Source of the DNA: Clostridium sp. | GTDB lineage: Bacteria > Bacillota > Clostridia > Clostridiales > Clostridiaceae | Direction of reading: 5' to 3' | Assembly: GCF_051656525.1 (NCBI RefSeq) | Contig: NZ_JBOGCC010000278.1 | Span: 22,112 to 86,111, forward strand | Length of the DNA: 64,000 bases | In this document: positions 1-64,000 of the stretch, piece after piece | Layout of the letters: each line of letters opens with the position of its first letter | Numbering within the stretch: position 1 is the first letter of the stretch | The notes under the pieces: model-generated | What the model was told of the DNA's origin: nothing | The model's database searches: none | What the model saw: only the letters and a program-made list of their open reading frames with translations | Made by a program: the position numbers and the translations under genes

Positions 1-1190
1 GCACGAACAGCATCGACCATACGGTCATGACGTTCACCGATTTCTGACTCAGTGCATCCGCCAACAGTGATGAATACGCGACGACCTAAGACGAAGCGCA
101 AGATCTCATCATGTTGCACGTAACGTGTAGTCCCGATTGGGAAGTTGTTACGCATGTTGCGGATTGTTGTTGCAACCGCTTCTTCATCGAAGATATCCTT
201 ATTAGGATTGATGATCACATAATCATCATCGAATTCTACAGCGTCAACGCTACCGAATTCCATGGTTTCATAGCCATGCTCATATACTGGACATCCGAAC
301 ATCGCTACCATCGCATCGATATATACTTGACGTACGGTACCGACGCCAGGGCATGGTGCAATTACAATCGGTGAGTTGCGATCGCGACGTTGGTTAATTG
401 AAGTTACTTTCTCTTCCAAGCCATCACGCAGATGGTGGGCGAATACGATAACTGCACATTCTGGAGATTGAGCATTGATAATATCCAGAGTTGTGGATTC
501 AACATAACCATTCACGATTGCTACTGCTGGCTTACCGAAGAAAGTAGCAGCACGGCCACGTGCTAACGCATCCACGGTTAAAGCGCGTCCAGACACCACA
601 CAGCCTTCGCGGATTGTAAGGATATCATCTTCACCACGAGACTTGTAAACGTCAATACGGCCACCACGTGCAGCCTCATAGGCTTTCATTGCAATATCTG
701 CAATCGTGGTGTCACCGTTACCAGATACCAGTGCTACTTGGCGAACTGTATCAGCTGTAACTTTGAAACCAGCGGTAATACGAATCAGTTCGGCTTCTAA
801 CCATTCACGCATCTCCTTCAAACGCTCACGTACGTGAACTGTCAACATACCAGATTCACGCATCTTCATTGCTGCCACTGTAGCGTGGCGTCCCAGAACG
901 ATAGTGGTGGTGGTACCATCACCAGATTTATCGTCAGCTTGCTTAGAAGCTTGCAGGATCAGTTTTGCACCCAGTTGCTCCAATGGGTCAGCCAGATCAA
1001 TACTGCGTGCAACGGTTACACCGTCTTTAGTAACAGTAGGTGCCAGTTCTTTTTGCACTGGCAACTCGATAACTACAGTGTGGGCATATACGCCCAAAGT
1101 GGAGCTCACTGCGTTATAGACTTTGTCAGCACCTTCGAACACTTTGTCCATTGCTACTTTACCGAAGTGCAGATCTTTAGGCTTGTACAT
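1..1190 (-). CDS. groEL: GroEL-like chaperonin (5' part; runs off the left edge; not in ORF track)
   Basis: Manual translation from ATG at 1190 (GGAG SD) is stop-free to the edge: MYKPKDLHFGK...TVTKDGVTVARSIDLADPLEQLGAKLI...SGDGTTT...VGGCTESEIGERHDRMVDAVR. This matches the GroEL TKDG, GDGTTT and E..E...R..DA motifs. Confidence 0.95.
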   Translation of the reverse strand, partial: MYKPKDLHFGKVAMDKVFEGADKVYNAVSSTLGVYAHTVVIELPVQKELAPTVTKDGVTVARSIDLADPLEQLGAKLILQASKQADDKSGDGTTTTIVLGRHATVAAMKMRESGMLTVHVRERLKEMREWLEAELIRITAGFKVTADTVRQVALVSGNGDTTIADIAMKAYEAARGGRIDVYKSRGEDDILTIREGCVVSGRALTVDALARGRAATFFGKPAVAIVNGYVESTTLDIINAQSPECAVIVFAHHLRDGLEEKVTSINQRRDRNSPIVIAPCPGVGTVRQVYIDAMVAMFGCPVYEHGYETMEFGSVDAVEFDDDYVIINPNKDIFDEEAVATTIRNMRNNFPIGTTRYVQHDEILRFVLGRRVFITVGGCTESEIGERHDRMVDAVR

Positions 1191-1235
1191 CTCATTATCT
1201 CCGTTATAAATATACGATGGTGGAACTTCACACTG

Positions 1236-1245
1236 ATAATATATG
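1236..1245 (-). promoter_or_regulatory. Putative phage early (vRNAP) promoter CATATATTAT upstream of groEL
   Basis: Exact 10-mer recurring upstream of five minus-strand genes; resembles the phiKZ early TATTAC element. Confidence 0.65.
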
Positions 1246-1259
1246 TTCGTATTATTTTA

Positions 1260-1281
1260 CAGGAGAGGTCTCCCTCTCCTG
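1260..1281. terminator. Hairpin / probable terminator between the 283-aa gene and groEL
   Basis: caggagagg-tctc-cctctcctg, 9-bp perfect stem; no clear minus-strand U tract. Confidence 0.55.
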
Positions 1282-1288
1282 TTTATCA

Positions 1289-2140
1289 TCAGTCGATTTT
1301 AACTGGGCGAATCGCTACAGGGTCAATCGAATAAACAACCCATGCAGAATGCTCTGGGTGATACTTACGCATAGTACCGGTACCAGTCGATGGATTGTAG
1401 TCCAGCTCAAACTGTGAGTTTGCAGAGAAGTGGATATCTTTGGTGTTGATATCCAATACGTCTGCTGTACGGCGTAAATTACCGCCAGACATTACTGGGC
1501 CAGGAACAAACTGGTTGAATGCAATCATGTCATCGCAAATAACGATTGGCCATGCAGTCAGCAGCTCTTCTTCGGCATCAGTACCGATTTCCAGCTTGCG
1601 TGAAATAACCAGATGGTCTGTACGATGGATGTCTTCGTACTGTGCACCCATTACCGGAAGGATTGAAATCACTTCTACGTGATCTGTATCCATTTCACAG
1701 AACATTTCGTTGTTGATGAATGGCTCAACACGCAGTTCTTTTTCATGCGCAATCTGTGCAGCACGGCACAGCATAAGCAGCGTACTGTTTGGATACTTCT
1801 TGGAATCCAGCGCGTTATAGCCGGCCTTGAAGATATCGAACTTACGCTTCATTACATTAATGCGACGCACAGCATCATCAGAACCGTCGACTACTGCATA
1901 TTCGCCAGACGCAACTTCTTCCCAGTTCACTTCGCCCGGTGTAACTGTACGTACTGAGAAGCTGATACGCCATGTACGGCTTTCTGGACCATCTACACAT
2001 TCACGACGTACGCGTAAAGCGCCGCAGTAGTCTTCGGGGAATGTATCTTCGCCAATATATGTCAGGGTTAACTTAATTGCTTCAAAGCCAGCACGGTCAA
2101 TTTCACGTGCGACAAATTCATTGTATTTCAAAGGTTCCAC
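1289..2140 (-). CDS. Hypothetical protein (283 aa)
   Basis: Long ORF, GTG start with GAGG SD, no recognisable motif. Confidence 0.8.
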   Translation of the reverse strand: MEPLKYNEFVAREIDRAGFEAIKLTLTYIGEDTFPEDYCGALRVRRECVDGPESRTWRISFSVRTVTPGEVNWEEVASGEYAVVDGSDDAVRRINVMKRKFDIFKAGYNALDSKKYPNSTLLMLCRAAQIAHEKELRVEPFINNEMFCEMDTDHVEVISILPVMGAQYEDIHRTDHLVISRKLEIGTDAEEELLTAWPIVICDDMIAFNQFVPGPVMSGGNLRRTADVLDINTKDIHFSANSQFELDYNPSTGTGTMRKYHPEHSAWVVYSIDPVAIRPVKID

Positions 2141-2197
2141 TTTTGTTTTCCTCAGTGATGTGGTTTCTCTACATTATAAGTTTAACGTATTGATTTT

Positions 2198-3517
2198 TTA
2201 CTGTCTTGGCTGACGCTTAAGAAACAGTTTCATCATTACGTTTTCCTGATGGATCTTTTCAACTACACCCCTCTCAGGAATACTGGAGAAACTTTGTGCT
2301 GCTATCAACGTACCGTATAATGTGCGGATACGTTTCTCATCCTGAGTAATGAATGTAATAGCTGCGCCGGGTTTAAGTTTTGTGATATCGCCGTGTTCCC
2401 AAACGATCTCCACGATATCACCAGACTTGGCTGCCAGTAATGACGCCATATATGTTTCGTTAGAGATAAATGCTTCGTTAGGGACAATGATGTTCCGTTC
2501 ACGACCATTGTAATTATCCGTATCGTATTCGACCAGATATTTCTCAGCCCCAGACGTAATACCCTCTGCTACGTTAGACGTACCGCCTAACAGTGTAGAT
2601 GATTTACCATACATCGTACCAGTAGCACCATTCAGTGAATCAGAGTCACTGAAATTCGAGTGACCGGTGGTTCCTGACGCCAGTATAGTTAATGTAGTAC
2701 CTTCCTGTCGGAAAGTGTTCTTAACGCTACTGTATCGGTTTGGCGGAGCATTAAGGATAACAATACGATGATTCTTTGTCATGTCTCCTTCTGAGCACAC
2801 ACCGTACGGTGGGAATATATACCAGACGCGATCTTTCATAAAACAAGAACAGCCCTGATTGTATATACCTACTTGCTGGTGGATTAGATTAGCCACACTC
2901 TTAACGTATGTACCGTCACGTACGACAATATCTTTAAGGCCCTTATGATAGCCTTCAGTAATATCGAAACCTGCTACTGCATCAGACATGCCGTATTCAT
3001 CAGTTAGGTTGTGCTCACTCAATAATGAAATCAGAGCTTCGATTGGAACGGTCTTATTGAAGATACTGCCGGTCTGCGCTAATCGCATATCGAATGTTGC
3101 ATGATCAATACACTGGAACGTTACTGGCACTAGAGATATATGATCCAGCTCACGAATATCTGCGGAACGACTATCGTTGTTCATTAGCTTAGGATCGACG
3201 TTATCAGACAACACCAATCGATACTTATACGACAATCGTACTTTACCGTAGATGTCTTTAGCTATCAGTGTACCTTCTAATCTGTTTGCGCCAGGCAATA
3301 TCAGATTAGTTACCTCAGACGGCTTAAACAATGCAGTAACTAATATTGAACTGAATGCATCATCGAGATAGTTCTCAGTGATGTCTTTTGATGAGATCAT
3401 ATTACTTACAATACGTGCGCTACCGATGTTGATAACTAACTCCCACTGTTTACGTGGGATTTCACGCATTGTTCTGATGTTCTCATCGATTATAATTTCG
3501 ATGGCTGCTCTTGACAT
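2198..3517 (-). CDS. Virion structural protein, possible baseplate hub (phiKZ gp101-like)
   Basis: 439-aa beta-rich ORF at the end of the virion block; size and synteny. Confidence 0.6.
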   Translation of the reverse strand: MSRAAIEIIIDENIRTMREIPRKQWELVINIGSARIVSNMISSKDITENYLDDAFSSILVTALFKPSEVTNLILPGANRLEGTLIAKDIYGKVRLSYKYRLVLSDNVDPKLMNNDSRSADIRELDHISLVPVTFQCIDHATFDMRLAQTGSIFNKTVPIEALISLLSEHNLTDEYGMSDAVAGFDITEGYHKGLKDIVVRDGTYVKSVANLIHQQVGIYNQGCSCFMKDRVWYIFPPYGVCSEGDMTKNHRIVILNAPPNRYSSVKNTFRQEGTTLTILASGTTGHSNFSDSDSLNGATGTMYGKSSTLLGGTSNVAEGITSGAEKYLVEYDTDNYNGRERNIIVPNEAFISNETYMASLLAAKSGDIVEIVWEHGDITKLKPGAAITFITQDEKRIRTLYGTLIAAQSFSSIPERGVVEKIHQENVMMKLFLKRQPRQ

Positions 3518-4121
3518 ATGTACGTTCTCCTTCTACTTTAGCGCCTTGGCGTTTCAAGTCAGCGTCACGATACTTGCGCACATCGATACCACGAGCTGCA
3601 CAGTGTTCGAGTATGTCTAACCAAATATCACCGTTAAATTGGAATCGGAACGGGTTATGGTGCTTGTTAGTACCTTTACGATACAAAGCCATAATGTCCC
3701 ACATATGTGTGCCTCTACGATACTTATCAGCCAGACCGTGCTCACGTGCAATCTTATAAATAAGCTTTGCGAATACGTGAAACTGATGCAGTCCCTCTAT
3801 AGGTACACGTGCGATTAGTGGACCATCAGCTAAGAAGTCTCTCCAGTCTCCCAAGTGACCCATAATATCATCATACACCTTAACTGTATCAGTAGCATCG
3901 TGAAATCTGATATCAATACCGTCAGCTGCCCATGATGCAAGGTATGCTGGTGACAAATGATCTTGTATTCTATCGCGTAGCATTGCGTTCGCCACATCTT
4001 TATCGGGATGCTGATGCATCCCGAACTTCTTGATGTACTCTGGCTCGTAATAGTCGCATGCTGGGATAGATACCAAATAATACCGATGGAATAATCGATC
4101 GGCATAAGTATCTATAACCAT
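3483..4121 (-). CDS. Conserved hypothetical/virion-associated protein (phiKZ gp100-like)
   Basis: 212-aa ORF overlapping both neighbours; synteny. Confidence 0.55.
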   Translation of the reverse strand: MVIDTYADRLFHRYYLVSIPACDYYEPEYIKKFGMHQHPDKDVANAMLRDRIQDHLSPAYLASWAADGIDIRFHDATDTVKVYDDIMGHLGDWRDFLADGPLIARVPIEGLHQFHVFAKLIYKIAREHGLADKYRRGTHMWDIMALYRKGTNKHHNPFRFQFNGDIWLDILEHCAARGIDVRKYRDADLKRQGAKVEGERTYVKSSHRNYNR

Positions 4122-5455
4122 ATTGGTTTTCTCCGCGTTGATGAAATGATTGTAATCAGAATCGGCGTTAGATAGAACCGTCTGATGTACTCCATGGTAG
4201 GGATAGCCTTGGCTAAATCAATTAGCTTATTAACGTTCACAGGATCTGATTTGAGCATCGATGCTAATAAACGCTCAATAGTACACATCTTTTCAACATC
4301 GCCGCTGTAGAACGCTTCTGAGAGCACATATGTGCTACGACCAATCACTGGGAAGTCTTCTGATTCCTCTTGGCTACCATAATCTACTGTGGTAGGATAA
4401 AGTCGATTGGTATCCGTATTTTCGTAAGGGCCTTTCACGATTGGGTACATAACTACTGCATAAGGCGAGTACGTAATATTACGCATTCTAGCATGTACGT
4501 TAAATTGCTTCACAGGATACGGTCTAACGTCACGAGTGACGTATCTTAGACTTTCATAGCCTTCTTGCTTTAAAAGCCACCAGAGTGTCTTACAGCGCGT
4601 TAAATCGAGTGCTCCGACACCCCATGTGGTTGCAGGCCTTTGGACATCTTCTAATCCGATATATCTGATATAATCAGAGATTAAAGGATCGAATACGGTA
4701 GAACCGTCTGCTGTGGGCATACGGAAAGAGAAACGAGCTTGGTCCCAGAACGTGTCTAAGTAGTCACGATGTAAATCATCTAGGATTTCTCCGAGCGTCT
4801 CGTATTTCTTTTTCGTGTCTTCATCTAAGAACGGCGTATTAAAATAGTCAAACAAAGACTCATCATAATACATGGTCCTGATTGACTTGGCTTCTAAGTT
4901 CTGTAGCATCTCCATATTGTCGATGCCAACTAACTTATAGTCCACACGGTATGCTGAGAACTTGAGATGACTTAGTTTCTCGACATCGGTGATCGTAAAG
5001 ATACCTGTAGATGCGCCACCAGCATCTGCTACAAACATATCGTACTTGTTAGGCGGCATAACATAATACATGTCAGCGCTACCTACAAGATTAAACTCTT
5101 TCGAGTCTGTATCTTGAGACGATGGATTGAGCGGTGATGTAACCCGAAGGATCATATCACGATAGCAATGATATTGCTGGTTAACTGGATTAGCTTTTAA
5201 ATCCAGCGGACGTAACGTATCATCCTTTCCGACAACGCTGCTATAGTAGACCGCTTTCATCGGGGCACCAGATAAGTGTGGCGCTAATCGAGAATGATCC
5301 AAGTACGTGGAATCCACAACAGCTGTTCGCTCAGGGCGTAATACTACCGTGGGTTTAAACTCCGTGGTGCCTTCAAGGTTCTTTCGCTCGCCAGTATTAA
5401 CACTAACAATTGTATCACCTTGTTTTACCACTTTAGCTTCGCGGCGACCGATCAT
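4112..5455 (-). CDS. Virion structural protein (phiKZ gp99-like)
   Basis: 447-aa ORF coupled to neighbours; synteny. Confidence 0.6.
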   Translation of the reverse strand: MIGRREAKVVKQGDTIVSVNTGERKNLEGTTEFKPTVVLRPERTAVVDSTYLDHSRLAPHLSGAPMKAVYYSSVVGKDDTLRPLDLKANPVNQQYHCYRDMILRVTSPLNPSSQDTDSKEFNLVGSADMYYVMPPNKYDMFVADAGGASTGIFTITDVEKLSHLKFSAYRVDYKLVGIDNMEMLQNLEAKSIRTMYYDESLFDYFNTPFLDEDTKKKYETLGEILDDLHRDYLDTFWDQARFSFRMPTADGSTVFDPLISDYIRYIGLEDVQRPATTWGVGALDLTRCKTLWWLLKQEGYESLRYVTRDVRPYPVKQFNVHARMRNITYSPYAVVMYPIVKGPYENTDTNRLYPTTVDYGSQEESEDFPVIGRSTYVLSEAFYSGDVEKMCTIERLLASMLKSDPVNVNKLIDLAKAIPTMEYIRRFYLTPILITIISSTRRKPIWL

Positions 5456-7221
5456 TAATCTTGTCTCCTAACAATAATCGAGCTGAGATGTATCTGTTTG
5501 GTTTTCGGTACGTCATCTAACTTACCGATCTCATCGATAATGTCATCCCAACCGGGCCAATCTGGATTAAAGTCAACATCTACGCTACCATCTGGATGCA
5601 CAATTGACTTATCGCGAGTAATCCCATCAATCTCCCACCAGTGTACGTAATCGTCTGGCCATTTTGGTTTAACGTACTGGTCGTTCCATGGGAAGATATC
5701 TGGGTAGTAGCTATTACGGTTATCGCCAGTTAAAACTGGATACAGACCACCGCCTGCAATATTGTCATTTGGTTCCCACCCAGGGAATAACCATGGGTAT
5801 TCGATACAGATAATCGGATGGAACTCGGTAACGTACTTTAAGAACCAGCCAATGTTACTTGCAATCGATAAACGTCCGTATGGTGTTGTCTTATCCGTGG
5901 ATGTATCAATCGTAATTACGAAACGGTATTCCTCGGTTAGGTCAACATCAATGCCCTTAACCCAAACGTTCAAATCTTGGTCGATATGAATCGCTTTATA
6001 GAGTGGTCTACGGAATGCATAGATATATGCCTTGAACAACGAGTCTCCGCCAGTTGGATCTTTGGCATACGACATACGGATATAGTCTAATGTCTCTTTG
6101 GTAAACTCGATTTCTTCGAAGTCTGCCAGATTGCATATAAACTTATCTGTTGCTGCTGACAAATCAGGTTGTTCTGCTGGCAGTATCTCACCGAACTCTA
6201 GGAATGCTACGATCACTTCTTTTTCAGTAGGAGATCTGTGCTCTGTCATAAAGGTCGGCATACCAACAGGTGGTGTTACTATTGGCAATGGTATGTATTC
6301 ATGGTGTGTGGTAAACTTATCTTGAGCATATACCATATCATCTTTCTGATAGCTCTCGATATTTACAGTTGCTGGTAACTCAGTTACATGCCAGAGGAAC
6401 TCAGGAATGATTGAGTTATTCACAGTACATGGATAATCGATTGCCATACCTTCTGGCCAACCGATGTTAAACTTATATGATACTCGTGCTGTATACGTGG
6501 CATTGGTTTCGTCTTTGTCAGCACGGATTTCACCAAGCCCTTCCATGATTACGTTAATACGACCTAACGTACAACGAACAACCATGCAATCTGCACTGCC
6601 GGTATCTGTTGTTGTGGTCGTTACGTTTTTATGCATTATCCGTTTCAGATATTCATCGAATGTCTCTGTCGGAGTAACGCGTTTAGCGCCTGTTAAGTAC
6701 ATTGCCTTGGCAACTGTAATAACTTCATCAGGCACTACGTAAAAGAATGTAGCTTCTGTCTCGAATACGTCACCATACATAGCTGTACGGCGATGCATTG
6801 TGTTAAGCCACTCAGATGCAGCCCCACGTGATTGGAACCGTACAGACATATTTACAGTTACGTTATGTCTAGCATGCGCTGGCGTTGCACGAATACCAAC
6901 TACTGGGTCGTGTAGTATTGGCAATTCAAACTTATAGCCGATTGCACGGTCTATCAGGTTGAATGTATCTCGTTGTTCCTCTATCTCTACTGAGATGCGT
7001 TGTTCTGTACCAAATGCGACTTTGGTTGCTTCACCAATCTGTGTATTTGGCTGTGCTTTGTTATCATCGAAGTCTGTGAAGTGTAAGTAATCAGAATCTA
7101 TGCCTAGTTGCACTAGGGTATTCTGGACTACGCTCAACATACTTGCACGTCTTACAGTGTTACCGTGGTCTGGAATCTCTACAAATATTTTTGGCATGGT
7201 CTGAACCTCCAAATGAAACAA
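5455..7221 (-). CDS. Virion structural protein (phiKZ gp98-like)
   Basis: 588-aa ORF with GGAGG upstream; synteny. Confidence 0.6.
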   Translation of the reverse strand: MFHLEVQTMPKIFVEIPDHGNTVRRASMLSVVQNTLVQLGIDSDYLHFTDFDDNKAQPNTQIGEATKVAFGTEQRISVEIEEQRDTFNLIDRAIGYKFELPILHDPVVGIRATPAHARHNVTVNMSVRFQSRGAASEWLNTMHRRTAMYGDVFETEATFFYVVPDEVITVAKAMYLTGAKRVTPTETFDEYLKRIMHKNVTTTTTDTGSADCMVVRCTLGRINVIMEGLGEIRADKDETNATYTARVSYKFNIGWPEGMAIDYPCTVNNSIIPEFLWHVTELPATVNIESYQKDDMVYAQDKFTTHHEYIPLPIVTPPVGMPTFMTEHRSPTEKEVIVAFLEFGEILPAEQPDLSAATDKFICNLADFEEIEFTKETLDYIRMSYAKDPTGGDSLFKAYIYAFRRPLYKAIHIDQDLNVWVKGIDVDLTEEYRFVITIDTSTDKTTPYGRLSIASNIGWFLKYVTEFHPIICIEYPWLFPGWEPNDNIAGGGLYPVLTGDNRNSYYPDIFPWNDQYVKPKWPDDYVHWWEIDGITRDKSIVHPDGSVDVDFNPDWPGWDDIIDEIGKLDDVPKTKQIHLSSIIVRRQD

Positions 7222-7231
7222 AAAGGCAAAG

Positions 7232-7255
7232 CAGGAGGGGCCGAAGCCCCTCCTG
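7232..7255 (-). terminator. Rho-independent terminator
   Basis: 10-bp stem caggaggggc/gcccctcctg, UUCG loop on minus strand, followed by a U-rich tract. Confidence 0.85.
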
Positions 7256-7267
7256 TGGTTTTGCTAA

Positions 7268-8575
7268 TTAATCATCAACGGTATACTTCTTCAGGGAAGC
7301 TTGTACAACGCTGATGTTGGCTTGGATGTACGCAGTCGCAGACTTACGGTAGATCACATCCATTTCGACAGCGTTTTCGAAGTTTGCTTTCGCAACTTCT
7401 ACCGCTTTACGCTTGTCAACCAGCTTAGACGAGTCAACATCTTTCTTATCGAAAGCTTTGCCGAACTGATCTTTCGCTTTGGAGATCTTGGTTTTCAGTT
7501 TCTCCATCTCAGTCACAGTCTTGCGACGCTTCTGATAGTACTGGTTCAGAGAAACTGCCGCATCGAACGCTTTGTCCAGACCGTCAGTCATTTCGGACAC
7601 TTCTGGAACTTCAGGTTCGTGATCTTTATAGGTAGACGCGGTTACGTCAGCCCACTGCCAGCGCTGGTTGCCATCGCCATCAGTGTAGTACAGTACTGCA
7701 CCACCAGGCATTGGAACGATGCGACGACCTTCTTTGTTGGCTGACGCTGGGAACAGCTTAGACAGCTTGGTGTCATTACCGCGAGAGGTAACGATTTCGA
7801 TGTCTGCTGGTTTTGGTGTAGATGCACCGCCGCCGCCGTTTACTGCTTGCTTGGTGATCAGCTCGCCAGCAGCGTCCAGGTACCAACCACATGCAACATC
7901 CAGTGCATTCATCGCAGTAGCGAACTTGTCGGTCTTGGAGATACCGAGGATGGAATTTACTTTATTACCGGTAGCTTCAACCAGTGGCATCAACTGCCAG
8001 CCAGTACCTGCAGCCAGAGTTTCACCCTTCGCTGAACCGCGCAGCTCGCGAACTTTCTTACGCAGTTTTTCGATACGGCCTTTTGCAGACTTACCAACGT
8101 TTACGTATTTGTCCCAGATGGCACGCAGGTCGCTGATACGCTTCAGGATCCATTCGTATACGCGTTTGAACACGCCACCAACAGTATCCATAATGCCTTC
8201 CAGACCCAGGCGAGTCGCATTCAGGCGGCTGGAACCTTGGAAGTTTTCAACACCCAGCTTTTTACGCTTGATGTTCCAGCGATTAGCAATCGCTTCTACC
8301 GCAATTTCGGTAGAACGTGCTGCTGGCTCAGACATACCACCTTCTTCCAGAGAAGCGATAACAACTTCCGCTTGTTCGATAACATCACGCAAGTCTTCTG
8401 CCAGCTGTTCGCCGTCGGCAGTGGCAACAGCTTCGTCAGCTTCGCCTTCTTTGGTTTCAACCAGTTGAGTTTCAACGGATTCTTCAGGACGCTCGGTGAT
8501 TTCACCAGCACCTTCTTCCGCGCTCACTTCATCATCTTCAACGCTTTCAAAACCCAAACGTGTGCGACGTGACAT
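7268..8575 (-). CDS. Internal head/ejection protein, phiKZ gp93-like family, paralog A
   Basis: Acidic propeptide with LGFE/LGVE/LGLE sites, then an amphipathic helix; clearly similar to 8662..9960. Confidence 0.7.
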   Translation of the reverse strand: MSRRTRLGFESVEDDEVSAEEGAGEITERPEESVETQLVETKEGEADEAVATADGEQLAEDLRDVIEQAEVVIASLEEGGMSEPAARSTEIAVEAIANRWNIKRKKLGVENFQGSSRLNATRLGLEGIMDTVGGVFKRVYEWILKRISDLRAIWDKYVNVGKSAKGRIEKLRKKVRELRGSAKGETLAAGTGWQLMPLVEATGNKVNSILGISKTDKFATAMNALDVACGWYLDAAGELITKQAVNGGGGASTPKPADIEIVTSRGNDTKLSKLFPASANKEGRRIVPMPGGAVLYYTDGDGNQRWQWADVTASTYKDHEPEVPEVSEMTDGLDKAFDAAVSLNQYYQKRRKTVTEMEKLKTKISKAKDQFGKAFDKKDVDSSKLVDKRKAVEVAKANFENAVEMDVIYRKSATAYIQANISVVQASLKKYTVDD

Positions 8576-8629
8576 AATTCACTTTTCCTTTAAATTAAAA
8601 AATAAAATCATTTGCCCATAAAAAGGCAA

Positions 8630-8656
8630 TGGCGGTGAGTCAGTCACCCACCGCCA
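8630..8656 (-). terminator. Probable terminator between the two paralogs
   Basis: tggcggtg/caccgcca stem with an A-run on its left side. Confidence 0.6.
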
Positions 8657-8661
8657 GAAGA

Positions 8662-9960
8662 TTAATCTTCGGTGGAGTAGTGCTTCATGGATTCGGTAAC
8701 GTAAGTAGTTACGCCCTGAATCATGTTGACCGCGGTACGGCGATACATGTTTTCCAGCTCGACCGCAGACTCGAACTTCGCTTTGGCCGCGTAAACTTCT
8801 TTACGCTTATCGCTTACCTTGTTAGAATCGACGTTCTTCTTGTCGAACTCTTTGTCGAAGTTACGTTGCTTGCGAGAGATGTCTTCTTTCAGCTTGCGCA
8901 GCTGAGTCTGAACTTTTGACATCTTCTGGTAGTACTGGTCCAGAGCAGATGCGGTATCGAACGCCATGTCCAGCATGTTGGTCATGGCAGAAGTTTCCAG
9001 CACAGGTGCTTGGTAATCTTCTACTTGTTCGACGGTCATTTCTTTATAAGTCAGGCAATCGCAGTCGTCGCCGTCCTTATATGCGATTACAACACCACCG
9101 TAAGTCAGACCGATATGGATACCTTCACGCTTAGCAGAAGGTGGAATCAGAGATGCGAACTTACGCTCACTACCACCGATAGTCCATACCAGCTTGGCAT
9201 TTTCCAACTGACCGATATCGATCTTGGTGCCGTTCAGCTTGATGTTTGGATCGTCGGAAGTCAGTGATGTAGCGGCTTCGTTCAGTTCTGCTGCGATCAT
9301 GCTGTTCAGCGCATCGCCACCATTGTTGAATGCTGCACGATCCAACTTAACCACTTTTTCCAGTGCTGCTTTGGTAGAAGCCAGTTTATAGATCTTCTTA
9401 CCTTCGATCGTTTCATTGGTATCGCGAGTACCGCGCAGGTTCTTAACGCGATCACGCAGTTTTTCGATACGCTTCTTGGCAGACTTACCGGCGTTGGAGA
9501 ACTTCGCCCATGCTTGCTGAATTTGATCGATCTTTTGCAGGATCCATTTCCAAACACGGCTAGCGCCTTCACGAACGGTATCAACGATACCTTCGAATGC
9601 CAGACGAGTTGCATCGCCACGGCCAGAACCTTGGAAGCTCTCGAAGCCCATCTTCTGGCGCTTGATGCCCCAGCGCTTGGCGATAGATTCAACTGCCAGC
9701 TCAGTAGAACGTGCAGCGATTGGATCCAGACCGCCTTCGGCCATAGAGTCTTCAACGTTGCGAGCGTGATCTACCAGAGACACCATGTCGCTACCCAGCT
9801 GATCAAGGTCAACCGCTTCAACCGCATCAGCGATTGTGTCGTCGGCTACTTCGACCAGGTGTGCTTCAACGGTGTCTGATGGATCTTCGACCAGCGCCAG
9901 CTCATCGCTGATTTCAGCGTTGTCATAATCTTCAAAACCTAAACGGATACCACGAGCCAT
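8662..9960 (-). CDS. Internal head/ejection protein, phiKZ gp93-like family, paralog B
   Basis: Start moved to MARG (GAGGA SD); shared motifs with paralog A (AARSTE.AVE.IA.RW.IKR; VSAK.RIEKLR..V..LRG; FDKK.VDS). Confidence 0.7.
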   Translation of the reverse strand: MARGIRLGFEDYDNAEISDELALVEDPSDTVEAHLVEVADDTIADAVEAVDLDQLGSDMVSLVDHARNVEDSMAEGGLDPIAARSTELAVESIAKRWGIKRQKMGFESFQGSGRGDATRLAFEGIVDTVREGASRVWKWILQKIDQIQQAWAKFSNAGKSAKKRIEKLRDRVKNLRGTRDTNETIEGKKIYKLASTKAALEKVVKLDRAAFNNGGDALNSMIAAELNEAATSLTSDDPNIKLNGTKIDIGQLENAKLVWTIGGSERKFASLIPPSAKREGIHIGLTYGGVVIAYKDGDDCDCLTYKEMTVEQVEDYQAPVLETSAMTNMLDMAFDTASALDQYYQKMSKVQTQLRKLKEDISRKQRNFDKEFDKKNVDSNKVSDKRKEVYAAKAKFESAVELENMYRRTAVNMIQGVTTYVTESMKHYSTED

Positions 9961-9985
9961 TGGATATTTCCTCAATTAACGTTAA

Positions 9986-10579
9986 TTATCGTTCATCTGC
10001 TTGGAAGCAGATTTCTACCATTCTGGCAACGAACAGTAACATCTCTACAAAACCGCCAGGATGTGACACCCACTTAAAGATTAACTGTGCGTCGTTCATA
10101 CTAAGAGGTGCGGTATACAGGGGTTTTATGAGATTTGAACGTGAAGCGGTGATGCGTGGATCGATACGTGAGGCACCGATTGTTACGGCTGTACCGATGT
10201 TACCCACGACATTAAATTTAGTTACTTCTGCGTTGTTTCTAATCGCAGCGGCTACGACCCCGTCCCACGTTACAGCTCGCCCAGGTGCTTTACCCGTCTC
10301 AACAAACTGCATAGCGCGATTAAAGTAGTCATATAATGTGCCGCTGGAGGCACCCATATCTTCGAGCAGACGTTTATGATGCACGCGACGTACAGTGTGC
10401 ATATAACGTACAGCTACACGAATACCCATATCAAAAGCATCATAAGTACGATGTTTATCTCGCCCATAAATAAATAAGTCAGCTACACTACGTGCAGTAT
10501 TGACATCTTGGATGGTCAGGCGATTAGAATCGGCATCATAACGATCGTCAAGGGCTTGGATGATTTCAGCCATGTCCAT
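9986..10579 (-). CDS. Virion head protein (phiKZ gp91-like)
   Basis: 197-aa ORF, GAGG SD; synteny. Confidence 0.55.
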   Translation of the reverse strand: MDMAEIIQALDDRYDADSNRLTIQDVNTARSVADLFIYGRDKHRTYDAFDMGIRVAVRYMHTVRRVHHKRLLEDMGASSGTLYDYFNRAMQFVETGKAPGRAVTWDGVVAAAIRNNAEVTKFNVVGNIGTAVTIGASRIDPRITASRSNLIKPLYTAPLSMNDAQLIFKWVSHPGGFVEMLLFVARMVEICFQADER

Positions 10580-10589
10580 GATATCACCC

Positions 10590-11513
10590 TCAGAGTTTGT
10601 ATTTCTTGGTCAGCTGCGCCAACTTATAATCCAGATCGCGGATACGCTCTTCGTGGATTGAAAGTTCTTTCTCCAGCGCTACGTCACCTTCACCACGCTC
10701 GAGTCGGTTCTTAATTAGCAGTACACGATAGTGCAATGCTTTTTCTTGGGCAGTCAGACGCTCAAACTCTTGTGCTTGTGCTTCAACACGAGACAATCGG
10801 TAGTGATACAGCATTGACAGCGGCCAGCTCAGGTTAGCAAAACCGAATGGGTTAGCGTTACCGCCGCCCAGAGCGATTTGTTCTGCTTCACCTTCAGCTG
10901 TTTCTGCGATACGCATTTGTGGCAGGGTTTTGATACCGCGCTTTAACTGCTCGGTAGTCATAGCCATGATCTTCAATGCTTCAATGTAGTTTACTGAATT
11001 GGCGACGATTGATTCGTAAACATTTGGCGAAATGCCAGATTTACGATCTCGGCCATCCAGAGTATTGTACTCTGTTGCCGTCATCCAGTTCAGCAAAGTC
11101 GCAGTATAGGTAACTACGAAATCTACAGTTTCAGCATATTGCAGGATAACTGCTTTGGTAAAGGTCAGGCCGCTACGGAAGATCTTGGTTTCGAAACTAC
11201 GGTTAGCTTCAGAAATGATCACCGGAATACAATGCTGCATGTTTTTCAGAACTGCTTGAATAGCTTCAATGCCTGAGCAGTCACGTGGTAACTTCAAGTG
11301 GTCTTGAGTACGAACTGCTTTAGCGATCTTATTACTGATCTCAATTAGTTCAGCATTCTTCCACTTGTATTCATGTCCCAGTGTAGACACGAACATATCA
11401 GTGCCAACCAGGAGGTTGTTAGTGATTTGTTCCTGTGCCGTTTCAAGGTTTAATTTGACTGCCTTAGATTCCATTGAAGGCAACAGTTTGGCAGCGTATT
11501 GATACAGGCTCAT
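10590..11513 (-). CDS. Inner head protein (phiKZ gp90-like)
   Basis: Start moved to MSLYQY (GGAG SD); C-terminal coiled coil; synteny. Confidence 0.6.
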   Translation of the reverse strand: MSLYQYAAKLLPSMESKAVKLNLETAQEQITNNLLVGTDMFVSTLGHEYKWKNAELIEISNKIAKAVRTQDHLKLPRDCSGIEAIQAVLKNMQHCIPVIISEANRSFETKIFRSGLTFTKAVILQYAETVDFVVTYTATLLNWMTATEYNTLDGRDRKSGISPNVYESIVANSVNYIEALKIMAMTTEQLKRGIKTLPQMRIAETAEGEAEQIALGGGNANPFGFANLSWPLSMLYHYRLSRVEAQAQEFERLTAQEKALHYRVLLIKNRLERGEGDVALEKELSIHEERIRDLDYKLAQLTKKYKL

Positions 11514-11523
11514 CGATGACTCC

Positions 11524-12657
11524 TTAATAAGACGGTGCAGCGCCTGCGGTGTATGCACGCAGAACGTCTTCTACTTCGGCTCCGCCCTTCTTGTTAGCGC
11601 GCTTCAACGCATCTACGGAAACGGTTGTTTTCTGGTCAATACCACGGTGATAGAACGTTACCTGTTCCCACTGGGTATCAACTACAACCATGATCATAGT
11701 ATAAGTTGATTCGAACACACGCTGACGGATTGCGTAGTCGTCCAATTCACCACCCATTTCCAGTTCCAGCTCTTCAGCTTGGCGAGTAGTAAACGCCAGA
11801 ATAGCGGAAGCGTTGTTTACTGATGGACGCAGTGAGAACAGACCAGACAGGAAGTTCTTAGAACGCTTGCTCAGAATGTGGCGATAGAACTTGGACTTGT
11901 CTTTGATGCGAGTACGACGCGCTTCATCGATCAGGTCATTCAACATGATCAAATCGTGGAACCAGTGCAGAGAACCGGCACGCACGCGAATCAGACGCTC
12001 TTTAAAAGAGTTGTTGGTGCTGCCTGAGCGCAGGATACCTAACATTGTTGCGTCATCTACGTCGGATACCATCAGACGCACTTGCATGTTTACTGGCTTG
12101 CGATTGCCGTTTGCTTCGAATACAACTTCGAATGACTTACCAACAGACAGGTTAGCCAGCTCACGCAGGTCGGCTTGAGTAGTACGACCGAAAGACATAC
12201 CGCGTTCATCACGAACGTCTTCGATAGCTTCGAAACCGCGCTTACCTGACTTAGGACGCTGTGCGTTTAACAGCATACCGGAGATCTCGGGATTAGGCAG
12301 ACCATACTGCCAGCTCTCTGTACCCAGGAAGCTGTGTGCTTTTGCACCGGCGCCTAACAGAGAATCCAGTGGATCACGATTGGTGTTGATCTGGTCGAGA
12401 ATCTCTCTGTCATTAATGCCATCAATTTCTACCAGTGTAGAAATGGCAGACAACATGTATGAAGTTACCAGCGTCAAGCACGACTGCATAATTTCGTTTG
12501 AATATGGCAAAGCTGCCACATCAGAAGTTACCAGTGTTAGGAACTCGTTGCGCGTGTTGCTCGATACTTCAATGATGCTATCGCTCCGAGACTGCTTTAC
12601 CAGTCCCGCGAGTCGACTAATTACCGTGGAGACTACTGGTTGCAGTTCTTCCAACAT
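11524..12657 (-). CDS. Inner head protein (phiKZ gp89-like)
   Basis: ATG at 12657 with GGAG SD; internal LGTE/RGFE sites; synteny. Confidence 0.6.
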   Translation of the reverse strand: MLEELQPVVSTVISRLAGLVKQSRSDSIIEVSSNTRNEFLTLVTSDVAALPYSNEIMQSCLTLVTSYMLSAISTLVEIDGINDREILDQINTNRDPLDSLLGAGAKAHSFLGTESWQYGLPNPEISGMLLNAQRPKSGKRGFEAIEDVRDERGMSFGRTTQADLRELANLSVGKSFEVVFEANGNRKPVNMQVRLMVSDVDDATMLGILRSGSTNNSFKERLIRVRAGSLHWFHDLIMLNDLIDEARRTRIKDKSKFYRHILSKRSKNFLSGLFSLRPSVNNASAILAFTTRQAEELELEMGGELDDYAIRQRVFESTYTMIMVVVDTQWEQVTFYHRGIDQKTTVSVDALKRANKKGGAEVEDVLRAYTAGAAPSY

Positions 12658-12687
12658 ATGCAAACTCCCAATTTTACGAGGTAGATT

Positions 12688-13965
12688 ATGTCCGACGAAT
12701 TACCCAATGCACTACTTGATAGCATAGGTGTCGAGGATGCAAGAAAACGATCCAAAGAAAATGTTAGAATCGCCTCTGGGCGCGGCGAAGGAGAGGCTGC
12801 AACAGCTGGCCTATTCAGCGGTTTTAACCATAGAAATGCACCTATCGATTTACCGCGCAACACTGACCGGATCGGCTATACCTTCTTTACTCGCACCGAT
12901 GTTAACTTTGACCTTAACAATATAAAGCGTTCTCGCTTCTTGACAGAAGCACTACGCGCTGGTCATAGTTCGTATACTGCAGCAATTATGGCAATGCTAG
13001 ATCCGCAATGTGGTATCTTCTCTCAGATGAAGGACACTTACGGTGGTCCAGATAGACCAAACCAAGCATTCATGCCTGAAGGCGAGTATGGTATGGTGGG
13101 TGGTAAAATCCACAATGAAGTAGGCTTTGACAACAAGTGTGCATTCATTCCAATGTTGTCTAACCTGCTTGTATCTTTGTCTGGATTCCCTGATTCTTCT
13201 CTAGACGTATATCGTACTGAAGAAGGTATCATGCGAGAACAACGCTCATATCCAGACAGTACACGTAATACTAACGGCGCCATTACTCTCTCTGCTACAT
13301 TCAGTAATATTGCTGGCGACCCAGTCTCTGTCCTGTTCAACATGTTGATTGATTACATCGCACGTGTTAAAGACGGTACGTTCTTACCACGCTGGGAAAA
13401 CATGTTACAGCGTCGTGCTGATTACGAGATGCGTGTCTATCGTTTATTGACGGACACCACAGGGCGATATGTAACCAAGTATGGTATTGGTAATGCGATG
13501 TTCCCATTGAATGATACTATGGGTGCATTTATGAACGTGCCTAATGCCAATAATGGTATCATTGCCGACATCGACCAGCTCAACGTTACGTTTGAATGTA
13601 ACGTTACTAGTTACAATGACCCAATCATTAAGCAAGAATTTAATGAAGTGGTTACGATGTTCAATCCAGACATGATTCGTGCGTCCAGTTCTAATGCTGC
13701 TTTCAAACCACGCAGTGATAAACTTATTAAGCTAGATGGTGCTGCACGTATCTACTGTAACACTCACGGTTATCCGCATCTCGATGTAAATACCAATGAG
13801 CTATCGTGGTGGGAATACAGTGATGTTATTGATCGACTAAAAGGTCGCAGTGCCGATCCTGTAGAAAAACAAGCAGTCAATACTTTCACTGGTATACCAG
13901 GTTATGTATTACCGCCGGTTGGCGAGGATGGATTAGTCCCACTCGAACCTTGGATACCTTTCTGA
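12688..13965 (+). CDS. Virion structural protein, tail-tube/baseplate related (phiKZ gp88-like)
   Basis: 425-aa ORF, GAGG SD, divergent from the gp89-like gene; synteny. Confidence 0.55.
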   Translation: MSDELPNALLDSIGVEDARKRSKENVRIASGRGEGEAATAGLFSGFNHRNAPIDLPRNTDRIGYTFFTRTDVNFDLNNIKRSRFLTEALRAGHSSYTAAIMAMLDPQCGIFSQMKDTYGGPDRPNQAFMPEGEYGMVGGKIHNEVGFDNKCAFIPMLSNLLVSLSGFPDSSLDVYRTEEGIMREQRSYPDSTRNTNGAITLSATFSNIAGDPVSVLFNMLIDYIARVKDGTFLPRWENMLQRRADYEMRVYRLLTDTTGRYVTKYGIGNAMFPLNDTMGAFMNVPNANNGIIADIDQLNVTFECNVTSYNDPIIKQEFNEVVTMFNPDMIRASSSNAAFKPRSDKLIKLDGAARIYCNTHGYPHLDVNTNELSWWEYSDVIDRLKGRSADPVEKQAVNTFTGIPGYVLPPVGEDGLVPLEPWIPF

Positions 13966-13978
13966 TTAGAGGTTAGTG

Positions 13979-16906
13979 ATGAGTACAAAGCTTAAAGATG
14001 TAGTCAATGAAATGGCTGCATATATCTACAACCCGGATTCATTAATCGATATCGGTCTAGATCGCTTACGCGACTTCAGTGATCCAGATAAAGACATTAT
14101 GTTGATGGATCCATCTGACCCTGTGGTTTACACGGTTGAGAACTCTGCACTATATGCACATGCTGCTATTACACATGACTGGCATTGCATGACAAAGACG
14201 TATCCGCGTTTAGCAATGACACGTGCTGACCTGTATGCGCATATGTCGGATAAGGATCATGTTGATCTCTTTGACCAGCCAGCTTCCACAGTTGCAATGT
14301 TGCTAATCAATAAAGAAGAGATTATCAAGCAGGCCGTTCCGCCACAGTCTTCTGGTATGCGTCGCATCATCATTCCACGTGATAGTAAGTTCATGGTGGA
14401 TGGCTACGCATTCACAATGCAGTATCCTATTGAGATTCGCGTATTGCCGTCTGGTGGTTTACGTATCGTGCAACTTAACGATAGTGAATCACCGGTCCGT
14501 GTAATGGACACCAACAATATCGACTGGATGGAAGTAAATAAGGAAGTAGAAGGACGTGCTTATACTTGTATCGCTATCAATATTCCAGTGATGCAATATG
14601 ATATTCGTTCAACTATCTCTCCGTTAGTTACCGGTATGTCTTTCGCTCAGAAATTTGCGTACGAAGATAAGTTCTACTTTGCACGCGTGTGGATGCGGAC
14701 TGGGAAAGAGTGGGTTGAGTTGAAAACAACTCATAACCAGTTAGCTATCAACGTAACAGACCCAACAGCATACCTGCAAGTTAACGACGGTACGATTCAG
14801 GTTAAGATTCCTGATATCTACATCCGTCAAAAGCTGGTGGCTGGTGAGATTCGTGTTGATGTCTACACTACCAAAGGTGTTATGTCTGCTGACTACGGCG
14901 GCTACAACTCGGATGCCTTCACAATGGCTATCCGTGATATCGGTGGTGAGATAGATCCATACCTGATTACGCCATTTGAGAAACTGACTTTCCGTCAGGT
15001 GTATTTCCAACAGCGTATATCTGGCGGTCGTACTGCTTTAACTTTCGAACAGTTAAAGAACCGCGTAATTGACAATGCCGTTGGTCCACGCAAGATCCCA
15101 ATTTCAGAAAGTCAGCTTGAAGCTACATTATCTGATATGGGATATACGGTAGATCGCTCTATTGACTTCGTAACTGACTTACAGTTCCATGTTTCTAAAG
15201 AGTTGTTGCCAAGCACCGTCAAAGACCTCACAACACCGTGCGGTTCTACCAATGGGATTATCCGTACAACCTTCACTGATCTCGTTAAACAGCCTTCTGT
15301 GTACGATAATGGACGTCGTATTACATTAGGGCCTAAAACACTGTACGAAGATCAATTCGGTACATATGCCGTGCACGAAAAGACTGTTGATGACTTGCAT
15401 CTATTACCAGCAGTTCAGCGTGCAGACTACATTAATGGTCGTCGACTGTTCTTCAGCCCGTTCTATTATGTACTGGATTCGAATAGCAATGTGTTTGAGG
15501 TGCGTCCTTATGATTTGGACTCTCCTGCAATCACAAGCAAGGAATTCATCGAGACTAATATCTCTCTTGAGTTGGATATTGGCGTTGGTGAGTGTCGGTT
15601 ATCCAAAGAAGACGATGGCTACCTACTGCGTATTGTAACGCGTTCAGGTGACGCTGTTAAACAATTGGATAATGATCAGGTGGAAGTACAGTTGTGCTTC
15701 CGTGCACGTAACTCTGAAGGATGGAGCCGCTTAGATGGTAAACTGGTTGGTTATTATGGCGACGATAAGCCAGAACGTGTATATGATTTCCCAATCAAGT
15801 CAACTATGGACATTGACAAAAACCATGATTTGATTGTGCGTAACTTTACCATCAATGGTACTCAAGTAACTGACCAGGCGCTACGGTTAGATGCTGAGTT
15901 CCATATTGTATTTGGTGTTAATGGTTACACTACACCGAACTACAAGCCAGGTAACATCGAAAGTATCCTCTATCCTAAAACCAATGCTACTAAAGGCGTA
16001 ACTCATGAAGTGATTCATGTTCACCTAGGTGATCACTTGAAAGCACTGTGGGCCAACTGCCGTAGTGATACTGGTGGTGCTGAATATCTGTTACATGATA
16101 CAGATGTTCCAGCGCGGTATGCGTCACGTGTATACAAACGGGAGAACGGTGTATTCGTTACAGAAGTCGGCGAAGATGGTCAGAAACGTTTGGTTATTGA
16201 ACATGAAGCTGGCGATATCCAGTATGAGCCAGATGGTGTAACACCAGTAATTCAGTTTAAAGCAGGTACACCGGTTTATAGCAACGGTCAACCTATTGTA
16301 CTTAATGAACGTACTATCTTACGTCGTTTAGAGTTGTTCTTGTTAGATGGTCGTTACGCTGTTTGTGACCAGCCTGACGTTATGGACTACGCTAAGCAAG
16401 TTAAAGAAGACTTGAAGAAGTCGGTATTGTTTGATCTTGAATTTGTTAACAAAGCCAAGCATAGTCAAACCGATTTCTTTATCTATCCACGTAACAACAT
16501 GGGTAAAGTCTGGGTACGTTATGCGGATAACACTCAGAATCAGATTCCGGCAGAGCTGGCATTTATGTTCGAAGTGTATGTTAGTGAAACTGTACGTACT
16601 GACTTTGTCCTTACGTCTAAGATCACTGACACTATCCGCAGTACTGTTAATAAACTGCTTAAAGACTCGACAGTATCCGTTTCTAAAACATTGGATACTA
16701 TTCGTAAATCTATTTCGGATTCTATTGTGGATATCGAGATGGAAGCGTGGGGAGATGAGCAGGATCAGAAGGTTTACACAATGATCAATCCGAAAGATCA
16801 GTTGACTATGAGTAAAGTCGCGTATGTAACGCCAGATGGGTTTGTTTCATTGCGGGATGATGTTCGTATCAGCTGGGGTCGTCTGGATGAAGACCTGAAA
16901 AAATAA
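13979..16906 (+). CDS. Large virion protein, probable baseplate wedge (phiKZ gp87-like)
   Basis: ~975 aa; ISGGRTALTFEQLKNR resembles the gp6/gpJ GG.d.Es motif; synteny. Confidence 0.6.
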   Translation: MSTKLKDVVNEMAAYIYNPDSLIDIGLDRLRDFSDPDKDIMLMDPSDPVVYTVENSALYAHAAITHDWHCMTKTYPRLAMTRADLYAHMSDKDHVDLFDQPASTVAMLLINKEEIIKQAVPPQSSGMRRIIIPRDSKFMVDGYAFTMQYPIEIRVLPSGGLRIVQLNDSESPVRVMDTNNIDWMEVNKEVEGRAYTCIAINIPVMQYDIRSTISPLVTGMSFAQKFAYEDKFYFARVWMRTGKEWVELKTTHNQLAINVTDPTAYLQVNDGTIQVKIPDIYIRQKLVAGEIRVDVYTTKGVMSADYGGYNSDAFTMAIRDIGGEIDPYLITPFEKLTFRQVYFQQRISGGRTALTFEQLKNRVIDNAVGPRKIPISESQLEATLSDMGYTVDRSIDFVTDLQFHVSKELLPSTVKDLTTPCGSTNGIIRTTFTDLVKQPSVYDNGRRITLGPKTLYEDQFGTYAVHEKTVDDLHLLPAVQRADYINGRRLFFSPFYYVLDSNSNVFEVRPYDLDSPAITSKEFIETNISLELDIGVGECRLSKEDDGYLLRIVTRSGDAVKQLDNDQVEVQLCFRARNSEGWSRLDGKLVGYYGDDKPERVYDFPIKSTMDIDKNHDLIVRNFTINGTQVTDQALRLDAEFHIVFGVNGYTTPNYKPGNIESILYPKTNATKGVTHEVIHVHLGDHLKALWANCRSDTGGAEYLLHDTDVPARYASRVYKRENGVFVTEVGEDGQKRLVIEHEAGDIQYEPDGVTPVIQFKAGTPVYSNGQPIVLNERTILRRLELFLLDGRYAVCDQPDVMDYAKQVKEDLKKSVLFDLEFVNKAKHSQTDFFIYPRNNMGKVWVRYADNTQNQIPAELAFMFEVYVSETVRTDFVLTSKITDTIRSTVNKLLKDSTVSVSKTLDTIRKSISDSIVDIEMEAWGDEQDQKVYTMINPKDQLTMSKVAYVTPDGFVSLRDDVRISWGRLDEDLKK

Positions 16907-16915
16907 GGTAAAAAG

Positions 16916-16937
16916 GAGAGGGGCGTGAGCCCCTCTC
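16916..16937. terminator. Terminator at a convergent junction
   Basis: gagaggggc-gtga-gcccctctc with an upstream A-run. Confidence 0.8.
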
Positions 16938-17039
16938 AATAACTGTAACCCGTCACAAAATTGATAACGAAGTGCGATTGCGGGCGTCACTAAAATATCC
17001 CACATGCCAACTGAAAAGCGCACGCACATACTAAAAGAG

Positions 17040-18731
17040 TTAAAGGTCGGTTTGCATTACCACAAGCATCGTCTCGGTTGACTTCTGTGCAGCCTCGATG
17101 TTGCGACAGTACTGTACCATATCCCTTGAACTCTCCACAGCTGTCTCCAGGAACATACGGATAGATTCCATGAAGTTACCTGTGATGCCGTGACCAGGAC
17201 CAATCATTAAGCGCTTCTCTTTCTCGGTTAACTCGTTAGCAATCTTACGAGCAACGATAGCTTTGCGCTCCAGACGTTTTGCAGTTACTTCGATTTTGTT
17301 ATTGAATCGAGCAAGCTCACGACTCTGGCCTTCCATACACGCTTCGATTACCTTCTCACGGTTTTCGATCTTCAGACAGTGACGGATAAGGTCAGCAATC
17401 CGATGGATCTTAGCCGGGAACAAATCAGGGCCGCGGTTGATAGACTTCGGTAGGGTGTTGTTGAACCGACTTTCACGGCATGCTTCGAAAGTCTTATTCC
17501 ACAGTAGTACATCAGACGGTGTATGTCCTAGCTGATTTGGGCGATGTGCTTGGACAGCCTTGTACTTAGGTTCTTTTAGTCCTAAGTTAACCATGAACAA
17601 ATGCGGACTTTCTGGAGCCGGAGAATTGCGCACCATTGTCATTACACGGTTACGCTCTTCTTCAGGACGTGTCTTCAGCCAGGTGATGTTGTTTTCATCA
17701 CCGAACATTGTCCGTAACATACGACCCATCATATTCGTGAACTCTTTGTCTTCCATGAGATCATCGAATGATTTGTCCAGGTTCTTGGTGATTGCCTGAA
17801 GCATCTTAGTTGAGTCATCTACGATAATCTCAACACCTTCCATCATTGCACCTGCTTGCTCCAGGTCTTTCCGACGGAAGTACTTGTCCATCTGGATACG
17901 TGCAGGCGATTGAGTAGAAGAGTCGTACCGTTGACCATAGCGACTGGAGTCAGTTACTTTTGTGTAACCGTGCGCTTGGTCGTGTGAGATGCACGGTACC
18001 TTATCCATGAATCCGCAGAATGAGAAATCGAATACTGCGTCAGGATGGATGATCATATATAGCGGTAAAATGAATGCTGGGTCGTTGTTCTGTCTAGCCA
18101 CATCAGCATCAGTGCAATGTGGGAACAGGCGACCAAACCAAGTCATTAGACGCGCATACACAATCGAGGCTTGTTCTAAATTATAACGATCGTCTTGAGT
18201 GACGAGCTTCATCAGTGTTTCCACGGTATGTGGAGCACTATCATAAGCGCCGTACTCTTCAGCCATTCGTTTAAGTTCGGGCTGTGGATTACGCTGAATC
18301 TCATCAATCCAGTTCTGTGCAGTTTCCATCTCTTTGCTGAGACGGCTCTCTGCTTCCTTCTGGAACTCCCGCGCTTTACGCGATGCGTTGCTACCGCCAC
18401 CGCCTCCACCGCCTCCGCTGCTGCTACCAAACAACCAACTGAAGATCTTAATCAGTAATGTGAAAACTAAGCCAAACCCCAGGATCACCGACAGCAATTG
18501 CTTGAAGTTAATTGCTTCGAGTGCCAACTCACGTCCAGTGTTAGATGGGTTAACTGTTAATTTTCGAGAATCCATACCTCGAATAGAGCCTCCTAAGAGG
18601 CTCTCTAATCCAAGTCCAGATTCGCGGCAAATGCCCTCATTACCGATACGTGTCTTGTAGCGTTCTAACTCTTGAATGAGTCGTTGGTTATCTTCGACCG
18701 CCTTAAGCTCATTATCGATATCGAGTTCCAT
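17040..18731 (-). CDS. Processed virion head protein with a hydrophobic segment and Gly linker
   Basis: Start moved to MELDID (TAATG overlap with the upstream stop, GGAG SD); LGLE/LALE sites, TM-like LLSVILGFGLVFTLLIKIFSWLF, poly-Gly. Confidence 0.7.
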   Translation of the reverse strand: MELDIDNELKAVEDNQRLIQELERYKTRIGNEGICRESGLGLESLLGGSIRGMDSRKLTVNPSNTGRELALEAINFKQLLSVILGFGLVFTLLIKIFSWLFGSSSGGGGGGGGSNASRKAREFQKEAESRLSKEMETAQNWIDEIQRNPQPELKRMAEEYGAYDSAPHTVETLMKLVTQDDRYNLEQASIVYARLMTWFGRLFPHCTDADVARQNNDPAFILPLYMIIHPDAVFDFSFCGFMDKVPCISHDQAHGYTKVTDSSRYGQRYDSSTQSPARIQMDKYFRRKDLEQAGAMMEGVEIIVDDSTKMLQAITKNLDKSFDDLMEDKEFTNMMGRMLRTMFGDENNITWLKTRPEEERNRVMTMVRNSPAPESPHLFMVNLGLKEPKYKAVQAHRPNQLGHTPSDVLLWNKTFEACRESRFNNTLPKSINRGPDLFPAKIHRIADLIRHCLKIENREKVIEACMEGQSRELARFNNKIEVTAKRLERKAIVARKIANELTEKEKRLMIGPGHGITGNFMESIRMFLETAVESSRDMVQYCRNIEAAQKSTETMLVVMQTDL

Positions 18732-19156
18732 TATTGCTCCCGGATAATACCTGAGATGGTTTTGGAGAATGGACCAATCCAAGCGTTATACTTGTCGGTC
18801 AGGTCTTTACCTTCGAACACTGTCATCTGCTTACGATGTTCTGCGAAGTCCACGATAAACATCGGAGTGTTAACGATGTTATAGCGCATCAGCCAAATAT
18901 CACGGATTGTACGCATGATATAATGCGTGTTACATAGCTGAATCTCGTTGATATCAGAAACGATTTGTTCTGATACTTCACGAGCTACGCGATCGAAGTA
19001 AGTACCGGACTCTTCAATCTTGCCGATTGGGCAGATTGTTGAATACGCTACCGCAGCCGATACGATATTGTTAAGCAAGAAGATACGTTCTTTACCTTGC
19101 AGTCCAGAGTTTGCTTGGAAGTTGCGTACAACTTCACGTAAGCCCAATGCTGACAT
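18731..19156 (-). CDS. Small virion-block protein (141 aa)
   Basis: GAGGAG SD; coupled to the downstream gene. Confidence 0.7.
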   Translation of the reverse strand: MSALGLREVVRNFQANSGLQGKERIFLLNNIVSAAVAYSTICPIGKIEESGTYFDRVAREVSEQIVSDINEIQLCNTHYIMRTIRDIWLMRYNIVNTPMFIVDFAEHRKQMTVFEGKDLTDKYNAWIGPFSKTISGIIREQ

Positions 19157-19166
19157 GCTTTACTCC

Positions 19167-20468
19167 TCAGAATGAATCCAGTTGTGCCTTAGCCACAAAA
19201 AGATCGTTGTTCATTAATTTTTCCAGGGTCTGCTGGAATTCACGTGAAGCTTTGATCTTACGGCCTGTTGGAATCAGGTAATGCCAAATCGCTTCCAGTA
19301 CATCAGGCTTATCTTTCAGAGTAGCTAATGCTTCATCCAGAACTTTGATGTTTGAAACGATCGCATCACGTGCATCTGTGTCGGCCTGCTTCAGAGAGCC
19401 AACCATTTCATTACGAATACGGTTGAGTCGCTCCTCTGGATCGTCGTAAATCTTGAACTCTGGGTTACATCCCACAATCAAGACTGCAGACAGTAGACTG
19501 AATAATGCAAAGCCAGACACTGCCAGATAAACCAGAGATGCCAATACAATCACAGTACCGAAGACGTTAATCAGGATGTGTGATAATGTACTGCGAGTAG
19601 AAGAACTACCGTACATCTGATAGATCTTGGCTAACCCAGTACCTAACTCTGCGCCAAAACCATGACGTGTGGCGAATTGGTCAGATACGAATTCAAAACC
19701 ACGCAGTGTGTACATCTCATCACCTTCAGCACTACGACGCTGCTTAACAGTATCGGATACCAAGTGGATGAAGATAGACTCTGCTGATTCGGAATTACAG
19801 ATTGTCTCTTTGTCTTCCAGCGTTGCATCGACCGCTTTCTCATATGCAGTCAGTAACTTAACGCGATCTACGTCACGCCCAGTCTTGAGGACCTTCTGCG
19901 TGGTATAGAGTGCAGCGTAGTTGATACCCACCAGCTCAATCAGGCATTCAAAGTAGTAGAATACGTGACCGATTTCATGAGAAACAATTGCAGCAACTTC
20001 TGCATCGCTGAAGCGTTCGGTGTTTTCCAACAGACCGCGTGTGATATATAGAGGCACAGACATCTTACTGAATGTACCTTCTACTCGGGCGTTCTTACGG
20101 TCGATAATCCCGTTAAACTTACCGTTGGTGAAGTTTAGGACCTGTTCCAAATCGGTATTCGATTGCCAACCGCGCATGAAGTTCGGTATCAGCGGATTGT
20201 TGCGATCAAGCGATGGTACATACACGTACGCATTAACCAACGGTGTCATATCGCACTTAACACGAATGTCAATACCGGTTTCTTCTTTGATGGCTTGCAT
20301 AATACCACTGGCATTAACGCCTTCAGCAGTATACACGCCAACAGAACGCAGTTTATGCACAGCATCGATTAACCGAGACTTCAACTTTGAATTCATCTGA
20401 TAAGCGATTGCTTCATTACCGATACGGTATTCTGGCATGAACTCAAATAGTGGATGTGAGTATGGCAT
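19167..20468 (-). CDS. Virion-block protein with an M48-like zinc metallopeptidase signature and TM segments
   Basis: SHEIGH (HExxH), FEFVSDQFATRHGFGAEL (E..AD.FA...G.G..L), hydrophobic stretch ILINVFGTVIVLASLVYLAVSGFALFSLLSAVLIVG. Confidence 0.65.
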   Translation of the reverse strand: MPYSHPLFEFMPEYRIGNEAIAYQMNSKLKSRLIDAVHKLRSVGVYTAEGVNASGIMQAIKEETGIDIRVKCDMTPLVNAYVYVPSLDRNNPLIPNFMRGWQSNTDLEQVLNFTNGKFNGIIDRKNARVEGTFSKMSVPLYITRGLLENTERFSDAEVAAIVSHEIGHVFYYFECLIELVGINYAALYTTQKVLKTGRDVDRVKLLTAYEKAVDATLEDKETICNSESAESIFIHLVSDTVKQRRSAEGDEMYTLRGFEFVSDQFATRHGFGAELGTGLAKIYQMYGSSSTRSTLSHILINVFGTVIVLASLVYLAVSGFALFSLLSAVLIVGCNPEFKIYDDPEERLNRIRNEMVGSLKQADTDARDAIVSNIKVLDEALATLKDKPDVLEAIWHYLIPTGRKIKASREFQQTLEKLMNNDLFVAKAQLDSF

Positions 20469-21901
20469 CAGTCTTTTTCCTTGAACTTATTGGAAATGTC
20501 GGCCAGTACATTTGAGATCTGGTCATACGTTGACTTGATACGCAGTGCGTAGCCAGCATGCTTGGTGATTGACTGTGCCAGAGCAGAGTAAGCCATACCA
20601 ATTTCAGTATTGCCGTCAGTCTGGATCGTGGCCATGTTCTTGGCATCGCTTTCGGTAAAGTCAGACTTACCTAATTCTGATGCGCAAGCGCTCCACTGCA
20701 TAGCCATTGCTGCGATACATCGTTCAATACCTGCACGGACACCGCTACTGGAATCATCGTACATTGCAACGGTCTTACCGAACTCTTCTTCGCCGATTGC
20801 TTTCTGCTGTGCAGACAGACCAGAGCCAGGCAAACCAGCATAGATGGAGTAAGTACCTTTTGAGATGTCTGCCAGAGTATTGTGGGTTGACTCTGACACT
20901 TCACCGACTTTCTTGCCTTCGATGATATCACGCAAAGTAGGGTTCTGTGTCCACTTAACGCCAAGCAGCTTGGTCAGCATTGTCTTCAGGAAGCCTTCCT
21001 TAGCGTTACTGTCTTTGAACTCACTAACGCTTACAGTAATGCCGCCTTCTTGATACGCCTTGACGATTTCGCTTACACGCTTGTCAATGGAATCGCCATC
21101 TGCCAACGGTTTAGCCACCAGCGGTATCAGCTTACATACCCATGATACGTATTCGATCAGGCCTTGGAGCTCTTGCACTTTGACCATGTCTTGTACTAAC
21201 CAGTACTGAGGTACGTTTTCTTTCTTCTGCAATAACTGATACAGAATCGGCAGTGCCCCATCACCGAACTTAGGATCCATCAGTGTGATAACGCGGTCAC
21301 AAAGCGCAGCTGTGGTGGAAGGTTGGAAATCAAACTTCTTAGCACAACCAATCGCATAGTTAACTACGCCGACAACTGTTTTGTCCTTGCCTGCGGTTTT
21401 CTCTTCCAGTAGCTTTTTACTTTCATCATCGGTTGGTAACGCGATGCTTGATACTTTGGTAGCGTAGTTGCCAGACGCTTCTGATGCAGTACCATTACTG
21501 GATTTATCGGCCGGCTCTTTCTTAGAGCTGTCCATCTTGCTGCGAATCCATTTGTAGAATCGGTATAGTGCATAGCCTACACCACCAGCCAATGCTGCAC
21601 CAACTGCAATAGTACCGCCAGTGCCGAGCATACCGGCAGCACCTTTTGCGGCTGCAGCCACATCAATTGCTTCCATCGCTAGCTTACGGCCAGTATCTGA
21701 TGGATGCATTGTCAGCTTACGAACGTTGATACCGTGGCCTACTAAAGAACCAGGTGATACTTGTTCGGCAGCATAATACAGTTCACGAGACATGCCATCA
21801 CGTGCGATTTGATTACGGATATTTTCCAATCCTAAAATCGTATCGGCGTGTGACGACTTGCCTGTAATACTGTAGTTCTGTAGAGGATCGAACTCATCCA
21901 T
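20468..21901 (-). CDS. Processed virion head protein with a Gly/Ala-rich hydrophobic segment
   Basis: LGLE/LAME sites; N-terminal RKLT..PS.TGR.LA.EAI shared with 17040..18731. Confidence 0.7.
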   Translation of the reverse strand: MDEFDPLQNYSITGKSSHADTILGLENIRNQIARDGMSRELYYAAEQVSPGSLVGHGINVRKLTMHPSDTGRKLAMEAIDVAAAAKGAAGMLGTGGTIAVGAALAGGVGYALYRFYKWIRSKMDSSKKEPADKSSNGTASEASGNYATKVSSIALPTDDESKKLLEEKTAGKDKTVVGVVNYAIGCAKKFDFQPSTTAALCDRVITLMDPKFGDGALPILYQLLQKKENVPQYWLVQDMVKVQELQGLIEYVSWVCKLIPLVAKPLADGDSIDKRVSEIVKAYQEGGITVSVSEFKDSNAKEGFLKTMLTKLLGVKWTQNPTLRDIIEGKKVGEVSESTHNTLADISKGTYSIYAGLPGSGLSAQQKAIGEEEFGKTVAMYDDSSSGVRAGIERCIAAMAMQWSACASELGKSDFTESDAKNMATIQTDGNTEIGMAYSALAQSITKHAGYALRIKSTYDQISNVLADISNKFKEKD

Positions 21902-21952
21902 TAAATAATACTCCTGTCGATATTATATGTTTGGGAAGCCGGGATAACGATC

Positions 21953-23725
21953 ATGAAACTTAACCCAGAAGACATTTTAGGCATCGAGTGTAAGCACGTT
22001 GCTTACGCTCAGTCAACGGTCAATTCGAGAGACGATCTACTTCTAGTCAAGGAAGTAATTCATACAAAAGACAACCGTCATATACCACGGGTACGTCTAA
22101 TTGAGAACTATCAGTATCCGTTTTATATCACCAGAAAGCCATATCGTAATCACAAGGACAAAAAAGAAGCTGAAGAGATAGACAAGTTACAGAAATACAT
22201 GTGTAACCGTGCCACAATGCACGAGAAAATTCAGTTAGCTTTAGGCGATCGTATGGCTAACCCACGCAAGCGTCTTAAAGATGTTTGTAGTAGCCCGTAC
22301 GTGTATGGTGCAGACTTGTTACCTGCTACACACCTCAAGTCGATGTATCGTGATAAGTGGCCTAACCTCGTAACCCGGAACAAAGTAGCTGTACTAGATA
22401 CCGAGCGTGATGTAGTATTCGGTACTAACGAAACTATCATCGTTACGCTAACAATGGGAACTGAGAAATACATTGGTGTCGTAAAGTGGTGGGCTGATAA
22501 GATCACTGCTAAGTATGGTGATATCAAAGACACGTTACCTGCTAAGTTTAAAGAACTGCTCTCGGTTATTACCGTGCGTGATGACAAGAGTAAGTTAAAG
22601 CCTAAACCGCAGAAGGTTTACGATGTTCCTAAGGAACGTGGCGGCGACATTACACTGTTCTTAGGTGACACTCCGGGACATATTGTTTTAGAAGCACTTA
22701 GACTAACGCATATTTGGCGTCCAGACTTCGTTGCTATCTGGAACATGGACTACGACTTACCTCACCTTACCAGCGCATTGGCTAAGATTGGCATTGCTCC
22801 TGAAGATGCATTCTCAGACCCGATGGTTCCTGACGGTTATCGTAGATTCTGGTACAAACAAGACAAGCTTATTAAAGAGACTAACTCCAAGTCCATTAGT
22901 AAGCATCCTGCTGACTTGTGGCACGTAGTTTATACAACTGCTAGCTACTATATCGTCGATGCCATGTGTCTGTTTAAGAAAATTCGTGTTGCGTCAGGTA
23001 ATGAACCTGACTATACATTGGATGGTGTTCTTAGTCGTCATATGGGTACTCGCAAGTTACGTATTCCTGAAGCAGACAAGTACTCTGGTCTGAAGTGGCA
23101 CGTTGTTATGCAACGTGATTTTCCTTTGGAATACTGTGTCTATGCATTATTCGACTGTATATCTATTGAGATGCTGGATGAGAAGACTAACGATATCGGT
23201 CTTACTATCTCAGTACTTATGGAAAGTAGCGGATACGATTACTTACCATCGTTACCGCGTCGAGTGGTGGACGTATTGCACAACGTATGGCCTAAACGTG
23301 GATTTATCCCAGGCTGTGTGGGTGCTGACATTACTTCTGAGCTTGACGATGATGTGGTTGGTATTAGCGGCTGGATTTGTACGCTTAACAGCTACTGTGT
23401 TGTTAACGACGGACTGTTCTGTATTAGCGAGGTACCTGAACTCAGGACTAAATTCCGGGTACAGACTAACGATGCTGATATTCTACAGGCGTATCCAACA
23501 GGCGAAGTAATATCGAATGGTAGTAAGAAGACTACTATCATTGAGGTTATCAATATCGATGGTGTTGATGACCAGACACGAAGACAGCAAGGTATCAACC
23601 TGACCGGTGGTCAGATGAATGCTGTAGAGATTGCAATCGAATTGGCCGGCTGTGCATCCTTCGAAGACTGGGATGAGTACTTTAGCCAGAGATTTAACTT
23701 AGATGATGAGGATAAAGCAGCGTGA
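21953..23725 (+). CDS. DNA polymerase 3'-5' exonuclease subunit (phiKZ gp82-like)
   Basis: ExoI VLDTERD, ExoII WNMDYDL and ExoIII YALFD motifs of DnaQ/family B exonucleases. Confidence 0.85.
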   Translation: MKLNPEDILGIECKHVAYAQSTVNSRDDLLLVKEVIHTKDNRHIPRVRLIENYQYPFYITRKPYRNHKDKKEAEEIDKLQKYMCNRATMHEKIQLALGDRMANPRKRLKDVCSSPYVYGADLLPATHLKSMYRDKWPNLVTRNKVAVLDTERDVVFGTNETIIVTLTMGTEKYIGVVKWWADKITAKYGDIKDTLPAKFKELLSVITVRDDKSKLKPKPQKVYDVPKERGGDITLFLGDTPGHIVLEALRLTHIWRPDFVAIWNMDYDLPHLTSALAKIGIAPEDAFSDPMVPDGYRRFWYKQDKLIKETNSKSISKHPADLWHVVYTTASYYIVDAMCLFKKIRVASGNEPDYTLDGVLSRHMGTRKLRIPEADKYSGLKWHVVMQRDFPLEYCVYALFDCISIEMLDEKTNDIGLTISVLMESSGYDYLPSLPRRVVDVLHNVWPKRGFIPGCVGADITSELDDDVVGISGWICTLNSYCVVNDGLFCISEVPELRTKFRVQTNDADILQAYPTGEVISNGSKKTTIIEVINIDGVDDQTRRQQGINLTGGQMNAVEIAIELAGCASFEDWDEYFSQRFNLDDEDKAA

Positions 23726-24708
23726 AACTTTCAGAAATCTCGGCATTATTTAAAGACGAGGAACGGGAGGCAACTAGTACTGTCTCCAGTACCTTAGAAC
23801 GTGAATATTCGTTCTTTGGTAAAGTTGACGTGGCTAAACTGGTGACTGGGTTTAAGAATGACCATGAAGTCACCAGCCAAGTGTTCATTGAAGCGTCACT
23901 AGGTGGGGATCGTGAGAACGGTAAATTACGTTTACGTCATTTCCCTAATAAGAACAAGCAATCTACAACTAAACTGGAGCGCAAGCTTAAAATCAGTGAA
24001 ATGGAATCTATTGAGGAGACCGTAGAAATACCTGTTGGTTTCCTTAAGCCTTTGTTCCTATTGTCACAGTCGATTACTGCGCGCGTTCGTTACTTTGTTC
24101 CGGCTAAGACGCCGTCTGGCGTACAGATCAAATACAAAGACGGTACACTGCTGATGTGGCAGATCGATCTGTTCATGGATACATTGAATCCAGACGACAA
24201 CCTTGACCTAGCTACTATTTCACCATGGGTTAAGATCGAACTGGAAGTTCGTGATATCGTTCTCGATGTTGCGGATGTACAAGATGCAATTCCTATCGAA
24301 TGTGAGCAGGTTATTGATGCGCGTACCAAAGACGATAGTGAGCGTCAGTTGATCGATGCGCTATATTCTACCGTTTATAACCTGAACGGTAAGACCATGG
24401 AGCAACCACAGTTACCACCCGCTGAAACTGCCCCTGCGCAAGACACACCGGCTAGCACCGGCGATAATGATGACGATGATTTTGATTTTAACGGTAAAGG
24501 CGAACCGGCTCCAGTTACTGAGCCAGAACAGCCAGCTGAACCAGCTGAGCCTGCAGCTGAGCCTGATAATGATGACGACTTCGACTTCGAAGGCAAAGGT
24601 GACAAACCAGCAGAGCCTGCGGCTGAACCAACTCAGCCTACCGAACCACCGGAACCAGCAAAACCAGAAACAGACGACAATAGCAGCAGTGATGAATTCC
24701 AGTTCTAA
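23722..24708 (+). CDS. CYTH-like (triphosphate tunnel) protein with a Pro/Glu/Ala/Asp-rich tail
   Basis: LEREYSF (ExE), KLRLR, KLERK, RVRY, WQIDLF, WVKIELEV follow the CYTH beta-barrel pattern. Confidence 0.6.
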   Translation: MKLSEISALFKDEEREATSTVSSTLEREYSFFGKVDVAKLVTGFKNDHEVTSQVFIEASLGGDRENGKLRLRHFPNKNKQSTTKLERKLKISEMESIEETVEIPVGFLKPLFLLSQSITARVRYFVPAKTPSGVQIKYKDGTLLMWQIDLFMDTLNPDDNLDLATISPWVKIELEVRDIVLDVADVQDAIPIECEQVIDARTKDDSERQLIDALYSTVYNLNGKTMEQPQLPPAETAPAQDTPASTGDNDDDDFDFNGKGEPAPVTEPEQPAEPAEPAAEPDNDDDFDFEGKGDKPAEPAAEPTQPTEPPEPAKPETDDNSSSDEFQF

Positions 24709-24720
24709 CTGTAGCAAGAC

Positions 24721-24760
24721 AAAAAAAAACAGGGAGCCCCGCAAGGGGCTCTCTGCTATT
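24721..24760. terminator. Terminator at a convergent junction (copy 1 of a 40-bp repeat)
   Basis: A9-cagggagcccc-gcaa-ggggctctctg; near-identical to 32249..32288. Confidence 0.85.
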
Positions 24761-25160
24761 CCACACTTGCCAAATCTAAGATTTGACGAGCGCAGTCCGC
24801 GGTAAATTTCTTTCGGAGTACTAAGTATACTCTATCATAGAAGTCCGGGATAATGGATGCAGCAGTGGATACAATATTTGCGTTGCATTCACGCAAAGTA
24901 ATTCGTACCAATCCAACTATCTTGTCAGTGTGACCATTCGGAATAAACGTCAAATGGTTACTGAGTTTGGATAGTTCTGATTCTATCAATGCTGCGGCGA
25001 TGCCCTCCACACCGCCAACAATCACTCGATATAACCTACATCTGGAGACACCGATATCTTTAGCGATATGGTCTACTCCTAACCCCCATAACGGGTCTTT
25101 ACTTGCGACCCGCACGTATTCAATTGCTGCATTAAGAACGTCCGATTTGTTCTTATACAT
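24756..25160 (-). CDS. TetR-like HTH protein 3
   Basis: KSDVLNAAI...GVDHIAKDIGVSRCRLY. Confidence 0.65.
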   Translation of the reverse strand: MYKNKSDVLNAAIEYVRVASKDPLWGLGVDHIAKDIGVSRCRLYRVIVGGVEGIAAALIESELSKLSNHLTFIPNGHTDKIVGLVRITLRECNANIVSTAASIIPDFYDRVYLVLRKKFTADCARQILDLASVE

Positions 25161-25576
25161 CAGAATTCCCTAAAGATAATTGCTTTGCACATATCTTCGT
25201 CTAGCCGCAAATCTTCCAGACGCTCCACCATGCTCCACACCGCATTGGCATTAGCTGGATTACGATTCATATAATCAGTAATAACTGCCATGTATATAGG
25301 CGTTAGCTTACTGAAATACATCGAGGCTATCACATGTGCACGCTCACCTTTGAGAAGTTTAGCATATGCCTTTGACAGCAAGTACAGGTAGTTGTTAGCT
25401 ACCAGTTCCTCTATCGTCATTCCAGCTTTGTAAAACATGTTTCTGCGGATACCGGCTTTATCGCAGATCTGTTGAATAGACAATGCCTCTCTATAATCAC
25501 CCTGCACGTACTTGTGCATATTGATTATTAAGTGGCGTAAAACTTCCGGGGCGGTAGCGCGTGGTTTAAGATTCAC
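25160..25576 (-). CDS. TetR-like HTH protein 2
   Basis: LSIQQICDKAGIRRNMFYK...IEELV. Confidence 0.7.
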   Translation of the reverse strand: MNLKPRATAPEVLRHLIINMHKYVQGDYREALSIQQICDKAGIRRNMFYKAGMTIEELVANNYLYLLSKAYAKLLKGERAHVIASMYFSKLTPIYMAVITDYMNRNPANANAVWSMVERLEDLRLDEDMCKAIIFREF

Positions 25577-26049
25577 TTAGAACCTCGCACGAACGCGATT
25601 GAAGCATCAGAGCCAATACGTGCAGCAATACGTACTGCAGTACGGAAAGTTTCAAATGATAGCGATGGGCAAGTGATATGCCATTTAACCACGGCGTCAT
25701 CAAAACCGCCTGTGTTGAGCGGCATACGCTCTGCCATATCTAATACAATACTTGGCAGATTGCTTAACGTTGCTGAAATTGCGCCCATATAAGCTTCGAT
25801 AGTTACTGGGGCTATCTGCGAATTGATCTTATTGCTGACTTCCTTCTCAGCGTCTTTCCACAGTTCTACAGCAATAACATCGATATCATAGAAGTAACGA
25901 TACAGCGAGGTGCGCGTTACTCCAGCTGCCGCTGCCAACGAACCGGCATCAACAGACGCTGGTGTTATATACTTAAAGTATTCGTTCGCTACAGCTTTCA
26001 CGTGATCTACGCGAGCGCGTGAGCGCTTCTGATTTGGGATGTTTCGCAT
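25573..26049 (-). CDS. TetR-like HTH protein 1
   Basis: PNQKRSRARVDHVKAVA...SLAAAAGVTRTSLYRYF, a canonical TetR N-terminus. Confidence 0.85.
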   Translation of the reverse strand: MRNIPNQKRSRARVDHVKAVANEYFKYITPASVDAGSLAAAAGVTRTSLYRYFYDIDVIAVELWKDAEKEVSNKINSQIAPVTIEAYMGAISATLSNLPSIVLDMAERMPLNTGGFDDAVVKWHITCPSLSFETFRTAVRIAARIGSDASIAFVRGSK

Positions 26050-26081
26050 TCTATTTCTCCATTAAAAAATCGTTGTGTTAC

Positions 26082-26465
26082 TTAGATGCCACAGTACTGT
26101 GGCTTGTTAAAGATCTCACACTCCCAGTCTTTTGGGAGCTTTCCACGTAGATCCACTACCGACCAGAGCTCAAAATCAACTCTGGTAAAGTATCTTCCAT
26201 CGATGAAGAAGCAAGTCTTCTCTGGATATAATGCAGAGTGACCAGCCAATGCCATTCTTGGCACCTTTGATTTCAGCACTGCTTCAGCTTCGGCCGGTTC
26301 TAACCGAAGCTGTGGGAATCTTTTATACACGCGATATGCTTTATCGCTTGCATATGGGAAAGGTTTACGCTTACCATCCCATAGCTCTTTCTCCACTACT
26401 GCCACTTTCTCAATAGTGGCATTTTCAATCATTGTATCATGATTGAACCGTTTCAAATCCTTCAT
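26082..26465 (-). CDS. Hypothetical protein (127 aa)
   Basis: GGAG SD; in the same cassette as the TetR genes. Confidence 0.75.
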   Translation of the reverse strand: MKDLKRFNHDTMIENATIEKVAVVEKELWDGKRKPFPYASDKAYRVYKRFPQLRLEPAEAEAVLKSKVPRMALAGHSALYPEKTCFFIDGRYFTRVDFELWSVVDLRGKLPKDWECEIFNKPQYCGI

Positions 26466-26480
26466 ATCTAATCTCCAAGA

Positions 26481-26765
26481 TTAGTGCATTCTGCACTTTG
26501 GAATAGTAATATGATTTAATCCAGGTACACCCACGAATTTACCAATCACTACCAATCGGCAGACATCAGTTGCTGAATCGTCTAATCGATTCTTAGGTGC
26601 AGTGCACTCATTGATGCATGCTCTTAACCAATCGGCATTTACGCCGTTGGTTTCGAACTGGGTTTCAATTTTAAGACCCGCATACATGCGGGAAGCTGGT
26701 ACTTGAATAGTCATGATGCGAGTCCTCAATCCAAAATTAGTAACGTTATTGTCACTGTTCACCAA
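26481..26765 (-). CDS. Hypothetical protein (up to 94 aa; start uncertain)
   Basis: First ORF after the promoter motif; a GAGG-preceded ATG lies further downstream. Confidence 0.6.
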   Translation of the reverse strand: MVNSDNNVTNFGLRTRIMTIQVPASRMYAGLKIETQFETNGVNADWLRACINECTAPKNRLDDSATDVCRLVVIGKFVGVPGLNHITIPKCRMH

Positions 26766-26766
26766 G

Positions 26767-26776
26767 ATAATATATG
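26767..26776 (-). promoter_or_regulatory. Putative early promoter CATATATTAT with upstream T-tract
   Basis: Exact motif copy just after a terminator, heading the TetR cassette. Confidence 0.65.
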
Positions 26777-26799
26777 TCTGAAAAAAATTTCATTATAAA

Positions 26800-26819
26800 C
26801 CTACCCCTTTCGGGGTAGG
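26800..26819 (-). terminator. Terminator after the 26829 gene
   Basis: cctacccc/ggggtagg 8-bp stem, GAAA loop on minus strand. Confidence 0.8.
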
Positions 26820-26828
26820 CTTTAGTTT

Positions 26829-27467
26829 TTATTCTTCAGGGAAGAACGAATCGATGTTCAGACGTGTTGCTTCTGAAGCATACAGTGAAACCGCATAGCT
26901 TGGGTTAGCGCGACGACGCACTGCTTTCGGGTTAACTGTTTCAGCATACACTGTCATCAGATGCAGCATACGAATCATCAGCTCACGCTCTGATGCCTTC
27001 AGGTGATGTACGTTGGAGAAGACCAGCGTACGCTCGAATGCACCGGTTTCAGACGACTTGATGGTATCCAGCAAGTGCTGCAATACTTCATGGACGTCGT
27101 CACGGTTCAGTGTAGTCAGGCTACGGAACGTGTTGTATAAACCTGAAGTAGCGCTTGCACGCAGCTGTACGTTTTCTGCAACCTTACGACATTCGTGGTT
27201 AAAACGATTGATCGTATCTTTACAGATAGATACACGCGCCGGATTATGTGCCGGGCCAACTACCGCAACTTTATTAAACATGTCAGGGTTGGCTTTACGC
27301 AGAGGCGGCTTGTCATTTACCGGGTTTTGTGCTTTCGGTTGCTGAACTTCACGACGCTCTTTCTGCTGAGGTGCTGGGTTCTTCTTTGGTTCTTCCAATG
27401 GCATCTCTACGCCATCTTCGGCTTGAGCTGCATCGGTGTTCAACAGTTCTTCTAATTCGCTATTCAT
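26829..27467 (-). CDS. Conserved hypothetical protein
   Basis: Start moved to MNSELE (GAGG SD); disordered N-terminus, helical C-terminus. Confidence 0.75.
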   Translation of the reverse strand: MNSELEELLNTDAAQAEDGVEMPLEEPKKNPAPQQKERREVQQPKAQNPVNDKPPLRKANPDMFNKVAVVGPAHNPARVSICKDTINRFNHECRKVAENVQLRASATSGLYNTFRSLTTLNRDDVHEVLQHLLDTIKSSETGAFERTLVFSNVHHLKASERELMIRMLHLMTVYAETVNPKAVRRRANPSYAVSLYASEATRLNIDSFFPEE

Positions 27468-27474
27468 AGTTGCC

Positions 27475-28758
27475 TCAACGGATATGTCTACGGAAATCAT
27501 ACTCAGCCGTATCCTGTTCGTTACCATGCATCGCACTCATAAAGCCGTACATGATATATGATTGTATCTGTGTGATACCTGATGCTGCACCACGTTCGGT
27601 CTTGGACATGATGTGGCCTACGCAGTCAGCACAGAAACCAGGTGGCTTATGTTTACATAGTAATGGTCGACGCATCTGGATTACTTTACCGACATCAGAC
27701 TTGTCAATCGGCATTGCTTTACCAGTAACCATCTTGTTGAATCCTGCATCGATGCCGTATAGCTTCAGACTATGGTCATCAAGCTTAATGGTCTGCGTAA
27801 TTTTAGTACCGCATGGTTCAGGTGATACTTTGATGTTCTGTGTGATCTGCATGTAGTTAGATACACCGTAACCACCTTTTGCAGTATCCGCACCACGGTC
27901 AAAGGAACCTTGACGAGCATCGTTAAACAATGCAGGTAGTTTATCTGTTGGTATACCTTCATCCAACGATTCAGTGATTAAGTCATAATCACCATCTTCG
28001 TGGAACGCATCTACTGCACCGAACATATACAACTGCTTGAATCGACGAACCTTAAGTGTTGCGCCAGACACATAGAAGTCGAGTGACTCACCGTCTTCTG
28101 CCAGATATTTCTTGTCAAGCTCAACTGCCTGCTTACTGATCTCTACCAGTTGTTGACGCGTTGGCTTGCCACCACATTTAGCAAGTTCAGCTTTGATGAA
28201 TTTCCGAACTTCTTTAGACGCGATGAATGTACGCTCACTACCGGTTGGTGCAATCAGTGGCGCTAACGATGTCAACTGAGATAAGGCGGTCAAATGGTTT
28301 TCTACATTTGATGCTTTAACTAAGTTAGTTCCATTAGTGTCTACATCATCATCGACTGTGCGGGGAGCGAAGATTGGTACTAAAGACTTAGCATTCATCT
28401 TCTTGTTCTGGAACTCTACCTTGTCCCCGAATGGCCAGATTACGCAAATCCAATTATAAATGGCTCGGCCGTACGTTGTACGAATTGGCTTAGGATGATT
28501 AGGGAAGTGATCAGCTGGAAAATCCATTGCGTATCTAAAATCATATAACGGTTCTCCGGCTTTAGCATCTTCAATGATAGCCCAAGCCTTTAGTTGTCCA
28601 TCGTAATAGTAAATACCGTCCTCACGATAATCAATATCGTAAGGTTCCGGCACGAAGTCTGGCGGCAGTCTGGATACGTTAAAGATCGTAGATGTCCACG
28701 ATCTCCATTTCCAGCGTTCTGCTTTACATGCCAGCAGAAATAGATCGAATTTCTTCAT
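27475..28758 (-). CDS. Virion RNA polymerase beta' C-terminal fragment (phiKZ gp80-like)
   Basis: RRPLLC...FCADCVG matches beta' RSPLTC...CAKCYG; bridge-helix-like RQGSFDRGADTAKGGY; ends MHG. Confidence 0.88.
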   Translation of the reverse strand: MKKFDLFLLACKAERWKWRSWTSTIFNVSRLPPDFVPEPYDIDYREDGIYYYDGQLKAWAIIEDAKAGEPLYDFRYAMDFPADHFPNHPKPIRTTYGRAIYNWICVIWPFGDKVEFQNKKMNAKSLVPIFAPRTVDDDVDTNGTNLVKASNVENHLTALSQLTSLAPLIAPTGSERTFIASKEVRKFIKAELAKCGGKPTRQQLVEISKQAVELDKKYLAEDGESLDFYVSGATLKVRRFKQLYMFGAVDAFHEDGDYDLITESLDEGIPTDKLPALFNDARQGSFDRGADTAKGGYGVSNYMQITQNIKVSPEPCGTKITQTIKLDDHSLKLYGIDAGFNKMVTGKAMPIDKSDVGKVIQMRRPLLCKHKPPGFCADCVGHIMSKTERGAASGITQIQSYIMYGFMSAMHGNEQDTAEYDFRRHIR

Positions 28759-29614
28759 CGTGTTCTTTCTCTACATAGTTATAGATATCTTTGAGTAACA
28801 TATTAGCTGCTTTACAGATAGCTAGGTTATCACGTGGTTCATCTGATTCGATTAACAGATCTGCGTATTTACAGATCAAATCATAGCCGTCAGTATAGAA
28901 CGCTTCACGTCGAACAATGAGACCAACAATCGCCTCGGAGATATTCTTATAATATTGCTGAGGTGCCAGTTCTTCATATTCGTAGTCAATCGTAGACATG
29001 ATGGCTTCGTCGGCTACTTCAATCCCAGAGATCGTATATGCAACAGCTACTGGGTTAGTAGGGCAACGCTTGCAGAATTCACGGATAAGGTCAACGATCT
29101 TCTTATCCATACGTTCTGGATTGTCATCACCTTCTGTCTTCATCTTGTGATTTACGTAATTAATCAGCATTTTGTATACACGGTCTTCTACGCTAGTAAT
29201 CACATCCATATACTTGGATGGTTCTAGTGTACCGGATACTACTGCTATTACTGTGGATAATCCGAACGCTGACTCGGAAGAGATCATGTCTATTAGTGAC
29301 TCGTAGTCTTCCCAATTGTCAATCGTTATAAAGATTGTTGTGATCATTTCAAGCAGAATGTCAGGTTGGCGATGTACATCGTCATAAACAACTTCAATGC
29401 CGGCATCACGTAGATGGTTACACCCCGCCTGAATAATTATGGCTTCGATCTTGTCGATGCGGCCAATAATATCACGATCGTAAATGTATTGTGGTAGACG
29501 GCATGCAAACATATCCACATAGCCTTCGTCTTCCAACAGGTCATGCAGTGAGCAAATTATCTCTGCACGGTGTTGTGTGCGCTCTGTACAAAGCGCATCG
29601 TATAGATCACTCAT
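28724..29614 (-). CDS. Conserved hypothetical protein (phiKZ gp79-like position)
   Basis: Start moved to MSDLYD (GGAG SD); acidic, helical. Confidence 0.7.
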   Translation of the reverse strand: MSDLYDALCTERTQHRAEIICSLHDLLEDEGYVDMFACRLPQYIYDRDIIGRIDKIEAIIIQAGCNHLRDAGIEVVYDDVHRQPDILLEMITTIFITIDNWEDYESLIDMISSESAFGLSTVIAVVSGTLEPSKYMDVITSVEDRVYKMLINYVNHKMKTEGDDNPERMDKKIVDLIREFCKRCPTNPVAVAYTISGIEVADEAIMSTIDYEYEELAPQQYYKNISEAIVGLIVRREAFYTDGYDLICKYADLLIESDEPRDNLAICKAANMLLKDIYNYVEKEHDEEIRSISAGM

Positions 29615-29690
29615 AATTGCTCCGGTTATTTGCAACATGTTCTTTATTAATATGGTCAAAAGAAACTAACCATCAATAAGGTATTCTTTA

Positions 29691-30257
29691 ATGAAAGTCA
29701 CTAAATCAAAAAAGACGAATCGTCACAATATTCCTAAGAGTGTTCGCCGCAAACTGCGTCAGAATGCCGATAAAAAGCGTGTGGCGCGTCGCGAGAAATT
29801 GGCGAAAATCAGGATGACTTTACGATTCTCAAACAAAGCTACTCATGTTGAGTATATTAACAACTACATCGCGTTGATCGATGAAGACATCATGCGGATC
29901 AGCAATGCTGTTCGTCCTGTCATTGACTTCATGGACAACGTACACGCCAACCCTAAAGCTGCAGAGTGGCTGGTAGCCAATGAAGAACGCGTTGACGTTT
30001 TCGGCGACCAGCTCTTGTTGATCGATGCACACCTGATCAATCTGCGTAAGGTACGTAACGAAGCTGAAGCAAGTCGCGTTAAGTTCGAAGCGACTGAATA
30101 CGAAAACCGCGAAGATATGCTGGCTGATGCTTATGCAATTATCCTGTCTGCGGCGAGCGTTATTGAACAGAGCCTGATTGTTGACAACCAGATCGCTGAT
30201 CTGTTTGAATCAGTATCAGAACTGGAAGTTAATGACATTTTAGGAGCTGAAGAATGA
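29691..30257 (+). CDS. Hypothetical protein with a basic N-terminus and coiled coil
   Basis: K/R-rich first 40 aa; ATGA overlap with the next gene. Confidence 0.75.
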   Translation: MKVTKSKKTNRHNIPKSVRRKLRQNADKKRVARREKLAKIRMTLRFSNKATHVEYINNYIALIDEDIMRISNAVRPVIDFMDNVHANPKAAEWLVANEERVDVFGDQLLLIDAHLINLRKVRNEAEASRVKFEATEYENREDMLADAYAIILSAASVIEQSLIVDNQIADLFESVSELEVNDILGAEE

Positions 30258-31831
30258 AACCACGTAGCGTCCTTCAATTCGAAGAGCCAATTGATGAAGG
30301 TATGCCGGTAGATATGCCGGAGCTGGAATCAGAACCAGAAGAAGAAGAGTCCGCGGCGCCTGTAGAGGCGCCAAAAGAACCTTCTGAAAATGACGGTAAA
30401 AAAGAACAGGCTGAAGAGCCACCTAAACCTTTTAAGGTTCCTTTCCGCCCAATCGCTGTTGACGAGTCTGCGGTATTGGAATTCGGCGAAGGCAAGTTCC
30501 GTATTCCATTAGCTATGGTTGATATCTATCGTGGCGTTGGCGGCGGTACTCTTTCTGAGCCAATCGAAGTTGCGTTCATGCGTAATAACGATAATGCGGA
30601 TCTTATTGAAAATGGCGTATTCCAGGATCAAATGGATTATGCTTATCCAATGACCGGCTTTATTGACCGTACTGCGGTTGATGGCTCCAAGTGGTCAAAC
30701 AACGTTATTGTTGGTGAAGATCATCGTACCAGTCCTTCTGCGGTTCGTCCGAAAGGCAACGACCTGATGGGCATCTTCAGTGCCAGTAACCAATTGGGTC
30801 AAACGACTAAATGGACTTTCCATAACACTGGTGTTGTTATCCACATGCGTGCTGCACTCGATAGTGAACTGATCAATATCGAAATGCAATTGCTTGAAGA
30901 TCGTGCTCGTGTAGGTCTTGAAACACACGGCGTGTGCCTGACATCCGACATGGGTGTTCATATCGGACTACTGGTTGACTTTGCACTGAGCTTAGTCGTT
31001 AAGACCAACGTTCCTCACGATGGTAATATCCAGGCTGCACTGCGTAGTAAGTTGCGCGGACGTGAATCAATTGAGATTCTGTTGGCTGCGGTACTTACCT
31101 CAATGTATCCTCATGGTTTCCCGTGGGCAATTACCTGTAGTAATGCCGGCTGTGCATTCCGTGAAGCTACTGACATTTTCTTCGCTCGCTCACAATGGGT
31201 AGACAAGTCACGTCTTACTGAACGTTGTCTGACTATCCTGCATCGCAACACTCTGAGTCTGCCGGACAAAGAGTATGATGATTATCAAGCTGAGCTCCCG
31301 ACTTCTGTTGGTAAGTTTGAGTTTGGTAATGTGACTTACAACTTTGCATTGCCTACAATCACCGACTATGCTTATGCTACACGTCGCTGGTTAAACGTAA
31401 TCGAAAAAGACAACACTGAATCACTGGCACGTATCGATACTGATGCGCAGCGTGAAGCTTATCTGGATTCTCAGAAAGCTAGCCGTGCTATGATGCAGTA
31501 TAGTCATTATGTTTCAAGCATCGACATCGAGTACGGTGGTACTGTTAGTACTATTGTTGACCGCGATAAGATTGAAGAAGCATTGATTCGTGCTTCTGCA
31601 GACTTGGAGCTGGTGGTTAACTTTATTAACGCCGTGTCTGATTTTGAGCTGATGTCACGCATGACCATTATTGGTCACTTGAACCGTACTTGCAATCATT
31701 GTGGTAAGCATCTGTTTACTGAAGAAGATGAAGTCTGGAAATCTATTGTTCCGCTGCCAGTTGATCGGATTTTTTTTACGCTTACGCAGCTGAAAACGCA
31801 GATTCTGCGTGGAACTCAGAGCAGACGATAA
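30254..31831 (+). CDS. phiKZ gp77-like protein, candidate tail/baseplate assembly chaperone (G form)
   Basis: 525 aa; CSNAGC and CNHCG Cys pairs as in T4 gp26-type proteins; slippery site near the 3' end. Confidence 0.6.
   Translation: MKPRSVLQFEEPIDEGMPVDMPELESEPEEEESAAPVEAPKEPSENDGKKEQAEEPPKPFKVPFRPIAVDESAVLEFGEGKFRIPLAMVDIYRGVGGGTLSEPIEVAFMRNNDNADLIENGVFQDQMDYAYPMTGFIDRTAVDGSKWSNNVIVGEDHRTSPSAVRPKGNDLMGIFSASNQLGQTTKWTFHNTGVVIHMRAALDSELINIEMQLLEDRARVGLETHGVCLTSDMGVHIGLLVDFALSLVVKTNVPHDGNIQAALRSKLRGRESIEILLAAVLTSMYPHGFPWAITCSNAGCAFREATDIFFARSQWVDKSRLTERCLTILHRNTLSLPDKEYDDYQAELPTSVGKFEFGNVTYNFALPTITDYAYATRRWLNVIEKDNTESLARIDTDAQREAYLDSQKASRAMMQYSHYVSSIDIEYGGTVSTIVDRDKIEEALIRASADLELVVNFINAVSDFELMSRMTIIGHLNRTCNHCGKHLFTEEDEVWKSIVPLPVDRIFFTLTQLKTQILRGTQSRR
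31770..31812 (+). other. Candidate -1 programmed ribosomal frameshift signal
   Basis: T TTT TTT in frame 0; acgcag/ctgcgt stem 6 nt downstream; the -1 frame is open from 31765 to 32238. Confidence 0.7.
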
Positions 31832-31923
31832 ATAGCCCTAGCTTCCCAGGTAGCAATATCAGTAAACGTTGGACTACACGTGAAGGCGATCGCAATATAG
31901 TTGTAACGCCAATCGATGAAGTC

Positions 31924-32238
31924 ATGCGGAGTGATTTAACCGGGGTTAAGAGAACCACGATGGATGCAACTGTAGCTTTGAAAGAAGCGTATAGTTCATA
32001 CATTGGCTCTGACCTCGGTAGTTACCAGGTTGGGCGTGGTGAGTCTGAGAAGTATGATGGGAAAACACTGTTAGACGTTCGTTTAGAAAACTATCGTCGT
32101 TTGTGTGTTAAGGAATTCCTTAATATATCCTTTCCTGAATACATTGCTAATCCACGTTGGGTTATTTGTAAGTACGATGCTATGTGTACTAAGTGGTCTG
32201 CTGCAACCCCAGTGATACCAGGAAGTGGTATTATTTAG
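31924..32238 (+). CDS. Small ORF, probably the C-terminal (T) part of a frameshift fusion
   Basis: In the -1 frame of 30254..31831, open upstream to the slippery site, weak SD. Confidence 0.6.
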   Translation: MRSDLTGVKRTTMDATVALKEAYSSYIGSDLGSYQVGRGESEKYDGKTLLDVRLENYRRLCVKEFLNISFPEYIANPRWVICKYDAMCTKWSAATPVIPGSGII

Positions 32239-32248
32239 TACAAAGGCA

Positions 32249-32288
32249 AAAAAAAAACAGGGAGCCCCGCGAGGGGCTCTCTGCTATT
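32249..32288. terminator. Terminator at a convergent junction (copy 2 of the 40-bp repeat)
   Basis: Differs from 24721..24760 at one loop base (gcga vs gcaa). Confidence 0.85.
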
Positions 32289-32640
32289 TCTTTATACTTC
32301 CAACGTTCATGTTAACAGTATATTCTTCTGTCCACACATCTGTAAACATTCTGAATCTGATGTTAACGTCATCTTCTTCACCTTGCGGATTGATGTTGGT
32401 CAGCTGATACTGATAACTGTCATAGCCCGCTGTGTTTCGGATGTTAGATACTCTACGTAACCAGTACGTATTTTTCTTAATGGTGAACTCAAAGAAGCCC
32501 ACGTGGGCTTCTGTTGATAGTTTATGGAAAGCCAGATGTTCGTCTGACGTTCCATCCACTAGCTTATCTAAACAAGCCTCAATGCCTTTATAAGTCAGTA
32601 AGGTTTGGCGCAGGAAGTTCTCCAGCTTACTAAGCCTCAT
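32284..32640 (-). CDS. Hypothetical protein (118 aa)
   Basis: ATGA overlap with the helicase gene. Confidence 0.7.
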   Translation of the reverse strand: MRLSKLENFLRQTLLTYKGIEACLDKLVDGTSDEHLAFHKLSTEAHVGFFEFTIKKNTYWLRRVSNIRNTAGYDSYQYQLTNINPQGEEDDVNIRFRMFTDVWTEEYTVNMNVGSIKK

Positions 32641-34169
32641 ATCACGACTCCAGAGTTCATTGTTATTAATGACCGAACTCTACCAGTTAGAAGTTTTCTT
32701 CGCTGATTATACACCGATACTTGTTTCGGTATATCCATACAGATTGGGTATACTACTTTAGGGTGGATACCCCAACGTTCAATACATCCGTCTCGTGTAC
32801 GGCCTAACATCTGCAATGATTTCTGACTGGCGTTCAAAGAAACCGCGATTACGTTTAAGATAAGGCCTTTATAGTCAACTGCTGTACCGGACTTTCCGTG
32901 TGTCGATACAATAACATCTGCGTTTTCCGTTTCTGCGAAATCATCATCCTGTATGTAACGATAAATCCGTAAGCCTTGTGTCTTATTGCGCAAGTATGTG
33001 GCAAACAACGTACACATCTCACGCGTGTAGAATAAGTACAACGCTTTTTGTCCAGGCTGGAATTCTGCAATATACCATTTATCCAGAATACGGTATAACA
33101 TATCGAAATACCGATACATCATCTGCTTACGCTTCATGATTCCTTTTTCGAATACATGATGCGCATACATCCGCTGTGAGTTAACCCGCCTTACGACTTT
33201 ACGGTCACTCATCCCAAATGCTAAACCGACAACGTCTATGAAAATATCCAGTTCCATTTCTAGACGGACATTCTCTGGGAATCTTTCTAAATAGCGTTTC
33301 TTCAGAAAAGGATCATCGGGCTTTAACGTACCTGAGAGGTCCAGTACCGCGTTTGCGTTTAACGCGATATAACTCCAGTACTGCATACGGAAAAGCTCGT
33401 GTGCTTCATCGTAGACAGTTATATCAACGCCTAATGATGGCAGTATCTTATTCGGGTGAATCGAATCAACTTCATGCATCCATTTCTGAATGAATCTGTC
33501 GATTGTGAACGAAGAACAGAGATATGCTTTCGCTGTAGGTTTCCCGCCTTTCCTGACAAGATCCTCTAGCGTATCTACGCTATCGATTAAGAAGAAGTCT
33601 TCACCTTCGGTTAGGTTCAAGTCTCCCGCAATGTCACTTTTCCACTTTGCCAAATACGCTGGCTTAGTAATGAACATTGGTAATCTTTGGCGTAATGCAA
33701 CTCCCTTCTCTGCTGCAATGGTTTTTCCTTTACCTGTTTGCAGTTCGAATACGTTGTGGTCTCCACTTACTATCAGTGGCGCTGCCGCATTCTGCCAGGC
33801 GTACTTAGAATCCTCTGGCTCCACCATTCTAAAGTTAGGTCGAAACTTAACCTTTTTACCAGGGATAATTTTAGCACGGTCTTCGTACATTGTAACCAGA
33901 ATACGGTTTAAGCCTAATTCTTCCTTCAGCTTGGTGGCCATCGATGGATGAATCAGTATCGTGCTTAAACGTTCGTTTGGAATATAGAAGAAATCACCGT
34001 CATTTGGATCAGGTGGTTCAGCGTATCTGTTGTCTTGTGGCGGAGGAGAATATGCTGGCTTAAAAAGTGCACGACGGCAGAACTGCTCCATCACCTTATA
34101 GCCGATTGATGTCGTAGACACACATTCAACACACCGCCTGAGAACCCTCATTGTAATAACGGTAGACAT
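32637..34169 (-). CDS. Superfamily 2 (DEAH) helicase (phiKZ gp75-like)
   Basis: LQTGKGKT (motif I), YDEAH (II), LSGT (III), QMLGRTR (VI). Confidence 0.92.
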   Translation of the reverse strand: MSTVITMRVLRRCVECVSTTSIGYKVMEQFCRRALFKPAYSPPPQDNRYAEPPDPNDGDFFYIPNERLSTILIHPSMATKLKEELGLNRILVTMYEDRAKIIPGKKVKFRPNFRMVEPEDSKYAWQNAAAPLIVSGDHNVFELQTGKGKTIAAEKGVALRQRLPMFITKPAYLAKWKSDIAGDLNLTEGEDFFLIDSVDTLEDLVRKGGKPTAKAYLCSSFTIDRFIQKWMHEVDSIHPNKILPSLGVDITVYDEAHELFRMQYWSYIALNANAVLDLSGTLKPDDPFLKKRYLERFPENVRLEMELDIFIDVVGLAFGMSDRKVVRRVNSQRMYAHHVFEKGIMKRKQMMYRYFDMLYRILDKWYIAEFQPGQKALYLFYTREMCTLFATYLRNKTQGLRIYRYIQDDDFAETENADVIVSTHGKSGTAVDYKGLILNVIAVSLNASQKSLQMLGRTRDGCIERWGIHPKVVYPICMDIPKQVSVYNQRRKLLTGRVRSLITMNSGVVI

Positions 34170-34189
34170 GCGTACAGACTCCCATGCAG

Positions 34190-34208
34190 TGGGAGGCTAG
34201 GCCTCCCA
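34190..34208. terminator. Hairpin between nvRNAP beta'-C and the helicase
   Basis: tgggaggc/gcctccca 8-bp stem; no clear U tract. Confidence 0.45.
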
Positions 34209-34217
34209 ACTATAATA

Positions 34218-36212
34218 TTACGGCATGATGAGTGGTTTAAGCGGAGAGCGTACGCGGTCGGCATATAGGTAAGATGCTGGGTCTGTTAATGTATCAAATT
34301 GTCCCTGATACAAGAACGCACCTGCTATATCCCGATTGGTGATAATATCATCGTGTGCGGCAAATCTGCCGACGCCCAGACCATTAGCAATTCTCCAATC
34401 GCCGTTTTCCGGGTCCATTACACGCGTAGCTGCTAGCACTGTTGCTAAGTGCATTACGTTAACGCCAAGCTTATCAGCGGTCAACATAAATGCTGCAATC
34501 AATGCTTCGGTAGGATCGTTAAATCGTGTCAAGCGCATCATGTGACTACGCTTGCCTTTCGTGTCTTCATCGTTCGAAGTAGAACGAATAAACAACTCCA
34601 GGCGATCTACGAACGCTGCCATGTTCTCGTGCTTAAGCTGATATGTGAATACCGGCTTTGTATAATCCCACTCATCTAAGTCGATCAAAATGTACTTGCC
34701 CTGCGTTTCCCAGTTCCGTTTCGCAACATATTTCAACATTGATGCTGACAGAGATGGGTTTGTCGCTTGGCGTGACAGATTGGCTTGTCGCGAGTTCGTT
34801 ACATAACCATCATTATCGTACGTGATAATATCACACGTTGATAATGAAGAGAAATGGCCTAACTGCAACTTTCTCAGATCATCCATATAGAGTAATGATA
34901 TGAGATTTTTTACCTCATCTGCATGTAGCCGCAATTTAACTTTCAGGTCACTCAATCGCTCTTTGAATTTGATACTATCCAAACTCCTGTGCATTTCCAT
35001 GTAGCTACGATCTTCTGCCGGCAATACAATGTTAATTACGCAGCGGATGAAGTCACTGTGCTTCGTGGAAATAACCTTCTGTGTTGCTGGGCCACAAATC
35101 TCTGTTGTTGATACGTGTCCAGGGTTGGAAGTGATATTGAGGTCTTCAGGTCTTGCGGTTGGGGCGTCTTTATCAATACGATCGACTAAGCTGTATGCGA
35201 TGTCGCCATAGCATGTTGAACAGACAGTTTGCTTGTGCAACATACGACAACATAATGTAGTGCGCACTTTAACACGTTTGCCCATGAGGTCTTTATCGTC
35301 TGGATTAATCGGACGAGTCTTACCATCTGGAAGCACTAACGTAATGCCATGCCATAACCGGAAATAGTTTTCAGTTTCTGGCAATGTTACATCATGCGCA
35401 TCTGTTGTTCCACAATCATGATGCTGCGCAACAGTCGTGATATAGTTACCGACTAGCTGTAAACGACGGTTAAAGTATTCTGCATCCGCAACTGGAGATT
35501 TGTTAAACAACAAAGCTTTTGCAGCAGAACGGGATGCCTTAACCATCGAGTTAGCGTCGACGTACCCCATAGCAAACCCACGACGAATCTCATTTAGGTA
35601 AACTACGGAGTCAATATCAGTAACCTGACCAATCGCTACAAACGACTGATTTAGCTGTGGCAGTGGAGCTGTACCGTATTTAAATGCACGGGAGATTGGG
35701 TTATCTTCGTGATCTTTATGGATTAAACGGCGCTTAAACACGCCGTAACCATATTCAACATCTGCAAGCTTTTCTTGCACGCGCTGGTTAGCATCACGAA
35801 TCTCTGGATCGTTCAGCAATTGCATGATTGCAAAACTATCGATACTATCGATGTACGGCATCAGTTCCATAGCTGCATAGTTATAGATCCGATTGTATGC
35901 CCGATAGCATGATTTCCAGATTTTCTTTTTGTTGTACTTGGAGCTATACTTGGTCGGCTCGATGATCTTATAGAAGATCTTCTGCATGATCTTATCAGTA
36001 AATAGCTCATTGTAATTCAGCAGGAAATGTTTCGCATGAGGAATATCTGGGTTCTCACGATACACATCCCAGAAGATTGAGTATGTGTGTAAATCACAAC
36101 CAAGAACTTTAAACGTATCGCCTTTGAAACACAGCTCATGGAAATCGAATGCGTCGTATTCCTTTACAATTTGTTCATGGCTTAACTTTAGCGCATCATC
36201 AAAATCTAGCAC
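34218..36212 (-). CDS. Non-virion RNA polymerase beta' C-terminal subunit (phiKZ gp74-like)
   Basis: Bridge helix KASRSAAKALLFNKSPVADAEYFNRRL; Zn site RTTLCC...CSTCYG; trigger-loop-like GPATQKVISTKH. Confidence 0.9.
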   Translation of the reverse strand: MLDFDDALKLSHEQIVKEYDAFDFHELCFKGDTFKVLGCDLHTYSIFWDVYRENPDIPHAKHFLLNYNELFTDKIMQKIFYKIIEPTKYSSKYNKKKIWKSCYRAYNRIYNYAAMELMPYIDSIDSFAIMQLLNDPEIRDANQRVQEKLADVEYGYGVFKRRLIHKDHEDNPISRAFKYGTAPLPQLNQSFVAIGQVTDIDSVVYLNEIRRGFAMGYVDANSMVKASRSAAKALLFNKSPVADAEYFNRRLQLVGNYITTVAQHHDCGTTDAHDVTLPETENYFRLWHGITLVLPDGKTRPINPDDKDLMGKRVKVRTTLCCRMLHKQTVCSTCYGDIAYSLVDRIDKDAPTARPEDLNITSNPGHVSTTEICGPATQKVISTKHSDFIRCVINIVLPAEDRSYMEMHRSLDSIKFKERLSDLKVKLRLHADEVKNLISLLYMDDLRKLQLGHFSSLSTCDIITYDNDGYVTNSRQANLSRQATNPSLSASMLKYVAKRNWETQGKYILIDLDEWDYTKPVFTYQLKHENMAAFVDRLELFIRSTSNDEDTKGKRSHMMRLTRFNDPTEALIAAFMLTADKLGVNVMHLATVLAATRVMDPENGDWRIANGLGVGRFAAHDDIITNRDIAGAFLYQGQFDTLTDPASYLYADRVRSPLKPLIMP

Positions 36213-36215
36213 ATC

Positions 36216-38297
36216 TTACCCCTTATTAGATGTCAAACGAACACCACCACAGTTCAATACTGAGTGTACCAACCGAACAGCCGAACTCTGTCCAAGCGGG
36301 TATTCATCACGGTTAACCAAATACTTAAGCCGCATTGGGTTGTGTGATGTCATGATGTTCTCAACTGCCATTTCTGCAGTAATCGGATTGTTAGCACGAT
36401 CGTGGTGCTCTTCCAGTACACCGCTGCGGCAGTAAGCTGCCTGATGGCGTGCCTCTGATTCGCCCATCCATGCAATTGGGTGCTCGCGCATATAGCGACG
36501 ATCACGCTCTGCTGGAGACTGTTTAGCGATTGTACCGAAGTGCTGACGTGTACCGACTGCAATTGCTGACATGTCTTTACCAGTTTTGTCAAGACGCATG
36601 AAGTACAACTCACCAGTCATGTGAGTGTTCAACGTTTGTACTTTACGACCATCATAGGTGGTCATCGTCAACTTGGATTTATTAGGCGGGAACTTCTCGA
36701 GAATATCACGCTGAATATCATCGATCATCTTACGAGTTTCATGAGGAATCGCAATGATGAGGCGATTGTGATACAACTCTTCCAGCATATCTTGGCGCTG
36801 CGCATCTGTCATGTGTGTTTCGCGTACACACTCTGCCCAGATTGGAGACGCTGCTTCCAAGAACGAAATCAGGTAGTACCAGGCTTCGTTCAAACCATCA
36901 CGTTCGTAAATGTCAAGCACACGCTTCTGATTGTCGCGACGCGCTGCGTTAATAAACATCGTGAACGTACGTGTGAAGTTTGTACGGCGGAGTACTGCCA
37001 ACGATGACATGATTACGTGAATGATATTACCGTGTTCATCAATCGGCATATCTTTTACTGGACGGATGGAAGAACAACAACCTTTACCACCACACTGTTC
37101 CGTCATCTTACTGCCTTCGTTAAACGGAATCTTGTACTTGGTGATAATTTCAACATACCATTCGTCAATTACATCGTAGTGCAATTGAAGACGGGATTTA
37201 TTACGGTCTACGTTAATACGTGGATCTGATGGGAAACGTGCGATTGCTTCCAAGAACAAACGGTGTGCTGCGCCAGTGAGCTCATATGTCTGCTCGGTGT
37301 GGCGACGCTTACGACCATTCACTTCTTCAACTTGCAGCTGTCCTTCAATCTTGAAGTAATACTCCAGGATTTGAGAATAGAACAATTGGCATTCACGCTC
37401 TTCCTCAGTTAACCAACGCGTTGCAATTTCCATACGCTTGGAGTTATCTGCAGGACTACGGATAACTTTAATGTCGATTACTTCTGAATCTGGTTCAACT
37501 GTAATCGGCATGTCGAACATACCACATGTTTCACGCAGAGCCATTGTGTTGCACTCTACTGCTGCTAACAGTGGATTGAATTTACGCTTGGCTACCAGAA
37601 TACCATCGGCGCCAACGAATTCACCACGGCGTGGCCAAGGGCGAGGGTTTTCTTCCGTGCCATGACCAAGCAACAGGATTTCGCCAGGAGATAACCAGAA
37701 GCGATTACGGCGATAACCATATGACATATTTGCAGCAGCAAACTCATCTGATACTTCGATGGCATCTTCAATACACGCCATTGATGAAGCCGTCAGTGCG
37801 TTCGCATGCAGGCCAGTGGAATAGACATCGTTAATGCCATCGCTCTTAACACGTGGTGAGCGTGTGCACCATTCGCCTTTCTTTAAGAATCCATCTTGTT
37901 TGATAGGCAGGTTTTCATTTACGTTCAGATCATAACCAAAATATTGATGGTCACTACGATAAGTATCGATAATGATTACATCAAGTTTACGAGACTCTAC
38001 CAACCAAACGAACAACGCAATCTCAACCGGCTCAGGATTCTGGTCACGGTTTGAATAACGTCGAGCGATTGCACGGATATGGCAGTTCTCTCCAACCTTC
38101 GCACCAGTTACATATTTGGCATATTCCATTTCTACGCCTGTGAGTGTGGCAGGCGGCTCAATTCCTATGCAAGTGGTGGATTGAATTACGTGTGAGGTGA
38201 ACATCTGTACACGCGAAGCTGAGTTACATGTGATGGCCGGAATCATGTCCGCACAACCACCAACATACTCAGTTCTAATAGGTACCGATAAATCCAT
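36216..38297 (-). CDS. Non-virion RNA polymerase beta C-terminal subunit (phiKZ gp71-73-like)
   Basis: SRVQMFTSH, IEDAI, GSKM...GGKG, TGELYFMRL and MGESE match beta motifs. Confidence 0.92.
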   Translation of the reverse strand: MDLSVPIRTEYVGGCADMIPAITCNSASRVQMFTSHVIQSTTCIGIEPPATLTGVEMEYAKYVTGAKVGENCHIRAIARRYSNRDQNPEPVEIALFVWLVESRKLDVIIIDTYRSDHQYFGYDLNVNENLPIKQDGFLKKGEWCTRSPRVKSDGINDVYSTGLHANALTASSMACIEDAIEVSDEFAAANMSYGYRRNRFWLSPGEILLLGHGTEENPRPWPRRGEFVGADGILVAKRKFNPLLAAVECNTMALRETCGMFDMPITVEPDSEVIDIKVIRSPADNSKRMEIATRWLTEEERECQLFYSQILEYYFKIEGQLQVEEVNGRKRRHTEQTYELTGAAHRLFLEAIARFPSDPRINVDRNKSRLQLHYDVIDEWYVEIITKYKIPFNEGSKMTEQCGGKGCCSSIRPVKDMPIDEHGNIIHVIMSSLAVLRRTNFTRTFTMFINAARRDNQKRVLDIYERDGLNEAWYYLISFLEAASPIWAECVRETHMTDAQRQDMLEELYHNRLIIAIPHETRKMIDDIQRDILEKFPPNKSKLTMTTYDGRKVQTLNTHMTGELYFMRLDKTGKDMSAIAVGTRQHFGTIAKQSPAERDRRYMREHPIAWMGESEARHQAAYCRSGVLEEHHDRANNPITAEMAVENIMTSHNPMRLKYLVNRDEYPLGQSSAVRLVHSVLNCGGVRLTSNKG

Positions 38298-38345
38298 ATA
38301 ACACTCCAGTTAACTTTACAGATGAGATCCACTCGTCTCATCTAT

Positions 38346-38355
38346 ATAATATATG
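38346..38355 (-). promoter_or_regulatory. Putative early promoter CATATATTAT upstream of nvRNAP beta-C
   Basis: Exact motif copy. Confidence 0.65.
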
Positions 38356-38370
38356 TGTGAGGTATTTTAC

Positions 38371-38700
38371 ATGGCACATCCATTTAATCAACATCGTGAT
38401 TACATTACGCCAGATGTTGCCGCTAACCCCAAACTACGTGAGTTGATACTGCATCACGCAGATTACCTCAGAAAACACCCTTTATCAAAAACAGTACCGG
38501 TTGACGCAAATATGCGTAGCTTAGACCTGTATGATTTTTATCGATTTATGAAGAGTGTTGGGTATCCTAACGAATTGCATTACGTAATCATGCTCATCAA
38601 TAATATTCCTTCGCACATGCACTTTGATACCAAAGTGGATCAATTGATCATTCCCGATTCTGGAGTGGTTGAAGACATTATTTCTATTGCTGAACTTTAA
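38371..38700 (+). CDS. Small protein, possibly LysM-like baseplate wedge (T4 gp53/gpX type)
   Basis: GAGG SD at MAHPF; YDFY...LHYVIMLINNI.S..F...LIIP pattern. Confidence 0.5.
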   Translation: MAHPFNQHRDYITPDVAANPKLRELILHHADYLRKHPLSKTVPVDANMRSLDLYDFYRFMKSVGYPNELHYVIMLINNIPSHMHFDTKVDQLIIPDSGVVEDIISIAEL

Positions 38701-38710
38701 GACGAAAAAA

Positions 38711-38734
38711 AAAGAGGGGCATCTGCCCCTCTTT
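38711..38734. terminator. Bidirectional terminator
   Basis: aaagaggggc-atct-gcccctcttt between convergent genes. Confidence 0.85.
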
Positions 38735-38747
38735 AGATCTTTTATGA

Positions 38748-40082
38748 TCAATCGTAATCAAACAGGTTGACACCACCGCTACGGCGTTTGTCATTCCGGT
38801 CATCACGACGATCATCTCGGCGGTCACGGTCGTCGTAACGATCGCGGCTACCGAATCCATCACGCATGCGGTCACGGCGACCACGGTCATCATAACGATC
38901 ATCATCATCATAACGTCCGCGACGGTCACGGCGGTCATCATAACGGTCCCGACGGTCCCGACGATCACTATAGCGGTCATCGCGGTCATCACGATCGTCA
39001 CGACCACGACCATTAACTTCACGCAGATAATCATCATAATCGCTATCGCGGCGGTCACGTCGATCATCACGTAAACCACGGCGATCGCTATCACGTTCGC
39101 GGTCACGCTCTTTACTGTTTGTGCGATCCAGATCATCCAGTGATACGGTCTTACCACCGCGTGCTGCATTAGGTAAGTTATCTACGCGCTTGCCTGATTT
39201 TTCATCTTCAGTGTCGCGAATTGACTTAACATCAGTACCGGTGTTATCTTTCAGGTCTGGAATCATACGATGGTATTTACTGAAGTTGTCTTCGAGAAGA
39301 TCTTCGAACCATTCGGTATTGATTTGCGGTAAATCGATTGCCCCTTTGAACAACGCTGTGATGTTATTCAGTCGCTTGGTGATTGTTCGATGTGCTTCCA
39401 TCAATGCATGGAAATATGGTACAGTGTGGTTACTGCCAAATTCCAGCGGCATATCTTTGAAGATTTCCGTCAATAGATTGCGGAACATCTCCTTGTTGGC
39501 TTTCGAGTGCACGTTTACGCCGCACAGGATAGCACCCGGTTGCTCATCGCTAATGACTGGGATTTCAACAACGCACATACGTGCATACAGCACATCATCC
39601 AGCTTTTTGTTACGGTTCAGATAGATGCTAAACAAGCCATCATTTTCTGACATTTCTGTAACCAGCTTGGTCCACTTCTTAGCGGTATCGTCCTTCATAT
39701 CTTTGATGATGGTCAGGTACTTAATCGCTTCTGCTGACTTGATTGATTTTTGCTTTGCTGGATTCTTAGCCAGGTCAAACATGGCTTGGACAATCAGGTC
39801 CAAGCGCAGTGAGTTTGCAGCCAATACGCGACGAGTCAGGAAGTGAATCATCTTGGATTGGCCATGCAATGCATCTTCACATAACGGGTGGAAGAACACA
39901 GCATCTTTAAGATCGCGGGAGTCCAGGTTTTCTTCGGTCGGCAGATAAAGTTTACAGCCATCCACTTCAACGTGGTCATTGTTCTCATTCGGGAATAGCA
40001 CAGAGCCACGGTTCCCGATAACTAAGAACATGCCAGTCAACAGATTGGCATAATTGTTACAAATTTCTTGTTCCAGAGACAT
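38748..40082 (-). CDS. phiKZ gp70-like nucleus-block protein with a ~125-aa Arg/Asp-rich C-terminal tail
   Basis: Directly downstream of the picA-position gene; tail of DRRDRR/DDR/YDDR repeats. Confidence 0.7.
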   Translation of the reverse strand: MSLEQEICNNYANLLTGMFLVIGNRGSVLFPNENNDHVEVDGCKLYLPTEENLDSRDLKDAVFFHPLCEDALHGQSKMIHFLTRRVLAANSLRLDLIVQAMFDLAKNPAKQKSIKSAEAIKYLTIIKDMKDDTAKKWTKLVTEMSENDGLFSIYLNRNKKLDDVLYARMCVVEIPVISDEQPGAILCGVNVHSKANKEMFRNLLTEIFKDMPLEFGSNHTVPYFHALMEAHRTITKRLNNITALFKGAIDLPQINTEWFEDLLEDNFSKYHRMIPDLKDNTGTDVKSIRDTEDEKSGKRVDNLPNAARGGKTVSLDDLDRTNSKERDRERDSDRRGLRDDRRDRRDSDYDDYLREVNGRGRDDRDDRDDRYSDRRDRRDRYDDRRDRRGRYDDDDRYDDRGRRDRMRDGFGSRDRYDDRDRRDDRRDDRNDKRRSGGVNLFDYD

Positions 40083-40085
40083 CTA

Positions 40086-41591
40086 TTATTCCTCGTTCCA
40101 GCGGTTGTACTTCCGCTCTCCATATTTTTCATCATCGCCCTTGTGGAAAACTTGTTTATCTACGAATTCCTTGGACAGGTGGTGATACTGCTTCGCGTTG
40201 TCGTACGTGTTTTCTGCCTCGTACGATGTTGTGGTACCGAAGATACCAGTCATTGATGCTGGATAACGGAACTCCTCTGGCGCGTTGTTCTCGTATTCCA
40301 TTTCGATTTCAATCTGGCCGCCAATCGCAGCTGATACACGAATGTATACATAACGACGGTTTCTATCGCTGATGCGATCGTACACCTCGCCAAGAATGCG
40401 GCGAAGACAAGCCTGAGCCATGATATCGCTCGTATCGATATTTGATACTGCTGCGAAATCGTCGATTGACATTTCAGGCTTGCCATCAATAAGCTGGTCA
40501 TTGTCAATTGTAAATGACAGCTGCGCCAACTTATAGTCATTCATCATAGATGGAATTTCTTGGCAAGCGATTGCCAGCGAACGCATCTTAGATGACTTAC
40601 CGTAGAATTCGCGGGAGATATAAGAGATATCATTACCAGCAATTGGCATGATTACTGTAATGTCTTGCAGGTCTTCAATGATTGGATTGCGAACATCCAT
40701 CATATCAACCCAGTCACGATATTGGCAAATACCATTCTGTGTAACATCAGGATTGCGATTACCCAGGAATGAAATCAGACCACCTGCTAACTTATAGCGG
40801 TTGGTGTGGACCGAATAACTTGCCGACTGATAACGACTTTCGCCAAAGATGTCAGGGTTACGTAATGATTCTGCATACGTACGACTATCTGCCTCAGTAG
40901 CAGTATCTGAATCCAGAAGGTTGAACAGGAATGTTGAGCGGTTCAGCTCGCGCATGTCTGCCGCTTTGCCTTCCTTCATGAATGCGGAACCAGTCACGAT
41001 AATTTCACCGCGCTTGCGTGCCGTTTCCAAAGTATTGGAATGTTCCATATCGGTAAAGATTAAGATATCTTCAACACGACTGGTGTGGTGGCGATCGCGG
41101 CTAGAGTGGTCTTTGCGCTGTACCAGAATGATTTTAGAAACATCATAGTGTACATATTCATCGCCACGTTTATCGCGACGCATCGTTGTGCGATATTCAG
41201 TAATCTGGTTGATGTACATATCCAGACGATCATCGATATTAACCAGATCATCGTCATAAATCTCACCGGTAAATCCAGATACGAAGAATGAAATACCCGG
41301 CATGTTAACCGTACACTCTTCGAATTCTACCAGTGCGTGCCAGCGCATACGGCGCAAATCAACAGCGTCGCCATTGCGGCCAATACGCGGTGTATAAGAT
41401 GTATCCGACACATCCAGGCCGGCATTCAGAGTACGCGAGATCATATCGCGGTTTACTTTACCCTGTTCTTCATATTCTTCAGTCAGAGCATCGATCATAG
41501 ACTGGTCGAAGTTCATGATCATCGAGCGCTGTTCTGGTACTACCATATCGCGGATTTCCACGAACACAAGCTCACGCAGGGTTGGATGCAT
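40086..41591 (-). CDS. picA: Protein importer of chimalliviruses PicA/Imp1 (phiKZ gp69-like)
   Basis: 501 aa, immediately after the sigma-like nvRNAP subunit; assigned by conserved synteny, not by motif. Confidence 0.65.
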   Translation of the reverse strand: MHPTLRELVFVEIRDMVVPEQRSMIMNFDQSMIDALTEEYEEQGKVNRDMISRTLNAGLDVSDTSYTPRIGRNGDAVDLRRMRWHALVEFEECTVNMPGISFFVSGFTGEIYDDDLVNIDDRLDMYINQITEYRTTMRRDKRGDEYVHYDVSKIILVQRKDHSSRDRHHTSRVEDILIFTDMEHSNTLETARKRGEIIVTGSAFMKEGKAADMRELNRSTFLFNLLDSDTATEADSRTYAESLRNPDIFGESRYQSASYSVHTNRYKLAGGLISFLGNRNPDVTQNGICQYRDWVDMMDVRNPIIEDLQDITVIMPIAGNDISYISREFYGKSSKMRSLAIACQEIPSMMNDYKLAQLSFTIDNDQLIDGKPEMSIDDFAAVSNIDTSDIMAQACLRRILGEVYDRISDRNRRYVYIRVSAAIGGQIEIEMEYENNAPEEFRYPASMTGIFGTTTSYEAENTYDNAKQYHHLSKEFVDKQVFHKGDDEKYGERKYNRWNEE

Positions 41592-43116
41592 TTTTCTTTC
41601 TCTCCATTAATTTTACGAACATCTTGCTTAGATCATTCTTGATGTCTTGGTTCACTGGCATTGGCTGCGCACGGCAGTTTAGTGCGGAACGCATTACATC
41701 GTTTGTGCAAATTTCCCAGGTGAAGTAACTGATACGTGTTGTCAGTTCTTCAATTGTTACAGTGAATGGATTCGCGCAGGCCTGATCCTTTTTAGTCTGC
41801 GTACTGTATTTACAATACTCTGCGAGTTCATTCTTCAGCGCTGTTGTTGGCACATTCATTGGCATCAACATTGGTTCTTCTGACACCGGATAAATGCTAA
41901 ATAACTTTGCTACGCTGATTAAACCATGATGTATTAAGTATGCCTGCGTCACTGCCATGGCATTCAGAATACTGTCGCGTCCTACGTTAGATAACGTATG
42001 AATCTGCACAATATCATACATCACCAACTGCACTAAGGTTTGGTGAAGAGGAATCTTGTGGGACGCACCTAAGATTGGTTTACCTGCCAACTCATCAAAA
42101 CCGTCCAGACAGTCCAAGATTAAATCATCTGGAATTGTCGGGTCTAGGTCATCACGAATCTTGCGGAAATCCCTTAGGTAGATATCGTTAGCTTTATAAT
42201 AGCTAATAGGTACAGATTCACGTACTGTGAAAATGTCCAACCAGCTGGTTTTGGAATCATCGCTTGCGTTCTTAGGCGCTGTACGACGAATAGCACGTGA
42301 CCGGAACTTAGACGGCAATGATTTACAGTCTTGTTCGATCTTGTGATAACACTTTGTTACCAGATGTGTATTGTGGTCGCCAATAGAGATCGGCATCGAC
42401 ATTAGCTTATCAATAGACAAGCTTGAGAAAACATAGTTAATCAAATCTGAAGAACTCACGCCTTCGAGAATCGACGTATCTACATTATCGCCAATCTTTG
42501 TTGCATACACAGCTTCGGTGAATTCGTAGAAACGATCCACTTCGCGAGATTGGAAAAACTCACTACCGCCAATTAGACGCATTGCATCAATCAACGTATA
42601 GATATCGTTATCTCGCGCACCATCGCTAATACACGAGCGATAGAAAATCCAGATTGGGTTAATGCATTTCAGCACAGCCATCATGCACATCAGACCTTCA
42701 TATTCATAACGAAGATATGTCTGCGCACGATTCTTGCGGGATAACTCTGTATCAAAGCTATCCATAATCTTTTCTGGTATCTGAATACCGAGTGTTGGAA
42801 TGAAGTCCAGCATTCGTTCGATGGTGCAATACTTATCAACAATCTTGCACATGATTGGTGATAGCAGTTTAAAATACTCAGATGCGTGTGACTCGCGTAA
42901 AACATCTGATGCGTTTACATACAGCGCGAATAACTCATCTTGTTCTACAGACGATAAAGACTGGAAGAACTCGTTTACTTCACGATAAAGATCTTCCGGT
43001 TTCCATGTGTCTGTGGAACCCATCTTAATCGTTTCGAAGAATATGCTATCATTATGGTGTGATATCGATAGCTCAACTTCACGCCCGCGTTCAGTTGTTC
43101 TAGTTTCAATACGCAT
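41572..43116 (-). CDS. nvRNAP sigma-like subunit (phiKZ gp68-like)
   Basis: 514-aa helical protein; synteny in the gp66-gp74 block. Confidence 0.7.
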   Translation of the reverse strand: MRIETRTTERGREVELSISHHNDSIFFETIKMGSTDTWKPEDLYREVNEFFQSLSSVEQDELFALYVNASDVLRESHASEYFKLLSPIMCKIVDKYCTIERMLDFIPTLGIQIPEKIMDSFDTELSRKNRAQTYLRYEYEGLMCMMAVLKCINPIWIFYRSCISDGARDNDIYTLIDAMRLIGGSEFFQSREVDRFYEFTEAVYATKIGDNVDTSILEGVSSSDLINYVFSSLSIDKLMSMPISIGDHNTHLVTKCYHKIEQDCKSLPSKFRSRAIRRTAPKNASDDSKTSWLDIFTVRESVPISYYKANDIYLRDFRKIRDDLDPTIPDDLILDCLDGFDELAGKPILGASHKIPLHQTLVQLVMYDIVQIHTLSNVGRDSILNAMAVTQAYLIHHGLISVAKLFSIYPVSEEPMLMPMNVPTTALKNELAEYCKYSTQTKKDQACANPFTVTIEELTTRISYFTWEICTNDVMRSALNCRAQPMPVNQDIKNDLSKMFVKLMERKKNASNPA

Positions 43117-43144
43117 AGAAGATTCCCCTAACTACATCACCTAT

Positions 43145-43154
43145 ATAATATATG
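43145..43154 (-). promoter_or_regulatory. Putative early promoter CATATATTAT upstream of the sigma-like subunit
   Basis: Exact motif copy. Confidence 0.65.
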
Positions 43155-43206
43155 GCTGTGTTATTTTTCAAGAGATGGGGCATCAGCCCCATCTCATTAT
43201 GCGTTA

Positions 43207-43818
43207 TTAAAAGTCCATCACTTCATCAAAAGTCATGCCTGCTGGCTGTGGTGCTTGCTGGCCATATTGACGTTGGCCACCGCCTTGTCCGCCATTCTGA
43301 CCAGGCTTATAAGCGCGCTCTTCTGCGGTCTTATAAGAGTTGTTCCATGCTACCGGCAACATCTGAGCAATGTTTTCAAACCACGCCATAAACAGATCAT
43401 AAGAGATCTCGTTATCCGGCACAACCTGACCGTTTTCCATCATCGCAAACTTAACGTTTGGAATGAACAGATGTTTAACGGAACCACCGCGAGTATCTTT
43501 ACCGCCGATGTATGCAACGCCGTCGTCGCCAATACCGAAAGCTACCATGCCATAGTTTTGGTTATCGCGGCCTTTTTTGCAGTTAAGTGCTACGTTAACG
43601 TTACGATCTTCCGGCTTCCACTTCTTCACGCGGTTGTAAATAATGCGGAAGTAATCCAGTGTGATATCAATGTTCAGAAAATCGTTACCTACTTTGGTAC
43701 CGAGCTGCAAACAGTTGTTCCAAAGTGAAACACGGAGGCGCATGGTTTTGCCACCGTCGATCTTGGCGATTGGTTTGAATGCGTTTTCGTCCAGATAATT
43801 CTTTTTGATGTCAGACAT
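43207..43818 (-). CDS. chmC: Nucleus-associated RNA-binding protein ChmC (phiKZ gp67-like)
   Basis: 203 aa, beta-rich core plus a G/Q-rich disordered tail; lies immediately upstream of the sigma-like gene. Confidence 0.6.
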   Translation of the reverse strand: MSDIKKNYLDENAFKPIAKIDGGKTMRLRVSLWNNCLQLGTKVGNDFLNIDITLDYFRIIYNRVKKWKPEDRNVNVALNCKKGRDNQNYGMVAFGIGDDGVAYIGGKDTRGGSVKHLFIPNVKFAMMENGQVVPDNEISYDLFMAWFENIAQMLPVAWNNSYKTAEERAYKPGQNGGQGGGQRQYGQQAPQPAGMTFDEVMDF

Positions 43819-43821
43819 GAC

Positions 43822-44619
43822 TTATTCCAGTGTTAGTAAATGTTTATATAGGTGTGGCTCGTAAGAATTGCGCACATCCAGCAGCATTGTTGATTGCTTG
43901 GTACTTGCATCCCATTCGCGCTTTTCGCCGATCTTCATCATTACATCACGCATCTTTTTAGGCTGAGGCATGAACATGTTGTTATCGGCGTACATTTGAA
44001 GAGTAACTTTGTTAAAAGGCATACGAGATGGATTAGCGCATGTTCTTAACTTAGTTGACCACTCTTCTTTGTCTTTTAGTTTTCCGGTATGAGATTCCAA
44101 TAAGATTAACTCTGGAAACTTCTTAGCAGATAGCAGATCGATAGGATGATGCGTAAGACAAATTGTTCTACGATCGCCCTTCATTTCGATATCGAATCTG
44201 GAGATATCAGCCTCGTTCTCTTTATAGATCCCGAATACTGCACCTTCTTCGATTTCAACAGCTAGCTTTTGCAAGTCAGTGTTGTACTGCTTATGCTTAC
44301 CTTTAAACTCTTTGTTGAGTGACTGGAATGTACATATATAAGGAATAATCTGTAAATGTTCAGGCACGTGCTTGGTCAAACAATCATAGTCTTGCTCTGC
44401 TGCATCCCGGATCTGCTTATAAGACAAGCTTCGCTGATCCTCATATGGAAATGAGCCAATTGCATTCCTTACGATCGTTCGCATATTTACGTACAGGGCG
44501 CCGTAGCGTTCCAGCTTGAATCCCTTATTTACGCCAACATTCTCGCCAGTCGAGTTAAGTCCCTCTAAGGCGAGGGACGTACCGATTGATGCCGGATAAA
44601 AACCAAAGTCACGTGTCAT
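43822..44619 (-). CDS. Conserved chimallivirus protein (phiKZ gp66-like)
   Basis: N-terminal R.FG.YP.SIGTSLALE pattern; synteny. Confidence 0.6.
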   Translation of the reverse strand: MTRDFGFYPASIGTSLALEGLNSTGENVGVNKGFKLERYGALYVNMRTIVRNAIGSFPYEDQRSLSYKQIRDAAEQDYDCLTKHVPEHLQIIPYICTFQSLNKEFKGKHKQYNTDLQKLAVEIEEGAVFGIYKENEADISRFDIEMKGDRRTICLTHHPIDLLSAKKFPELILLESHTGKLKDKEEWSTKLRTCANPSRMPFNKVTLQMYADNNMFMPQPKKMRDVMMKIGEKREWDASTKQSTMLLDVRNSYEPHLYKHLLTLE

Positions 44620-45719
44620 TTAACGGCCCCCTGTATTTTATCGATTACCTTGGTTGCAATATCAGTGTCACATGATACAGCATCTAGTAATAAATCCTTG
44701 ATATTTCCAGGGAGCAGCGGAACCAAGTTTTCAGTAAACTTTTTGTTCTGTTCACGCTTCTCTATAACTTCGGTATCGTCGTTGATGTAGTCGATATCCA
44801 GTTTAAACGCTGTTTTTCTGGTCAGTCGTTGCAATGCTGTACGCAAGTGAGTTTTACCAGATACTAATACTCGGAGTTTTCCTAAATACACAGCATCTGT
44901 TAAATGTTGCTTGGTAATCTCAGCACTCACACGCGTTAACAACTGATCGTCATCAAGTTCTGTGAAATCTACAGTCCTGATATTTGCAGCGTTCTTATTT
45001 TCTCTAAAGAATACACGATGTGTATCACCGACAACCTGCGAAATAAGCGCACCTTTTGGATGCTCCTCATTTTGACGCAATCTTTCAAACGAGCCGGGAA
45101 TATAAACCTTAAGATACGATTTATTTCCGTGGTCGTGGCCGCAGAATATTGCATAACGAACCAAGTCAGAAAACAAAGCGGTATCGTACGCTGGTGAGTC
45201 GTGAGTATTTTGGAAATCAAAGAATCCATGGGCAATGATATAGTCAATCTTATCGCATCCAAGAGTTTTCATCTTTTCAACGAGTTCATTATATACCATC
45301 ATTGGGTCTGGGCGGATGGCGTCTGGAATGTAAGCTATCCATAGCTTTAATGATTCATCATATTCCAAATGCACGTCGTCATAATATCGGATATCGGTCT
45401 TTATGTTTGCCAATTCGTCAATTTTCAGAACCCACTTGCAAAGATTCCAATCGTGTGATGGCGTACCTTTAACCATCCTGATTGGAACCTTATACCGCTT
45501 AGAATTACTGAGGAATTCTTTTAACCAGTCAACTACTTCTGGGTATTGTTCGACTAAATCTTGTGCCGACACCAATCTATCGAATAGATCGCCAGAGATA
45601 AATATGGCAGTAAGGCGCTGCCACATATCAGGCGGTATGAAACTGCGAAGTGATTCCACCATGTGTTCTGATGGAACTTCACGATTCAACAAATGAACAT
45701 CCGATAGATTAAGTATCAT
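44616..45719 (-). CDS. sbcD: SbcD/Mre11-like metallophosphoesterase nuclease
   Basis: SDVHL, SGDLFD, KGTPSHD, AHG and CGHDH motifs. Confidence 0.9.
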   Translation of the reverse strand: MILNLSDVHLLNREVPSEHMVESLRSFIPPDMWQRLTAIFISGDLFDRLVSAQDLVEQYPEVVDWLKEFLSNSKRYKVPIRMVKGTPSHDWNLCKWVLKIDELANIKTDIRYYDDVHLEYDESLKLWIAYIPDAIRPDPMMVYNELVEKMKTLGCDKIDYIIAHGFFDFQNTHDSPAYDTALFSDLVRYAIFCGHDHGNKSYLKVYIPGSFERLRQNEEHPKGALISQVVGDTHRVFFRENKNAANIRTVDFTELDDDQLLTRVSAEITKQHLTDAVYLGKLRVLVSGKTHLRTALQRLTRKTAFKLDIDYINDDTEVIEKREQNKKFTENLVPLLPGNIKDLLLDAVSCDTDIATKVIDKIQGAVK

Positions 45720-46366
45720 AATTCGTCGAATTCATCCGCTTCATCAACTGCTTGTGCAGCTGCTTCTTTAGCTGCAGGCGCGGCGCCTTCGACGTTAGGC
45801 ATGATATCACGTTTGAAATATTCGCGTGGGTCTGGCAGTGTCGCCATGCCGTGATCTTCAAAGATCTTATTCAGTCGGGCGATTGCTAATACGCCAGAGC
45901 TGAACATTTCATCTTTGGTAACTGGGATAACGCGAGAATCAACAATATCCATCATCATCTGTTGTGATAATGTTTCGGATACGTTAGCTTGCGCTTTTAC
46001 TTCATCAGTAAATACGGAAATGCCTTTAAGGTTAACATCGTCGATACTGATATCGGTATTAAAGAACACCGATGAAATACGATACTTTTCAGCGCCGGTG
46101 ATATCATCAACAACCGACACTTCAACGTTCTCGTGCGAGATCAGAGATGACCAAGTGGCCAGGTCAAAATCTTCACCGCGTGAAATTGCCGCCAGTAGTG
46201 GCAACATTGTGCTTTTGAAATAGCTGTAACCAACGACATCCAACATTGGTCCGATTTCACGACGGGCTACTTCTGTTACGCGTTCTGCCAAACGACTGGC
46301 TTCCCGATGTGGGATAGATTCAGAGCTTGGTTGATATAGTGGGTTGGTATACATTGCCATGATCAT
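45716..46366 (-). CDS. Conserved hypothetical protein (216 aa)
   Basis: Coupled to sbcD; acidic C-terminal tip. Confidence 0.75.
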   Translation of the reverse strand: MIMAMYTNPLYQPSSESIPHREASRLAERVTEVARREIGPMLDVVGYSYFKSTMLPLLAAISRGEDFDLATWSSLISHENVEVSVVDDITGAEKYRISSVFFNTDISIDDVNLKGISVFTDEVKAQANVSETLSQQMMMDIVDSRVIPVTKDEMFSSGVLAIARLNKIFEDHGMATLPDPREYFKRDIMPNVEGAAPAAKEAAAQAVDEADEFDEL

Positions 46367-46369
46367 TCC

Positions 46370-46771
46370 TTATACAATAACCGCATTAGTTAAATTGATA
46401 AAGCTTTCGCCTACCGTAGATAATACACGGTTCAGGCTATAAGATTTATCGTTCTCAAACACAGTAATTGAGATCTCAATATTGATCTCAGTCTCATCAC
46501 TATTGAGCACACACTCAACGCCAACTTTACCAGCACGCTCTGGGAAATTCAATTTAACTTTCCCTTCCAGATCGCTCTGAATTGCAGATGCCAGTTTTAT
46601 TGGGTCCTTACCAACCGCTTGGATTGTGGACTGTAGAGACCTGATTTTACTACGGTAAAACAATGACTGCGATGGGTTTGCCGCCTCGTATTCCGTAAAC
46701 ATTCCAGCCAGTCTACTTTCAGGCGTTCTCAGCCATCCACGCGTAGACAGCGTGCCACGAGCTTTTGTCAT
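46370..46771 (-). CDS. Conserved hypothetical protein (133 aa)
   Basis: TLST.GW N-terminus typical of this block; synteny. Confidence 0.7.
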   Translation of the reverse strand: MTKARGTLSTRGWLRTPESRLAGMFTEYEAANPSQSLFYRSKIRSLQSTIQAVGKDPIKLASAIQSDLEGKVKLNFPERAGKVGVECVLNSDETEINIEISITVFENDKSYSLNRVLSTVGESFINLTNAVIV

Positions 46772-46787
46772 AAACCACCAGGAAAAA

Positions 46788-46810
46788 AAATAGGGCCACT
46801 GGCCCTATTT
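46788..46810 (-). terminator. Rho-independent terminator
   Basis: aaatagggcc/ggccctattt stem with an A-run on its left side. Confidence 0.8.
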
Positions 46811-46813
46811 GGA

Positions 46814-47434
46814 TTACGGATAGAACGCTGTCAGGCAAGCATTATAAGGAGATGTTGGATCATCACCTTTGCCAGCTCTGATTAAACGTTCCACTGTACG
46901 ACGAGTGAGAATTGCTTCAGCACGGTCATAGTTATTAAATTCGGTACGACGTTCTTCACGAAGATAGTATCGTGTTGAACGATATACGCCATCTTCGTGT
47001 TTCTCAATCAAACCATTGTTAAGTTGACGAGTTAACATTGACGCATGTTCATGCGAACGTTCTTCGGTCCACTCAATATGATCGCCATATCCGTCGATCA
47101 TTCCGCGGGTACGTGCCTTCTTCAATAGGCGAGATGTCATAATAACATCACGCATACGTTTCTTGGCATGTTGCATTGCACCGATATCGTACAACTGTTC
47201 GATTCGATCTTCGCGGCGGACATTACGTAATCGACGCATGGCGGATGTCGCCAGTCGGTATGCACGATCGCTTCTCAGATTCTCATGTGTCTCGCGAATG
47301 CGTTCACGGAATCTTGTTGAAAGCCTGTCATCTTCGGCATACGAACGGCGAACGCGCTCGACTGCATCGTCATCACGGTAAGAATATGTTTCCGCAATAA
47401 CAGATTCAGAAGCGCCCTGTATAATAATCGCCAT
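46814..47434 (-). CDS. Arg-rich conserved hypothetical protein (206 aa)
   Basis: Directly downstream of nvRNAP beta'-N. Confidence 0.75.
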   Translation of the reverse strand: MAIIIQGASESVIAETYSYRDDDAVERVRRSYAEDDRLSTRFRERIRETHENLRSDRAYRLATSAMRRLRNVRREDRIEQLYDIGAMQHAKKRMRDVIMTSRLLKKARTRGMIDGYGDHIEWTEERSHEHASMLTRQLNNGLIEKHEDGVYRSTRYYLREERRTEFNNYDRAEAILTRRTVERLIRAGKGDDPTSPYNACLTAFYP

Positions 47435-47435
47435 T

Positions 47436-48968
47436 TTATCCCCGTTTATTTGCTTCGCTCAAACAATGGGCGCGATAGTTATTAATCAAACTAATTGTCT
47501 CAGGGTGTAAGACAATACTGCTTGAAACTTCGAACGGTCTTGTTAAGCTCATCATACCATTGGATGGTTCGAGTGCACTATATGTATCCAGATCAAACTG
47601 GTCCATAATCAACTTACATTGCGTCATATCACCATCGAAATCCGCATTCGGATTCTTGATGATAAGGTTACTGATACGCATTGCATAGATATGGGGATCT
47701 GTAAACACATCAGTGATACGTAACAGCTGGTTAGAAAGCATCTCCAGCGTTGGGTTACGCAACATTGCCATTGGGATTCCGTGGCCTACCAAACTATTGT
47801 TGATAAACCATTTCAGAATATCATGCATCTGTTCATCATAATTACAGATACAGTGATCAATGTATTTCGACATCCGTTTTGGTGTCATGTTAAATGGTGG
47901 TTGTAGCAAATGACCTTCGATGTGATTTCGAAGCATTACTACCAGCCATGACCATGGAACAGTCACCTCGTCGTATTCATGCGCTCCGATATGTGGTATG
48001 ATTACCACACGACCGGACCAAGGCGTTCGTGTCGCACCTAATTGCCGACGAAACAATCCATATTTACCTGACGTCGTTTCGCGAACGAAATCAACGTAGA
48101 AATCTGACATCTTGCTTTGCACATCGACCAGTTTGCTATTCAAGCGAGCTGGGCTCAGTGGTCGGAGTGAATTCTCCAAACCAGCAATTGTCTTTGCTGC
48201 ATCAATCGCATGCAGCATTGTAGGATCTGCGAATGTGTTGCCGCCGCTTTGCTCAGTAACCATTGCCCATTTGGATGGGTATGGCATATACTTACAATAC
48301 GCTGCCTCATTCTCAATATCCAGCAATTCCAAGAACTCTTCCATTTTCTTGGTTGGTCGAACACGGGCACGTTTGTTGCTATACAGAATCTTAATGAATT
48401 CTGGTGTCAGCAATTTACGAAACACAGACTTAAATGTTTTCAAGTCGCGTGTAACATAAGACAAACTTCTCTCTTCCACGATTCCGTCGATATAACGCAT
48501 TAACGCGTGAAACTTCGACGATTCCGAAAGCGTTGGGCGATAACGCGCATCTGTCAGATAACGCAAGATGTCGAAATCTTTTGCGTTACTGAAGTTTGCG
48601 TTGAACCGCACCCAGAATATCGGGTTAATGAAACGACCAGCCGGATTTCTAAACCATACATGTGATTCGAAATCTTGGCCCATCACTCGCTTTACTACCG
48701 GGTCTGAGCATTTCGGATTCTGACAAGTTTGACCTTCATTAAACTTGCCTGACAATTCACCACACCCGCACGTTGGTGTAATGTCTAATGCATCGCCATT
48801 GTAATGCACACGTGTCAAATCGTTCAGGACTTTTACCGCATCAGAAGTAGAACACCCCTCAACTACATCATTTACAACAATCGGGTTTCTCTTTAATGAT
48901 CGAAACTCTTTAGATAGGTCGATCAATTCCAGTGCAGCGCCACGATTCATTCCATATCCCCTTGACAA
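47436..48968 (-). CDS. Non-virion RNA polymerase beta' N-terminal subunit (phiKZ gp55-like)
   Basis: Catalytic NADFDGD; N-terminal Zn finger CGCG...C...C; SGRVVI.P; LRNPTL. Confidence 0.96.
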   Translation of the reverse strand: MSRGYGMNRGAALELIDLSKEFRSLKRNPIVVNDVVEGCSTSDAVKVLNDLTRVHYNGDALDITPTCGCGELSGKFNEGQTCQNPKCSDPVVKRVMGQDFESHVWFRNPAGRFINPIFWVRFNANFSNAKDFDILRYLTDARYRPTLSESSKFHALMRYIDGIVEERSLSYVTRDLKTFKSVFRKLLTPEFIKILYSNKRARVRPTKKMEEFLELLDIENEAAYCKYMPYPSKWAMVTEQSGGNTFADPTMLHAIDAAKTIAGLENSLRPLSPARLNSKLVDVQSKMSDFYVDFVRETTSGKYGLFRRQLGATRTPWSGRVVIIPHIGAHEYDEVTVPWSWLVVMLRNHIEGHLLQPPFNMTPKRMSKYIDHCICNYDEQMHDILKWFINNSLVGHGIPMAMLRNPTLEMLSNQLLRITDVFTDPHIYAMRISNLIIKNPNADFDGDMTQCKLIMDQFDLDTYSALEPSNGMMSLTRPFEVSSSIVLHPETISLINNYRAHCLSEANKRG

Positions 48969-48981
48969 AAAATAAAAGAGT

Positions 48982-48999
48982 GAGGGGCGAATGCCCCTC
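48982..48999 (-). terminator. Terminator after chmA
   Basis: gaggggc/gcccctc stem with A-rich left flank. Confidence 0.7.
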
Positions 49000-49020
49000 T
49001 CTCATTTTTACACCAACACC

Positions 49021-51156
49021 TTACCAGCGTGCGTTACGGGTACGGCTATGGTTGTCGCGGTCGCCACGACCACGACGATCGCTGCTACGACGATTGTTGC
49101 GGCCAGCGCCACGCATTTCGTCATAACGCAGACCGTAGTGTGCTGATGCACGTTCGCCACGACGGCCGCGTACTTCATCACGGTCACGGTTAACCTGAAG
49201 CTCCATATTTGCACGATGGAATGCTGCATAGCACGCTTCCATGAACAGTGGATCGAAGATCATTACGGTGCAGATGCCGGTCATCTTGAAGGTATCACCG
49301 GACAGATGCTTGTAAAGATCCAGCGCAATGCCAACACGCTCATCATTGGACAGGCCACTTGTAGAGCTGTGTGCACGGATATAATCATCCAGACGCTGGG
49401 TATCGCGATCTTGGAACTTAGACGCTGCGAACCAGTGGTCCAGTCGAGTAACCGGTTGTGGGCCATTGTTGGTCATGTAGTGACCATCCGGCAGGCTGAA
49501 TGCAGCTGCGATTACATCACGACCTTTCAGACGATCGAATTCGTCGGTGAAGTAATTGTTTGTTGCATCGTCCAACAGATCAAACAGGTGCTCACGCGCT
49601 ACGTTGCTACGATCTTCGTAGATGTCGCGCAGCAGCTCACCGAATGATGAACCAGGCATGCCTTCGTTATAACGGTATGCGAATTCCATGCCCAGGCTAT
49701 GGCGAACCAGTCGCTTCAGAACTTCGAAGACTTGTTGATCATCTTCTGGGTTCTCCATGTCCAGTTTACCCGGCTCAACGGATGCCTGTGGATCCATCAG
49801 GTAGCCCAGATCGCGGATGTCGCGGTCACGGCTGCTGAACGCGGTTGGCATAAAGCAGCGGAAGTAGCGATATGCTTTATCCAGGTTAACTGCGATGGAT
49901 GCAGCAATCATGCTACGTACCATTGGACCAGCTGATTCTTCTTCACGATACACGTCGATTTCGCTGAAGACCATTCGTGGCAGGAGGCATGCCAGATTGT
50001 GGTCTTTGCTACGATCATCACGAGTAGAGTCTGGTGACTCAACCGGCAGCAGGTCGATATAACCACTTGCTGTTGCCCACTGTGCCTGAGAGGTGTTATC
50101 AATCAGGGAAGTTGAACGGTTGTTACCAGTCTGTGAAGTTTCCAGTGAGATGGAAATGTCGTTACGGATTGGCAGACCTGCATAACCAGCTACGTCGGAA
50201 GTACCGACGATGCCGATGATGCCTTCCAGCTTGATGCCGTCTGCTTTGAAATCAGCATCGAACAGCTCGCGAGTCAGGCCGGCCGCAGTCAGGATGTAAT
50301 CAGTTGCGGTACCCAGAATTGGTAGGATCTCGTCAACGGTATCCAGAGACACGCCGTGTGACAGGACTACATAACCGCAGTAACGCATATCGCTGATGCT
50401 CAGTGCGCTATGCAGGCTGCACAGAGTCTCTTCGACAGAAGTCAGAGTCTTGTCATCCAGCTGCTCGCCCATTGAGATATATTCGCGAATTTCATCGCGG
50501 TCACGACGACGATCGTTGTTACGACGAGTTACTTCGCGAACGGTAGATTCGCGGTTCTCTACCACAATCAGTGAGTAGTAGAACTTCGGATCGTTATCGA
50601 ATGTACCGACGGTTGCCAGCAGAGACACTGGACCCAGGTTTTCCATACCCGGAATTGGGAAGGTTTTAATTGCTTCTTCCTGCATCTTAGCGAGCTGGTT
50701 GGAAGAGTTAGCTTTCTTCCACTCTTGGTGCAGTTGGTTGAAGCGGTTCACGCGCTGGTTGTTGCGTGAAGAACTGTATGCGTTACCGATGTTCAGGTTC
50801 ATTCGTGGTTTATCCTCGAAAGTTTCTTTCTTATCTTTAGCGCGTGTGCGCTCTTCTTCTTCGCGCTCTTCGCGCTCACGGCGTTCACGGTCTTCACGAT
50901 CGCGACGTGCATTTTCACGCTCACGCTCACGGCGTTCACGGCGTTCTTCATCGCTATCACGACGTTCACGGCGTTCATCGCGATCATCACGTTCGCGACG
51001 GTCGCGACGGTCTTCACGGCTGTCTTCACGGCGATCGCGACGGTCTTCGCGACGCTCTTCACCACCAGTGGTTTCTTGACCTTCAGTCTTTCCTTCTTCA
51101 ACCTGCGCGTTGTTGGAGGTTACTTCTGTTTCAGTAGCACGGCGCTTGATACCCAT
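49021..51156 (-). CDS. chmA: Chimallin, the phage nuclear shell protein (phiKZ gp54-like), with an R/D/E-rich N-terminal extension
   Basis: 711 aa, immediately upstream of nvRNAP beta'-N and near DNA pol, which is the chmA position; disordered termini, ends RW. Confidence 0.8.
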   Translation of the reverse strand: MGIKRRATETEVTSNNAQVEEGKTEGQETTGGEERREDRRDRREDSREDRRDRRERDDRDERRERRDSDEERRERRERERENARRDREDRERREREEREEEERTRAKDKKETFEDKPRMNLNIGNAYSSSRNNQRVNRFNQLHQEWKKANSSNQLAKMQEEAIKTFPIPGMENLGPVSLLATVGTFDNDPKFYYSLIVVENRESTVREVTRRNNDRRRDRDEIREYISMGEQLDDKTLTSVEETLCSLHSALSISDMRYCGYVVLSHGVSLDTVDEILPILGTATDYILTAAGLTRELFDADFKADGIKLEGIIGIVGTSDVAGYAGLPIRNDISISLETSQTGNNRSTSLIDNTSQAQWATASGYIDLLPVESPDSTRDDRSKDHNLACLLPRMVFSEIDVYREEESAGPMVRSMIAASIAVNLDKAYRYFRCFMPTAFSSRDRDIRDLGYLMDPQASVEPGKLDMENPEDDQQVFEVLKRLVRHSLGMEFAYRYNEGMPGSSFGELLRDIYEDRSNVAREHLFDLLDDATNNYFTDEFDRLKGRDVIAAAFSLPDGHYMTNNGPQPVTRLDHWFAASKFQDRDTQRLDDYIRAHSSTSGLSNDERVGIALDLYKHLSGDTFKMTGICTVMIFDPLFMEACYAAFHRANMELQVNRDRDEVRGRRGERASAHYGLRYDEMRGAGRNNRRSSDRRGRGDRDNHSRTRNARW

Positions 51157-51209
51157 TTTGTTTCGTCCTTTTATTACAGTTTAAGATTTATTGTGGCAGG
51201 TTCACATTG

Positions 51210-51219
51210 ATAAAATATG
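51210..51219 (-). promoter_or_regulatory. Variant early promoter CATATTTTAT upstream of chmA
   Basis: One mismatch to the 10-mer, preceded by an A7 tract on the minus strand. Confidence 0.5.
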
Positions 51220-51244
51220 TGTCAAATTTTTTTGGAACAAGGTT

Positions 51245-52285
51245 ATGATTACCATCGATGTATCAACCGCCACACATCGTGGTGGATCGTTTGACCCGTC
51301 CTTCAAATTAATACGCACTGCAGTTAATAAAAACGTGAGCTACAATATCCGTACTCGCAGACTGGCAGCAGATATGCTTCCACCTGATCATTTATTGATT
51401 ACGATACTAAACTCATTGTCAATTAACCGCAACGATTCACTTGAAGAGATGTATTACAAGTTGCGTGATCGTGTATATATGTTGGGTACGGCTCTAGGCT
51501 TAGTATCACCGACATCATACGGTAAATCGCATCGCCACTTCATGATGGATGGATGTAATGAATACATCTATCTACATTGTGATGACTTCGTTCGCGAAGC
51601 TTGGCAAAACATATCACCGATTGAATTCGTTTATCACGAGGAGACGAACCTTAACACATTATACGGTGGACATCGGAACGAAGATACATACGCTCTGATT
51701 TCCATTAACGTATTTGCGTTAGCTTATCAGTTTAAGTGCTGGCTAAGACAGCGAACGTTAGACGGCTCTACGGAAACTATCCGCAGCTTCTTACACAAGT
51801 TCCCAGTTACCAATGCAATCCACAGTTATACGGATATCAGTTTGTTTAACAGACATCTTTATACGCAGCAAGGCTGGGACATGACTCCAGATAAGAAATA
51901 CCATCTTACGACTCTTATGTCGTTTGACAGCTTACTGGAAAAACATATCCGAAACTTGCTGGAGAAATTAGGTGGTCAAACACACACAATTTCACAAAAC
52001 CTTTATGGTACGGAATTGTTCTACAAGTTAAGTGCGCTTGATTTAATTCCTACTGTGCCTGCTATGCGCTCTCGTCAAACCGGCTGGTTCTTCGATTTAG
52101 CTAAGCTGCCACTTATACTTTATGGCGATACGTTTATGCGTAACACCAATGAAGATTACAACAAGGGGCAGTTATCTACATGGCGTCGTGAACTGACACA
52201 AACTATAGATAGCCACATATGGTCGATACTGCAAAACGCAGCTCCACATATAAAAGAAAGATATCGGTTATTTTTTAAACGGTGA
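51245..52285 (+). CDS. Conserved chimallivirus protein (phiKZ gp52-like)
   Basis: Start moved to MITIDV (AAGG SD); opposite-strand gene between pol and chmA. Confidence 0.6.
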   Translation: MITIDVSTATHRGGSFDPSFKLIRTAVNKNVSYNIRTRRLAADMLPPDHLLITILNSLSINRNDSLEEMYYKLRDRVYMLGTALGLVSPTSYGKSHRHFMMDGCNEYIYLHCDDFVREAWQNISPIEFVYHEETNLNTLYGGHRNEDTYALISINVFALAYQFKCWLRQRTLDGSTETIRSFLHKFPVTNAIHSYTDISLFNRHLYTQQGWDMTPDKKYHLTTLMSFDSLLEKHIRNLLEKLGGQTHTISQNLYGTELFYKLSALDLIPTVPAMRSRQTGWFFDLAKLPLILYGDTFMRNTNEDYNKGQLSTWRRELTQTIDSHIWSILQNAAPHIKERYRLFFKR

Positions 52286-52298
52286 CAAGCATAAATAG

Positions 52299-52320
52299 CT
52301 GAGGGGCGAAAGCCCCTCAG
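52299..52320. terminator. Terminator at a convergent junction
   Basis: ctgaggggc-gaaa-gcccctcag. Confidence 0.8.
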
Positions 52321-52373
52321 TCTATGCTTATGGTAACTTGCGACGCTTCTTCGGTGCGAACAGGCTAAGTAGC

Positions 52374-53072
52374 TCAGCTATTCTCTTGAATATCAGGATG
52401 AATTGCTTCAATTGCTTCATGCAATATTCCTTGGTTGTGTTTTACACGATCCAAGTAATCTCCCCAGCTCTCGTTGCAGAAACGGATCACATTTGGGTTT
52501 GACATGCCTTGTGCATAATGATCTAAGCACAGCGGAACGTATAGTCCAATGTCTCCAACTACAACACTCTCGCCTTCGTAGACTACTGCACCGCTAGCAT
52601 CAACACGTGCGTTCTGTGTAGCTTTATCGCCGCACCAACACACAGTTTTCAGCTCTTCCAGACTTTCTGCTACGGCTAACAGTTTAGCGCTAGCCTCAAA
52701 CAAAGTCATAGAGAAATCGTTCTTCAGGCCATAGCACAATACCGGTGTATCATAAAGCTTAGCAATAACAACCAGCTCTTCTACTTGTTTCACAGTTAAG
52801 AACTGCGCTTCATCAATAAGGACTGCTTCAATCGGATCAACTACAGATTCCAGATACATATCCAGAACCGAGTCTCCTTTTCCAAGCATGATACAGTCGG
52901 TCTTTAATCCGACGCGTGAAGTGATAAAACCATCTTCATCGCGCGTATCTACTTTTGGTTTAAAGCGCAGCGTCTCCATGCCGCGCTGTTTGTAGTTGAA
53001 GCTGCATTGAATTAACGCGGTAGACTTACCGGAATTCATTGCACCATACTTGAAATAAATCTTTGCCATCAA
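52374..53072 (-). CDS. tdk: Thymidine kinase
   Basis: YGAMNSGKST, FKP.VDTR, LIDEAQFL, YGLKNDF, LKTVC.CG, Y.PLC..HY. Confidence 0.97.
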   Translation of the reverse strand: MMAKIYFKYGAMNSGKSTALIQCSFNYKQRGMETLRFKPKVDTRDEDGFITSRVGLKTDCIMLGKGDSVLDMYLESVVDPIEAVLIDEAQFLTVKQVEELVVIAKLYDTPVLCYGLKNDFSMTLFEASAKLLAVAESLEELKTVCWCGDKATQNARVDASGAVVYEGESVVVGDIGLYVPLCLDHYAQGMSNPNVIRFCNESWGDYLDRVKHNQGILHEAIEAIHPDIQENS

Positions 53073-55198
53073 TAGTAATCCGAAATTAGTTTATAACGTT
53101 TGTCGTTCATGCAATAGTAACCCAAGGATTCCAACATATGGTAATATGGTTCCATGGTACTAAAGATGAGCTTACGGAAGTTTGTCACATCCAGAATCTC
53201 TTTCGGGATCCCGTTCGATACAACAGTTTCTGGTAACATCAACTTGGTAAAGTTATCACGACCATGTTCGGTACAGAATCTTTCGATTAAGTTTCCGAGT
53301 TCACGATTCTTCATATCTGTCCACCATGCCTTCAATGCAGTTTTGTTTTCCAAATCTACAGGCAAATGCACAATACCGTACGGTGGTTCGCCCGGTGATG
53401 TATAGAAACGTGAGAATGTTGCTTCCCAGAACATATGGTAGAAATAAGCTGCTGACTCTGGCTTAGCATAACCTCCGCGGTCTTTTAGCTGGCCAGTCTT
53501 AAGATATGTCGTTTCACCGTTAGTAATCGATTCGCGAATATTACGTTCGATTTCTGCGATGTGTGCGAACAACTTAGTCAGTTCAATCTTTTCACCGATA
53601 CGAACTTTCAACAGACATTCCATAGTTGTTGCACGGAAGTCCATCATGATTTCGCGTGGAATGTTAGAGCTACGTAATACAACGCCCTTCATTTCCAGTT
53701 CTGGTTCGTGCTTAGCTGTACCTTCTTGGTTGGTAATCGCCGAGAAGTAGTGCTTAGCCTTATTAGTTAACGCAAATGCAGCGAATTTAAATTCGTTCTT
53801 CATTGCGTACTTAAATACCAGTCTTTCTACCACGCCCATGTTGGCTGACATCAATGCCATCATGTGCGCGATATTCTGAACCGCTATATAAGTTACTACG
53901 TCGGCAATTGCATCCGCATGATCGCCATATACGATTTCACCAAAATACCATTCTACCCACCACTGCGATGTAGCCATAGTGGAGTCGGTATCTGAAACCA
54001 GTGAAACGCGTCGTACGGTATCAGGCAAACGTGAGACAGAAGCCGGTACAATCTTAGTGAAGAATAACGGACGGAAGAAAGACAAGTGTCCTTCAATAAC
54101 TCCCATTAGGCGCTTGGCGCCGTTCATCACAATCTTGTAATCTTCTGGATTGTCTTCTTTTACTTTCTTTAAGTTTCTAGCGCCAATATACTTGCTATAC
54201 AGAAGTGACAACAGGATTTCAGTATCGCCATCCAGTCGTTTTTCCACGTCTGCATAATCATGCAGTGGCTTATCTTCCAACTCCATGATACTGCCGAGTA
54301 TTGGTCGGACAATCTCTGGGTTGAACTTAGCAACATGATACATGTCGCCGATATAAACAAATGCAGCACGTTCGTAATCGCTGAGTGTTTCAACGACTGC
54401 ACGAATCTCTGCGAATCCTTCGTTGTTCTCTTCTGGCCAGAACAGTCTGGTGGAGTGAAGGATTACTTCCATCGTTTCTTCGACTGTCGGGAATTTCAGT
54501 CGATACTTACGCATACAATCTTTGAACTCAACTTGGTCATAGATTGAAACGATGGCGTTGATATTATGGATTACGCACTCAGGAGAGAAGTAATGTCGTG
54601 TACCTGACAACATCTTCTCATTATTAGCATTACCGTATGCAGTTGCTGTACGGCAGATACTAGTAAGAGTACTGTGCTGGGTTGCGTTATGTAGGAATGT
54701 ACCTTTGGATACGTGTGCACCTGACAAAGAGTTGTTACGTGTTTTAAGCGAGGTTTGTTCGTTCTTCTTGTTACTCGCCAACACCATATTGCCTGCAGCT
54801 TCTGCAGCAGCCATTTCTTTCTTAACTTTGCCACGTGCCGCAACGTTTTCAACGATGAAGTTTGCAAGCAGTGATTCTTCTTCATCAGCACTAACATATG
54901 CTGTCATCGATGGTGAGAACATGAAGTTACACTTTCGAATAACTTCGAACATTCTCGATAATGGAATCGTTGTTCTTACACGGTCTCCGGTTTTTCTATC
55001 ACGCGCGTTGATTGTTACCGTACGGTCATTGTATTCAAAGTGCCCGCCCGGTTGCATCGCAATAGCCATTTGTTCTTTAATGAGTTCAATTGGCTGTTTA
55101 TACTTGCGAGCAAAGAACGCTGCTGTCTGTTCGAAATAACCTTTTAGGAAATCGTTATCTCGAATATAGTAGTCAATCGATCTTAAAAATAAGCTCAT
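53069..55198 (-). CDS. Family B DNA polymerase catalytic subunit (phiKZ gp50-like)
   Basis: KTRNNSLSG (motif B), SDTDS (motif C), KHY, EMKGV. Confidence 0.92.
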   Translation of the reverse strand: MSLFLRSIDYYIRDNDFLKGYFEQTAAFFARKYKQPIELIKEQMAIAMQPGGHFEYNDRTVTINARDRKTGDRVRTTIPLSRMFEVIRKCNFMFSPSMTAYVSADEEESLLANFIVENVAARGKVKKEMAAAEAAGNMVLASNKKNEQTSLKTRNNSLSGAHVSKGTFLHNATQHSTLTSICRTATAYGNANNEKMLSGTRHYFSPECVIHNINAIVSIYDQVEFKDCMRKYRLKFPTVEETMEVILHSTRLFWPEENNEGFAEIRAVVETLSDYERAAFVYIGDMYHVAKFNPEIVRPILGSIMELEDKPLHDYADVEKRLDGDTEILLSLLYSKYIGARNLKKVKEDNPEDYKIVMNGAKRLMGVIEGHLSFFRPLFFTKIVPASVSRLPDTVRRVSLVSDTDSTMATSQWWVEWYFGEIVYGDHADAIADVVTYIAVQNIAHMMALMSANMGVVERLVFKYAMKNEFKFAAFALTNKAKHYFSAITNQEGTAKHEPELEMKGVVLRSSNIPREIMMDFRATTMECLLKVRIGEKIELTKLFAHIAEIERNIRESITNGETTYLKTGQLKDRGGYAKPESAAYFYHMFWEATFSRFYTSPGEPPYGIVHLPVDLENKTALKAWWTDMKNRELGNLIERFCTEHGRDNFTKLMLPETVVSNGIPKEILDVTNFRKLIFSTMEPYYHMLESLGYYCMNDKRYKLISDYY

Positions 55199-55265
55199 TA
55201 AAGGAACCTCGTTTGTCCCATACCTGTCATAATATAGGACATAGAGGAAAAAAAAAAGAAAGTTG

Positions 55266-55285
55266 GGAAGGGCCGAAGCCCTTCC
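55266..55285 (-). terminator. Rho-independent terminator
   Basis: ggaagggc/gcccttcc, UUCG loop on minus strand, long A-run on its left side. Confidence 0.85.
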
Positions 55286-55693
55286 TTATTTACATAACTT
55301 GAGAATAAGCTCTTTGGCTGGTAATCCCAACAACTCGCCGACTGCATTAATAACGTAGTCGAATTGGGCACCTTTCAATTCACCTTGCATCGCTTCGATA
55401 ACATCAGACTGCGTAACTGCGCGATTGTTATTCAGTAGCTGAATTTGCGATGGTGATAATACAGAAGACAGTTTACCATTAAAGTCTTCTACTTTGCCGA
55501 CCTTGAATAGTTTAGATACATCTATAGTAGTATAAAACTTTTCAGCGGTCTTTTTTCCTGATTCATCGGATAACTTCTTTAGTTTTTCACCGATAATCTT
55601 GTTTGCCAATCCTACGTTAACACGCTCCATCGTGTTATCGATAAACATGATGTCTCCACCGTGTGTATATATTGGCTCTGCACGTACTCTCAT
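55286..55693 (-). CDS. Hypothetical protein (start probably at the MFID Met)
   Basis: ORF with GGAG before MFID. Confidence 0.7.
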   Translation of the reverse strand: MRVRAEPIYTHGGDIMFIDNTMERVNVGLANKIIGEKLKKLSDESGKKTAEKFYTTIDVSKLFKVGKVEDFNGKLSSVLSPSQIQLLNNNRAVTQSDVIEAMQGELKGAQFDYVINAVGELLGLPAKELILKLCK

Positions 55694-55704
55694 TCCGATA
55701 TCCC

Positions 55705-56061
55705 TTAGTTAGCTACGCAAATCGATTTAACAATTGAAATGAATAGCATTGTTTTAAGTTTCTGCGGCTCTGGTAAACTGGCATATGGTACCATTGCCGG
55801 ATGTTCCATTCGCACAGGGTCAATCTCTGGACCATAGCGGTAGCCTTGGTTAGCCATTGATTCAATCCATGCTTTATGGCACTCTTTTGGAGTGATGTCT
55901 GGATTATCTGAGACCAACGACACGCCTACCAGTGCACGCTGTTTAGATTCATCATCCAACTCATCCCAGTCTGCGTTATACGGCTCATTAAAATATGAGC
56001 GCAAGCCATTATTAACCTGATGTGCTACTTTTGCAGCCAGGATTTGTTTCGCGTTAAACAT
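55705..56061 (-). CDS. RyR-domain protein
   Basis: CHKAWIESMANQGYRYGPEIDPVRMEHPAMVPYASLPEPQK matches the RyR pattern H..W......GW.YG...D...K.HP.LVPY..LP...K; start MFNAK with GGAG SD. Confidence 0.88.
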   Translation of the reverse strand: MFNAKQILAAKVAHQVNNGLRSYFNEPYNADWDELDDESKQRALVGVSLVSDNPDITPKECHKAWIESMANQGYRYGPEIDPVRMEHPAMVPYASLPEPQKLKTMLFISIVKSICVAN

Positions 56062-56467
56062 TTTTCGGAATCTCCATGGAAAGGATTTTGAAACCACCTG
56101 ATAACAGATACTTATTCAGCCGCTCCAACTCGGAACTATTGCTAAGCACAATCTTGGTGGTTGCAATTACTTCAGTAACAACTGTTACATCGTTATCGAT
56201 CCATGGCAATGCCAACGCACGGCTTGTTTTACCGTCTGGCAATACCAGAGCAACATACTCCAACTCTTGTGCAGCACGCGGCGTACCGGGTGGTAAATCT
56301 GCATAGATGTTAGCGTGTGTTGCTACGATATTTGGGTCAATCGCAACGGCAATATCGAAATCGACAATGCCCTTTTTGCGACAGTTGTTAAAGTTGCCGC
56401 CAAGACGTTCTGTAATCAATCGAATGTTTACATAAGTTCCTGACGGCAGAGTTTTGATATCGGCCAT
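56054..56467 (-). CDS. Conserved chimallivirus small beta-rich protein
   Basis: GGAG SD; ALPWI motif; lies upstream of DNA pol. Confidence 0.65.
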   Translation of the reverse strand: MADIKTLPSGTYVNIRLITERLGGNFNNCRKKGIVDFDIAVAIDPNIVATHANIYADLPPGTPRAAQELEYVALVLPDGKTSRALALPWIDNDVTVVTEVIATTKIVLSNSSELERLNKYLLSGGFKILSMEIPKNV

Positions 56468-56497
56468 ACTTAGACTCCCAGTTAATCATCATAGGAA

Positions 56498-56995
56498 TCA
56501 ATCGAATGTTACCGTAAGATGGTTAGTATCAGCATTCCAGTGTATTCCAGTTGCCGTACATGCGCTCATATCGTATCCTGCTGTTGCAAATGGGTCTACC
56601 AACAATGCATACAAGTCTGGCACGTATAAGCTTTCCATATCTTCAAAGTGTTTTTGGATTTCTTTAAGCTTTATAAATGTTTCTACATCACACATGTCCA
56701 GCTCAACATCGTCCATCAATCTATCTAGATATGTATCATAATCAACCAAATCGTGGAAGCTACACGGGTAAAGTCTGCGATAAGTCAACTTACATAGATG
56801 TACCAAAAGCTGTGTATGAACATCAAGTATTCGGTGAACAACCCATTGCGAATCGTAGTAGCTGCTAACCCATGTGCCGAGTACATCCCTTTCAATCTTA
56901 CGGATGCACACCTGTGCTTTAGGCAATATGTCTTTATAAAAATGACGTATATTGCTGATACCGGAACGACTCGGCAATACGCAAATAGTAGTCAA
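56498..56995 (-). CDS. Acidic hypothetical protein (array member)
   Basis: ATGA overlap; D-rich. Confidence 0.7.
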   Translation of the reverse strand: MTTICVLPSRSGISNIRHFYKDILPKAQVCIRKIERDVLGTWVSSYYDSQWVVHRILDVHTQLLVHLCKLTYRRLYPCSFHDLVDYDTYLDRLMDDVELDMCDVETFIKLKEIQKHFEDMESLYVPDLYALLVDPFATAGYDMSACTATGIHWNADTNHLTVTFD

Positions 56996-57507
56996 TGTAT
57001 CTCCCCATCCACAGTTATATACCTGCGAGATAGATCAATATCCAAACCAGTGACTGATATTAAATCGAAGTTTCTTACTTCTTCGGTAATGATGTCAATC
57101 ACTTCTGAGAATATTCTATCTGCATCTCCAAGCAAGTCAATGAGCTTTCTAAATTTCTCTCTGAAATGTTCAGGGAAATCGATGCCATCTACATCGCTAT
57201 TGTCACAGGAATACTCTTCTATTAAATTATTCAAGAAGGCTTCAATCTTATCCGTAGTTTCCCTAACATAATCCAAATCCAGGTCCGGCGTCAGTCTATC
57301 AATTACTGCTAAGTGTAGCGAGTAATTAAAGAAGTCTGTTAATGCTTCTTGCATCATTGCCGTATCTTCTACTTCGTCATAATCATACATAGTCTTGGCT
57401 TCAGGGGCAAAGCCCCTGTCGCCCAAGTATACATTCTTGATGAAGAAAACCATGCACTTATGACGAGCTGCCCCGTACATAGGGATTATCAGTCGTCTTT
57501 CTGCCAT
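56992..57507 (-). CDS. Acidic hypothetical protein (array member)
   Basis: AGGA SD; D/E-rich. Confidence 0.75.
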   Translation of the reverse strand: MAERRLIIPMYGAARHKCMVFFIKNVYLGDRGFAPEAKTMYDYDEVEDTAMMQEALTDFFNYSLHLAVIDRLTPDLDLDYVRETTDKIEAFLNNLIEEYSCDNSDVDGIDFPEHFREKFRKLIDLLGDADRIFSEVIDIITEEVRNFDLISVTGLDIDLSRRYITVDGEIH

Positions 57508-57515
57508 AAAATATC

Positions 57516-58217
57516 CTAGTGTATTACACCGTGCGCTAACTCTTTTGGAACGAAAACAATGGAATATGTATCGGTTGGCAACGCGAAGAATATATCTAGT
57601 TGCGCACCCACGCCAATTCCAACTTCATCAGAAACAGTATATCCGTGATAAACACACTCTCTTGCGAAATCCCACCATTCGTCATTGGCGATCATTGCAT
57701 TGTAGTGCAAGATACATGTATCCAAAGAGTCAGCTATCGGATCGTGCTCGTCGAAATTAACAAGTTGTGTGGTTATTTCAACAACACCCGTAAGTAGTGT
57801 TTCAGCTTTATTACTCAGGAATTCACAGATGCGCTCACGAAAATCTAACTTCTCGCATTCTTCATCATTGAGTATTCCGGTCGCTAACAATAGCTTTGCA
57901 GCACGATCGTAAAGAGCCTCAGGAACAATATCGCGGTCTTTGCCGCGCTTGAAGCAATCCTTAGCATCTTTTGCACCGTTATTATACTGATCAGCTAACT
58001 CATAAATGAGCGCAGCAGCGACGGTGTCTAGTGCGCTAACCATCGCCATTGCATAAACATTGATCAGCATCTGAGTTATTTCAGTAAATCCGGTCGTTGT
58101 TCCGAACCTGCTCTCTAATCGAATAGACACGTCTGCAAGTGCGCACTTGGATAAGTAATAATCCTCGTTCTCAACATGCATAAACAGGGTTAATTGTGGG
58201 ACCTCAGTCGTACTCAA
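57516..58217 (-). CDS. Acidic hypothetical protein (array member)
   Basis: 233 aa, overlaps the upstream stop. Confidence 0.75.
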   Translation of the reverse strand: MSTTEVPQLTLFMHVENEDYYLSKCALADVSIRLESRFGTTTGFTEITQMLINVYAMAMVSALDTVAAALIYELADQYNNGAKDAKDCFKRGKDRDIVPEALYDRAAKLLLATGILNDEECEKLDFRERICEFLSNKAETLLTGVVEITTQLVNFDEHDPIADSLDTCILHYNAMIANDEWWDFARECVYHGYTVSDEVGIGVGAQLDIFFALPTDTYSIVFVPKELAHGVIH

Positions 58218-58737
58218 TTTCCACTGAACCTCTCGCTACCATGCCAGTCTCTACACTAATATGCAAGTCAATGTTTGTTGACTTAGCTACATATATAGCA
58301 TGATCTGGTTCAAATTCATCGTATAGCTCGACGATAGCCATTTGATAGGCAACTGAATTAACAACGCTCATCGCTTTAAAACTGTCTTCAACAATGTCTA
58401 GGATTTCTACCGCCAGTTCCCACGTGGTTATCTCTTGACACTCCAGGTAGTTGCTGATGATTTCTTCATCTTTAACTCTGTCTAATACTTTAGCGATAGC
58501 TGCCGTAACTAGTTCTGCATCTTCGTCATCCAGTTCGTCCTCATCATCATCATTCCTGAGGATTCTCATGAACACGTAGCAATACACGCTATATGCAAAC
58601 AGAACATCGTTAAGCATTATGTCTTCTACTTCATCACGAGGATGAGCAAACAATCCATATGCTTCATCAGATGCCAGCTCTCTGTGGATCTCGAGCAAGT
58701 TGTCTTCAATGTGCCCTAAGTATACCCTGTATTTCAC
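58204..58737 (-). CDS. Acidic hypothetical protein (array member)
   Basis: GTG start with GGGAG SD; strongly acidic. Confidence 0.75.
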   Translation of the reverse strand: MKYRVYLGHIEDNLLEIHRELASDEAYGLFAHPRDEVEDIMLNDVLFAYSVYCYVFMRILRNDDDEDELDDEDAELVTAAIAKVLDRVKDEEIISNYLECQEITTWELAVEILDIVEDSFKAMSVVNSVAYQMAIVELYDEFEPDHAIYVAKSTNIDLHISVETGMVARGSVEIEYD

Positions 58738-59245
58738 GGCGAACTCCCGCGTGTTTAGCGCTATACATAGAGTACATTTTAAAGATGGCAGTAACTAACC
58801 GAGCGGGATCAACTTGCTGATCTTCCTCGATTTTGTACTCTTGGTAAGCAGCGACTCGTGTTATGCACATGAATTCACTATGGTTACGCTCAGCAATTTC
58901 GGTCTCTTCAAGACTGATCTGCATTGCGAAGAATTCATCACTCATCGCCATCAAACATGAAAGTATGCTACACATTAATCTTGCTGCAACAATCGCTGCA
59001 ACGATTCCGGCGTTCTCTGTTAACTCTTCGCCGTTACGTGAGATGTTATCAATGATGTATTTTACTGCAGCCGAATTGTTTTCAATTTCCTCTAAGGAAA
59101 CGTAATGCAATCCAGCACGAATCAGTGTATTCACATCTTCGATAACAAACTCAATAAGATCAACGTTACTTTCACCCAAGCCATTGATAGATGCTAGATC
59201 GTCAATTAGCTCACCATATCCTTCGATAACATGAACACCGATCAT
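58706..59245 (-). CDS. Acidic hypothetical protein (array member)
   Basis: GAGGA SD; ATGA overlap. Confidence 0.75.
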   Translation of the reverse strand: MIGVHVIEGYGELIDDLASINGLGESNVDLIEFVIEDVNTLIRAGLHYVSLEEIENNSAAVKYIIDNISRNGEELTENAGIVAAIVAARLMCSILSCLMAMSDEFFAMQISLEETEIAERNHSEFMCITRVAAYQEYKIEEDQQVDPARLVTAIFKMYSMYSAKHAGVRREIQGILRAH

Positions 59246-59679
59246 TTTGCCATCCTCATATCAACAACAATACAATAGCGAGAATATTCTGCTTCTCTTA
59301 TCTGGATATCTGTGAAATCGTAATCTCTCAGAACATCTTCCAGATATGTGTACAACCGAACATATCCAGATGTCGTAATAATTCGCTCCATGATTACACG
59401 ACATGCTGAGATTGCATCGATGATGTCACGTGGTCGATCGTTTTGATCTTCTTCCATTTTCTCGCTAACGGTTTCATTGATCTCACCAATTACTGATGTT
59501 ACCAAATCCAAGCTGAATGGTGCACGTGAGTTAATATCTTCTATGGCTTGCATTACTGACCATACCCACAGATCTGCGAAGTCGATACACGATGGCCGTT
59601 TACTGGCATTGCGTGATATCTCGTCAATCAACGAGTCAACTTCGTCGCGTTCCATGTAGATGCGCAATTCTTTATTCAT
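59242..59679 (-). CDS. Acidic hypothetical protein (array member)
   Basis: AAGG SD; ATGA overlap. Confidence 0.75.
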   Translation of the reverse strand: MNKELRIYMERDEVDSLIDEISRNASKRPSCIDFADLWVWSVMQAIEDINSRAPFSLDLVTSVIGEINETVSEKMEEDQNDRPRDIIDAISACRVIMERIITTSGYVRLYTYLEDVLRDYDFTDIQIREAEYSRYCIVVDMRMAK

Positions 59680-60038
59680 TTTACATACCTTATTAGCCCA
59701 GATAGTTCCGCACAGAACATATCTGCACCTTCTTTAAAATCAACTATATCCAAATCGCCGCAGATTACGTTTTTGCCTACGCCAGATAGCACTAGCTTTC
59801 GAGTAACTCGATGTATGTCCATATATACATCACGCAAGCCAGGGATATCTCGTGTATCTGTTTCCATCTGGAACTTAGCGTATTCTGACGGGGTGACATT
59901 TAGCCAGAACTCAATCACGTCTCTCATCAGTAGATAGTGATCTGGAATTGAAATCCCATGTATGACGGATAATGAGTTGAGTGTCTCGTGACAATCCTCT
60001 CGAGATAACTGCACGTTTAGTGGTATCGCGTTTTTCAT
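59676..60038 (-). CDS. Hypothetical protein (array member)
   Basis: Probable start MKNAIP; overlaps the upstream ORF by about 128 nt. Confidence 0.6.
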   Translation of the reverse strand: MKNAIPLNVQLSREDCHETLNSLSVIHGISIPDHYLLMRDVIEFWLNVTPSEYAKFQMETDTRDIPGLRDVYMDIHRVTRKLVLSGVGKNVICGDLDIVDFKEGADMFCAELSGLIRYVK

Positions 60039-60762
60039 CTTTCGGCTTTCCACGATGTGTTGCTTTAAGACGTTTAATTTCGGCGATAGTCTGTTCGTCC
60101 ATCTTGGAGTATTCGAATTTCTCTTTAAGGATGAATGAATCTAAGATATCGCGTTCCGTAAGAAGGAATACACGCTCACCTGATTTATCGTAGCGATTCG
60201 CGTAATTGGTCACTTCTACATCATCAATGTACGTATCGCAATTGTTCTTATAAACATCCTCGTCCATTTCCGGGGTGATTGTATCCGAAACAAAGAACGG
60301 GTCGTTAACGATTAGAGGTTCTTCCTTCTTAAACTCACGTGCTTCCACACGACCAACACCAAACATTCGAGTATATGCAATGATGCGATAATCGCCAGAA
60401 GATACCATCGATAGTACGCTACCTACTGTTAGATATTGTACGGCATCCCAGCGTTCATGATAACGTGCAAGGATTGATTTACATTCTTCGTAAATGATTT
60501 TACACCATTCCAGCGATGGGCGTGTGCCGATACGCTGCATAATTGGCGGTGTAATTGTCATATCGTCCAAACCATCGATAGCTTCCAGGAAGTAATCAAT
60601 ATCACGAACATTTGGAATCGATAGAAAATAATCTTTGAACGCGAAGTCCATGAAGTACACAAGGCCATTGGTAACATAGCCATAGTGGCAGAATAAATCT
60701 CCGTACTCGTGACTGATTCGTTCAGCTTCTGCATTAAGATATACTCGCGAGACATCAAGCAT
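59911..60762 (-). CDS. Hypothetical protein
   Basis: Start moved to MLDVSR, overlapping the upstream stop. Confidence 0.7.
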   Translation of the reverse strand: MLDVSRVYLNAEAERISHEYGDLFCHYGYVTNGLVYFMDFAFKDYFLSIPNVRDIDYFLEAIDGLDDMTITPPIMQRIGTRPSLEWCKIIYEECKSILARYHERWDAVQYLTVGSVLSMVSSGDYRIIAYTRMFGVGRVEAREFKKEEPLIVNDPFFVSDTITPEMDEDVYKNNCDTYIDDVEVTNYANRYDKSGERVFLLTERDILDSFILKEKFEYSKMDEQTIAEIKRLKATHRGKPKDEKRDTTKRAVISRGLSRDTQLIIRHTWDFNSRSLSTDERRD

Positions 60763-61057
60763 TTTCAATATTCCCATATATTCTAAAAGTATTTTTACCG
60801 GCCTGTACAACATTAACTATTTCGATACACGGCTCGAGTACAAATGTGTTGTATATTGACTTAATGATCCGATCTCTAATATATCCACTTCTACGATCCC
60901 ACTGGTCATTACAGAGTTCTATGTTGTGCGCCCAGGAACATTCTGAAGAGAATACATATCCGATTGCATTTAAGCCACACACGACGTCATCTACATCGCA
61001 TATAACATCATGCAGATCCTCTAGTCTAAACTGATAGACGTATCTACGTCGTGTCAT
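60755..61057 (-). CDS. Hypothetical protein (first gene of the array)
   Basis: GAGG SD; follows the promoter motif. Confidence 0.75.
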   Translation of the reverse strand: MTRRRYVYQFRLEDLHDVICDVDDVVCGLNAIGYVFSSECSWAHNIELCNDQWDRRSGYIRDRIIKSIYNTFVLEPCIEIVNVVQAGKNTFRIYGNIENA

Positions 61058-61084
61058 AATGTTTTCCTCACAATGCTCACAACT

Positions 61085-61094
61085 ATAATATATG
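61085..61094 (-). promoter_or_regulatory. Putative early promoter CATATATTAT heading the acidic array
   Basis: Exact motif copy. Confidence 0.65.
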
Positions 61095-61167
61095 TCTATA
61101 GTTGCTTACAAAGCAATACATATCCAGTCGTTTTTTAAAACTTCGTATGAATCCAACAGGAGGACAT

Positions 61168-61998
61168 ATGGATCTTTTCAATAATGCAGTACAATTTGTA
61201 CTCAATAACGACATCCCAAAACGCATCTTAGAAGATGCATTTCTGCCAGATAAACACTCAAATCAGCGTAATCGTTCGCTCACAGATTGCATTATTGAGC
61301 GAGTTATTCGCAATAAAGTGATGCCAGATTTGAGCAGAATCGGTGGTACTTTGATCGATATTCCACTGTATGAATGTCCATTCTCATACGACGATACACT
61401 CAATTATCGCTACCATCGCATCTATGAAATCGATGCAAAATACACCCAAAATCGTCCAATTTATTCAGTGCTCAGAGCCTACAATAACGGCGTAATTTCA
61501 GCTACTGCAGGCATGACTCCATTCAATGCTGGGTACTCAACTTATCAGACTTCTACCGTCGATGAGATGATGTCAAAGCAAATTATGTCAAGAGATCGGA
61601 TGGTCAAGTTCTCCGATGCCGATATAGAGGTCGTAGGGCCATTCTCGCTGCGTGTAACCAACACAATAATGCTAGCCTACAACTTAACCTTAGAATGCCG
61701 TATAGGCTATTCTAGCGAGTTTCACGAGCTAATGCCTCCATACCACCATGAATTCAATTTATTGGTGGATTTAGCAGTTAAGTCATATATCTACCGCGAA
61801 CTCCGTTTAGACATCGATATGTTTAAACTTGACGGTGGACGTGAACTCGGCGTTTACAAAGATTACGTAGACAGCTATTCCAATGCTTCCAGCGATTACC
61901 AGGAACAGATTAGCAAGCGCTGGCGTAAGCTTCTGATTCTGGGTGATGCTCGTCGTGCTAAGAAAGCTGACTGGAACGCTGGCATGGTAACTGTTTAA
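61168..61998 (+). CDS. Virion structural protein, possible neck/head-tail connector
   Basis: Start moved to MDLFNN (AGGAGG SD); C-terminal LAVKSYIY...G...Y..A...Y.E...W resembles neck proteins. Confidence 0.55.
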   Translation: MDLFNNAVQFVLNNDIPKRILEDAFLPDKHSNQRNRSLTDCIIERVIRNKVMPDLSRIGGTLIDIPLYECPFSYDDTLNYRYHRIYEIDAKYTQNRPIYSVLRAYNNGVISATAGMTPFNAGYSTYQTSTVDEMMSKQIMSRDRMVKFSDADIEVVGPFSLRVTNTIMLAYNLTLECRIGYSSEFHELMPPYHHEFNLLVDLAVKSYIYRELRLDIDMFKLDGGRELGVYKDYVDSYSNASSDYQEQISKRWRKLLILGDARRAKKADWNAGMVTV

Positions 61999-62020
61999 AG
62001 ACAAATAAAAATTAGGAACC

Positions 62021-62044
62021 GCTCTGGGGCTTTCGCCCCAGAGC
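62021..62044. terminator. Strong hairpin/terminator
   Basis: gctctggggc-tttc-gccccagagc, 10-bp perfect stem (GAAA loop on minus strand). Confidence 0.8.
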
Positions 62045-62566
62045 TTTCCATTATACGCCGAATGATCTAACATCGGCAAGCGATATCTAAACCGCTTTAT
62101 GGGATCGTCGCATTTTATGCAATCTGCGTTACGACGATCGTCCCACCATACCAGCCCAGGCTGTACTCGCATTGCTTTCCAGGTTGCTCTAGCACGGTAG
62201 CTTGGCGCCGGCTGTTGTTATTTCGGACTCTCGTTGGGCTGTGTCTACGCTACTCAATTCGGTATCTGTCATAGCTATGGGGAGGCGCTCTGACTAAATC
62301 CATTATGACGCGTTCAGGGATAACAAGAATAACAACAACCAGCATTAGGTCGCCAACCACGCCAATAGTCATCCGGTCAGAGACTTCTATGGAGTGGCAT
62401 GGTCGGCAGATAAGCACGCCTTTCAACATCCGTATTGAGAGGCGTAAGGGGAATTGCGCTCGGAATGATCTCACAACCGATTCAGTTACAATGAGTGTGC
62501 GCTGATTGTTATTGAATTGGTTCGGTTGTGTGTTCGTGCACATGAACTATAACCCAGTTATTTTTT
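62045..62566. ncRNA. Possible structured non-coding RNA (~520 nt, strand unresolved)
   Basis: No convincing ORF; many hairpins and long-range or crossing pairings found by eye. Confidence 0.35.
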
Positions 62567-63003
62567 ACATGGTTTTAAGTTTACGTATAAATGTAACTCG
62601 TCGGCTCGGCTCGCTGGCCGGCGCGACGCTTATGTAAATACTCAAAAGCTTACTGTTGAATTCTAGTGAATATATACCATGTAATTTATTCCTGGTATTT
62701 AACTATTCTCACTTGAAACATATTCCATGTTAAAAATTATATATTAGGAATTCCCCAAGAATTCCGTCTAAACTAACCTAAATAATCTGGTTTTCCTGAG
62801 ATAAACTCAGGGAAAACCTTAAATCCTGTAAAAAATTACATGTATATTATATTTATATGTAGAAAATTAAGGTGTTGGGGGAGGGGGGGTCGAAAGAGAA
62901 AGATTTATATAACTATATCTTTTATTCGACTTTTTTTTAACAGGGTTCAAAAACGGCAAAAAAAAATGAAATTCCCCGGTTAGGGGGAACTTCAAGAAAT
63001 TTG

Positions 63004-63456
63004 TTAGTTCAGAGTCCAATGTTTTATGACTTCTGAGTCACCAACGTCGTACTTGTAGATAACACGTTGCTCTGAAAATGACCAGATAAAATTCTTAGCG
63101 TTGCACGGAACACCCAATGGTTCCATGTGCGCATCCGCTAAGTTGACAACGTATTGCTTCCCTGCCGGGCAGGCTTCACTAACGCCTGTGGATATGAATA
63201 CCACGCCGGCGCTGGCCGACTCCACCAAGACTTGATCGCTTAGAACGATGGCCTGTGAGTCTTTGACTTCCTTGGGCAACTCTCCACATCCGTAACAGAC
63301 CAAGCCTCGTTCAGCCTGAGTTAACGCATAGTGCGTGTTCAGGTAAACCAAGTTTGGATCATCAGCAACTGCGGTAGATGCGATTGCTGGAGTTACGTTC
63401 ATTGCTGCTGCCAGTACCAGTGCTGCTAAAGCCATTTTAATTCCCCTTAAATCCAA
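63004..63456 (-). CDS. Secreted/periplasmic hypothetical protein with a signal peptide
   Basis: KMALAALVLAAAMNVTPAIA signal-like N-terminus; Cys pairs. Confidence 0.75.
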   Translation of the reverse strand: MDLRGIKMALAALVLAAAMNVTPAIASTAVADDPNLVYLNTHYALTQAERGLVCYGCGELPKEVKDSQAIVLSDQVLVESASAGVVFISTGVSEACPAGKQYVVNLADAHMEPLGVPCNAKNFIWSFSEQRVIYKYDVGDSEVIKHWTLN

Positions 63457-63474
63457 GATAAGTTTTTGAAGATG

Positions 63475-63801
63475 TTAGTGAATCGTGATATTTGAAACTT
63501 TGCGGTTTCCTTCCGCATCTGTGTAATAATATCCGATGTCTGTGATTTCTCGTTTAGCACCGAGAATTGAGTTCATCTCGTTGATGAACTTCAGCTTATG
63601 GATTGAATCGATTCGGTAAGTCGATTCCATTTTCAGGATTCGCTGACCATTAGGTGTTTGCATTACTGCCACCAAGTCGCCGTTACGCAACCCAGAGCAG
63701 TTCAAGTTTAAGACTTGATTACCGCGGTAGTCAGTCAATGTGATTCCGTCAAGCGATTCGTTGACTTCGCTTGAGCTTAAGTATCTATGGTTTAGTACCA
63801 T
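63475..63801 (-). CDS. Hypothetical protein (108 aa)
   Basis: GAGG SD. Confidence 0.7.
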   Translation of the reverse strand: MVLNHRYLSSSEVNESLDGITLTDYRGNQVLNLNCSGLRNGDLVAVMQTPNGQRILKMESTYRIDSIHKLKFINEMNSILGAKREITDIGYYYTDAEGNRKVSNITIH

Positions 63802-63982
63802 GACATTTGCCTCGCTTGTTTGAAATTGAAATTACTCGCGGTGAGGTGAAGTTACTCACTCGGTCGCCGGGTACGAATTGTGTGAAGCTTACTTCGCATG
63901 ATTTGCCCACGAATCCATTCGATGGTTCTTTGGTATCACGTAACCATTTGGGAATGGCCATCGCTTTCACATGATACATCAC
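63785..63982 (-). CDS. Small hypothetical protein (may start outside the window)
   Basis: Overlaps the next gene; at the window edge. Confidence 0.45.
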   Translation of the reverse strand: MMYHVKAMAIPKWLRDTKEPSNGFVGKSCEVSFTQFVPGDRVSNFTSPRVISISNKRGKCHGTKP

Positions 63983-64000
63983 ACCATCCCTTACGGTAGC

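Follow-up and report, generated by a model that had tools for sequence, protein, structure and literature searches.

Three unusually small TetR-like proteins encoded in a putative early operon of a chimallivirus-like jumbo phage

Nucleus-forming phages use polymerases of their own for transcription and keep their DNA sequestered, which leaves a sequence-specific repressor of the bacterial type with no obvious place among their genes. In the 64,000-nucleotide stretch of DNA that we analyzed (the window), three consecutive genes encode short proteins that resemble TetR repressors, and the question raised by this locus is what such proteins could do in a phage of this kind. The contig that holds the window, C278 (117,768 bp), has a GC content of 44.5%, while the 3.7-Mb assembly in which it was placed has 29% GC overall, and because of this difference C278 is a phage fragment mis-binned in that assembly. 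The window includes a gene for a split multisubunit RNA polymerase (RNAP) beta subunit (27475 to 28758; phrog_2962), the product of which has its best match in Vibrio phage pVa-21 at merely 37% identity. The contig also encodes a family-B DNA polymerase (phrog_3011) and a 711-aa product that matches the PHROG “nuclear shell protein” (chimallin; phrog_4795). Judged by the RNAP beta subunit, the DNA polymerase, and the chimallin match, the source of the cassette is a divergent, uncultured chimallivirus-like jumbo phage.

The cassette forms one compact unit on the minus strand (26822 to 24722), with a hairpin, a promoter motif, two small genes (S1 and S2), the three genes for the short TetR-like proteins, or mini-TetRs (P1, P2, and P3), and a terminator, in this order:

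26800 to 26822, minus strand: terminator-like hairpin (26819 to 26800), CCTACCCC-GAAA-GGGGTAGG, G+C-rich, with a T-rich tail; ends the operon of RNAP beta and a phrog_7825 protein
26758 to 26795, minus strand: early-type promoter with a T-rich stretch, the core CATATATTAT (26776 to 26767), and GTGAAC; from the recurrence of the motif on the contig
26481 to 26714, minus strand: S1, first gene of the operon, 77-aa orphan protein with four Cys residues; from gene calls
26082 to 26465, minus strand: S2, 127-aa orphan protein; from gene calls
25573 to 26049, minus strand: P1, 158 aa, ATG start; basic N-terminal arm, TetR_N helix-turn-helix (HTH), and a shortened C-terminal domain
25160 to 25576, minus strand: P2, 138-aa TetR-like protein, GTG start; from PHROG, hhalign, and the AlphaFold2 fold
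24756 to 25160, minus strand: P3, 134-aa TetR-like protein, ATG start; from BLASTP, hhalign, and AlphaFold2 with Foldseek
24722 to 24751, minus strand: terminator hairpin (24751 to 24734), GAGCCCC-TTGC-GGGGCTC, with a T-run; closes the unit

The upstream operon (RNAP beta, then the phrog_7825 protein) stops at 26829, and the promoter region that follows reads TTTTTTTCAGA-CATATATTAT-CTTGGTGAAC on the minus strand (26787 to 26757). A purine-rich ribosome-binding site precedes each start in the cassette. The stop of P1 and the start of P2 overlap by 4 nt (GTGA), and the stop of P2 and the ATG of P3 overlap by 1 nt. The original prediction, which was made from the letters alone, had described three coupled open reading frames of 158, 138, and 134 aa, bounded by a terminator plus promoter motif on one side and a terminator on the other; the frames lie on the minus strand exactly where it had put them, and both boundaries are in place, with the hairpin at 26819 to 26800 and CATATATTAT at 26776 to 26767 upstream and the hairpin at 24751 to 24734 downstream. 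It had also placed two small genes ahead of the trio, and both are present, the first with 77 aa and not the 94 aa given there. A 94-aa S1 frame starting at a TTG would extend into the promoter; independent gene calls gave 77 aa, and the ATG at 26714 has a GAGGA ribosome-binding site. The complete series of 77, 127, 158, 138, and 134 aa was reproduced on four Logan contigs, which come from four other runs and had their genes called independently. Neither S1 nor S2 had a match in Pfam, PHROG, NCBIfam, or PADLOC. The downstream hairpin is one of 10 near-identical copies on C278, and this ten-copy family supports its identification as a genuine terminator.

The promoter core is far more frequent on the 117.8-kb contig than chance would produce, with nine exact copies of CATATATTAT observed and ∼0.2 expected over the two strands. 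All nine are intergenic, on the minus strand, and 30 to 65 nt 5′ of a gene start. About five more copies have one mismatch and the same flanks, for a consensus of tttcagaCATATATTATcnnGTGAac, and exact and one-mismatch copies lie upstream of genes on the minus strand in all cases except one. The cassette has a full-consensus copy, and a copy of this type is found 53 nt 5′ of the chimallin gene (phrog_4795). According to reviews and dRNA-seq studies, the early promoters of jumbo phages share a motif near −10 that is AT-rich, ∼10 nt long, and highly conserved; the early motif of phiKZ includes a T-rich part on its upstream side and also occurs at the chimallin gene, PHIKZ054 (PMC7598289, PMC8244752). 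Each of these features is found on C278: a conserved AT-rich motif of ∼10 nt, a T-rich stretch upstream, and recurrence that includes the chimallin gene. The recurrence, the chimallin copy, and the likeness to the published descriptions give good grounds for reading CATATATTAT as a putative early promoter of the virion-RNAP type, and the early-promoter cassette of the original prediction does have an early-type motif with nine exact copies on its contig. We infer that the three coupled genes are made together, early in infection.

A promoter shared with other phage operons raises the question of whether the mini-TetRs act on the phage itself. Imported into the phage nucleus, they would bind phage DNA and either set the timing of the early-to-middle switch or silence early operons. 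Phages commonly make repressors of their early genes early on, and the cassette sits behind one of ∼14 near-consensus promoters, both of which favor such a role. However, a search of the promoter consensus for a consistent dyad symmetry found none, and the palindromes counted across the contig were terminator hairpins only, with no recurrent operator-like palindrome among them. Further, nuclear import is selective, and five other chimalliviruses run their temporal program without the cassette. Regulation of the phage's own genes by these proteins is the main alternative to the explanation we prefer, but we consider it unlikely.

Whether P1, P2, and P3 are TetR proteins at all is a separate matter, and the three are supported as TetR-like to unequal degrees. 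The TetR family is defined on its N-terminal three-helix DNA-binding domain (PMC13176608), and we found a TetR_N HTH (PF00440/IPR001647) in each protein, indirectly for P2 and P3. P1 alone scored 18.2 bits against the Pfam TetR_N profile, under the cut-off of 24, and aligned in register with the N-domain of AcrR (E value, 0.0014). An exhaustive phmmer search of 1.84 billion representatives identified three relatives (166, 169, and 171 aa) with 27 to 36% identity to P1 over the full length, and two of the three, P0004 and P0007, exceeded the TetR_N cut-off (24.7 and 28.0 bits, respectively). The resulting four-member family (158 to 171 aa) has 22 invariant positions. A profile of the four sequences matched 37 PDB sequences, all 37 of which are TetR-family by listed name; the best match was 5gpa (E value, 5.7e-9), over profile positions 15 to 122, which reach past the HTH into the C-terminal domain.

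P1 also resembles bacterial proteins in its DNA-binding domain. Residues 2 to 53 share 48% identity with a 202-aa bacterial protein with TetR_N and TetR_C domains (E value, 2e-12), and a metagenome scan recovered chromosomal TetRs from marine and freshwater metagenomes (L024 to L032) with 45 to 48% identity to residues 1 to 53, which span the N-terminal arm and the HTH. The predicted recognition helix, TRTSLYRYF, is identical in P1 and these chromosomal bacterial TetRs. In contrast to the shortened P1, they are full-length proteins of 202 to 224 aa in which TetR_N is joined to a complete C-terminal domain (TetR_C_22 or TetR_C_15), and no similarity between P1 and the bacterial TetRs was found past residue 53. 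By its sequence, then, P1 classifies as TetR-like.

For P2, the main evidence is a profile match. Residues 30 to 127 match phrog_14982 (E value, 1.6e-6), which has no functional name; because it matches the same genes as PF00440 in the host-bin genome, we assign it by sequence to the TetR family. The AlphaFold2 model of P2 has seven helices and a moderate pLDDT of 72.3, and its top 50 PDB matches in Foldseek are all TetR-family but weak (E values of at least 0.08; TMq, 0.24 to 0.50), with the added caution that the alignments behind the P2 and P3 models included bacterial TetRs and may bias both toward a TetR fold. The TetR-like character of P2 is thus supported by profile and more weakly by fold. 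P3 resembles P1 over the HTH (BLASTP, 0.007) and the P1 family as a whole (hhalign, 9e-4). Its AlphaFold2 model (eight helices; pLDDT, 81.6; pTM, 0.69), for which the alignment of 14 sequences included bacterial TetRs, had TetR-family repressors (TetR, EthR, EbrR, etc.) as its top 50 PDB matches in Foldseek, 49 of them with a probability of 1.00 and a TMq of 0.41 to 0.64. A search of the BFVD with the same model gave no convincing viral match (best E value, 0.077). Fold and profile-profile comparison together support P3 as TetR-like. Neither P2 nor P3 matched Pfam TetR_N. When all three were compared by hhalign with five TetRs of the bin, they aligned in register on the HTH (P1, 2.4e-4; P2, 3.1e-5; P3, 7.9e-3), while the neighboring S1 and S2, used as negative controls, gave 0.79 and 0.45. 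A TetR-type HTH had been predicted in all three from the start, and this reading is sustained by sequence for P1, by profile for P2, and by fold with profile-profile comparison for P3.

The mini-TetRs share with established members of the family (AcrR, 2qop; the FadR-like 5gpa; TetR; EthR) an α1-to-α3 HTH with the G..R/K..Y.F pattern and an all-helical fold. The P1 profile aligns with 5gpa to about α6, and TetR and EthR can be superposed on the P3 model. What sets them apart is their size, ∼185 to 230 aa in the family and 134 to 158 aa here, together with the lack of a named NCBIfam subfamily (all matches to such subfamilies were far under cut-offs) and the fact that a lytic nucleus-forming phage encodes three of them in tandem. 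The 100 PDB chains listed, TetR-family to judge from their entry titles, range from 171 to 211 residues, as the original prediction of a C-terminal domain shorter than usual would have it. In 41 bacterial genomes, open frames with TetR_N are mostly 184 to 400 aa, and 3 of the 150 matches listed are frames of <150 aa (72 more matches are not in the list). P1, P2, and P3 are unusually small TetR-fold proteins.

This reduction appears to fall on the part of the protein with which TetR repressors pair. A typical TetR has α1 to α3 for DNA binding, followed by α4, a triangle of α5 to α7, and a dimer interface of α8 and α9 (PMC13176608). In the P3 model, α8 has 12 residues and there is no α9; in the P2 model, most of the α8-α9 region is missing; and in P1, only 36 residues follow the position that matches residue 120 of 5gpa, which has 195 residues in all. 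None of the three matched a TetR_C family of Pfam. By length and models, they do not have the complete α4-to-α9 C-terminal domain that is typical of the family, though not part of its definition, and the canonical α8-α9 dimerization module would be missing or vestigial in each, as judged from length and models only.

The same reduction bears on two functions that had been suggested for the trio. The first is that they are dominant-negative partners, which would heterodimerize with TetR regulators of the host and poison them. The N-terminal domain of P1 does closely resemble its counterpart in the chromosomal TetRs of bacteria, but this likeness to host-type TetRs is limited to the DNA-binding domain. 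TetR dimers form via α8 and α9 (PMC13176608), and with seven helices in the P2 model and no α9 in that of P3, such pairing is unlikely because the elements it needs are missing. The models thus weaken this idea, and we consider it highly improbable. The second suggestion, a small-molecule sensor for the phage, is weakened as well because the C-terminal domain is small.

A shortened domain could also be a sign of decay. The three genes may be remnants of captured bacterial TetR genes that are functionless now, in line with their truncated length, their extreme divergence, and the lack of relatives of P2 and P3. Several observations argue against this. The reading frames are unbroken and have ribosome-binding sites as well as overlapping starts and stops, the P1 family has a consistent length (158 to 171 aa) with its 22 invariant positions, and the P3 model is confidently folded. 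Moreover, the cassette differs from a 12.3-kb Logan contig (L020) by 18 substitutions, all of which are in S1 and mostly synonymous, and P1, P2, and P3 are invariant across the assemblies from four other runs save for I43V in P2 (two runs). There is very little chance, in our estimation, that the trio is decaying.

The cassette is an addition to, and not part of, the conserved gene set of these phages. In pVa-21, the orthologues of the genes that flank it, the phrog_7825 protein (BLASTP, 6e-16) and a CYTH-like protein (2e-27), are 49 bp apart and nearly abut. No match to TetR_N or to the P1 family was found in phiKZ, RAY, 201phi2-1, pVa-21, or pVp-JHP1101, even at an E value of ≤1. The nearly abutting flanks in pVa-21 and the lack of a TetR_N match in the five reference chimalliviruses show that the cassette is an accessory five-gene insertion at the convergent junction of two conserved core gene blocks. 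The mini-TetRs accordingly lie outside the core of the Chimalliviridae, as the original prediction had it. They represent a shortened form of a very familiar protein family, here in an unusual genomic context, and are uncommon for chimalliviruses.

We propose that the mini-TetRs are host-DNA-binding repressors in an early accessory operon, with a reduced dimerization domain, and we give this explanation as a whole a probability of roughly 0.55. TetR proteins bind specific DNA and block transcription, typically as homodimers that sit on a palindromic operator until a small-molecule effector releases them. Under our proposal, an early-type promoter, recognized by an RNAP like that of the virion, would drive the five-gene operon, and P1, P2, and P3 would be co-produced early during infection. 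Each would consist of an intact TetR three-helix domain and a reduced helical domain (∼α4 to α7 or α8). They would bind specific DNA and occlude promoters or operators, thus blocking transcription, probably with little or no control by an effector, and a noncanonical interface would pair them, each with itself or with one another. The target would preferably be host DNA in the cytoplasm.

The choice of target is the more tentative part of this proposal. At the time when the phage DNA is enclosed, early proteins of the phage are synthesized in the cytoplasm, and the DNA within their reach would be that of the host. The predicted recognition helix of P1, being that of chromosomal bacterial TetRs, points the same way. 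In addition, gp094 of Erwinia phage RAY, an XRE-type regulator, has been localized to the host chromosome (bioRxiv 10.1101/2023.02.24.529968). Like the mini-TetRs, gp094 is a non-core HTH regulator encoded by a nucleus-forming phage; unlike them, it belongs to another HTH superfamily (XRE) and is a single gene, whereas the mini-TetRs are three. By analogy, this precedent makes host reprogramming by the mini-TetRs plausible. For these reasons, we favor host DNA as the target, as a working preference held with less than even confidence. The bacterial TetRs that resemble P1 offered little further guidance, since palindromes 5′ of their genes gave no common operator candidate and the housekeeping genes next to them (dnaB, alr, radical SAM) are uninformative on function.

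A TetR fold can also serve in roles other than transcription. SlmA and RefZ are TetR-fold, DNA-anchored modulators of division or cytoskeletal proteins, and the mini-TetRs could likewise modulate division or the cytoskeleton, organize the nucleoid, or act as a sponge for small molecules. P0007 has weak, generic NCBIfam matches to SlmA and RefZ (E value, 0.03), and three different paralogues in a fixed ratio could form a complex. On the other hand, these matches are no better than those to many other TetR subfamilies and are far under the cut-offs, the reduced C-terminal domain leaves little space for a ligand pocket, and there was no PADLOC match that would link the trio to defense or anti-defense. 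A nontranscriptional job of this sort strikes us as quite improbable.

A more specific version of DNA binding by the trio is that P1, P2, and P3, without a canonical interface or effector pocket, assemble together into a phage-specific, uninducible DNA-binding complex. The recognition helix of P1, captured from a host-type TetR, would then sit constitutively on host operators (or on phage early promoters). We offer this as speculation with a low probability; if true, TetR-derived regulators would have a new architectural class, one that a nucleus-forming phage employs for takeover. More generally, the presence of three bacterial-type repressors in one putative early operon suggests either that DNA outside the phage nucleus is deliberately manipulated or that phage genes are under a further layer of control. 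P1, P2, and P3 would rank among the smallest proteins with a TetR fold and could serve as a test of the minimal C-terminal domain for folding, pairing, and DNA binding. The mini-TetR operon is best read as a lead.

The wider distribution of the trio is narrow in all collections searched. Neither C278 nor any of the other high-GC contigs in the bin has a further TetR-like ORF. When P1, P2, and P3 were searched by tblastn in 50,697 phage records, no match came up; for each of them, a word-indexed search in 5.8 billion proteins found the query itself and nothing else, and scans of IMG/VR returned nothing. No relatives of P2 or P3 could thus be detected in the phage records, the 5.8-billion-protein set, or IMG/VR. 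The origin of the three genes by triplication in situ was considered and was not demonstrable, as the similarity among P1, P2, and P3 is marginal (0.007 to 0.06) and P2 resembles P1 no more than it does generic TetRs. The cassette and the contig agree in GC content, and because of this agreement in composition, the cassette is not a very recent acquisition. As a side observation, P0004 and P0007, the two P1-like proteins mentioned above, have 31% mutual identity and share a 2,646-bp contig as the longest one recorded for each, which hints that tandem P1-type genes are present in another element.

When the window was compared with L020, a Logan contig of 12.3 kb from this phage, all 18 substitutions, together with two small indels, were confined to ∼100 bp of S1 (26506-26607), the first gene of the cassette. 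The majority of these substitutions were synonymous, and the TetR-like genes beside S1 did not differ between the two sequences. The patch looks like localized recombination or diversification.

The early-type promoter upstream of S1 (26776) and a second one at contig position 104001 (equivalent to window position 81890, beyond the window) had a 5' untranslated leader in common, GTGAACAG..ACAAT.A..TTACT.AT..TTGGATTGAGGA. An extended upstream part, AATGAAATTTnTTTCAGA, was common to four early-type promoters and contained a TGAAA/TTTCA inverted repeat. The shared promoter and leader sequence might have a regulatory function, or it might reflect duplication of a promoter-leader module. Ten near-identical terminator hairpins were found across the phage contig in both orientations (GAGGGGC-N4-GCCCCTC and GAGCCCC-N4-GGGGCTC), as follows:

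Window 24734-24751, 7235, 16918, 32262, 38714, 48982, 52301, and others; both orientations; terminator hairpin family

For the phrog_7825 gene, which lies in the operon upstream of the cassette, the 235-aa frame starting at GTG (window 26829-27536) overlaps the terminal part of the RNAP beta gene; the gene calls of related contigs start it at the ATG at 27467, giving 212 aa.

Outside the window, the two P1-like proteins P0004 and P0007 (166 and 171 aa, respectively) shared 31% identity, and the same 2,646-bp contig was given as the longest for both; they are probably encoded by neighboring genes of another uncultured element. The metagenomic bacterial contig that carries a P1-like full-length TetR also encodes a DnaB helicase split by an intein that contains a LAGLIDADG domain (L027:3602-6538).

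The phage contig (44.5% GC) was grouped in one bin with a bacterial assembly of 29% GC, and the bin was uninformative as to the host of the phage. Three contigs with 42 to 45% GC (C120, C269, and C24) may be additional fragments of this phage.

Follow-up and report, generated by a model that had tools for sequence, protein, structure and literature searches.

Are the homolog of phiKZ gp77 and the small open reading frame (ORF) that follows it two genes, or a single gene whose end is read in two frames? We addressed this question in a 64-kb stretch of DNA, hereafter called the window, which derives from an uncultured phiKZ-like nucleus-forming jumbo phage, i.e. a chimallivirus (Chimalliviridae). 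Comparative sequence evidence strongly supports the second answer, and we estimate at roughly 80% the probability that the gp77 homolog carries a programmed −1 ribosomal frameshift site from which proteins of 525 and 661 amino acids are made, as a preliminary description of the locus had proposed. That description knew of no account of such an event in phiKZ-like phages, and our search of the literature and of genome annotations likewise found no description of a frameshift in the gp77 family. The recoding event, which would be family-wide, is as far as we could find new for chimalliviruses.

The large ORF of the window is homologous to phiKZ gp77, which is among the core genes of the nucleus-forming jumbo phages, and the initial assignment to a gp77-like gene of a chimallivirus is borne out by matches to phrog_4585 (E 6.6e-57) and phrog_8054 (E 4.6e-53) in PHROGs and by tblastn matches to PHIKZ077 and 214 other jumbo-phage records. 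Its neighbours are homologs of gp78 and gp79, beta-type subunits of the virion and non-virion RNA polymerases, and a helicase. The order gp78-gp77-gp76.4 beside the RNA polymerase genes is shared by the window and the records of its relatives, and the succession of a small, a large and a small gene is present in every relative whose annotation was examined. The 188-residue ORF upstream, which has no match in PHROGs, is probably translationally coupled to the large gene within one operon, because the two overlap in an ATGA. Downstream, a strong intrinsic terminator, whose stem of 11 base pairs includes 8 G-C pairs, with A10 (32248-32257) and a T-rich tail at its flanks, ends both this three-gene plus-strand unit and the convergent minus-strand genes; no terminator-like site was found on the plus strand between the large and the small ORF. 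Close relatives of the DNA or the proteins were found neither in the phage collection (megablast, and tblastn with the extension described below) nor in IMG/VR, JGI metagenome contigs or GTDB genome contigs, and a search of 5.8 billion proteins returned three closer metagenomic relatives, with 60, 51 and 46% identity. The name itself calls for caution: the Goslar virion paper uses "gp77", after Goslar's own numbering, for a capsid decorator, hence another protein, and the mentions of "gp77" in the literature on PCH45 and PhiPA3 are unrelated to the phiKZ gp77 homolog.

Towards the 3' end of the large ORF, a run of eight T residues (31770-31777) is read in the zero frame as ATT TTT TTT ACG. The heptamer T TTT TTT within this run has the X XXY YYZ register relative to the zero frame and precedes the TAA stop codon (31829-31831) by 17 sense codons. 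The −1 frame, closed by a TGA at 31762-31764, is then open from 31765 to 32238, for 157 codons of which 153 lie past the slip, and holds no ATG, GTG or TTG before 31924. All these elements, from the 525-residue frame 0 with its T8 run to the position of the TGA, the 153 stop-free codons and the lack of an early start codon, had been described beforehand and were confirmed at the same coordinates. The predicted trans-frame product counts 508 + 153 = 661 residues and has, in the window sequence, the junction peptide ...IFFYAYAAENADSAW.... Where both frames would be decoded, nucleotide conservation between the window and its close relatives is unusually high. The features of the locus are collected in Table 1.

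Table 1. Features of the gp77 locus in the 64-kb window (strand "." where a feature acts in both directions).
Feature	Coordinates	Strand	Basis
Upstream ORF of 188 aa, in the place of phiKZ gp78	29691..30257	+	Gene order; ATGA overlap with the start of the 525-aa gene
Frame-0 ORF of 525 aa (short form), gp77 family	30254..31831	+	phrog_4585, phrog_8054, tblastn
Predicted slippery heptamer (U UUU UUU) at the codons of the conserved Phe507-Phe508 pair	31771..31777	+	Register and conservation
−1-frame extension, 153 codons and stop (32236-32238)	31777..32238	+	C-terminal part matches phrog_7580
Dual-coding overlap: last 17 aa and stop of frame 0, first residues of the −1 extension (YAYAAENADSAW...)	31778..31831	+	Both readings conserved
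Candidate weak stimulatory hairpin, 7 + 3 pairs, 5 nt past the heptamer	31783..31811	+	RNAalifold; putative role
"Intergenic" stretch, coding in the −1 frame	31832..31923	+	Codon periodicity, conserved peptide
First −1-frame ATG (104-aa ORF)	31924..31926	+	Without Shine-Dalgarno; not conserved
Second in-frame ATG (92-aa ORF, pick of the gene caller, P0003)	31960..31962	+	Moderate Shine-Dalgarno
Bidirectional intrinsic terminator	32258..32283	.	Stem of 11 pairs with adjoining A10 and T-rich tail

The T8 site is more than a product of chance. No other homopolymer of at least seven nucleotides occurs in confidently coding sequence of the 64-kb window; the others are intergenic, with the exception of a T7 (51227-51233) that lies 36 nt past the uncertain start of an ORF. 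Among the Phe-Phe dipeptides encoded by the window's genes, 28 out of 32 start with TTC, and the slip site is the sole place where T TTT TTT is formed. Phenylalanine is encoded by TTC 498 times and by TTT 275 times in these genes, and the TTT-TTT of the slip site runs counter to this codon bias.

The layout is conserved throughout the family. The downstream small ORF lies in the −1 frame of the large one in 28 of 28 loci of other chimalliviruses, including phiKZ gp77, Goslar, SPN3US, RAY and RSL2, as well as in the window and in the three metagenomic relatives. The open stretch of the −1 frame starts 46-256 nt within the large ORF and lasts until the small one ends (157-234 codons; 28 loci and the window); it always reaches back over the conserved Phe-Phe motif (28 loci and the three relatives), and the +1 frame is never open in this manner (28 loci and the window). 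Frame relation and open frame are hence found in 100% of 31 genomes whose proteins share about 20% identity, and the indels in the spacer between the two ORFs are all multiples of three. A comparison of the heptamer at the gp77 junction, proposed in the preliminary description, gave U UUU UU(U/C) on the Phe-Phe motif in 18 of 21 representative sequences, with phiKZ, Goslar and SPN3US among the loci covered; three lineages have the imperfect heptamers A UUU UUU, A UUU UUC and A CUU UUU. The codon preceding the motif encodes Ile, Thr, Leu, Val, Ala, Tyr or Gly and keeps T as its third base, TTT invariably encodes the first Phe, and either TTT or TTC the second, a pattern that corresponds exactly to the X XXY YYZ requirement. 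At the third-base T frequency of the window, the binomial probability of a T in at least 13 of 16 lineages is 7e-5, a figure to be read with the shared ancestry of the lineages in mind, since their counts are not fully independent. The run itself varies in length, from T8 in the window, its three close relatives, Goslar, RAY and RSL2 to T7 in phiKZ and SPN3US and T6 in YongMS31 and BONAISHI (TAT TTT TTC), with the heptamer intact. In the three close relatives, the frame-0 stop lies exactly 18 codons past the slip, directly after which the −1 frame starts with the peptide YAYAAENxDSAW. The most degraded run (GTA CTT TTT) belongs to Vibrio phage pVp-JHP1101, which also has the strongest Shine-Dalgarno-preceded ATG of the small ORF (GAGGAG, −8.1 kcal/mol), a coincidence to be expected if independent initiation took over from frameshifting in this phage.

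The sequence between the two annotated genes evolves as coding sequence, judging from the pattern of substitutions. In the window and three relatives, spacer substitutions are distributed 76 : 72 : 126 over the three codon positions of the −1 frame, and the spacer peptide is conserved (SPSF..., W, TP(I/L)D...). In the SPN3US clade, a frame-blind nucleotide alignment gave 111 : 398 : 239 for the spacer, with the maximum at the third position of the −1 frame, and a matching pattern, 90 : 585 : 201, for the annotated small gene. The start codons behave differently from this conserved peptide: across lineages, the first ATG, GTG or TTG of the −1 frame occurs 12-85 codons past the slip and none is conserved, phiKZ having no start for about 70-85 codons. 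The weak Shine-Dalgarno sequence first ascribed to the small ORF turned out to be no Shine-Dalgarno at all at ATG 31924 (duplex energy of +0.3 kcal/mol, where the median over genes is −5.6), and the ATG of the SPN3US small ORF lacks one as well. The Met at ATG 31924 is substituted in one relative (L034), in which the gene caller predicted no small gene. The moderate Shine-Dalgarno of ATG 31960 (−5.7 kcal/mol), an ATG retained in one of the three close relatives, makes some minor independent expression of a 92-residue protein possible.

The extension measures 152-172 residues in all lineages. A profile search with it returned 362 relatives, of which the best 150 are all short ORFs (66-186 residues) except one, P0013, with start positions that the gene callers placed in a scattered manner. 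P0013 was considered as a natural in-frame fusion and rejected: it is a 312-residue fragment that enters the −1 frame through an unrelated indel located about 40 codons upstream. The best 150 of the 362 matches thus include no natural in-frame fusion that would give "Rosetta stone" support to a fused form. The structure model of the extension has a pLDDT of 61 and is confident at residues ~100-145 only; a fold search with this model gave matches confined to its own family.

We propose that most ribosomes would pass ATT TTT TTT ACG unshifted and terminate 17 codons further on, releasing the 525-residue protein, and that a fraction would slip back by one base with two tRNA-Phe on UUU UUU, both of which could re-pair perfectly. 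The shifted ribosomes would translate the −1 frame across the spacer and the annotated 104-residue ORF to give the 661-residue protein, in which an extra domain of ~150 residues would replace a short C-terminal helix. As shifted ribosomes would read through it, the small ORF would be mainly or exclusively a C-terminal extension and not a separate gene. We infer the ribosomal nature of the slip from the sequence, and the same holds for its efficiency and for any role of a weak hairpin.

Regarding such a hairpin, the stem acgcag (31784-89) / ctgcgt (31805-10) announced 6 nt after the heptamer does exist and is a weak candidate stimulator, devoid of covariation, with which a tighter hairpin (31796-31810) competes. 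RNAalifold applied to four relatives assigns −7.4 kcal/mol to the hairpin at 31783-31811, with no compensatory change, in a stretch that is also dual-coding. The slip region of the window is not more structured than its shuffles (z = 0.62), no common structure was found across 18 lineages (z-scores from −3.0 to +1.5), and no convincing downstream stimulator emerged from the window, from its clade or from the 18 lineages.

In an alternative account, the shift occurs during transcription, with a phage or host RNA polymerase stuttering on T8 and adding one U to the messenger, from which the 661-residue protein would be translated. Such slippage would agree with the want of a convincing RNA stimulator and with the T8 runs of the window and of the other genomes cited above. 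However, conservation bears on the heptamer in its register and not on the length of the run, which drops to T7 and even T6, and C is tolerated as the final base, in keeping with X XXY YYZ. In bacterial cases, polymerases slip poorly on runs of 6-7, and we hold transcriptional slippage to be unlikely. An assembly error in the homopolymer, or a recent frameshift mutation, might also have split a single 661-residue gene; homopolymers are indeed prone to errors, and the metagenome bin to which the window belongs has 412 contigs. This is a highly improbable origin, as the same T8 and the two-frame layout are found in six independent assemblies of the three relatives, made from different samples, and the two-frame layout also in finished isolate genomes. 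Moreover, the frame-0 tail is conserved and always ends 18 codons past the run in the window's clade, and the best 150 profile matches include no single-ORF version, the indel of P0013 being a different one, further upstream.

The reading that the databases convey is that of two ordinary genes, with the small protein initiated solely at ATG 31960 or ATG 31924, and with the T run and the open frame as by-products of the Phe-Phe motif and of common descent. Every genome record examined is annotated in this way, the small protein constitutes a PHROGs family of its own (phrog_7580), the Shine-Dalgarno of ATG 31960 is average, and pVp-JHP1101 combines a strong Shine-Dalgarno and ATG with a degraded run. 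This reading leaves unexplained why the frame relation and the open frame occur in 31 of 31 genomes with spacer indels in multiples of three, why −1-frame periodicity and peptide conservation extend over the spacer and the overlap, upstream of any start, and why the starts themselves are not conserved, down to their lack over about 70-85 codons in phiKZ. It would also have to account for the synonymous T kept before Phe-Phe and for the use of TTT against the codon bias. We therefore regard two separate genes as distinctly improbable and retain programmed −1 ribosomal frameshifting as the best explanation.

What the two proteins might do is a separate question. The preliminary description saw in the pair a G/GT-type tail-assembly chaperone (TAC), located away from any tape-measure gene. 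The location is correct, as the pair sits among genes for RNA polymerase subunits and a helicase, and so is the frameshift design, with a shift late in the first ORF, but this very gene context and the lack of homology led us to reject the identity as a TAC of the lambda type. The gp77 homologs showed no link to TAC families in Pfam or PHROG; Pfam gave sub-threshold zinc-ribbon noise alone, the BFVD matches named TAC had E ≥ 1 and probabilities ≤ 0.11, and the PDB had no match by sequence or by fold.

Another assembly factor drew our attention, namely gp26 of T4, a baseplate hub assembly chaperone of family PF12322 (Leiman et al. 2010, PMC3004832, Table 2). The model of the window protein (mean pLDDT 56), used as a Foldseek query against BFVD, matched three entries annotated as "Baseplate hub assembly protein, T4-like", with E between 3.5e-5 and 4.2e-4 and TMt of 0.43-0.52; these targets are predictions as well. 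PF12322 matched none of 23 homologs at E values up to 0.5-1, against 8.8e-64 for T4 gp26 itself. Comparison of the gp77 family and gp26 with hhalign was not significant with full alignments (probability 0.65%), and it gave a probability of 41% (E 2.8e-4) with a hand-picked C-terminal sub-alignment only. A tentative likeness in motifs can be read from the consensus lines of the two families, where a Cys pair, a CxxC and a C-terminal FF-x-L follow one another in the same order. Neither T4 gp26 nor the Goslar gp77 homolog is reported in the virion structures. The weak resemblance in predicted fold and motifs keeps an assembly role possible, and our best guess, which we rate at somewhat below an even chance, is that the gp77 pair serves assembly as a non-structural factor, a distant relation of T4 gp26 that is present in two forms at a fixed ratio. 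More tentatively, and on balance doubtfully, the short and long proteins may be the chimallivirus counterpart of T4 gp26, the fixed ratio set by the −1 frameshift being the functional equivalent of the lambda G/GT logic. If so, the initial phrase "chaperone made by recoding" would be right in substance, for a family never linked before, and T4, with its nested 26/26' products, would reach this end by a third route.

Should the frameshift be genuine, every chimallivirus genome record, including those of phiKZ, Goslar and SPN3US, mis-annotates one core gene as two and lacks a protein of ~75-80 kDa. This would bear on proteomics, on structural and functional work on gp77, and on knockout and transposon screens, in which insertions within the "small gene" would disrupt the long form alone. 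The U UUU UUY site would furthermore be a clean natural test case of a shift without an obvious stimulator, in several hosts and with one lineage that apparently swapped frameshifting for independent initiation. A true link to T4 gp26 would further point to a role of the core gene gp77 in baseplate hub assembly.

Several known systems shed light on this arrangement. In E. coli dnaX (tau/gamma), slippage occurs on A AAA AAG with the help of two strong stimulators, an upstream Shine-Dalgarno and a downstream hairpin, and the shifted frame stops at once, so that the protein is shortened. The gp77 locus resembles it by its homopolymer-type heptamer and by the two predicted products of one gene, whose ratio is set in dnaX, and differs in that the shift would lengthen the protein and that no strong stimulator was found. 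Gene 10 of T7 (10A/10B) has a −1 slip on G GUU UUC and a minority capsid product bearing an extension. In both systems a U-rich heptamer precedes the stop codon of a long ORF by a few codons, and the −1 frame encodes a C-terminal extension without a start of its own. Here, however, the protein belongs to the gp77 family and is not a capsid protein, the heptamer is U UUU UUU, and the extension is a conserved domain of ~150 residues listed in databases as a separate gene.

The frameshift of lambda G/GT is conserved in long-tailed phages, where it presumably keeps the two forms at a fixed ratio. The likeness with the gp77 pair is one of design only, with a shared N-terminal body, a longer form that a −1 slip close to the end of the first ORF is predicted to yield for gp77 as it does in lambda, and a layout conserved over very divergent genomes without conservation of protein sequence. 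In contrast, the gp77 pair is not encoded between the tail tube and tape measure genes and is surrounded by RNA polymerase and helicase genes, and its body has 525 residues, against ~140 for a G-type chaperone. Finally, the end of T4 gp26 corresponds to the position of the slip site in the gp77 homolog, whereas the gp77 homologs are 2.5 times longer, with a disordered N-terminal segment of ~180 residues. T4 gene 26 also yields two nested products, 26 and 26', the second of which arises by internal initiation and not by frameshifting.

The preliminary description of the junction between the large gp77-like ORF (protein P0001) and the small ORF downstream (30254-32238) proved correct when the window sequence was re-read: a TGA closes the -1 frame just ahead of a T8 run within the large ORF, and that frame then stays open to the end of the small ORF (Table). 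Frame 0 ends 17 sense codons past the run. A -1 slip on U UUU UUU would let both tRNA-Phe re-pair perfectly, and the post-slip reading, which starts YAYAAENADSAW... and runs for 153 codons, gives a predicted trans-frame product of 508 + 153 = 661 aa. We consider this product to be, with a probability of about 0.8, a selected feature made mainly via ribosomal -1 frameshifting.

Table. Positions of the recoding site, associated features and compared loci
Feature	Sequence	Position	Details
P0001 ORF	window	30254-31831	525 aa; frame 0 reads ATT TTT TTT ACG over the T8 run
ATGA overlap	window	30254-30257	joins the 188-aa gp78-position ORF to the gp77 homolog
TGA closing the -1 frame	window	31762-31764	
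Open -1 frame	window	31765-32238	stop at 32236-32238
T8 run	window	31770-31777	contains heptamer T TTT TTT, 31771-31777
Clade-consensus hairpin	window	31783-31811	7 + 3 pairs; 5 nt past the heptamer; -7.4 kcal/mol
Annotated intergenic spacer	window	31832-31923	
First ATG in the -1 frame	window	31924	SD +0.3 kcal/mol
Second ATG in the -1 frame	window	31960	SD -5.7 kcal/mol; gene caller's choice (92-aa P0003)
Bidirectional terminator	window	32258-32283	strong; after the small ORF, between convergent + and - units; 11 pairs, 8 G-C
Terminator with A10 flank	window	32248-32283	T-rich tail on the other side
Helicase gene	window	32637-34169	510 aa
T7 run	window	51227-51233	36 nt into the first-ATG reading of ORF 51191-52285
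Degraded run	Vibrio phage pVp-JHP1101 (L001)	4100-4260	GTA CTT TTT
gp266	Erwinia phage RAY (L021)	3029-3577	
Gene in helicase position	46%-identical relative (L034)	5308-6593	called as at least 843 aa
gp26	T4 (L035)	2803-3429	

Only eleven homopolymers of at least seven bases occur in the window and, T8 aside, all are intergenic except one T7 run, whose ORF probably has its true start downstream of it; most of the long homopolymers lie in terminator contexts like that following the small ORF. Phe codons in the window genes are TTC (498) versus TTT (275), TTC comes first in 28 of 32 Phe-Phe dipeptides, and T TTT TTT is formed by a single one of these, at the slip site. Being a rare coding homopolymer and a TTT-TTT pair against the codon preference of the window, the T8 slip site is no chance feature of this genome.

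A protein search returned three closer relatives (60, 51 and 46% identity), all carrying (A/C)TT TTT TTT, with the frame-0 stop exactly 18 codons past the site in each. This clade conserves the overlap in either frame, as ...QLK(T/I)QILRG... in frame 0 and as Y(A/S)YA(A/V)EN.(D/H)S(A/P)W... in the -1 frame, and conservation of the -1 peptide continues across the annotated spacer. In the 46%-identical relative, another residue stands in place of the Met equivalent to 31924, and gene calling yielded no downstream gene at all. That the junction is an artefact is very improbable: independent assemblies of different samples agree on T8, which rules out an assembly error.

The comparison was extended to 28 loci from about 16 deep lineages, including phiKZ, PS119XW, P. 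syringae phage D6, Goslar, SPN3US and its Erwinia relatives, RAY, SA002, RSL2, DT01, Yong MS31, Eowyn, BONAISHI, Klebsiella MJ359 and Vibrio pVp-JHP1101. All 28 have an ORF downstream of the gp77 homolog in the -1 frame, which is open from 46-256 nt within the large ORF through the end of the small one; an equivalent open +1 frame was seen in none of them. The slip site is a conserved Phe-Phe motif, and the slippery heptamer is kept in gp77-family homologs, phiKZ and SPN3US included, with T TTT TT(T/C) in 18 of 21 representative sequences and A TTT TTT (D6), A TTT TTC (PS119XW) and A CTT TTT (pVp-JHP1101) as exceptions. In the representative set, the first of the two Phe is invariably encoded by TTT, the second by TTT or TTC. 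The amino acid preceding the motif varies (I, T, L, V, A, Y, G) while its codon keeps T as third base; selection acts here on the nucleotide and not on the protein. From the slip onward the extension measures 152-172 aa in every lineage; indels therefore always come in multiples of three. A start codon first becomes available 12 to 85 codons past the slip, depending on the lineage, and conserved extension residues such as an aromatic-Gly motif lie upstream of the starts; in the phiKZ/PS119XW/D6 group, all of the first 60 extension residues are conserved.

Substitutions also indicate that the spacer evolves as -1-frame coding sequence, since they peak at the third position of that frame. For the window and its three relatives, counts at -1 codon positions 1:2:3 were 76 : 72 : 126 in the spacer and 40 : 30 : 62 in the annotated ORF just past it, with a frame-0 pattern (17 : 11 : 34) upstream of the T run. 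A frame-blind nucleotide alignment of ten SPN3US/Erwinia-type genomes gave 111 : 398 : 239 for their annotated 45-nt spacer, where the maximum is the -1-frame third position, and 90 : 585 : 201 for the annotated small gene; protein-guided counts agree.

The main rival, transcriptional slippage on T8, would reach the same frame through the transcript, and we judge it unlikely, as the family keeps the heptamer register and not the run length: phiKZ and SPN3US carry T7; Yong MS31 and BONAISHI carry T6, yet still form the heptamer U UUU UUC. Window folding, the clade consensus and eighteen lineages yielded no convincing stimulator of ribosomal frameshifting. Shuffled versions of the 141-nt site region fold just as well (z = 0.62), the clade-consensus hairpin has no compensatory changes and lies within sequence under two-reading-frame constraint, and no common downstream structure was found among the eighteen lineages.

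Two independently initiated genes, as annotated in all 15 isolate-phage records examined, are somewhat less probable still. The weak SD attributed to ATG 31924, indeed the first start codon in the -1 frame, was borne out, with no SD pairing against a median of -5.6 kcal/mol for 61 window genes, and this codon resembles an internal Met codon. The SD of ATG 31960 is average, but of the three close relatives only one keeps this codon; in this phage it could give rise to a minor independent product. Lineages with an intact heptamer mostly have no good SD-start: phiKZ offers no start within 70 codons after the slip, and the annotated small-ORF ATG of SPN3US scores +1.9. The RAY record pushes gp266 136 nt back into gp267 for a start, a sign that annotators struggled to find one. 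In pVp-JHP1101, the most degraded run, and the sole badly degraded one sampled, coincides with the strongest SD-start (GAGGAG-ATG, -8.1), as expected after a switch to independent initiation; this phage looks to have swapped frameshifting for such initiation, yet its -1 frame is still open for 40 codons upstream. When 1.84 billion representative proteins were searched with a profile of the extension, 362 relatives emerged; P0013 excepted, the 150 best-scoring ones are 66-186 aa long and have scattered N-termini. P0013, a metagenomic 312-aa fragment from a ChrisDB-like phage, passes into the -1 frame some 40 codons ahead of the slip site via an unrelated indel and reads on through the extension; it represents an assembly error or else a mutant that arose naturally by frameshift. 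No lineage with both frames merged appeared among these 150, which fits selection for two products but does not independently prove that the fused form exists.

We take this to be a real and conserved recoding site, unpublished as far as found, whose mechanism belongs to a known class; the core gene that carries it has no assigned function. Full-text searches on phiKZ/PHIKZ077/gp77, SPN3US, Chimalliviridae, jumbo phage frameshifting and phiKZ ribosome profiling returned no description, in line with the initial statement that none was known for phiKZ-like phages.

P0001 matches two families of unknown function, phrog_4585 and phrog_8054, whose profiles stop at its frame-0 end, and the small ORF matches phrog_7580. 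As tblastn with P0001 retrieved 215 jumbo-phage records at 20-30% identity, PHIKZ077 included, the label gp77-like is right. Genes for RNA polymerase beta-type subunits and a helicase lie close to it in the window, along with gp79-like genes, and the small-large-small ORF order is kept in all relatives whose annotation was examined. The ATGA overlap points to translational coupling between genes one and two of this three-gene unit; no + strand terminator was found between the large and small ORFs. Weak Hom_end/LAGLIDADG_3 matches of the helicase-position gene in the 46%-identical relative suggest that an intein or a homing endonuclease may be inserted there. The phage contig (G000:C278; 86 kb or longer; among contigs with the gene, the longest has 117,768 nt) sits in a 3.7-Mb, 412-contig bacterial assembly with a contamination score of 4.8%, and is probably a binning passenger or derived from an infected population.

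The preliminary description had also proposed a tail assembly chaperone of the lambda G/GT type; membership in that group is rejected on both genomic context and homology, but the protein may have some role in assembly. Gp77-family proteins had no significant Pfam matches and no PDB match by sequence or by fold of the AlphaFold model. That model of P0001 (13 sequences) is mediocre (pLDDT 56 overall), with a core at residues 185-500 (pLDDT 60-90) and some 180 disordered N-terminal residues; the low-confidence extension model matches its own family only. Absence of the gp77 homolog from the structural-protein lists of the Goslar virion structure papers fits a non-structural factor. Below gp77 homologs, BFVD listed three "Baseplate hub assembly protein, bacteriophage T4-like" entries (E 3.5e-5 to 4.2e-4, TMt 0.43-0.52), and existing records make the same kind of call, DT01 citing T4 gp26 and MJ359 "baseplate hub". 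Table 2 of PMC3004832 gives T4 gp26 (PF12322) as a chaperone of hub assembly, and the NCBI name of that family agrees. Full-length profile comparison with it was not significant (probability 16% with a single sequence, 0.65% with the family); the sole scoring comparison was a hand-picked C-terminal sub-alignment (41%, E 2.8e-4). We treat a gp26-type relationship as a lead, at slightly less than even odds. Gp26 and the gp77 family appear to share a Cys pair, CxxC and FF-x-L in the same order, and the gp26 C-terminus falls at the slip-site position, its ...EFFKL aligning with FF-T-L. Gene 26 likewise has two nested products (26 and 26'), but through internal initiation, and the parallel in end and products may reflect an evolutionary link or coincidence.

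Follow-up and report, generated by a model that had tools for sequence, protein, structure and literature searches.

Arginine- and aspartate-rich C-terminal tail of a phiKZ gp70 homologue in an uncultured chimallivirus

The gp70 family is a conserved but uncharacterised set of core proteins that chimalliviruses, the nucleus-forming phages, encode; its members associate with the phage nucleus or its shell, a localisation known for homologues of the protein analysed here. PhiPA3 gp64 localises to the nuclear shell, is proximity-labelled by ChmA and RecA baits, and co-purifies with ChmB (PMC10643120). phiKZ gp70 and Goslar gp173 have been described as nuclear, not as shell proteins (bioRxiv 10.1101/2024.03.27.586873; 10.64898/2026.10.01.755736). 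Together with 201phi2-1 gp126, these proteins belong to PHROG 3520 and share one architecture, in which a folded domain is followed by a low-complexity tail of ~160 aa with a mid-tail motif. We found no published description of this tail; the nearest is the nickname 'Taileboi' for Goslar gp173 (bioRxiv 10.64898/2026.10.01.755736).

Two other described systems bear on such tails. The N-terminal tail of chimallin (ChmA) is disordered and dispensable for lattice assembly (PMC9365700). In eukaryotes, mixed-charge domains rich in arginine (R-MCDs) of the U1-70K and SRRM type alternate Arg with Asp or Glu, and R/D repeats condense (Greig et al., bioRxiv 10.1101/771592). The analysis below concerns a gp70 homologue in a 64,000-nucleotide stretch of DNA, hereafter the window.

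Gene neighbourhood and N-terminal fold

The gene and its surroundings are defined by the following features.

38748..40082, minus strand: gene for a 444-aa homologue of phiKZ gp70, PhiPA3 gp64 and Goslar gp173 (ORF, PHROG 3520, tblastn)
40086..41591, minus strand: PicA/Imp1 homologue of 501 aa, immediately upstream of the gp70 homologue (PHROG 3141; synteny with PHIKZ069)
38711..38734, no strand assigned: bidirectional terminator-like hairpin (stem of 10 bp, 6 of them G-C, and runs of T on either strand)
39234..40082, minus strand: globular N-terminal domain, residues 1-283, with a family-specific alpha/beta fold (AlphaFold2 pLDDT 95.2, pTM 0.91)

The ORF product matches PHROG 3520 at E 3.4e-57 and PHIKZ070 at 28.5% identity over residues 27-296 (tblastn), while phmmer retrieves 1187 representative clusters at E<=1e-3. 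Homology to the family resides in the N-terminal ~285 aa; by tblastn, 212-219 records of chimalliviruses match, PHIKZ070 and PhiPA3 064 among them. The gene lies between picA and genes for a non-virion RNA polymerase (nvRNAP beta-like; window ORFs, PHROGs 3141, 3209 and 3455), the position also held by PhiPA3 gp64, phiKZ gp70, Goslar gp173 and 201phi2-1 gp126. The order picA/imp1, gp70 homologue, nvRNAP beta-like genes recurs in all 16 annotated loci examined. The identification of the tail-bearing protein as the one encoded next to picA was borne out.

Downstream, the hairpin separates the stop codon (38748-38750) from a convergent small gene at 38353..38700 on the plus strand. A small opposite-strand gene accompanies the gp70 homologue in 15 of the 16 annotated loci and is without annotation in phiKZ. 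Pfam holds no family for the gp70 homologue, PicA, the gp68-like protein or the small gene. By megablast, the locus has no match in the phage collection, so the phage is uncultured; the contig is that of an uncultured chimallivirus.

The N-terminal domain is modelled with high confidence and contains only 3.9% R and 7.4% D. Foldseek returned no match for the model in the PDB (best E 0.3) and only family members among the AFDB clusters and BFVD. A Foldseek-independent VIA search reached only Z <=5.1, with its peak on ribosome hibernation factors and with dsRBD-like folds as well, values treated as chance level. An SSB-type architecture (OB fold, disordered linker and acidic tip) was rejected, the model with pLDDT 95 giving no OB-fold match.

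Anatomy of the tail

Beyond the fold, the tail is organised as short segments set in a mixed-charge spacer.

39159..39233, minus strand: linker between the fold and motif 1, residues 284-308 (alignment; pLDDT <50 from residue 297)
39123..39158, minus strand: motif 1 (GGKTVSLDDLDR, residues 309-320), one copy of the tail motif found across the family
38778..39122, minus strand: R/D mixed-charge low-complexity region, residues 321-435 (composition and charge patterning; pLDDT <50 except island 1)
39009..39044, minus strand: aromatic island 1, residues 347-358, SDYDDYLREVNG, partly conserved within the R/D clade as [SD]-[YF]-E-x-F
38904..38996, minus strand: expansion specific to the lineage (residues ~363-393), in which a degenerate 30-nt unit (10 aa, DRRDRRDRYD-like) is repeated 3.1 times (Tandem Repeats Finder, 76% match)
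38850..38879, minus strand: aromatic island 2, residues 402-411, RRDRMRDGFG, an R-x-R-[LM]-x-D-[AG]-F pattern
38751..38777, minus strand: motif 2 (GGVNLFDYD, residues 436-444), the other motif copy, at the very end of the protein

The first-pass annotation had described an Arg/Asp mixed-charge tail at 38751-39135, which encodes residues 316-444. That tail is real. From S314 to the C-terminus (131 aa) it contains 33.6% D, 32.8% R, 6.9% G, 6.1% Y and 5.3% S, with a charged fraction of 0.70 and a net charge per residue of -0.015. Its charges are well mixed (kappa 0.04-0.07, below ~97.6% of shuffles), and like-charge runs mostly span 1-2 residues. The tail is predicted to be disordered (AlphaFold2 pLDDT <50); confidence rises locally at precisely two places, motif 1 and island 1. 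Being disordered, near-neutral and interleaved in Arg and Asp/Glu, the tail qualifies by sequence as an R-MCD. Relatives at 45-73% identity retain it, so it is genuinely translated and does not stem from a wrong reading frame.

The same annotation held that the tail is not a simple DNA tandem repeat. This is essentially right, since codons vary (Arg as CGT 24, CGC 14, CGG 3 and CGA 2; Asp as GAT 28 and GAC 16), but the short degenerate expansion at 38904..38996 qualifies it. The block, a short, recent, slippage-type expansion, is missing from 16 aligned relatives. Two familiar tail classes were rejected for the window protein. An ER/K single alpha-helix does not fit 2.3% E, 1.5% K and a predicted coil interrupted by two short helices. 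An RGG/RS-type RNA-binding tail does not fit a net charge near zero, four RG dipeptides, 5% S and the lack of RGG or RS arrays.

The family-wide motif follows the pattern G-[LVI]-[SD]-[WFL]-x-[DSE]-[VLI]-[VML]. Of 185 tails, 153 contain it with a score that exceeds the 95th percentile for shuffled tails. In the window protein, motif 1 contains TVSLDDLD; its L and D are invariant within the R/D clade, and AlphaFold2 places a short helix at 315-319. Island 1 is modelled as helical over 347-357, where pLDDT rises locally. In island 2, two Arg are invariant across 17 R/D-clade tails. Relatives end in GG[IV][ST]LDDLD, with G and L invariant, and the motif duplicated at the C-terminus distinguishes the R/D clade from the named PHROG 3520 members: its spacer is flanked by two copies. 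These embedded motifs, like the family-wide co-variation with ChmA tails described below, had been missed in the first-pass annotation.

Tail chemistry across the family and its match to chimallin

A neutral low-complexity tail of 110-300 aa is present in all 170 tabulated proteins, or ~185 representatives once the named phages are added. Composition varies: 58 of 185 tails (about a third) are of the R/D type, and the remainder are rich in P, Q, G and A with hydrophobic or aromatic residues. phiKZ gp70 itself carries a Q/M/N/A/G tail, in contrast to the R/D tail of the window. Culturable phages of the R/D type include Serratia PCH45, Ralstonia RSL2, Vibrio pVa-21 and Klebsiella FBKp24. The 58 R/D tails have a charged fraction of 0.56 and a net charge per residue of +0.013 +/- 0.026; the fraction of positive residues correlates with that of negative ones (r 0.79), with R far exceeding K and D exceeding E. 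Roughly two in three orthologous tails carry almost no charge (charged fraction 0.13 on average, ~4% Arg), and the non-R/D tails contain 22% FWYLMIV.

These numbers bear on the proposal that the tail binds RNA by its charge, or more broadly that its Arg residues bind or chaperone mRNA or DNA at the shell. The Arg content (33%) would suit such a module, as would the RNA binding of the neighbouring shell protein ChmC (PMC11077065) and the dsRBD and hibernation-factor echoes of the N-terminal domain (Z 3.6-5.1). However, those echoes are at chance level, RGG or RS arrays are lacking, and every Arg is balanced by Asp or Glu, both here and over the 58 tails. The net neutrality of R/D tails and the near absence of charge in most orthologous tails speak against RNA binding, and we consider a nucleic-acid-binding module very improbable.

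A six-frame scan found only one other R/(D,E) tract in the window, at the N-terminus of chimallin.

49021..51156, minus strand: chimallin ChmA, 711 aa, with an R/E/D N-tail of ~118 aa and an R/D/S/G C-tail (translation; match to Goslar chimallin 7SQT)

Its homologues (PF25677) carry the same tails. The longest peptide word shared by the gp70 tail and the chimallin extension is DRRDRR, as had been claimed. The contig also encodes a third protein with an R/D tract, for which neither a PHROG nor a homologue in phages was found. A duplicated DNA cassette behind the three tracts was rejected, DNA matches being 30 nt or less. Within the R/D clade, all ChmAs have mixed-charge N-tails of 100-120 aa, and three share contigs with R/D-tailed gp70 homologues.

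The match extends beyond this clade. In 18 phages, the composition of the gp70 tail correlates with that of the ChmA termini (N60+C40) at r 0.61 for matched and -0.03 for mismatched pairs (p 5e-5, by permutation, which ignores phylogeny). Among the 11 non-R/D phages the correlation is r 0.42 (p 1e-4), with the own partner ranking first in 6 of 11, and it stands at r 0.60 (p 5e-5) once the background-proteome deviation is removed. In eight non-overlapping pairwise contrasts, seven are positive (mean r 0.41, p 5e-4). About three changes suffice to explain the binary R/D state on the 18-phage tree, which offers no more than 1-3 independent pairs and so leaves the formal test on such pairs underpowered. 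Over the same 18 phages, no co-variation appears for the gp70 N-terminal domain (r -0.02) or between the gp70 and ChmC tails (r -0.05). With the residualisation, these two controls exclude a lineage-wide 'IDR dialect' or a GC or proteome bias as the cause. Correlations of the gp70 tail with the ChmA core (r 0.44) and the PicA core (r 0.53), and a weak one with the background proteome (r 0.27), show that some of the signal reaches beyond a tail-to-tail match.

The chimallin N-tail and C-terminal linkers (201phi2-1 gp105, Goslar gp189; PMC9365700) and the gp70 tail are alike in being disordered and matched in composition within a phage. They differ in that the ChmA extension is Glu-rich, possibly forming a helix, whereas the gp70 tail is Asp-rich and predicted as coil. 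The gp70 motif was not found in ChmA tails, and mimicry of a ChmA NTS or CTS segment was rejected in the absence of a systematic PWM match there. ChmC/Imp6 (PhiPA3 gp61; PMC11077065), a neighbouring nucleus-associated protein, also ends in a disordered tail, but one that is G/N/Q-rich with an acidic-aromatic tip in 18 of 18 phages, that of the window included, and that co-varies with neither gp70 nor ChmA tails.

A passive role is a rival explanation. The low-complexity part may serve as a non-sticky flexible spacer (entropic bristle) between the fold and the terminal motifs, for which any hydrophilic, net-neutral composition suffices; the match to ChmA tails would then reflect shared compartment constraints (inertness beside DNA, RNA and a negative shell) together with slippage drift. 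Orthologous tails that differ wholly in composition and yet are all neutral fit this explanation, as do the recent slippage-type expansion in the window protein, the weak proteome-wide component of the co-variation, and the finding that charge mixing significantly exceeds that of shuffles in no more than 25% of R/D tails. On the other hand, the ChmC tail keeps a single G/N/Q flavour in the same phages and compartment, the co-variation is multi-state and outlasts removal of proteome deviation, and a content of 22% FWYLMIV is unlike that of an inert spacer. We regard a purely passive tether as unlikely, while granting it appreciable weight.

Docking on chimallin and possible cohesion

Complex models of the tail with ChmA 143-656 gave ipSAE values of 0.63, 0.62 and 0.52, against 0.00 in all three controls. 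In calibration, 58 of 80 solved complexes attained the mark used, as did 2 of 110 mismatched pairs. The predicted interface comprises tail residues 311-320 (motif 1) and 348-356 (island 1). The three runs have 22-28% of contacts in common, with partner pLDDT at 35-38, and these values express model confidence, not measurement. Because the NTS and CTS segments of ChmA itself were removed, the model may have put the peptide into a groove left vacant, reproducing the solved chimallin lattices.

Tail chemistry that tracks chimallin tails phage by phage favours shell docking over RNA binding. We interpret the R/D stretch as the lineage-specific form of the disordered C-terminal tail carried by every phiKZ gp70-family protein, acting as a shell-docking, chimallin-matched cohesive tail, an interpretation that we hold to be about evenly balanced between right and wrong. 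The recognition segments (motif 1, aromatic islands 1 and 2, and the C-terminal motif 2) would dock the protein on the ChmA core, with the linker joining them to the fold and a net-neutral spacer of ~115 aa lying between them. Sharing its chemistry with the disordered N-tail and C-terminal linkers of ChmA, the spacer may engage in weak, multivalent, like-with-like contacts, through Arg-Asp salt bridges and Arg-Tyr pairs in the window lineage and through hydrophobic or aromatic residues in the polar spacers of others. The novel-fold N-terminal domain would thereby be held at the shell, possibly cross-linking it. Das and Pappu reportedly found in 2013 that well-mixed polyampholytes do not self-associate strongly by charge patterning alone, which counts against cohesion.

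Localisation data point in two directions. Whereas PhiPA3 gp64 is at the shell, the nuclear assignment of phiKZ gp70 and Goslar gp173 weighs against the shell-docking interpretation. The latter reports (bioRxiv 10.1101/2024.03.27.586873; 10.64898/2026.10.01.755736) would suit a homotypic condensate scaffold, in which the R/D domain self-associates and organises a replication or transcription body in the phage nucleus with ChmA not a partner. Pure R/D repeats condense in a length-dependent manner (bioRxiv 10.1101/771592), Tyr is interspersed at 6%, and the gene lies among RNA polymerase genes. Such a scaffold leaves unexplained the specific match to ChmA tails, the modelled docking of conserved segments on ChmA, and the shell position of PhiPA3 gp64 (PMC10643120); we judge it improbable. 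Action specifically at the import site, as proposed earlier, is not supported, in that gp67, but not phiKZ gp70, co-purified with Imp1/PicA (bioRxiv 10.1101/2024.03.27.586873).

Compared with eukaryotic R-MCDs (Greig et al., bioRxiv 10.1101/771592), the window tail is of similar length, charge balance, alternation and predicted disorder. It differs in belonging to a phage protein, in using D instead of E or phospho-Ser, in its putative embedded docking motifs, and in having orthologues with uncharged tails.

A broader and rather unlikely extension would unite gp70-family tails, chimallin N-tails and PicA C-tails in one layer, disordered and cohesive, on the nuclear shell of the phage, a selective or adhesive phase resembling that of nucleoporins. 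Sticker chemistry (FG, LG, WG, Met-rich or Arg/Asp) would be reinvented per lineage and matched across the three proteins, with electrostatic cohesion in R/D phages. If true, this layer would constitute a prokaryotic-virus analogue of low-complexity-domain barriers and a natural experiment in interchangeable IDR grammars. More generally, a core, early-expressed, shell-associated protein with a conserved putative docking motif and a low-complexity chemistry matched to chimallin across very different phages bears on protein and mRNA passage across the chimallin shell, the attachment of minor shell components, and the role of the chimallin N-tail (PMC9365700, PMC10643120).

The analogy with the cohesive domains of FG-nucleoporins is functional speculation only. 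For the window tail such a domain was rejected, as F amounts to 1.5% and the charged fraction to 0.70, and neither a pore nor a transport-receptor system is in evidence. What gp70-family tails share with these domains is disorder and attachment to a protein that borders a compartment containing DNA. In orthologues the likeness extends to polar, uncharged sequence that is dotted with hydrophobic or aromatic residues, as in the NPFAG/NPFGG repeats of Erwinia phage Derbicus and LLGG/GLGG of SPN3US.

The gp70 homologue and its mixed-charge tail

The protein encoded beside picA ends in an Arg/Asp mixed-charge tail, as described in the first-pass annotation. The 131 residues that begin at Ser314 and close the protein are 33.6% Asp and 32.8% Arg, the remainder being mainly Gly, Tyr, and Ser. 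The charged-residue fraction is 0.70, the net charge per residue is -0.015, and the charges are interleaved (kappa 0.04-0.07, below ~97.6% of shuffles). The 283 residues before the tail are ordinary in composition. The accompanying claim that no simple DNA tandem repeat underlies the tract needs a small qualification: codons are mixed, and the sole repeat reported by Tandem Repeats Finder is a degenerate 30-nt unit in 3.1 copies (38904-38996), which alignment with relatives identifies as a lineage-specific expansion of ~35 aa.

38353-38700, plus strand: small conserved gene (115 aa, PHROG 3455), convergent with the gp70 homologue
38711-38734: bidirectional terminator-like hairpin, between these two genes and common to both
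38748..40082, minus strand: gp70-homologue ORF of 444 codons, its last 385 nt being the Arg/Asp stretch
40086..41591, minus strand: PicA/Imp1 homologue, upstream of the gp70 homologue

The protein matches PHROG 3520 (E 3.4e-57), and its tblastn matches include PHIKZ070 and PhiPA3 064. Goslar gp173 is likewise a gp70-family gene, because Goslar PicA is gp174. A gp68-like gene lies upstream beyond PicA and two nvRNAP beta-like genes lie downstream of the gp70 homologue, the order also found in phiKZ, pVa-21, SPN3US, Goslar, and the other annotated loci compared. The opposite-strand PHROG 3455 gene occurs in 15 of 16 annotated loci examined, including pVa-21, SPN3US, Goslar, PCH45, and RSL2; phiKZ carries no annotation for it.

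The contig (117.8 kb) has 44.5% GC within a 3.7-Mb, 412-contig assembly of 29% GC. The contig thus belongs to an uncultured chimallivirus and was probably binned with the genome of an unrelated bacterium, so the assembly is an unreliable guide to the host. No close phage record for the locus was found in the phage collection. Outside the window, the same contig encodes a third protein with an Arg/Asp tract, here internal and ~100 aa long:

G000:C278:11041-12918 (contig coordinates; L021:242-2119 in locus coordinates), minus strand: 626-aa protein

Neither a PHROG search nor tblastn against the phage collection matched this protein, an orphan with the chemistry of the gp70 tail.

Tail chemistry and anatomy across the family

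An exhaustive, profile-free family search (1187 representative clusters) yielded 170 tabulated proteins, each ending in 110-300 aa of low-complexity sequence, and 185 tails once named phages were added. The R/D type accounts for 58 of the 185, with a mean charged fraction of 0.56, R far exceeding K, and D exceeding E; positive and negative fractions track each other (r 0.79), leaving a net charge per residue of +0.013 +/- 0.026. The remaining 127 are near-uncharged (charged fraction 0.13); P, Q, A, and G are abundant, hydrophobic or aromatic residues make up 22%, and 73% of these tails have a hydrophobic last residue. The phiKZ gp70 tail, for example, is Q/M/N-rich, and orthologues repeat NPFAG/NPFGG (Derbicus), LLGG/GLGG (SPN3US), or WG (FLC9). 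The R/D state requires ~13 changes on a FastTree of 183 N-domains and ~3 on an 18-phage tree. The tail is thus a family-wide trait of gp70 proteins with interchangeable chemistry. These counts also bear on the earlier proposal of an RNA-binding module. RNA binding through charge cannot be what the family has conserved, given that the majority of orthologous tails carry almost no charge and the rest are kept net-neutral; nucleic-acid binding is a very improbable reading.

An EM motif search of family tails recovered G-[LVI]-[SD]-[WFL]-x-[DSE]-[VLI]-[VML]. In 153 of 185 tails the score of this motif exceeds the 95th percentile of shuffles, and in the window protein it reads TVSLDDLD (residues 312-319). 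Across 17 aligned R/D-clade tails (37-69% identity to the window tail over the aligned region), the order is linker, motif 1, R/D block, aromatic island (SDYDDYLREVNG in the window protein), R/D block, second island (R-x-R-[LM]-x-D-[AG]-F), R/D block, and terminal motif. The last is a second motif copy at the extreme C-terminus, GGVNLFDYD in the window and GGISLDDLD in most relatives. In the full-length AlphaFold2 model, pLDDT falls below 50 from residue 297 on. Short helical segments and local rises in confidence coincide with motif 1 (315-319), island 1 (347-357), and the C-terminal motif, the predicted profile expected of recognition elements set within a disordered chain.

The globular N-terminal domain (residues 1-283) is predicted with very high confidence (pLDDT 95.2, pTM 0.91). 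Foldseek found no solved relative in the PDB (best E 0.3), a Foldseek-independent structure search peaked at Z 5.1 with ribosome hibernation factors, and AFDB and BFVD matches were family members only; comparisons of the modelled fold therefore yield no functional lead.

Composition matching with chimallin

49021..51156, minus strand: chimallin (ChmA, 711 aa), with a ~118-aa R/E/D N-tail and an R/D/S/G C-tail

Both tails recur in all seven ChmA homologues compared (37-65% whole-protein and 40-72% core identity), three of which share a contig with an R/D-tailed gp70 homologue. The chemistry previously noted as shared with chimallin is confirmed. Centred amino-acid composition of the gp70 tail was compared with that of the first 60 plus last 40 ChmA residues in 18 phages (the window and 17 named chimalliviruses of several genera), giving r 0.61 for same-phage and -0.03 for mismatched pairs (permutation p 5e-5, phylogeny ignored). 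Non-R/D phages alone (n=11) give r 0.42 (p 1e-4, permutation, phylogeny ignored), the own partner ranking first in 6 of 11, and the matching is thus multi-state. Of 8 non-overlapping phage pairs, 7 show the gp70 tail and the ChmA tails changing in parallel (mean r over the pairs 0.41, p 5e-4); for the binary R/D trait, a formal test by independent pairs is underpowered.

The matching does not extend to phage proteins in general, because the gp70 tail is uncorrelated with its own N-domain (r -0.02) and with the ChmC tail (r -0.05). A weak background-proteome component exists (r 0.27), and once it is removed the correlation with ChmA termini is r 0.60. Correlations with the ChmA core (r 0.44), the PicA core (r 0.53), and the PicA C-tail (r 0.33-0.37, p<=1e-4) indicate that matching spans a set of shell proteins rather than being purely tail-to-tail or confined to termini.

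A copied DNA cassette behind the R/D tracts is ruled out, because their shared DNA matches are <=30 nt. Simple mimicry of ChmA lattice-binding segments is likewise unsupported, as the gp70 motif was not found in ChmA tails. R/D-clade chimallins also carry conserved internal R/D-rich segments, such as RNRKSDRRERRRGR and RVDRDRDEVRGRRG. The chimallin N-extension (50803-51156, minus strand) is Arg/Glu-rich, with runs such as ERRERRERERE, whereas the gp70 tail is Asp-rich; ER/K single alpha-helices typically have such a composition, and the extension may therefore form a stiff rod instead of a coil. In 201phi2-1 chimallin, the N-tail (residues 1-47) is disordered, and assembly proceeds without it (PMC9365700).

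Proposed docking at the phage-nucleus shell

Published work places gp70 homologues at the phage nucleus, in line with the location proposed earlier. PhiPA3 gp64, which is expressed early, has been located at the nuclear shell; ChmA and RecA baits label it by proximity, and it co-purified with ChmB-GFP (PMC10643120). phiKZ gp70 is among listed nuclear proteins (bioRxiv 10.1101/2024.03.27.586873), and Goslar gp173 ('Taileboi'), a known nuclear-localised protein, has served as an import tag (bioRxiv 10.64898/2026.10.01.755736). The suggested role specifically at the import site is disfavoured: gp67/Imp6 co-purified with Imp1, but phiKZ gp70 did not (bioRxiv 10.1101/2024.03.27.586873). Two recent reviews make no mention of the gp70-family protein or its tail.

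ESMFold2 models of the ChmA core (143-656, NTS and CTS removed) with the tail (283-444) gave ipSAE values of 0.63, 0.62, and 0.52, against 0.00 in all three controls; when the tool was calibrated, 58 of 80 solved complexes and 2 of 110 mismatched pairs attained this mark. On the tail, the confidently modelled interface covers residues 311-320 (motif 1) and 348-356 (island 1); on ChmA it lies in the C-terminal domain, at residues 316, 386-388, 427-433, 451-467, 474-483, and 583. Only 22-28% of contacts are common to the three runs, and partner pLDDT is 35-38. Because ChmA's own NTS and CTS had been removed, the model may have placed the tail in the vacated groove after the pattern of solved lattices.

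We favour a shell-docking tail and give this reading an even chance of being correct. Its conserved segments would bind chimallin, and a neutral low-complexity spacer matching the chemistry of chimallin's disordered tails would add weak multivalent cohesion. A purely passive neutral tether is unlikely. Condensation of pure R/D repeats is length-dependent (bioRxiv 10.1101/771592), and a homotypic condensate scaffold within the phage nucleus appears improbable.

Tails and tips of other shell proteins were also compared.

43207..43818, minus strand: ChmC/Imp6 homologue (203 aa), with a G/Q-rich tail and the acidic-aromatic tip FDEVMDF

The ChmC C-terminal tip is acidic and/or aromatic in all 17 other phages examined; among these tips are DFDDISF, ADDLPF, and DEDIPF, which closely recall DDDIPF, the tip of bacterial SSB. 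The tail is G/N/Q-rich in ~15 of these 17 and K/E/D/S-rich in sm033 and Yong XC31; apart from these two, its flavour does not change with lineage, unlike that of the gp70 tail. In the window and in four other loci (L004, L007, L010, and L019), the C-terminus of PicA/Imp1 looks like the tips of other shell proteins from the same phage. PicA of the window ends in ...YNRWNEE and its ChmA in ...RNARW (relatives ...RAWN). Derbicus PicA ends in ...GFKL, close to the ChmA ends of the related SPN3US (...NFKL) and pEa42 (...DYKL). The pVa-21 PicA end, GGGNFKLSNLDDL, resembles the gp70 motif.

Follow-up and report, generated by a model that had tools for sequence, protein, structure and literature searches.

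The chimallins gp105 of phage 201phi2-1 and gp189 of phage Goslar (PDB 7SQQ-7SQV; PMC9365700) are made of a two-domain fold with an ordered series of parts: an N tail, the lattice-docking segment NTS, an N-terminal domain, an acetyltransferase-like C-terminal domain, CTS1, a linker and CTS2 with a terminal aromatic residue. Their genes are followed downstream by a gene for an nvRNAP subunit. In cryo-EM the chimallin N tail is not resolved, and the sole deletion tested gave no phenotype: removal of residues 1-47 of the 201phi2-1 protein affected neither assembly in vitro nor incorporation into the shell (PMC9365700). The core chimallivirus gene gp70 lies beside the protein importer PicA/Imp1, Imp1 being PhiKZ gp69 (bioRxiv 10.1101/2024.03.27.586873), and ChmC (PhiPA3 gp61 / PhiKZ gp67) is a shell-associated protein whose low-complexity tail, N/G-rich and then carrying an acidic patch, drives the formation of condensates in vitro (PMC11077065). 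Nuclear-speckle arginine-rich mixed-charge domains (R-MCDs; Greig et al., bioRxiv 10.1101/771592) are eukaryotic segments, usually paired with RNA-recognition motifs, in which long R runs alternate with D/E. Their determinants are the use of R and not K, a near-neutral charge and length, and they condense in a length-dependent manner or partition into a like condensate (bioRxiv 10.1101/771592).

The window analysed here, a stretch of 64,000 nucleotides, lies on a metagenome-assembled contig of an uncultured phage. On the reverse strand, which carries all elements of chmA and of the PicA locus located below, the gene chmA (49021..51156) encodes a 711-aa protein that is identified by sequence profiles and structure prediction as the chimallin (ChmA), the major shell protein of the phage nucleus, of an uncultured nucleus-forming phage (chimallivirus). 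Residues 47-656 matched phrog_4795 (E=6.5e-20), and comparing the clade alignment with nine named chimallins in hhalign gave a probability of 99.95% (E=1.6e-37, 532 columns). In Foldseek comparisons with the PDB, the nine best matches were all chimallins (Goslar, 201phi2-1 and PhiPA3; E 3e-19 to 2e-14, TM to target 0.55-0.63), acetyltransferases ranking far below. These matches support a two-domain fold, with an alpha/beta N-terminal domain and a GNAT-like C-terminal domain, for a low-confidence AlphaFold model (pLDDT 52.8). The Goslar chimallin was also recovered when PDB sequences were searched with a profile (E=2e-4). The Pfam scan of the ChmA protein alone gave no match (one relative scored 26.0 bits against the chimallin family PF25677, for which the cut-off is 27), phmmer of ChmA against PDB sequences and megablast against phage records matched nothing, and tblastn against phage records returned six distant records only. 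The initial annotation had called the protein a chimallin pending confirmation by HMM or structure, and PHROG, hhalign and Foldseek all agree with this call.

The genomic place of chmA is that of the 201phi2-1 and Goslar genes. An RNAP beta-family gene (47436-48968) is found downstream and a DNA polymerase gene (53069-55198) upstream, as in the conserved chimallin neighbourhood with its DNA polymerase/thymidine kinase side and its nvRNAP subunit directly downstream; the gene order around chmA is common to the relatives and the named phages. ChmA is about 14% identical to the 201phi2-1 and Goslar proteins, with which it shares the fold and probably the order of parts, and differs from them at both ends: the N tail is a 118-aa R/E/D mixed-charge segment compared to 47 aa rich in Q/T/A/P in 201phi2-1, and the predicted linker between CTS1 and CTS2 is R/D-rich and about twice as long. 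As had been suspected, ChmA is longer than usual chimallins, the median being 628 aa among 153 full-length proteins surveyed (150 cluster representatives plus named phages); only two proteins of 854 aa and 758 aa and RAY gp222 (711 aa) were of equal or greater length.

The N tail (residues 1-118, 50803..51156), delimited by composition, the hhalign register and the AlphaFold model, has a charged-residue fraction of 0.74 and a net charge of about -3. Within it, ORF translation and composition define an arginine-enriched mixed-charge block (residues 35-103, 50848..51054) of 69 aa comprising 32 R, 21 E, 12 D and no K, with a charged fraction of 0.94 and a net charge of about -1. These are exactly the residues for which the initial annotation had described an Arg/Glu/Asp stretch; its view of a ~70-aa extension stands for the charged block and fails for a free-standing insert, since the block is the core of the 118-aa N tail. 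Charges are well mixed along the block (kappa 0.035 compared to 0.10 in shuffles, below 94% of shuffles). With R and not K facing 33 D/E, a near-zero net charge and good mixing, the block shares the published R-MCD determinants and their grammar, a likeness in sequence alone between non-homologous proteins. The balanced-charge score of the N tail (0.95) is the highest of the 153 chimallins, the next being 0.75.

The N tail is predicted to be disordered or partly helical: in the AlphaFold model, residues 1-42 have a pLDDT below 50 and one helix is drawn over residues 40-105. Such a helix, together with the R/E-rich composition of residues 69-103, would fit a rigid spacer, the E-rich half of the block folding into one ER/K-type single alpha-helix about 10 nm long that holds something off the shell. 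This appears quite unlikely given that the helix reaches a pLDDT of just 54-66, that opposite-charge pairs at i/i+3 and i/i+4 are not enriched (53 vs 58.9 +/- 5.4 in 2000 shuffles), that the Asp-rich first half disfavours a helix and that relatives swap much of the block for non-helical sequence containing A/P/S/T.

The hhalign register sets ChmA residue 134 opposite 201phi2-1 residue 69 and, combined with an I-G-x-x-[F/Y] motif found at the expected position and common to the 201phi2-1 NTS (residues 48-61), places the approximate NTS at residues about 119-133 (50758..50802), with putative boundaries. As the N tail lies upstream of this putative lattice-docking segment, we infer that it is probably not itself a lattice-contact segment; the earlier remark that chimallin termini make the inter-protomer lattice contacts would not extend to the N tail, and 201phi2-1 chimallin deleted for its N tail still assembles. 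The R/D patches that had been reported inside the protein and at its C-terminus were found at residues 211-222 and 689-701. The former is a loop (50491..50526) kept across the clade alignment as an R/K-S-D-R-R-D-R-R-R-G-R type, in a region of low model confidence (residues 203-231 in AlphaFold). A motif formed by invariant alignment columns in the clade, R-D-R-D-E-x-R-G-R-R-G (residues 657-667, 49156..49188), lies where the C-terminal domain ends and the putative CTS1 begins, and is aligned to 201phi2-1 residues about 585-597. The C tail that follows (residues 668-711, 49024..49155; composition and hhalign) contains 13 R and 6 D/E, with a W at its end. It is the probable counterpart of CTS1, an R/D-rich linker and CTS2, the hhalign alignment reaching 201phi2-1 residue 617 and spanning CTS1, and its terminal aromatic residue is common to the named chimallins.

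With an arginine-rich N tail and a C tail whose net charge is positive (+0.16 per residue), ChmA could attach phage mRNA or DNA to the shell and, for example, aid export; mRNA has to pass through the shell, and RNA condensates are formed by ChmC (PMC11077065). Nucleic-acid handling is nevertheless very unlikely: in none of the ten clade members does the N tail carry a net positive charge (values run from neutral to slightly negative), the C tail falls in the predicted CTS1/CTS2 docking region, and known shells are negative on both faces, which is thought to prevent DNA from sticking. Binding of RNA, like gating of pores, is a role that the extension may conceivably have.

Sequence comparisons indicate that the N tail is translated. 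Firstly, the upstream frame is free of stops over 90-124 codons in eight of eight clade genes, compared to 1-23 stops in the other frames. Secondly, pN is lower than pS in the N tail, with a dN/dS of about 0.3-0.6 compared to 0.15-0.2 in the core, the N tail evolving 2-3 times faster. Thirdly, an M-[SG]-[IL]-K (MSIK-type) start and an E-E-R-R motif are conserved in the clade alignment of the N tail. Furthermore, a Shine-Dalgarno (SD)-like AAGGA (51166..51170) is present 9 nt 5' of the annotated ATG; the dG of its anti-SD duplex is -5.3, a value reached or passed by 62% of 45 gene starts in the window compared to 6.9% of random positions. The charged block might alternatively be an untranslated leader, the true start being M119, which is preceded by a good SD. 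Given the open frame, the excess of pS over pN, the conserved N-terminal motifs and the SD of the first ATG, a mis-called start of this kind is extremely improbable, and the assignment of the extension to the protein, which a downstream start would overturn, is upheld. The DNA beneath the block contains only short imperfect repeats of 9, 12 and 30 nt, and ORFs overlapping the block in other frames are most likely artefacts of this repetitive low-complexity stretch. Upstream of chmA, a motif scan detected a one-mismatch copy of the promoter-like motif CATATATTAT (51210..51219); as copies of CATATATTAT with up to one mismatch show no enrichment (13 vs 8.2 expected), this copy is weak evidence for a promoter and was given little weight.

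The first internal in-frame ATG (M119, 50800..50802) falls at the boundary between N tail and NTS, as it does in all eight clade genes, and is a candidate second start, with an SD-like GAGGA 10 nt upstream (50813..50817; dG -5.9, top 1.8% of gene positions). Two isoforms might be produced, full-length ChmA and a tail-less ChmA initiated at M119 and beginning at the NTS, and how densely tails cover the shell would then depend on the ratio of starts. In the eight genes, this ATG stands 3-10 codons 5' of the NTS and follows an SD-like motif with a dG of -3.9 to -8.5 (at or below -5.3 in seven of them) that ranks in the top 0.4-11% of gene positions and in the top 2-10% within the tail. Good SD scores are typical of real starts, and these motifs occupy differing peptide contexts, but Lys/Glu/Gly codons near the tail end yield AAGGAG-like strings unaided, and the eight related genes provide about five independent contexts. 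Distant short-tailed members of the subfamily mostly carry no boundary Met, and the 201phi2-1 protein without residues 1-47 assembles (PMC9365700); however, other chimallins often have a Met or another hydrophobic residue close to the NTS, where its role may be structural. The second start is a tentative proposal, one that we consider somewhat unlikely to hold. It is compatible with the surface layer discussed below.

All nine metagenomic relatives have retained an N tail that is long and of mixed charge, as well as a C tail of the R/D type. Among the ten clade members, which are only about 40% identical, the N tail measures 98-124 aa, its net charge per residue is -0.06 to 0.00 in ten of ten and its charged fraction is 0.43 to 0.74. 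Short mixed-charge N tails, together with C tails rich in arginine, are also found in a larger chimallin subfamily to which RSL2 and pVa-21 belong. Ralstonia phage RSL2 gp223 and the proteins of Vibrio phage pVa-21 and pVp-JHP1101, the last two being the nearest named relatives on the ChmA tree, resemble ChmA in the R/E(K,D) mix of their N tails and the abundance of arginine in their C tails, and the RSL2 protein likewise ends in R-W. However, they are about 20-22% identical to ChmA, their N tails have only about 40-50 aa, and the charged fraction of their first 60 residues is 0.37-0.43 compared to 0.62 here. In contrast, Erwinia phage RAY gp222 (711 aa) and the Proteus phage 10 protein (705 aa) match the length of ChmA through an N tail of ~100 aa that is low in complexity, Gln/Pro/Met-rich and uncharged. 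All chimallins have a variable low-complexity N tail, which in this lineage has become enlarged; the undescribed system announced in the initial annotation was an overstatement for what is an extreme variant of that tail.

The PhiKZ gp70-like protein of the window (38748..40082; phrog_3520, E=3.4e-57) carries, by its composition, an R/D C-terminal tail of about 130 aa with 43 R and 42 D (38763..39152). The adjacent gene encodes the homologue of the protein importer PicA/Imp1 (40086..41591; phrog_3141, E=3.2e-27), and a ChmC/Imp6-family protein (43207..43818; phrog_3284, E=3.6e-12) has a G/Q-rich tail which, like that of ChmC itself, is not of the R/D type. In PhiKZ, phrog_3520 matches 61264-62580, the gene directly after gp69, phrog_3141 matches 59640-61199 (gp69), as well as 68325-69851 of 201phi2-1, and phrog_3284 matches 57159-57890, the gp67 position; tblastn with the PicA candidate gave no match and its placement came via phrog_3141 instead. 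The order PicA/Imp1 then gp70-like is held in 12 annotated phages, and the two phrog matches in adjacent genes confirm the R/D-tailed gp70-like protein noted earlier next to picA. In the 3.7-Mb assembly, R/D-type mixed-charge sequence windows occur in only three ORFs, all on this phage contig: ChmA, the gp70-like protein and a third protein (C278:11041-12918) for which PHROG, phage tblastn and a large protein search returned no match or homologue. Since the tail of the ChmC-family protein, encoded in the same operon, is of the G/Q type, the R/D composition is not a proteome-wide bias.

An R/D tail is not special to the gp70-like protein of this phage and is also present in cultured RSL2, pVa-21, PhiEaH1, Moabite and KpLz-2_45. 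A word-seeded search had suggested that it is universal (118/118 gp70-like proteins), which was rejected because shared R/D words bias such a collection; an unbiased tblastn with the N-domain (219 records) revealed many gp70-like lineages with Q/M/P tails. ChmA and gp70-like proteins were paired in 18 lineages, leaving out SPFM2 (SPN3US-like), which gave no phrog_4795 match, and taking the database protein RSL2 gp211 as the RSL2 gp70-like entry. Two tail flavours were observed, R/D or Q/M/P. The R+D fraction of the gp70 tail was correlated with the charged fraction of the ChmA N tail (Spearman 0.86) and with the R content of the ChmA C tail (Spearman 0.78), and the Q/M/P/N contents of the two proteins were correlated with each other (Spearman 0.71). 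The gp70-like proteins of RSL2 and pVa-21/pVp-JHP1101 are R/D-tailed, and those of RAY and Proteus phage 10 have long tails with the flavour of their own ChmA. The co-occurrence of the extension with the gp70 R/D tail that had been proposed is thus seen as matching flavours across the 18 lineages and breaks down in Moabite and PhiEaH1, in which R/D gp70 tails accompany ordinary ChmA N tails. On the ChmA tree, 2-3 changes are enough to explain the R/D class; with so few evolutionary switches the flavour match falls short of co-evolution, the correlation is confounded by ancestry and the R/D class may have a single origin.

The best explanation, to which we give slightly less than an even chance, is that the enlarged N tail provides a cohesive polyampholyte layer holding like-flavoured tails at the shell. 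Outside the lattice contacts, the N tails would hang off the assembled shell and form a solvated, mutually cohesive layer. Their most likely job would be to retain like-flavoured tails at the shell through multivalent Arg-Asp/Glu contacts, in the way of speckle R-MCDs. As partners, the R/D tail borne by the gp70-like protein beside PicA and the third R/D protein of the contig are candidates; secondarily, the N tails may keep unassembled ChmA soluble. By analogy, this would be a speckle-like layer on the phage nucleus. Several observations speak against this explanation: very well-mixed polyampholytes (kappa 0.035 here) are usually soluble and expanded, the 201phi2-1 N-tail deletion is silent, PhiKZ gp70 was not co-purified with Imp1 (bioRxiv 10.1101/2024.03.27.586873), the flavour correlation is confounded by ancestry, and in Moabite and PhiEaH1 the tails of the two proteins do not match.

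The same tail could have arisen by neutral low-complexity expansion, that is by harmless slippage growth in a tolerant hydrophilic region, the shared flavour reflecting ancestry or mutational bias. The short imperfect tandem repeats of 9, 12 and 30 nt beneath the block are as expected from such growth, and so is the 2-3 times faster evolution of the N tail, but pN remains below pS, and a length of 98-124 aa with a net charge within 0.06 of zero is held in ten proteins that are ~40% identical. Similarly, the Q-rich tails of RAY and Proteus phage 10 attain the same length, the 201phi2-1 deletion has no phenotype (PMC9365700) and independent flavour switches on the tree are few, whereas the use of R nearly to the exclusion of K and the limitation of the R/D flavour to three proteins, the ChmC tail of the same operon differing, are not accounted for. 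Neutral expansion is in our view somewhat unlikely.

The cohesive layer can be extended to the family, in a form that is unlikely as a whole: chimalliviruses would coat their nucleus with a flavour-matched disordered layer in which ChmA N tails recruit the gp70-like tail and a few others, R/acid or Gln/Met/Pro by lineage, and the long-tailed clade would tune its density by the second start. If true, the N tail and the core gene gp70 would share a function at the import/export locus by way of such a layer.

In conclusion, the most extreme mixed-charge N tail of 153 chimallins led to a tail chemistry shared by ChmA and gp70 in 18 lineages, and the roles of the N tail and of gp70 are merged into one concrete testable hypothesis, for which phages of each flavour are already in culture (RSL2, pVa-21 and Moabite vs PhiKZ, RAY and Goslar). 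If there is no layer, these tails would stand as a well-documented example of low-complexity drift within a lineage. If the tails do form a cohesive layer, bacterial viruses would have their own equivalent of the disordered selective phases found in eukaryotic nuclei.

ORF calling and translation placed chmA at 49021-51156 on the minus strand, encoding 711 aa, with the mixed-charge block at residues 35-103 (50848-51054, minus strand), exactly where the initial annotation had put it. These 69 residues comprise 32 Arg, 21 Glu, 12 Asp and no Lys (94% charged, net charge about -1). The internal patch quoted in that annotation (residues 211-222) and its C-terminal R/D patch were both found in the ORF, so that composition and coordinates confirm the charged features described. 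The internal R/D loop (50491-50526, minus strand) is conserved in the clade formed by the window ChmA and nine metagenomic relatives and lies in a low-confidence part of the structural model; charged loops occur at a similar position in the pVp-JHP1101 and Eowyn chimallins. Under the block, Tandem Repeats Finder detected short imperfect 9-, 12- and 30-nt arrays only and no clean tandem repeat. Several ORFs (97-126 aa; Ser/Arg-rich, Val/Ala/Lys-rich and His-rich) overlap the block in other frames on both strands (50699-51137); they fall inside this repetitive stretch, are most likely artefacts of it and do not merit annotation as genes.

The block is a rare feature within the assembly: R/D-type mixed-charge windows were present in only three ORFs of the 3.7 Mb, all on the 117.8-kb phage contig, and the remaining mixed-charge ORFs of the bin are K/E-rich. 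The third R/D protein (626 aa), outside the window (L046:1039-2919, minus strand, corresponding to G000:C278:11041-12918), has an internal mixed-charge stretch of ~110 aa (residues about 120-235) and adjoins a polymerase-family gene (phrog_2943); it had no match in PHROG, in tblastn of phage records or in a large protein search. On another contig, a 118-aa ORF (L047:664-1020, plus strand, corresponding to G000:C323:9163-9519) carries D/R/E/L repeats of the D-R-x-x-D-R type and had no PHROG match. The phage contig has ~45% GC, and the rest of the bin encodes proteins rich in K/E/I/N, as is typical for low-GC organisms; the contig may have been placed in the bin by co-abundance.

The identification of the protein as a chimallin was upheld by several lines of evidence. 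It matched PHROG 4795 'nuclear shell protein' (E=6.5e-20); a Pfam scan of the protein itself and a single-sequence search of PDB sequences gave no match. The nine relatives (41-72% identity, 686-714 aa) carry a precomputed PF25677 assignment, and one of them, when rescanned, scored 26.0 bits, below the cut-off of 27. A profile of the ten sequences aligned with one of nine named chimallins (201phi2-1, PhiKZ, Goslar, RAY, RSL2, pVp-JHP1101, Eowyn, sm033 and Yong XC31) over 532 columns with 99.95% probability (E=1.6e-37). The AlphaFold model, made from a shallow alignment, was poor (pLDDT 52.8); when this low-confidence model was searched against the PDB with Foldseek, the best nine matches were all chimallins (E 3e-19 to 2e-14, TM to target 0.55-0.63) and no other match fell below E=0.04. 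Gene order fits this identity, with chmA flanked by DNA polymerase and thymidine kinase genes and, on its opposite side, by a gene for an nvRNAP subunit.

The 201phi2-1 chimallin begins with an unresolved N tail (1-47), followed by the NTS (48-61) that docks on an adjacent protomer; its N-terminal (62-228) and C-terminal (229-581) domains come next, and after them CTS1 (590-611) is joined to CTS2 (622-631) by a linker (Laughlin et al., PMC9365700). In the profile alignment, window residues 134 and 687 correspond to 201phi2-1 residues 69 and 617, and an I-G-x-x-[F/Y] motif like that of the 201phi2-1 NTS starts just past Met119. On this register and motif, residues 1-118 are assigned to the N tail, ~2.5 times as long as that of 201phi2-1, with the block as its core. 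The extension thus lies upstream of the NTS, outside this lattice-contact segment. The R/D-rich C terminus probably corresponds to CTS1, a linker ~2 times that of 201phi2-1, and CTS2; the last residue is Trp, and named chimallins likewise end in an aromatic residue.

The initial annotation had allowed that the true start might lie downstream of the repeat. We read the DNA of eight clade chmA genes, and they point to translation from upstream of it: the frame ahead of the first internal ATG is open for 90-124 codons in all eight (the other two frames contain 1-23 stops), an AAGGA Shine-Dalgarno (SD) motif stands ahead of the first ATG of the window gene, and the clade conserves both the N-terminal sequence M-[SG]-[IL]-K and an E-E-R-R motif. 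Non-synonymous change is lower than synonymous change in the N tail (dN/dS about 0.3-0.6, versus 0.15-0.2 in the core, with dS near saturation). The N tail is therefore coding sequence under relaxed purifying selection. In all eight genes the first internal ATG falls at the N-tail/NTS boundary, 3-10 codons ahead of the NTS, and is preceded by an SD-like motif (50800-50817, minus strand, in the window; same boundary in relatives' loci L002, L004, L005 and L008-L011). Duplex energies range from -3.9 to -8.5 kcal/mol and are -5.3 or lower in seven of eight, a value reached by 62% of 45 likely gene starts and 6.9% of random positions in the window. These motifs match those of annotated starts in strength, rank in the top 0.4-11% of positions per gene and occur in differing peptide contexts; the eight genes are related, however, and Lys/Glu/Gly codons readily yield SD-like strings. 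The boundary Met is mostly absent from more distant, short-tailed subfamily members. A second start here, and with it a tail-less ChmA isoform, is suggestive only; its product would equal the 201phi2-1 'delta-N-tail' construct, which assembles normally (PMC9365700).

Searching 1.84 billion cluster representatives exhaustively with a profile yielded 168 chimallin clusters. The 153 full-length sequences compared (representatives and named phages) have a median length of 628 aa, and the window ChmA is matched or exceeded in length only by RAY gp222 (711 aa) and by proteins of 758 and 854 aa. Length by itself does not set it apart: N tails of ~100 aa, although Gln-rich, also occur in RAY and in Proteus phage 10 (705 aa). 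A balanced-charge N tail together with an Arg-rich C tail was found in ~13 sequences, nearly all the closest relatives of the window ChmA in the profile search, and this flavour defines a chimallin subfamily. RSL2 belongs to it (R/E N tail; R/D/Y C tail ending R-W), as do pVa-21/pVp-JHP1101 and KpLz-2_45 more weakly. N tails in this wider group span 40-70 aa, whereas those of the clade span 98-124 aa, and the window N tail has the most extreme balanced-charge score of all (0.95; next 0.75).

The initial annotation had also linked the extension to the R/D tail of a gp70-like protein (38748-40082, minus strand; phrog_3520, E=3.4e-57), whose C-terminal ~130 aa contain 43 Arg and 42 Asp. The gene upstream belongs to phrog_3141, which maps to PhiKZ 59640-61199, that is gp69 (Imp1/PicA); phrog_3520 falls on the PhiKZ gene that follows, and a ChmC/Imp6-family protein (43207-43818, minus strand; phrog_3284) maps to the gp67 position. 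From these placements, the window retains the PhiKZ order gp67-gp68-gp69-gp70. In PhiKZ, gp70 was absent from the proteins that co-purified with Imp1, and no function is assigned to it (bioRxiv 10.1101/2024.03.27.586873). The ChmC/Imp6-family tail is G/Q-rich, ends in a short acidic patch and resembles the published ChmC tail; in ChmA and the gp70-like protein the flavour is R/D instead. A PhiKZ-type gp70 homologue of Pseudomonas phage Churi, gp268 (L020:1417-2796), has been annotated as 'Med15 subunit of mediator complex protein'; its low-complexity, Q/M-rich tail almost certainly gave rise to this artefact.

In a word-seeded search, 118 of 118 gp70-like homologues had R/D tails, a set biased towards such tails because the seeds were shared words. 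An unbiased set was obtained by tblastn with the gp70-like N-terminal domain alone, which identified 219 phage records with the gene, and ChmA and gp70-like proteins were paired from 18 lineages. Seven (the window, RSL2, pVa-21, pVp-JHP1101, PhiEaH1, Moabite and KpLz-2_45) have R/D gp70-like tails (R+D 47-71% in the last 100 aa). The other eleven (PhiKZ, PS119XW, 201phi2-1, Noxifer, RAY, Proteus phage 10, AgentSmith, Eowyn, Goslar, sm033 and Yong) have Q/M/P/G/A tails (R+D at most 10%). Of the last 40 ChmA residues, 12-38% are Arg in the former group and 0-12% in the latter. Without correction for kinship, the charged fraction of the first 60 ChmA residues correlated with R+D of the gp70 tail (Spearman 0.86), as did Q/M/P/N content between the two proteins (0.71); RAY and Proteus phage 10 have both the longest Q-rich ChmA tails and the longest Q/M/P gp70 tails. 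The G/Q tail of the ChmC-family protein in the same operon and the restriction of R/D blocks to three contig proteins argue against a simple proteome-wide bias. The R/D class requires two changes on the ChmA tree (bootstrap range 2-3) and is compatible with a single origin, so naive p-values overstate independence. The proposed link thus holds as a pattern across the 18 lineages; co-evolution is not established by so few changes, and the R/D tail also occurs in phages that lack the extension: Moabite and PhiEaH1 combine it with ordinary ChmA N tails, so that the gp70 tail does not require the extension.

Opposite charges are spread very evenly through the block (kappa 0.035 versus 0.10 in shuffles), and AlphaFold drew one helix over residues 40-105 (pLDDT 54-66). 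A rigid helix of the ER/K type is unsupported, because opposite charges were not enriched at i/i+3 and i/i+4 in the block and its first half is Asp-rich. [quoted passage not shown] The block fits this grammar in its use of R rather than K, its near-zero net charge and its length of tens of residues, a resemblance that may bear on how the domain works and not on homology. In the literature searched, no paper linked chimallin with mixed-charge or arginine-rich tails, and a 2025 review of nucleus-forming phages did not discuss tail charge. Across the ten clade members, N-tail charged fraction ranges from 0.43 to 0.74 and net charge per residue from -0.06 to 0.00, and this steady near-zero value looks like a constraint on neutrality. 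The extension is an extreme enlargement, specific to the clade, of the variable N tail, its mixed-charge flavour common to a wider subfamily that includes cultured phages. The most attractive functional reading, drawn solely from sequence grammar and correlation and with neutral low-complexity drift of the N tail as a serious rival, is that such tails may give the phage nucleus a cohesive, speckle-like surface layer.
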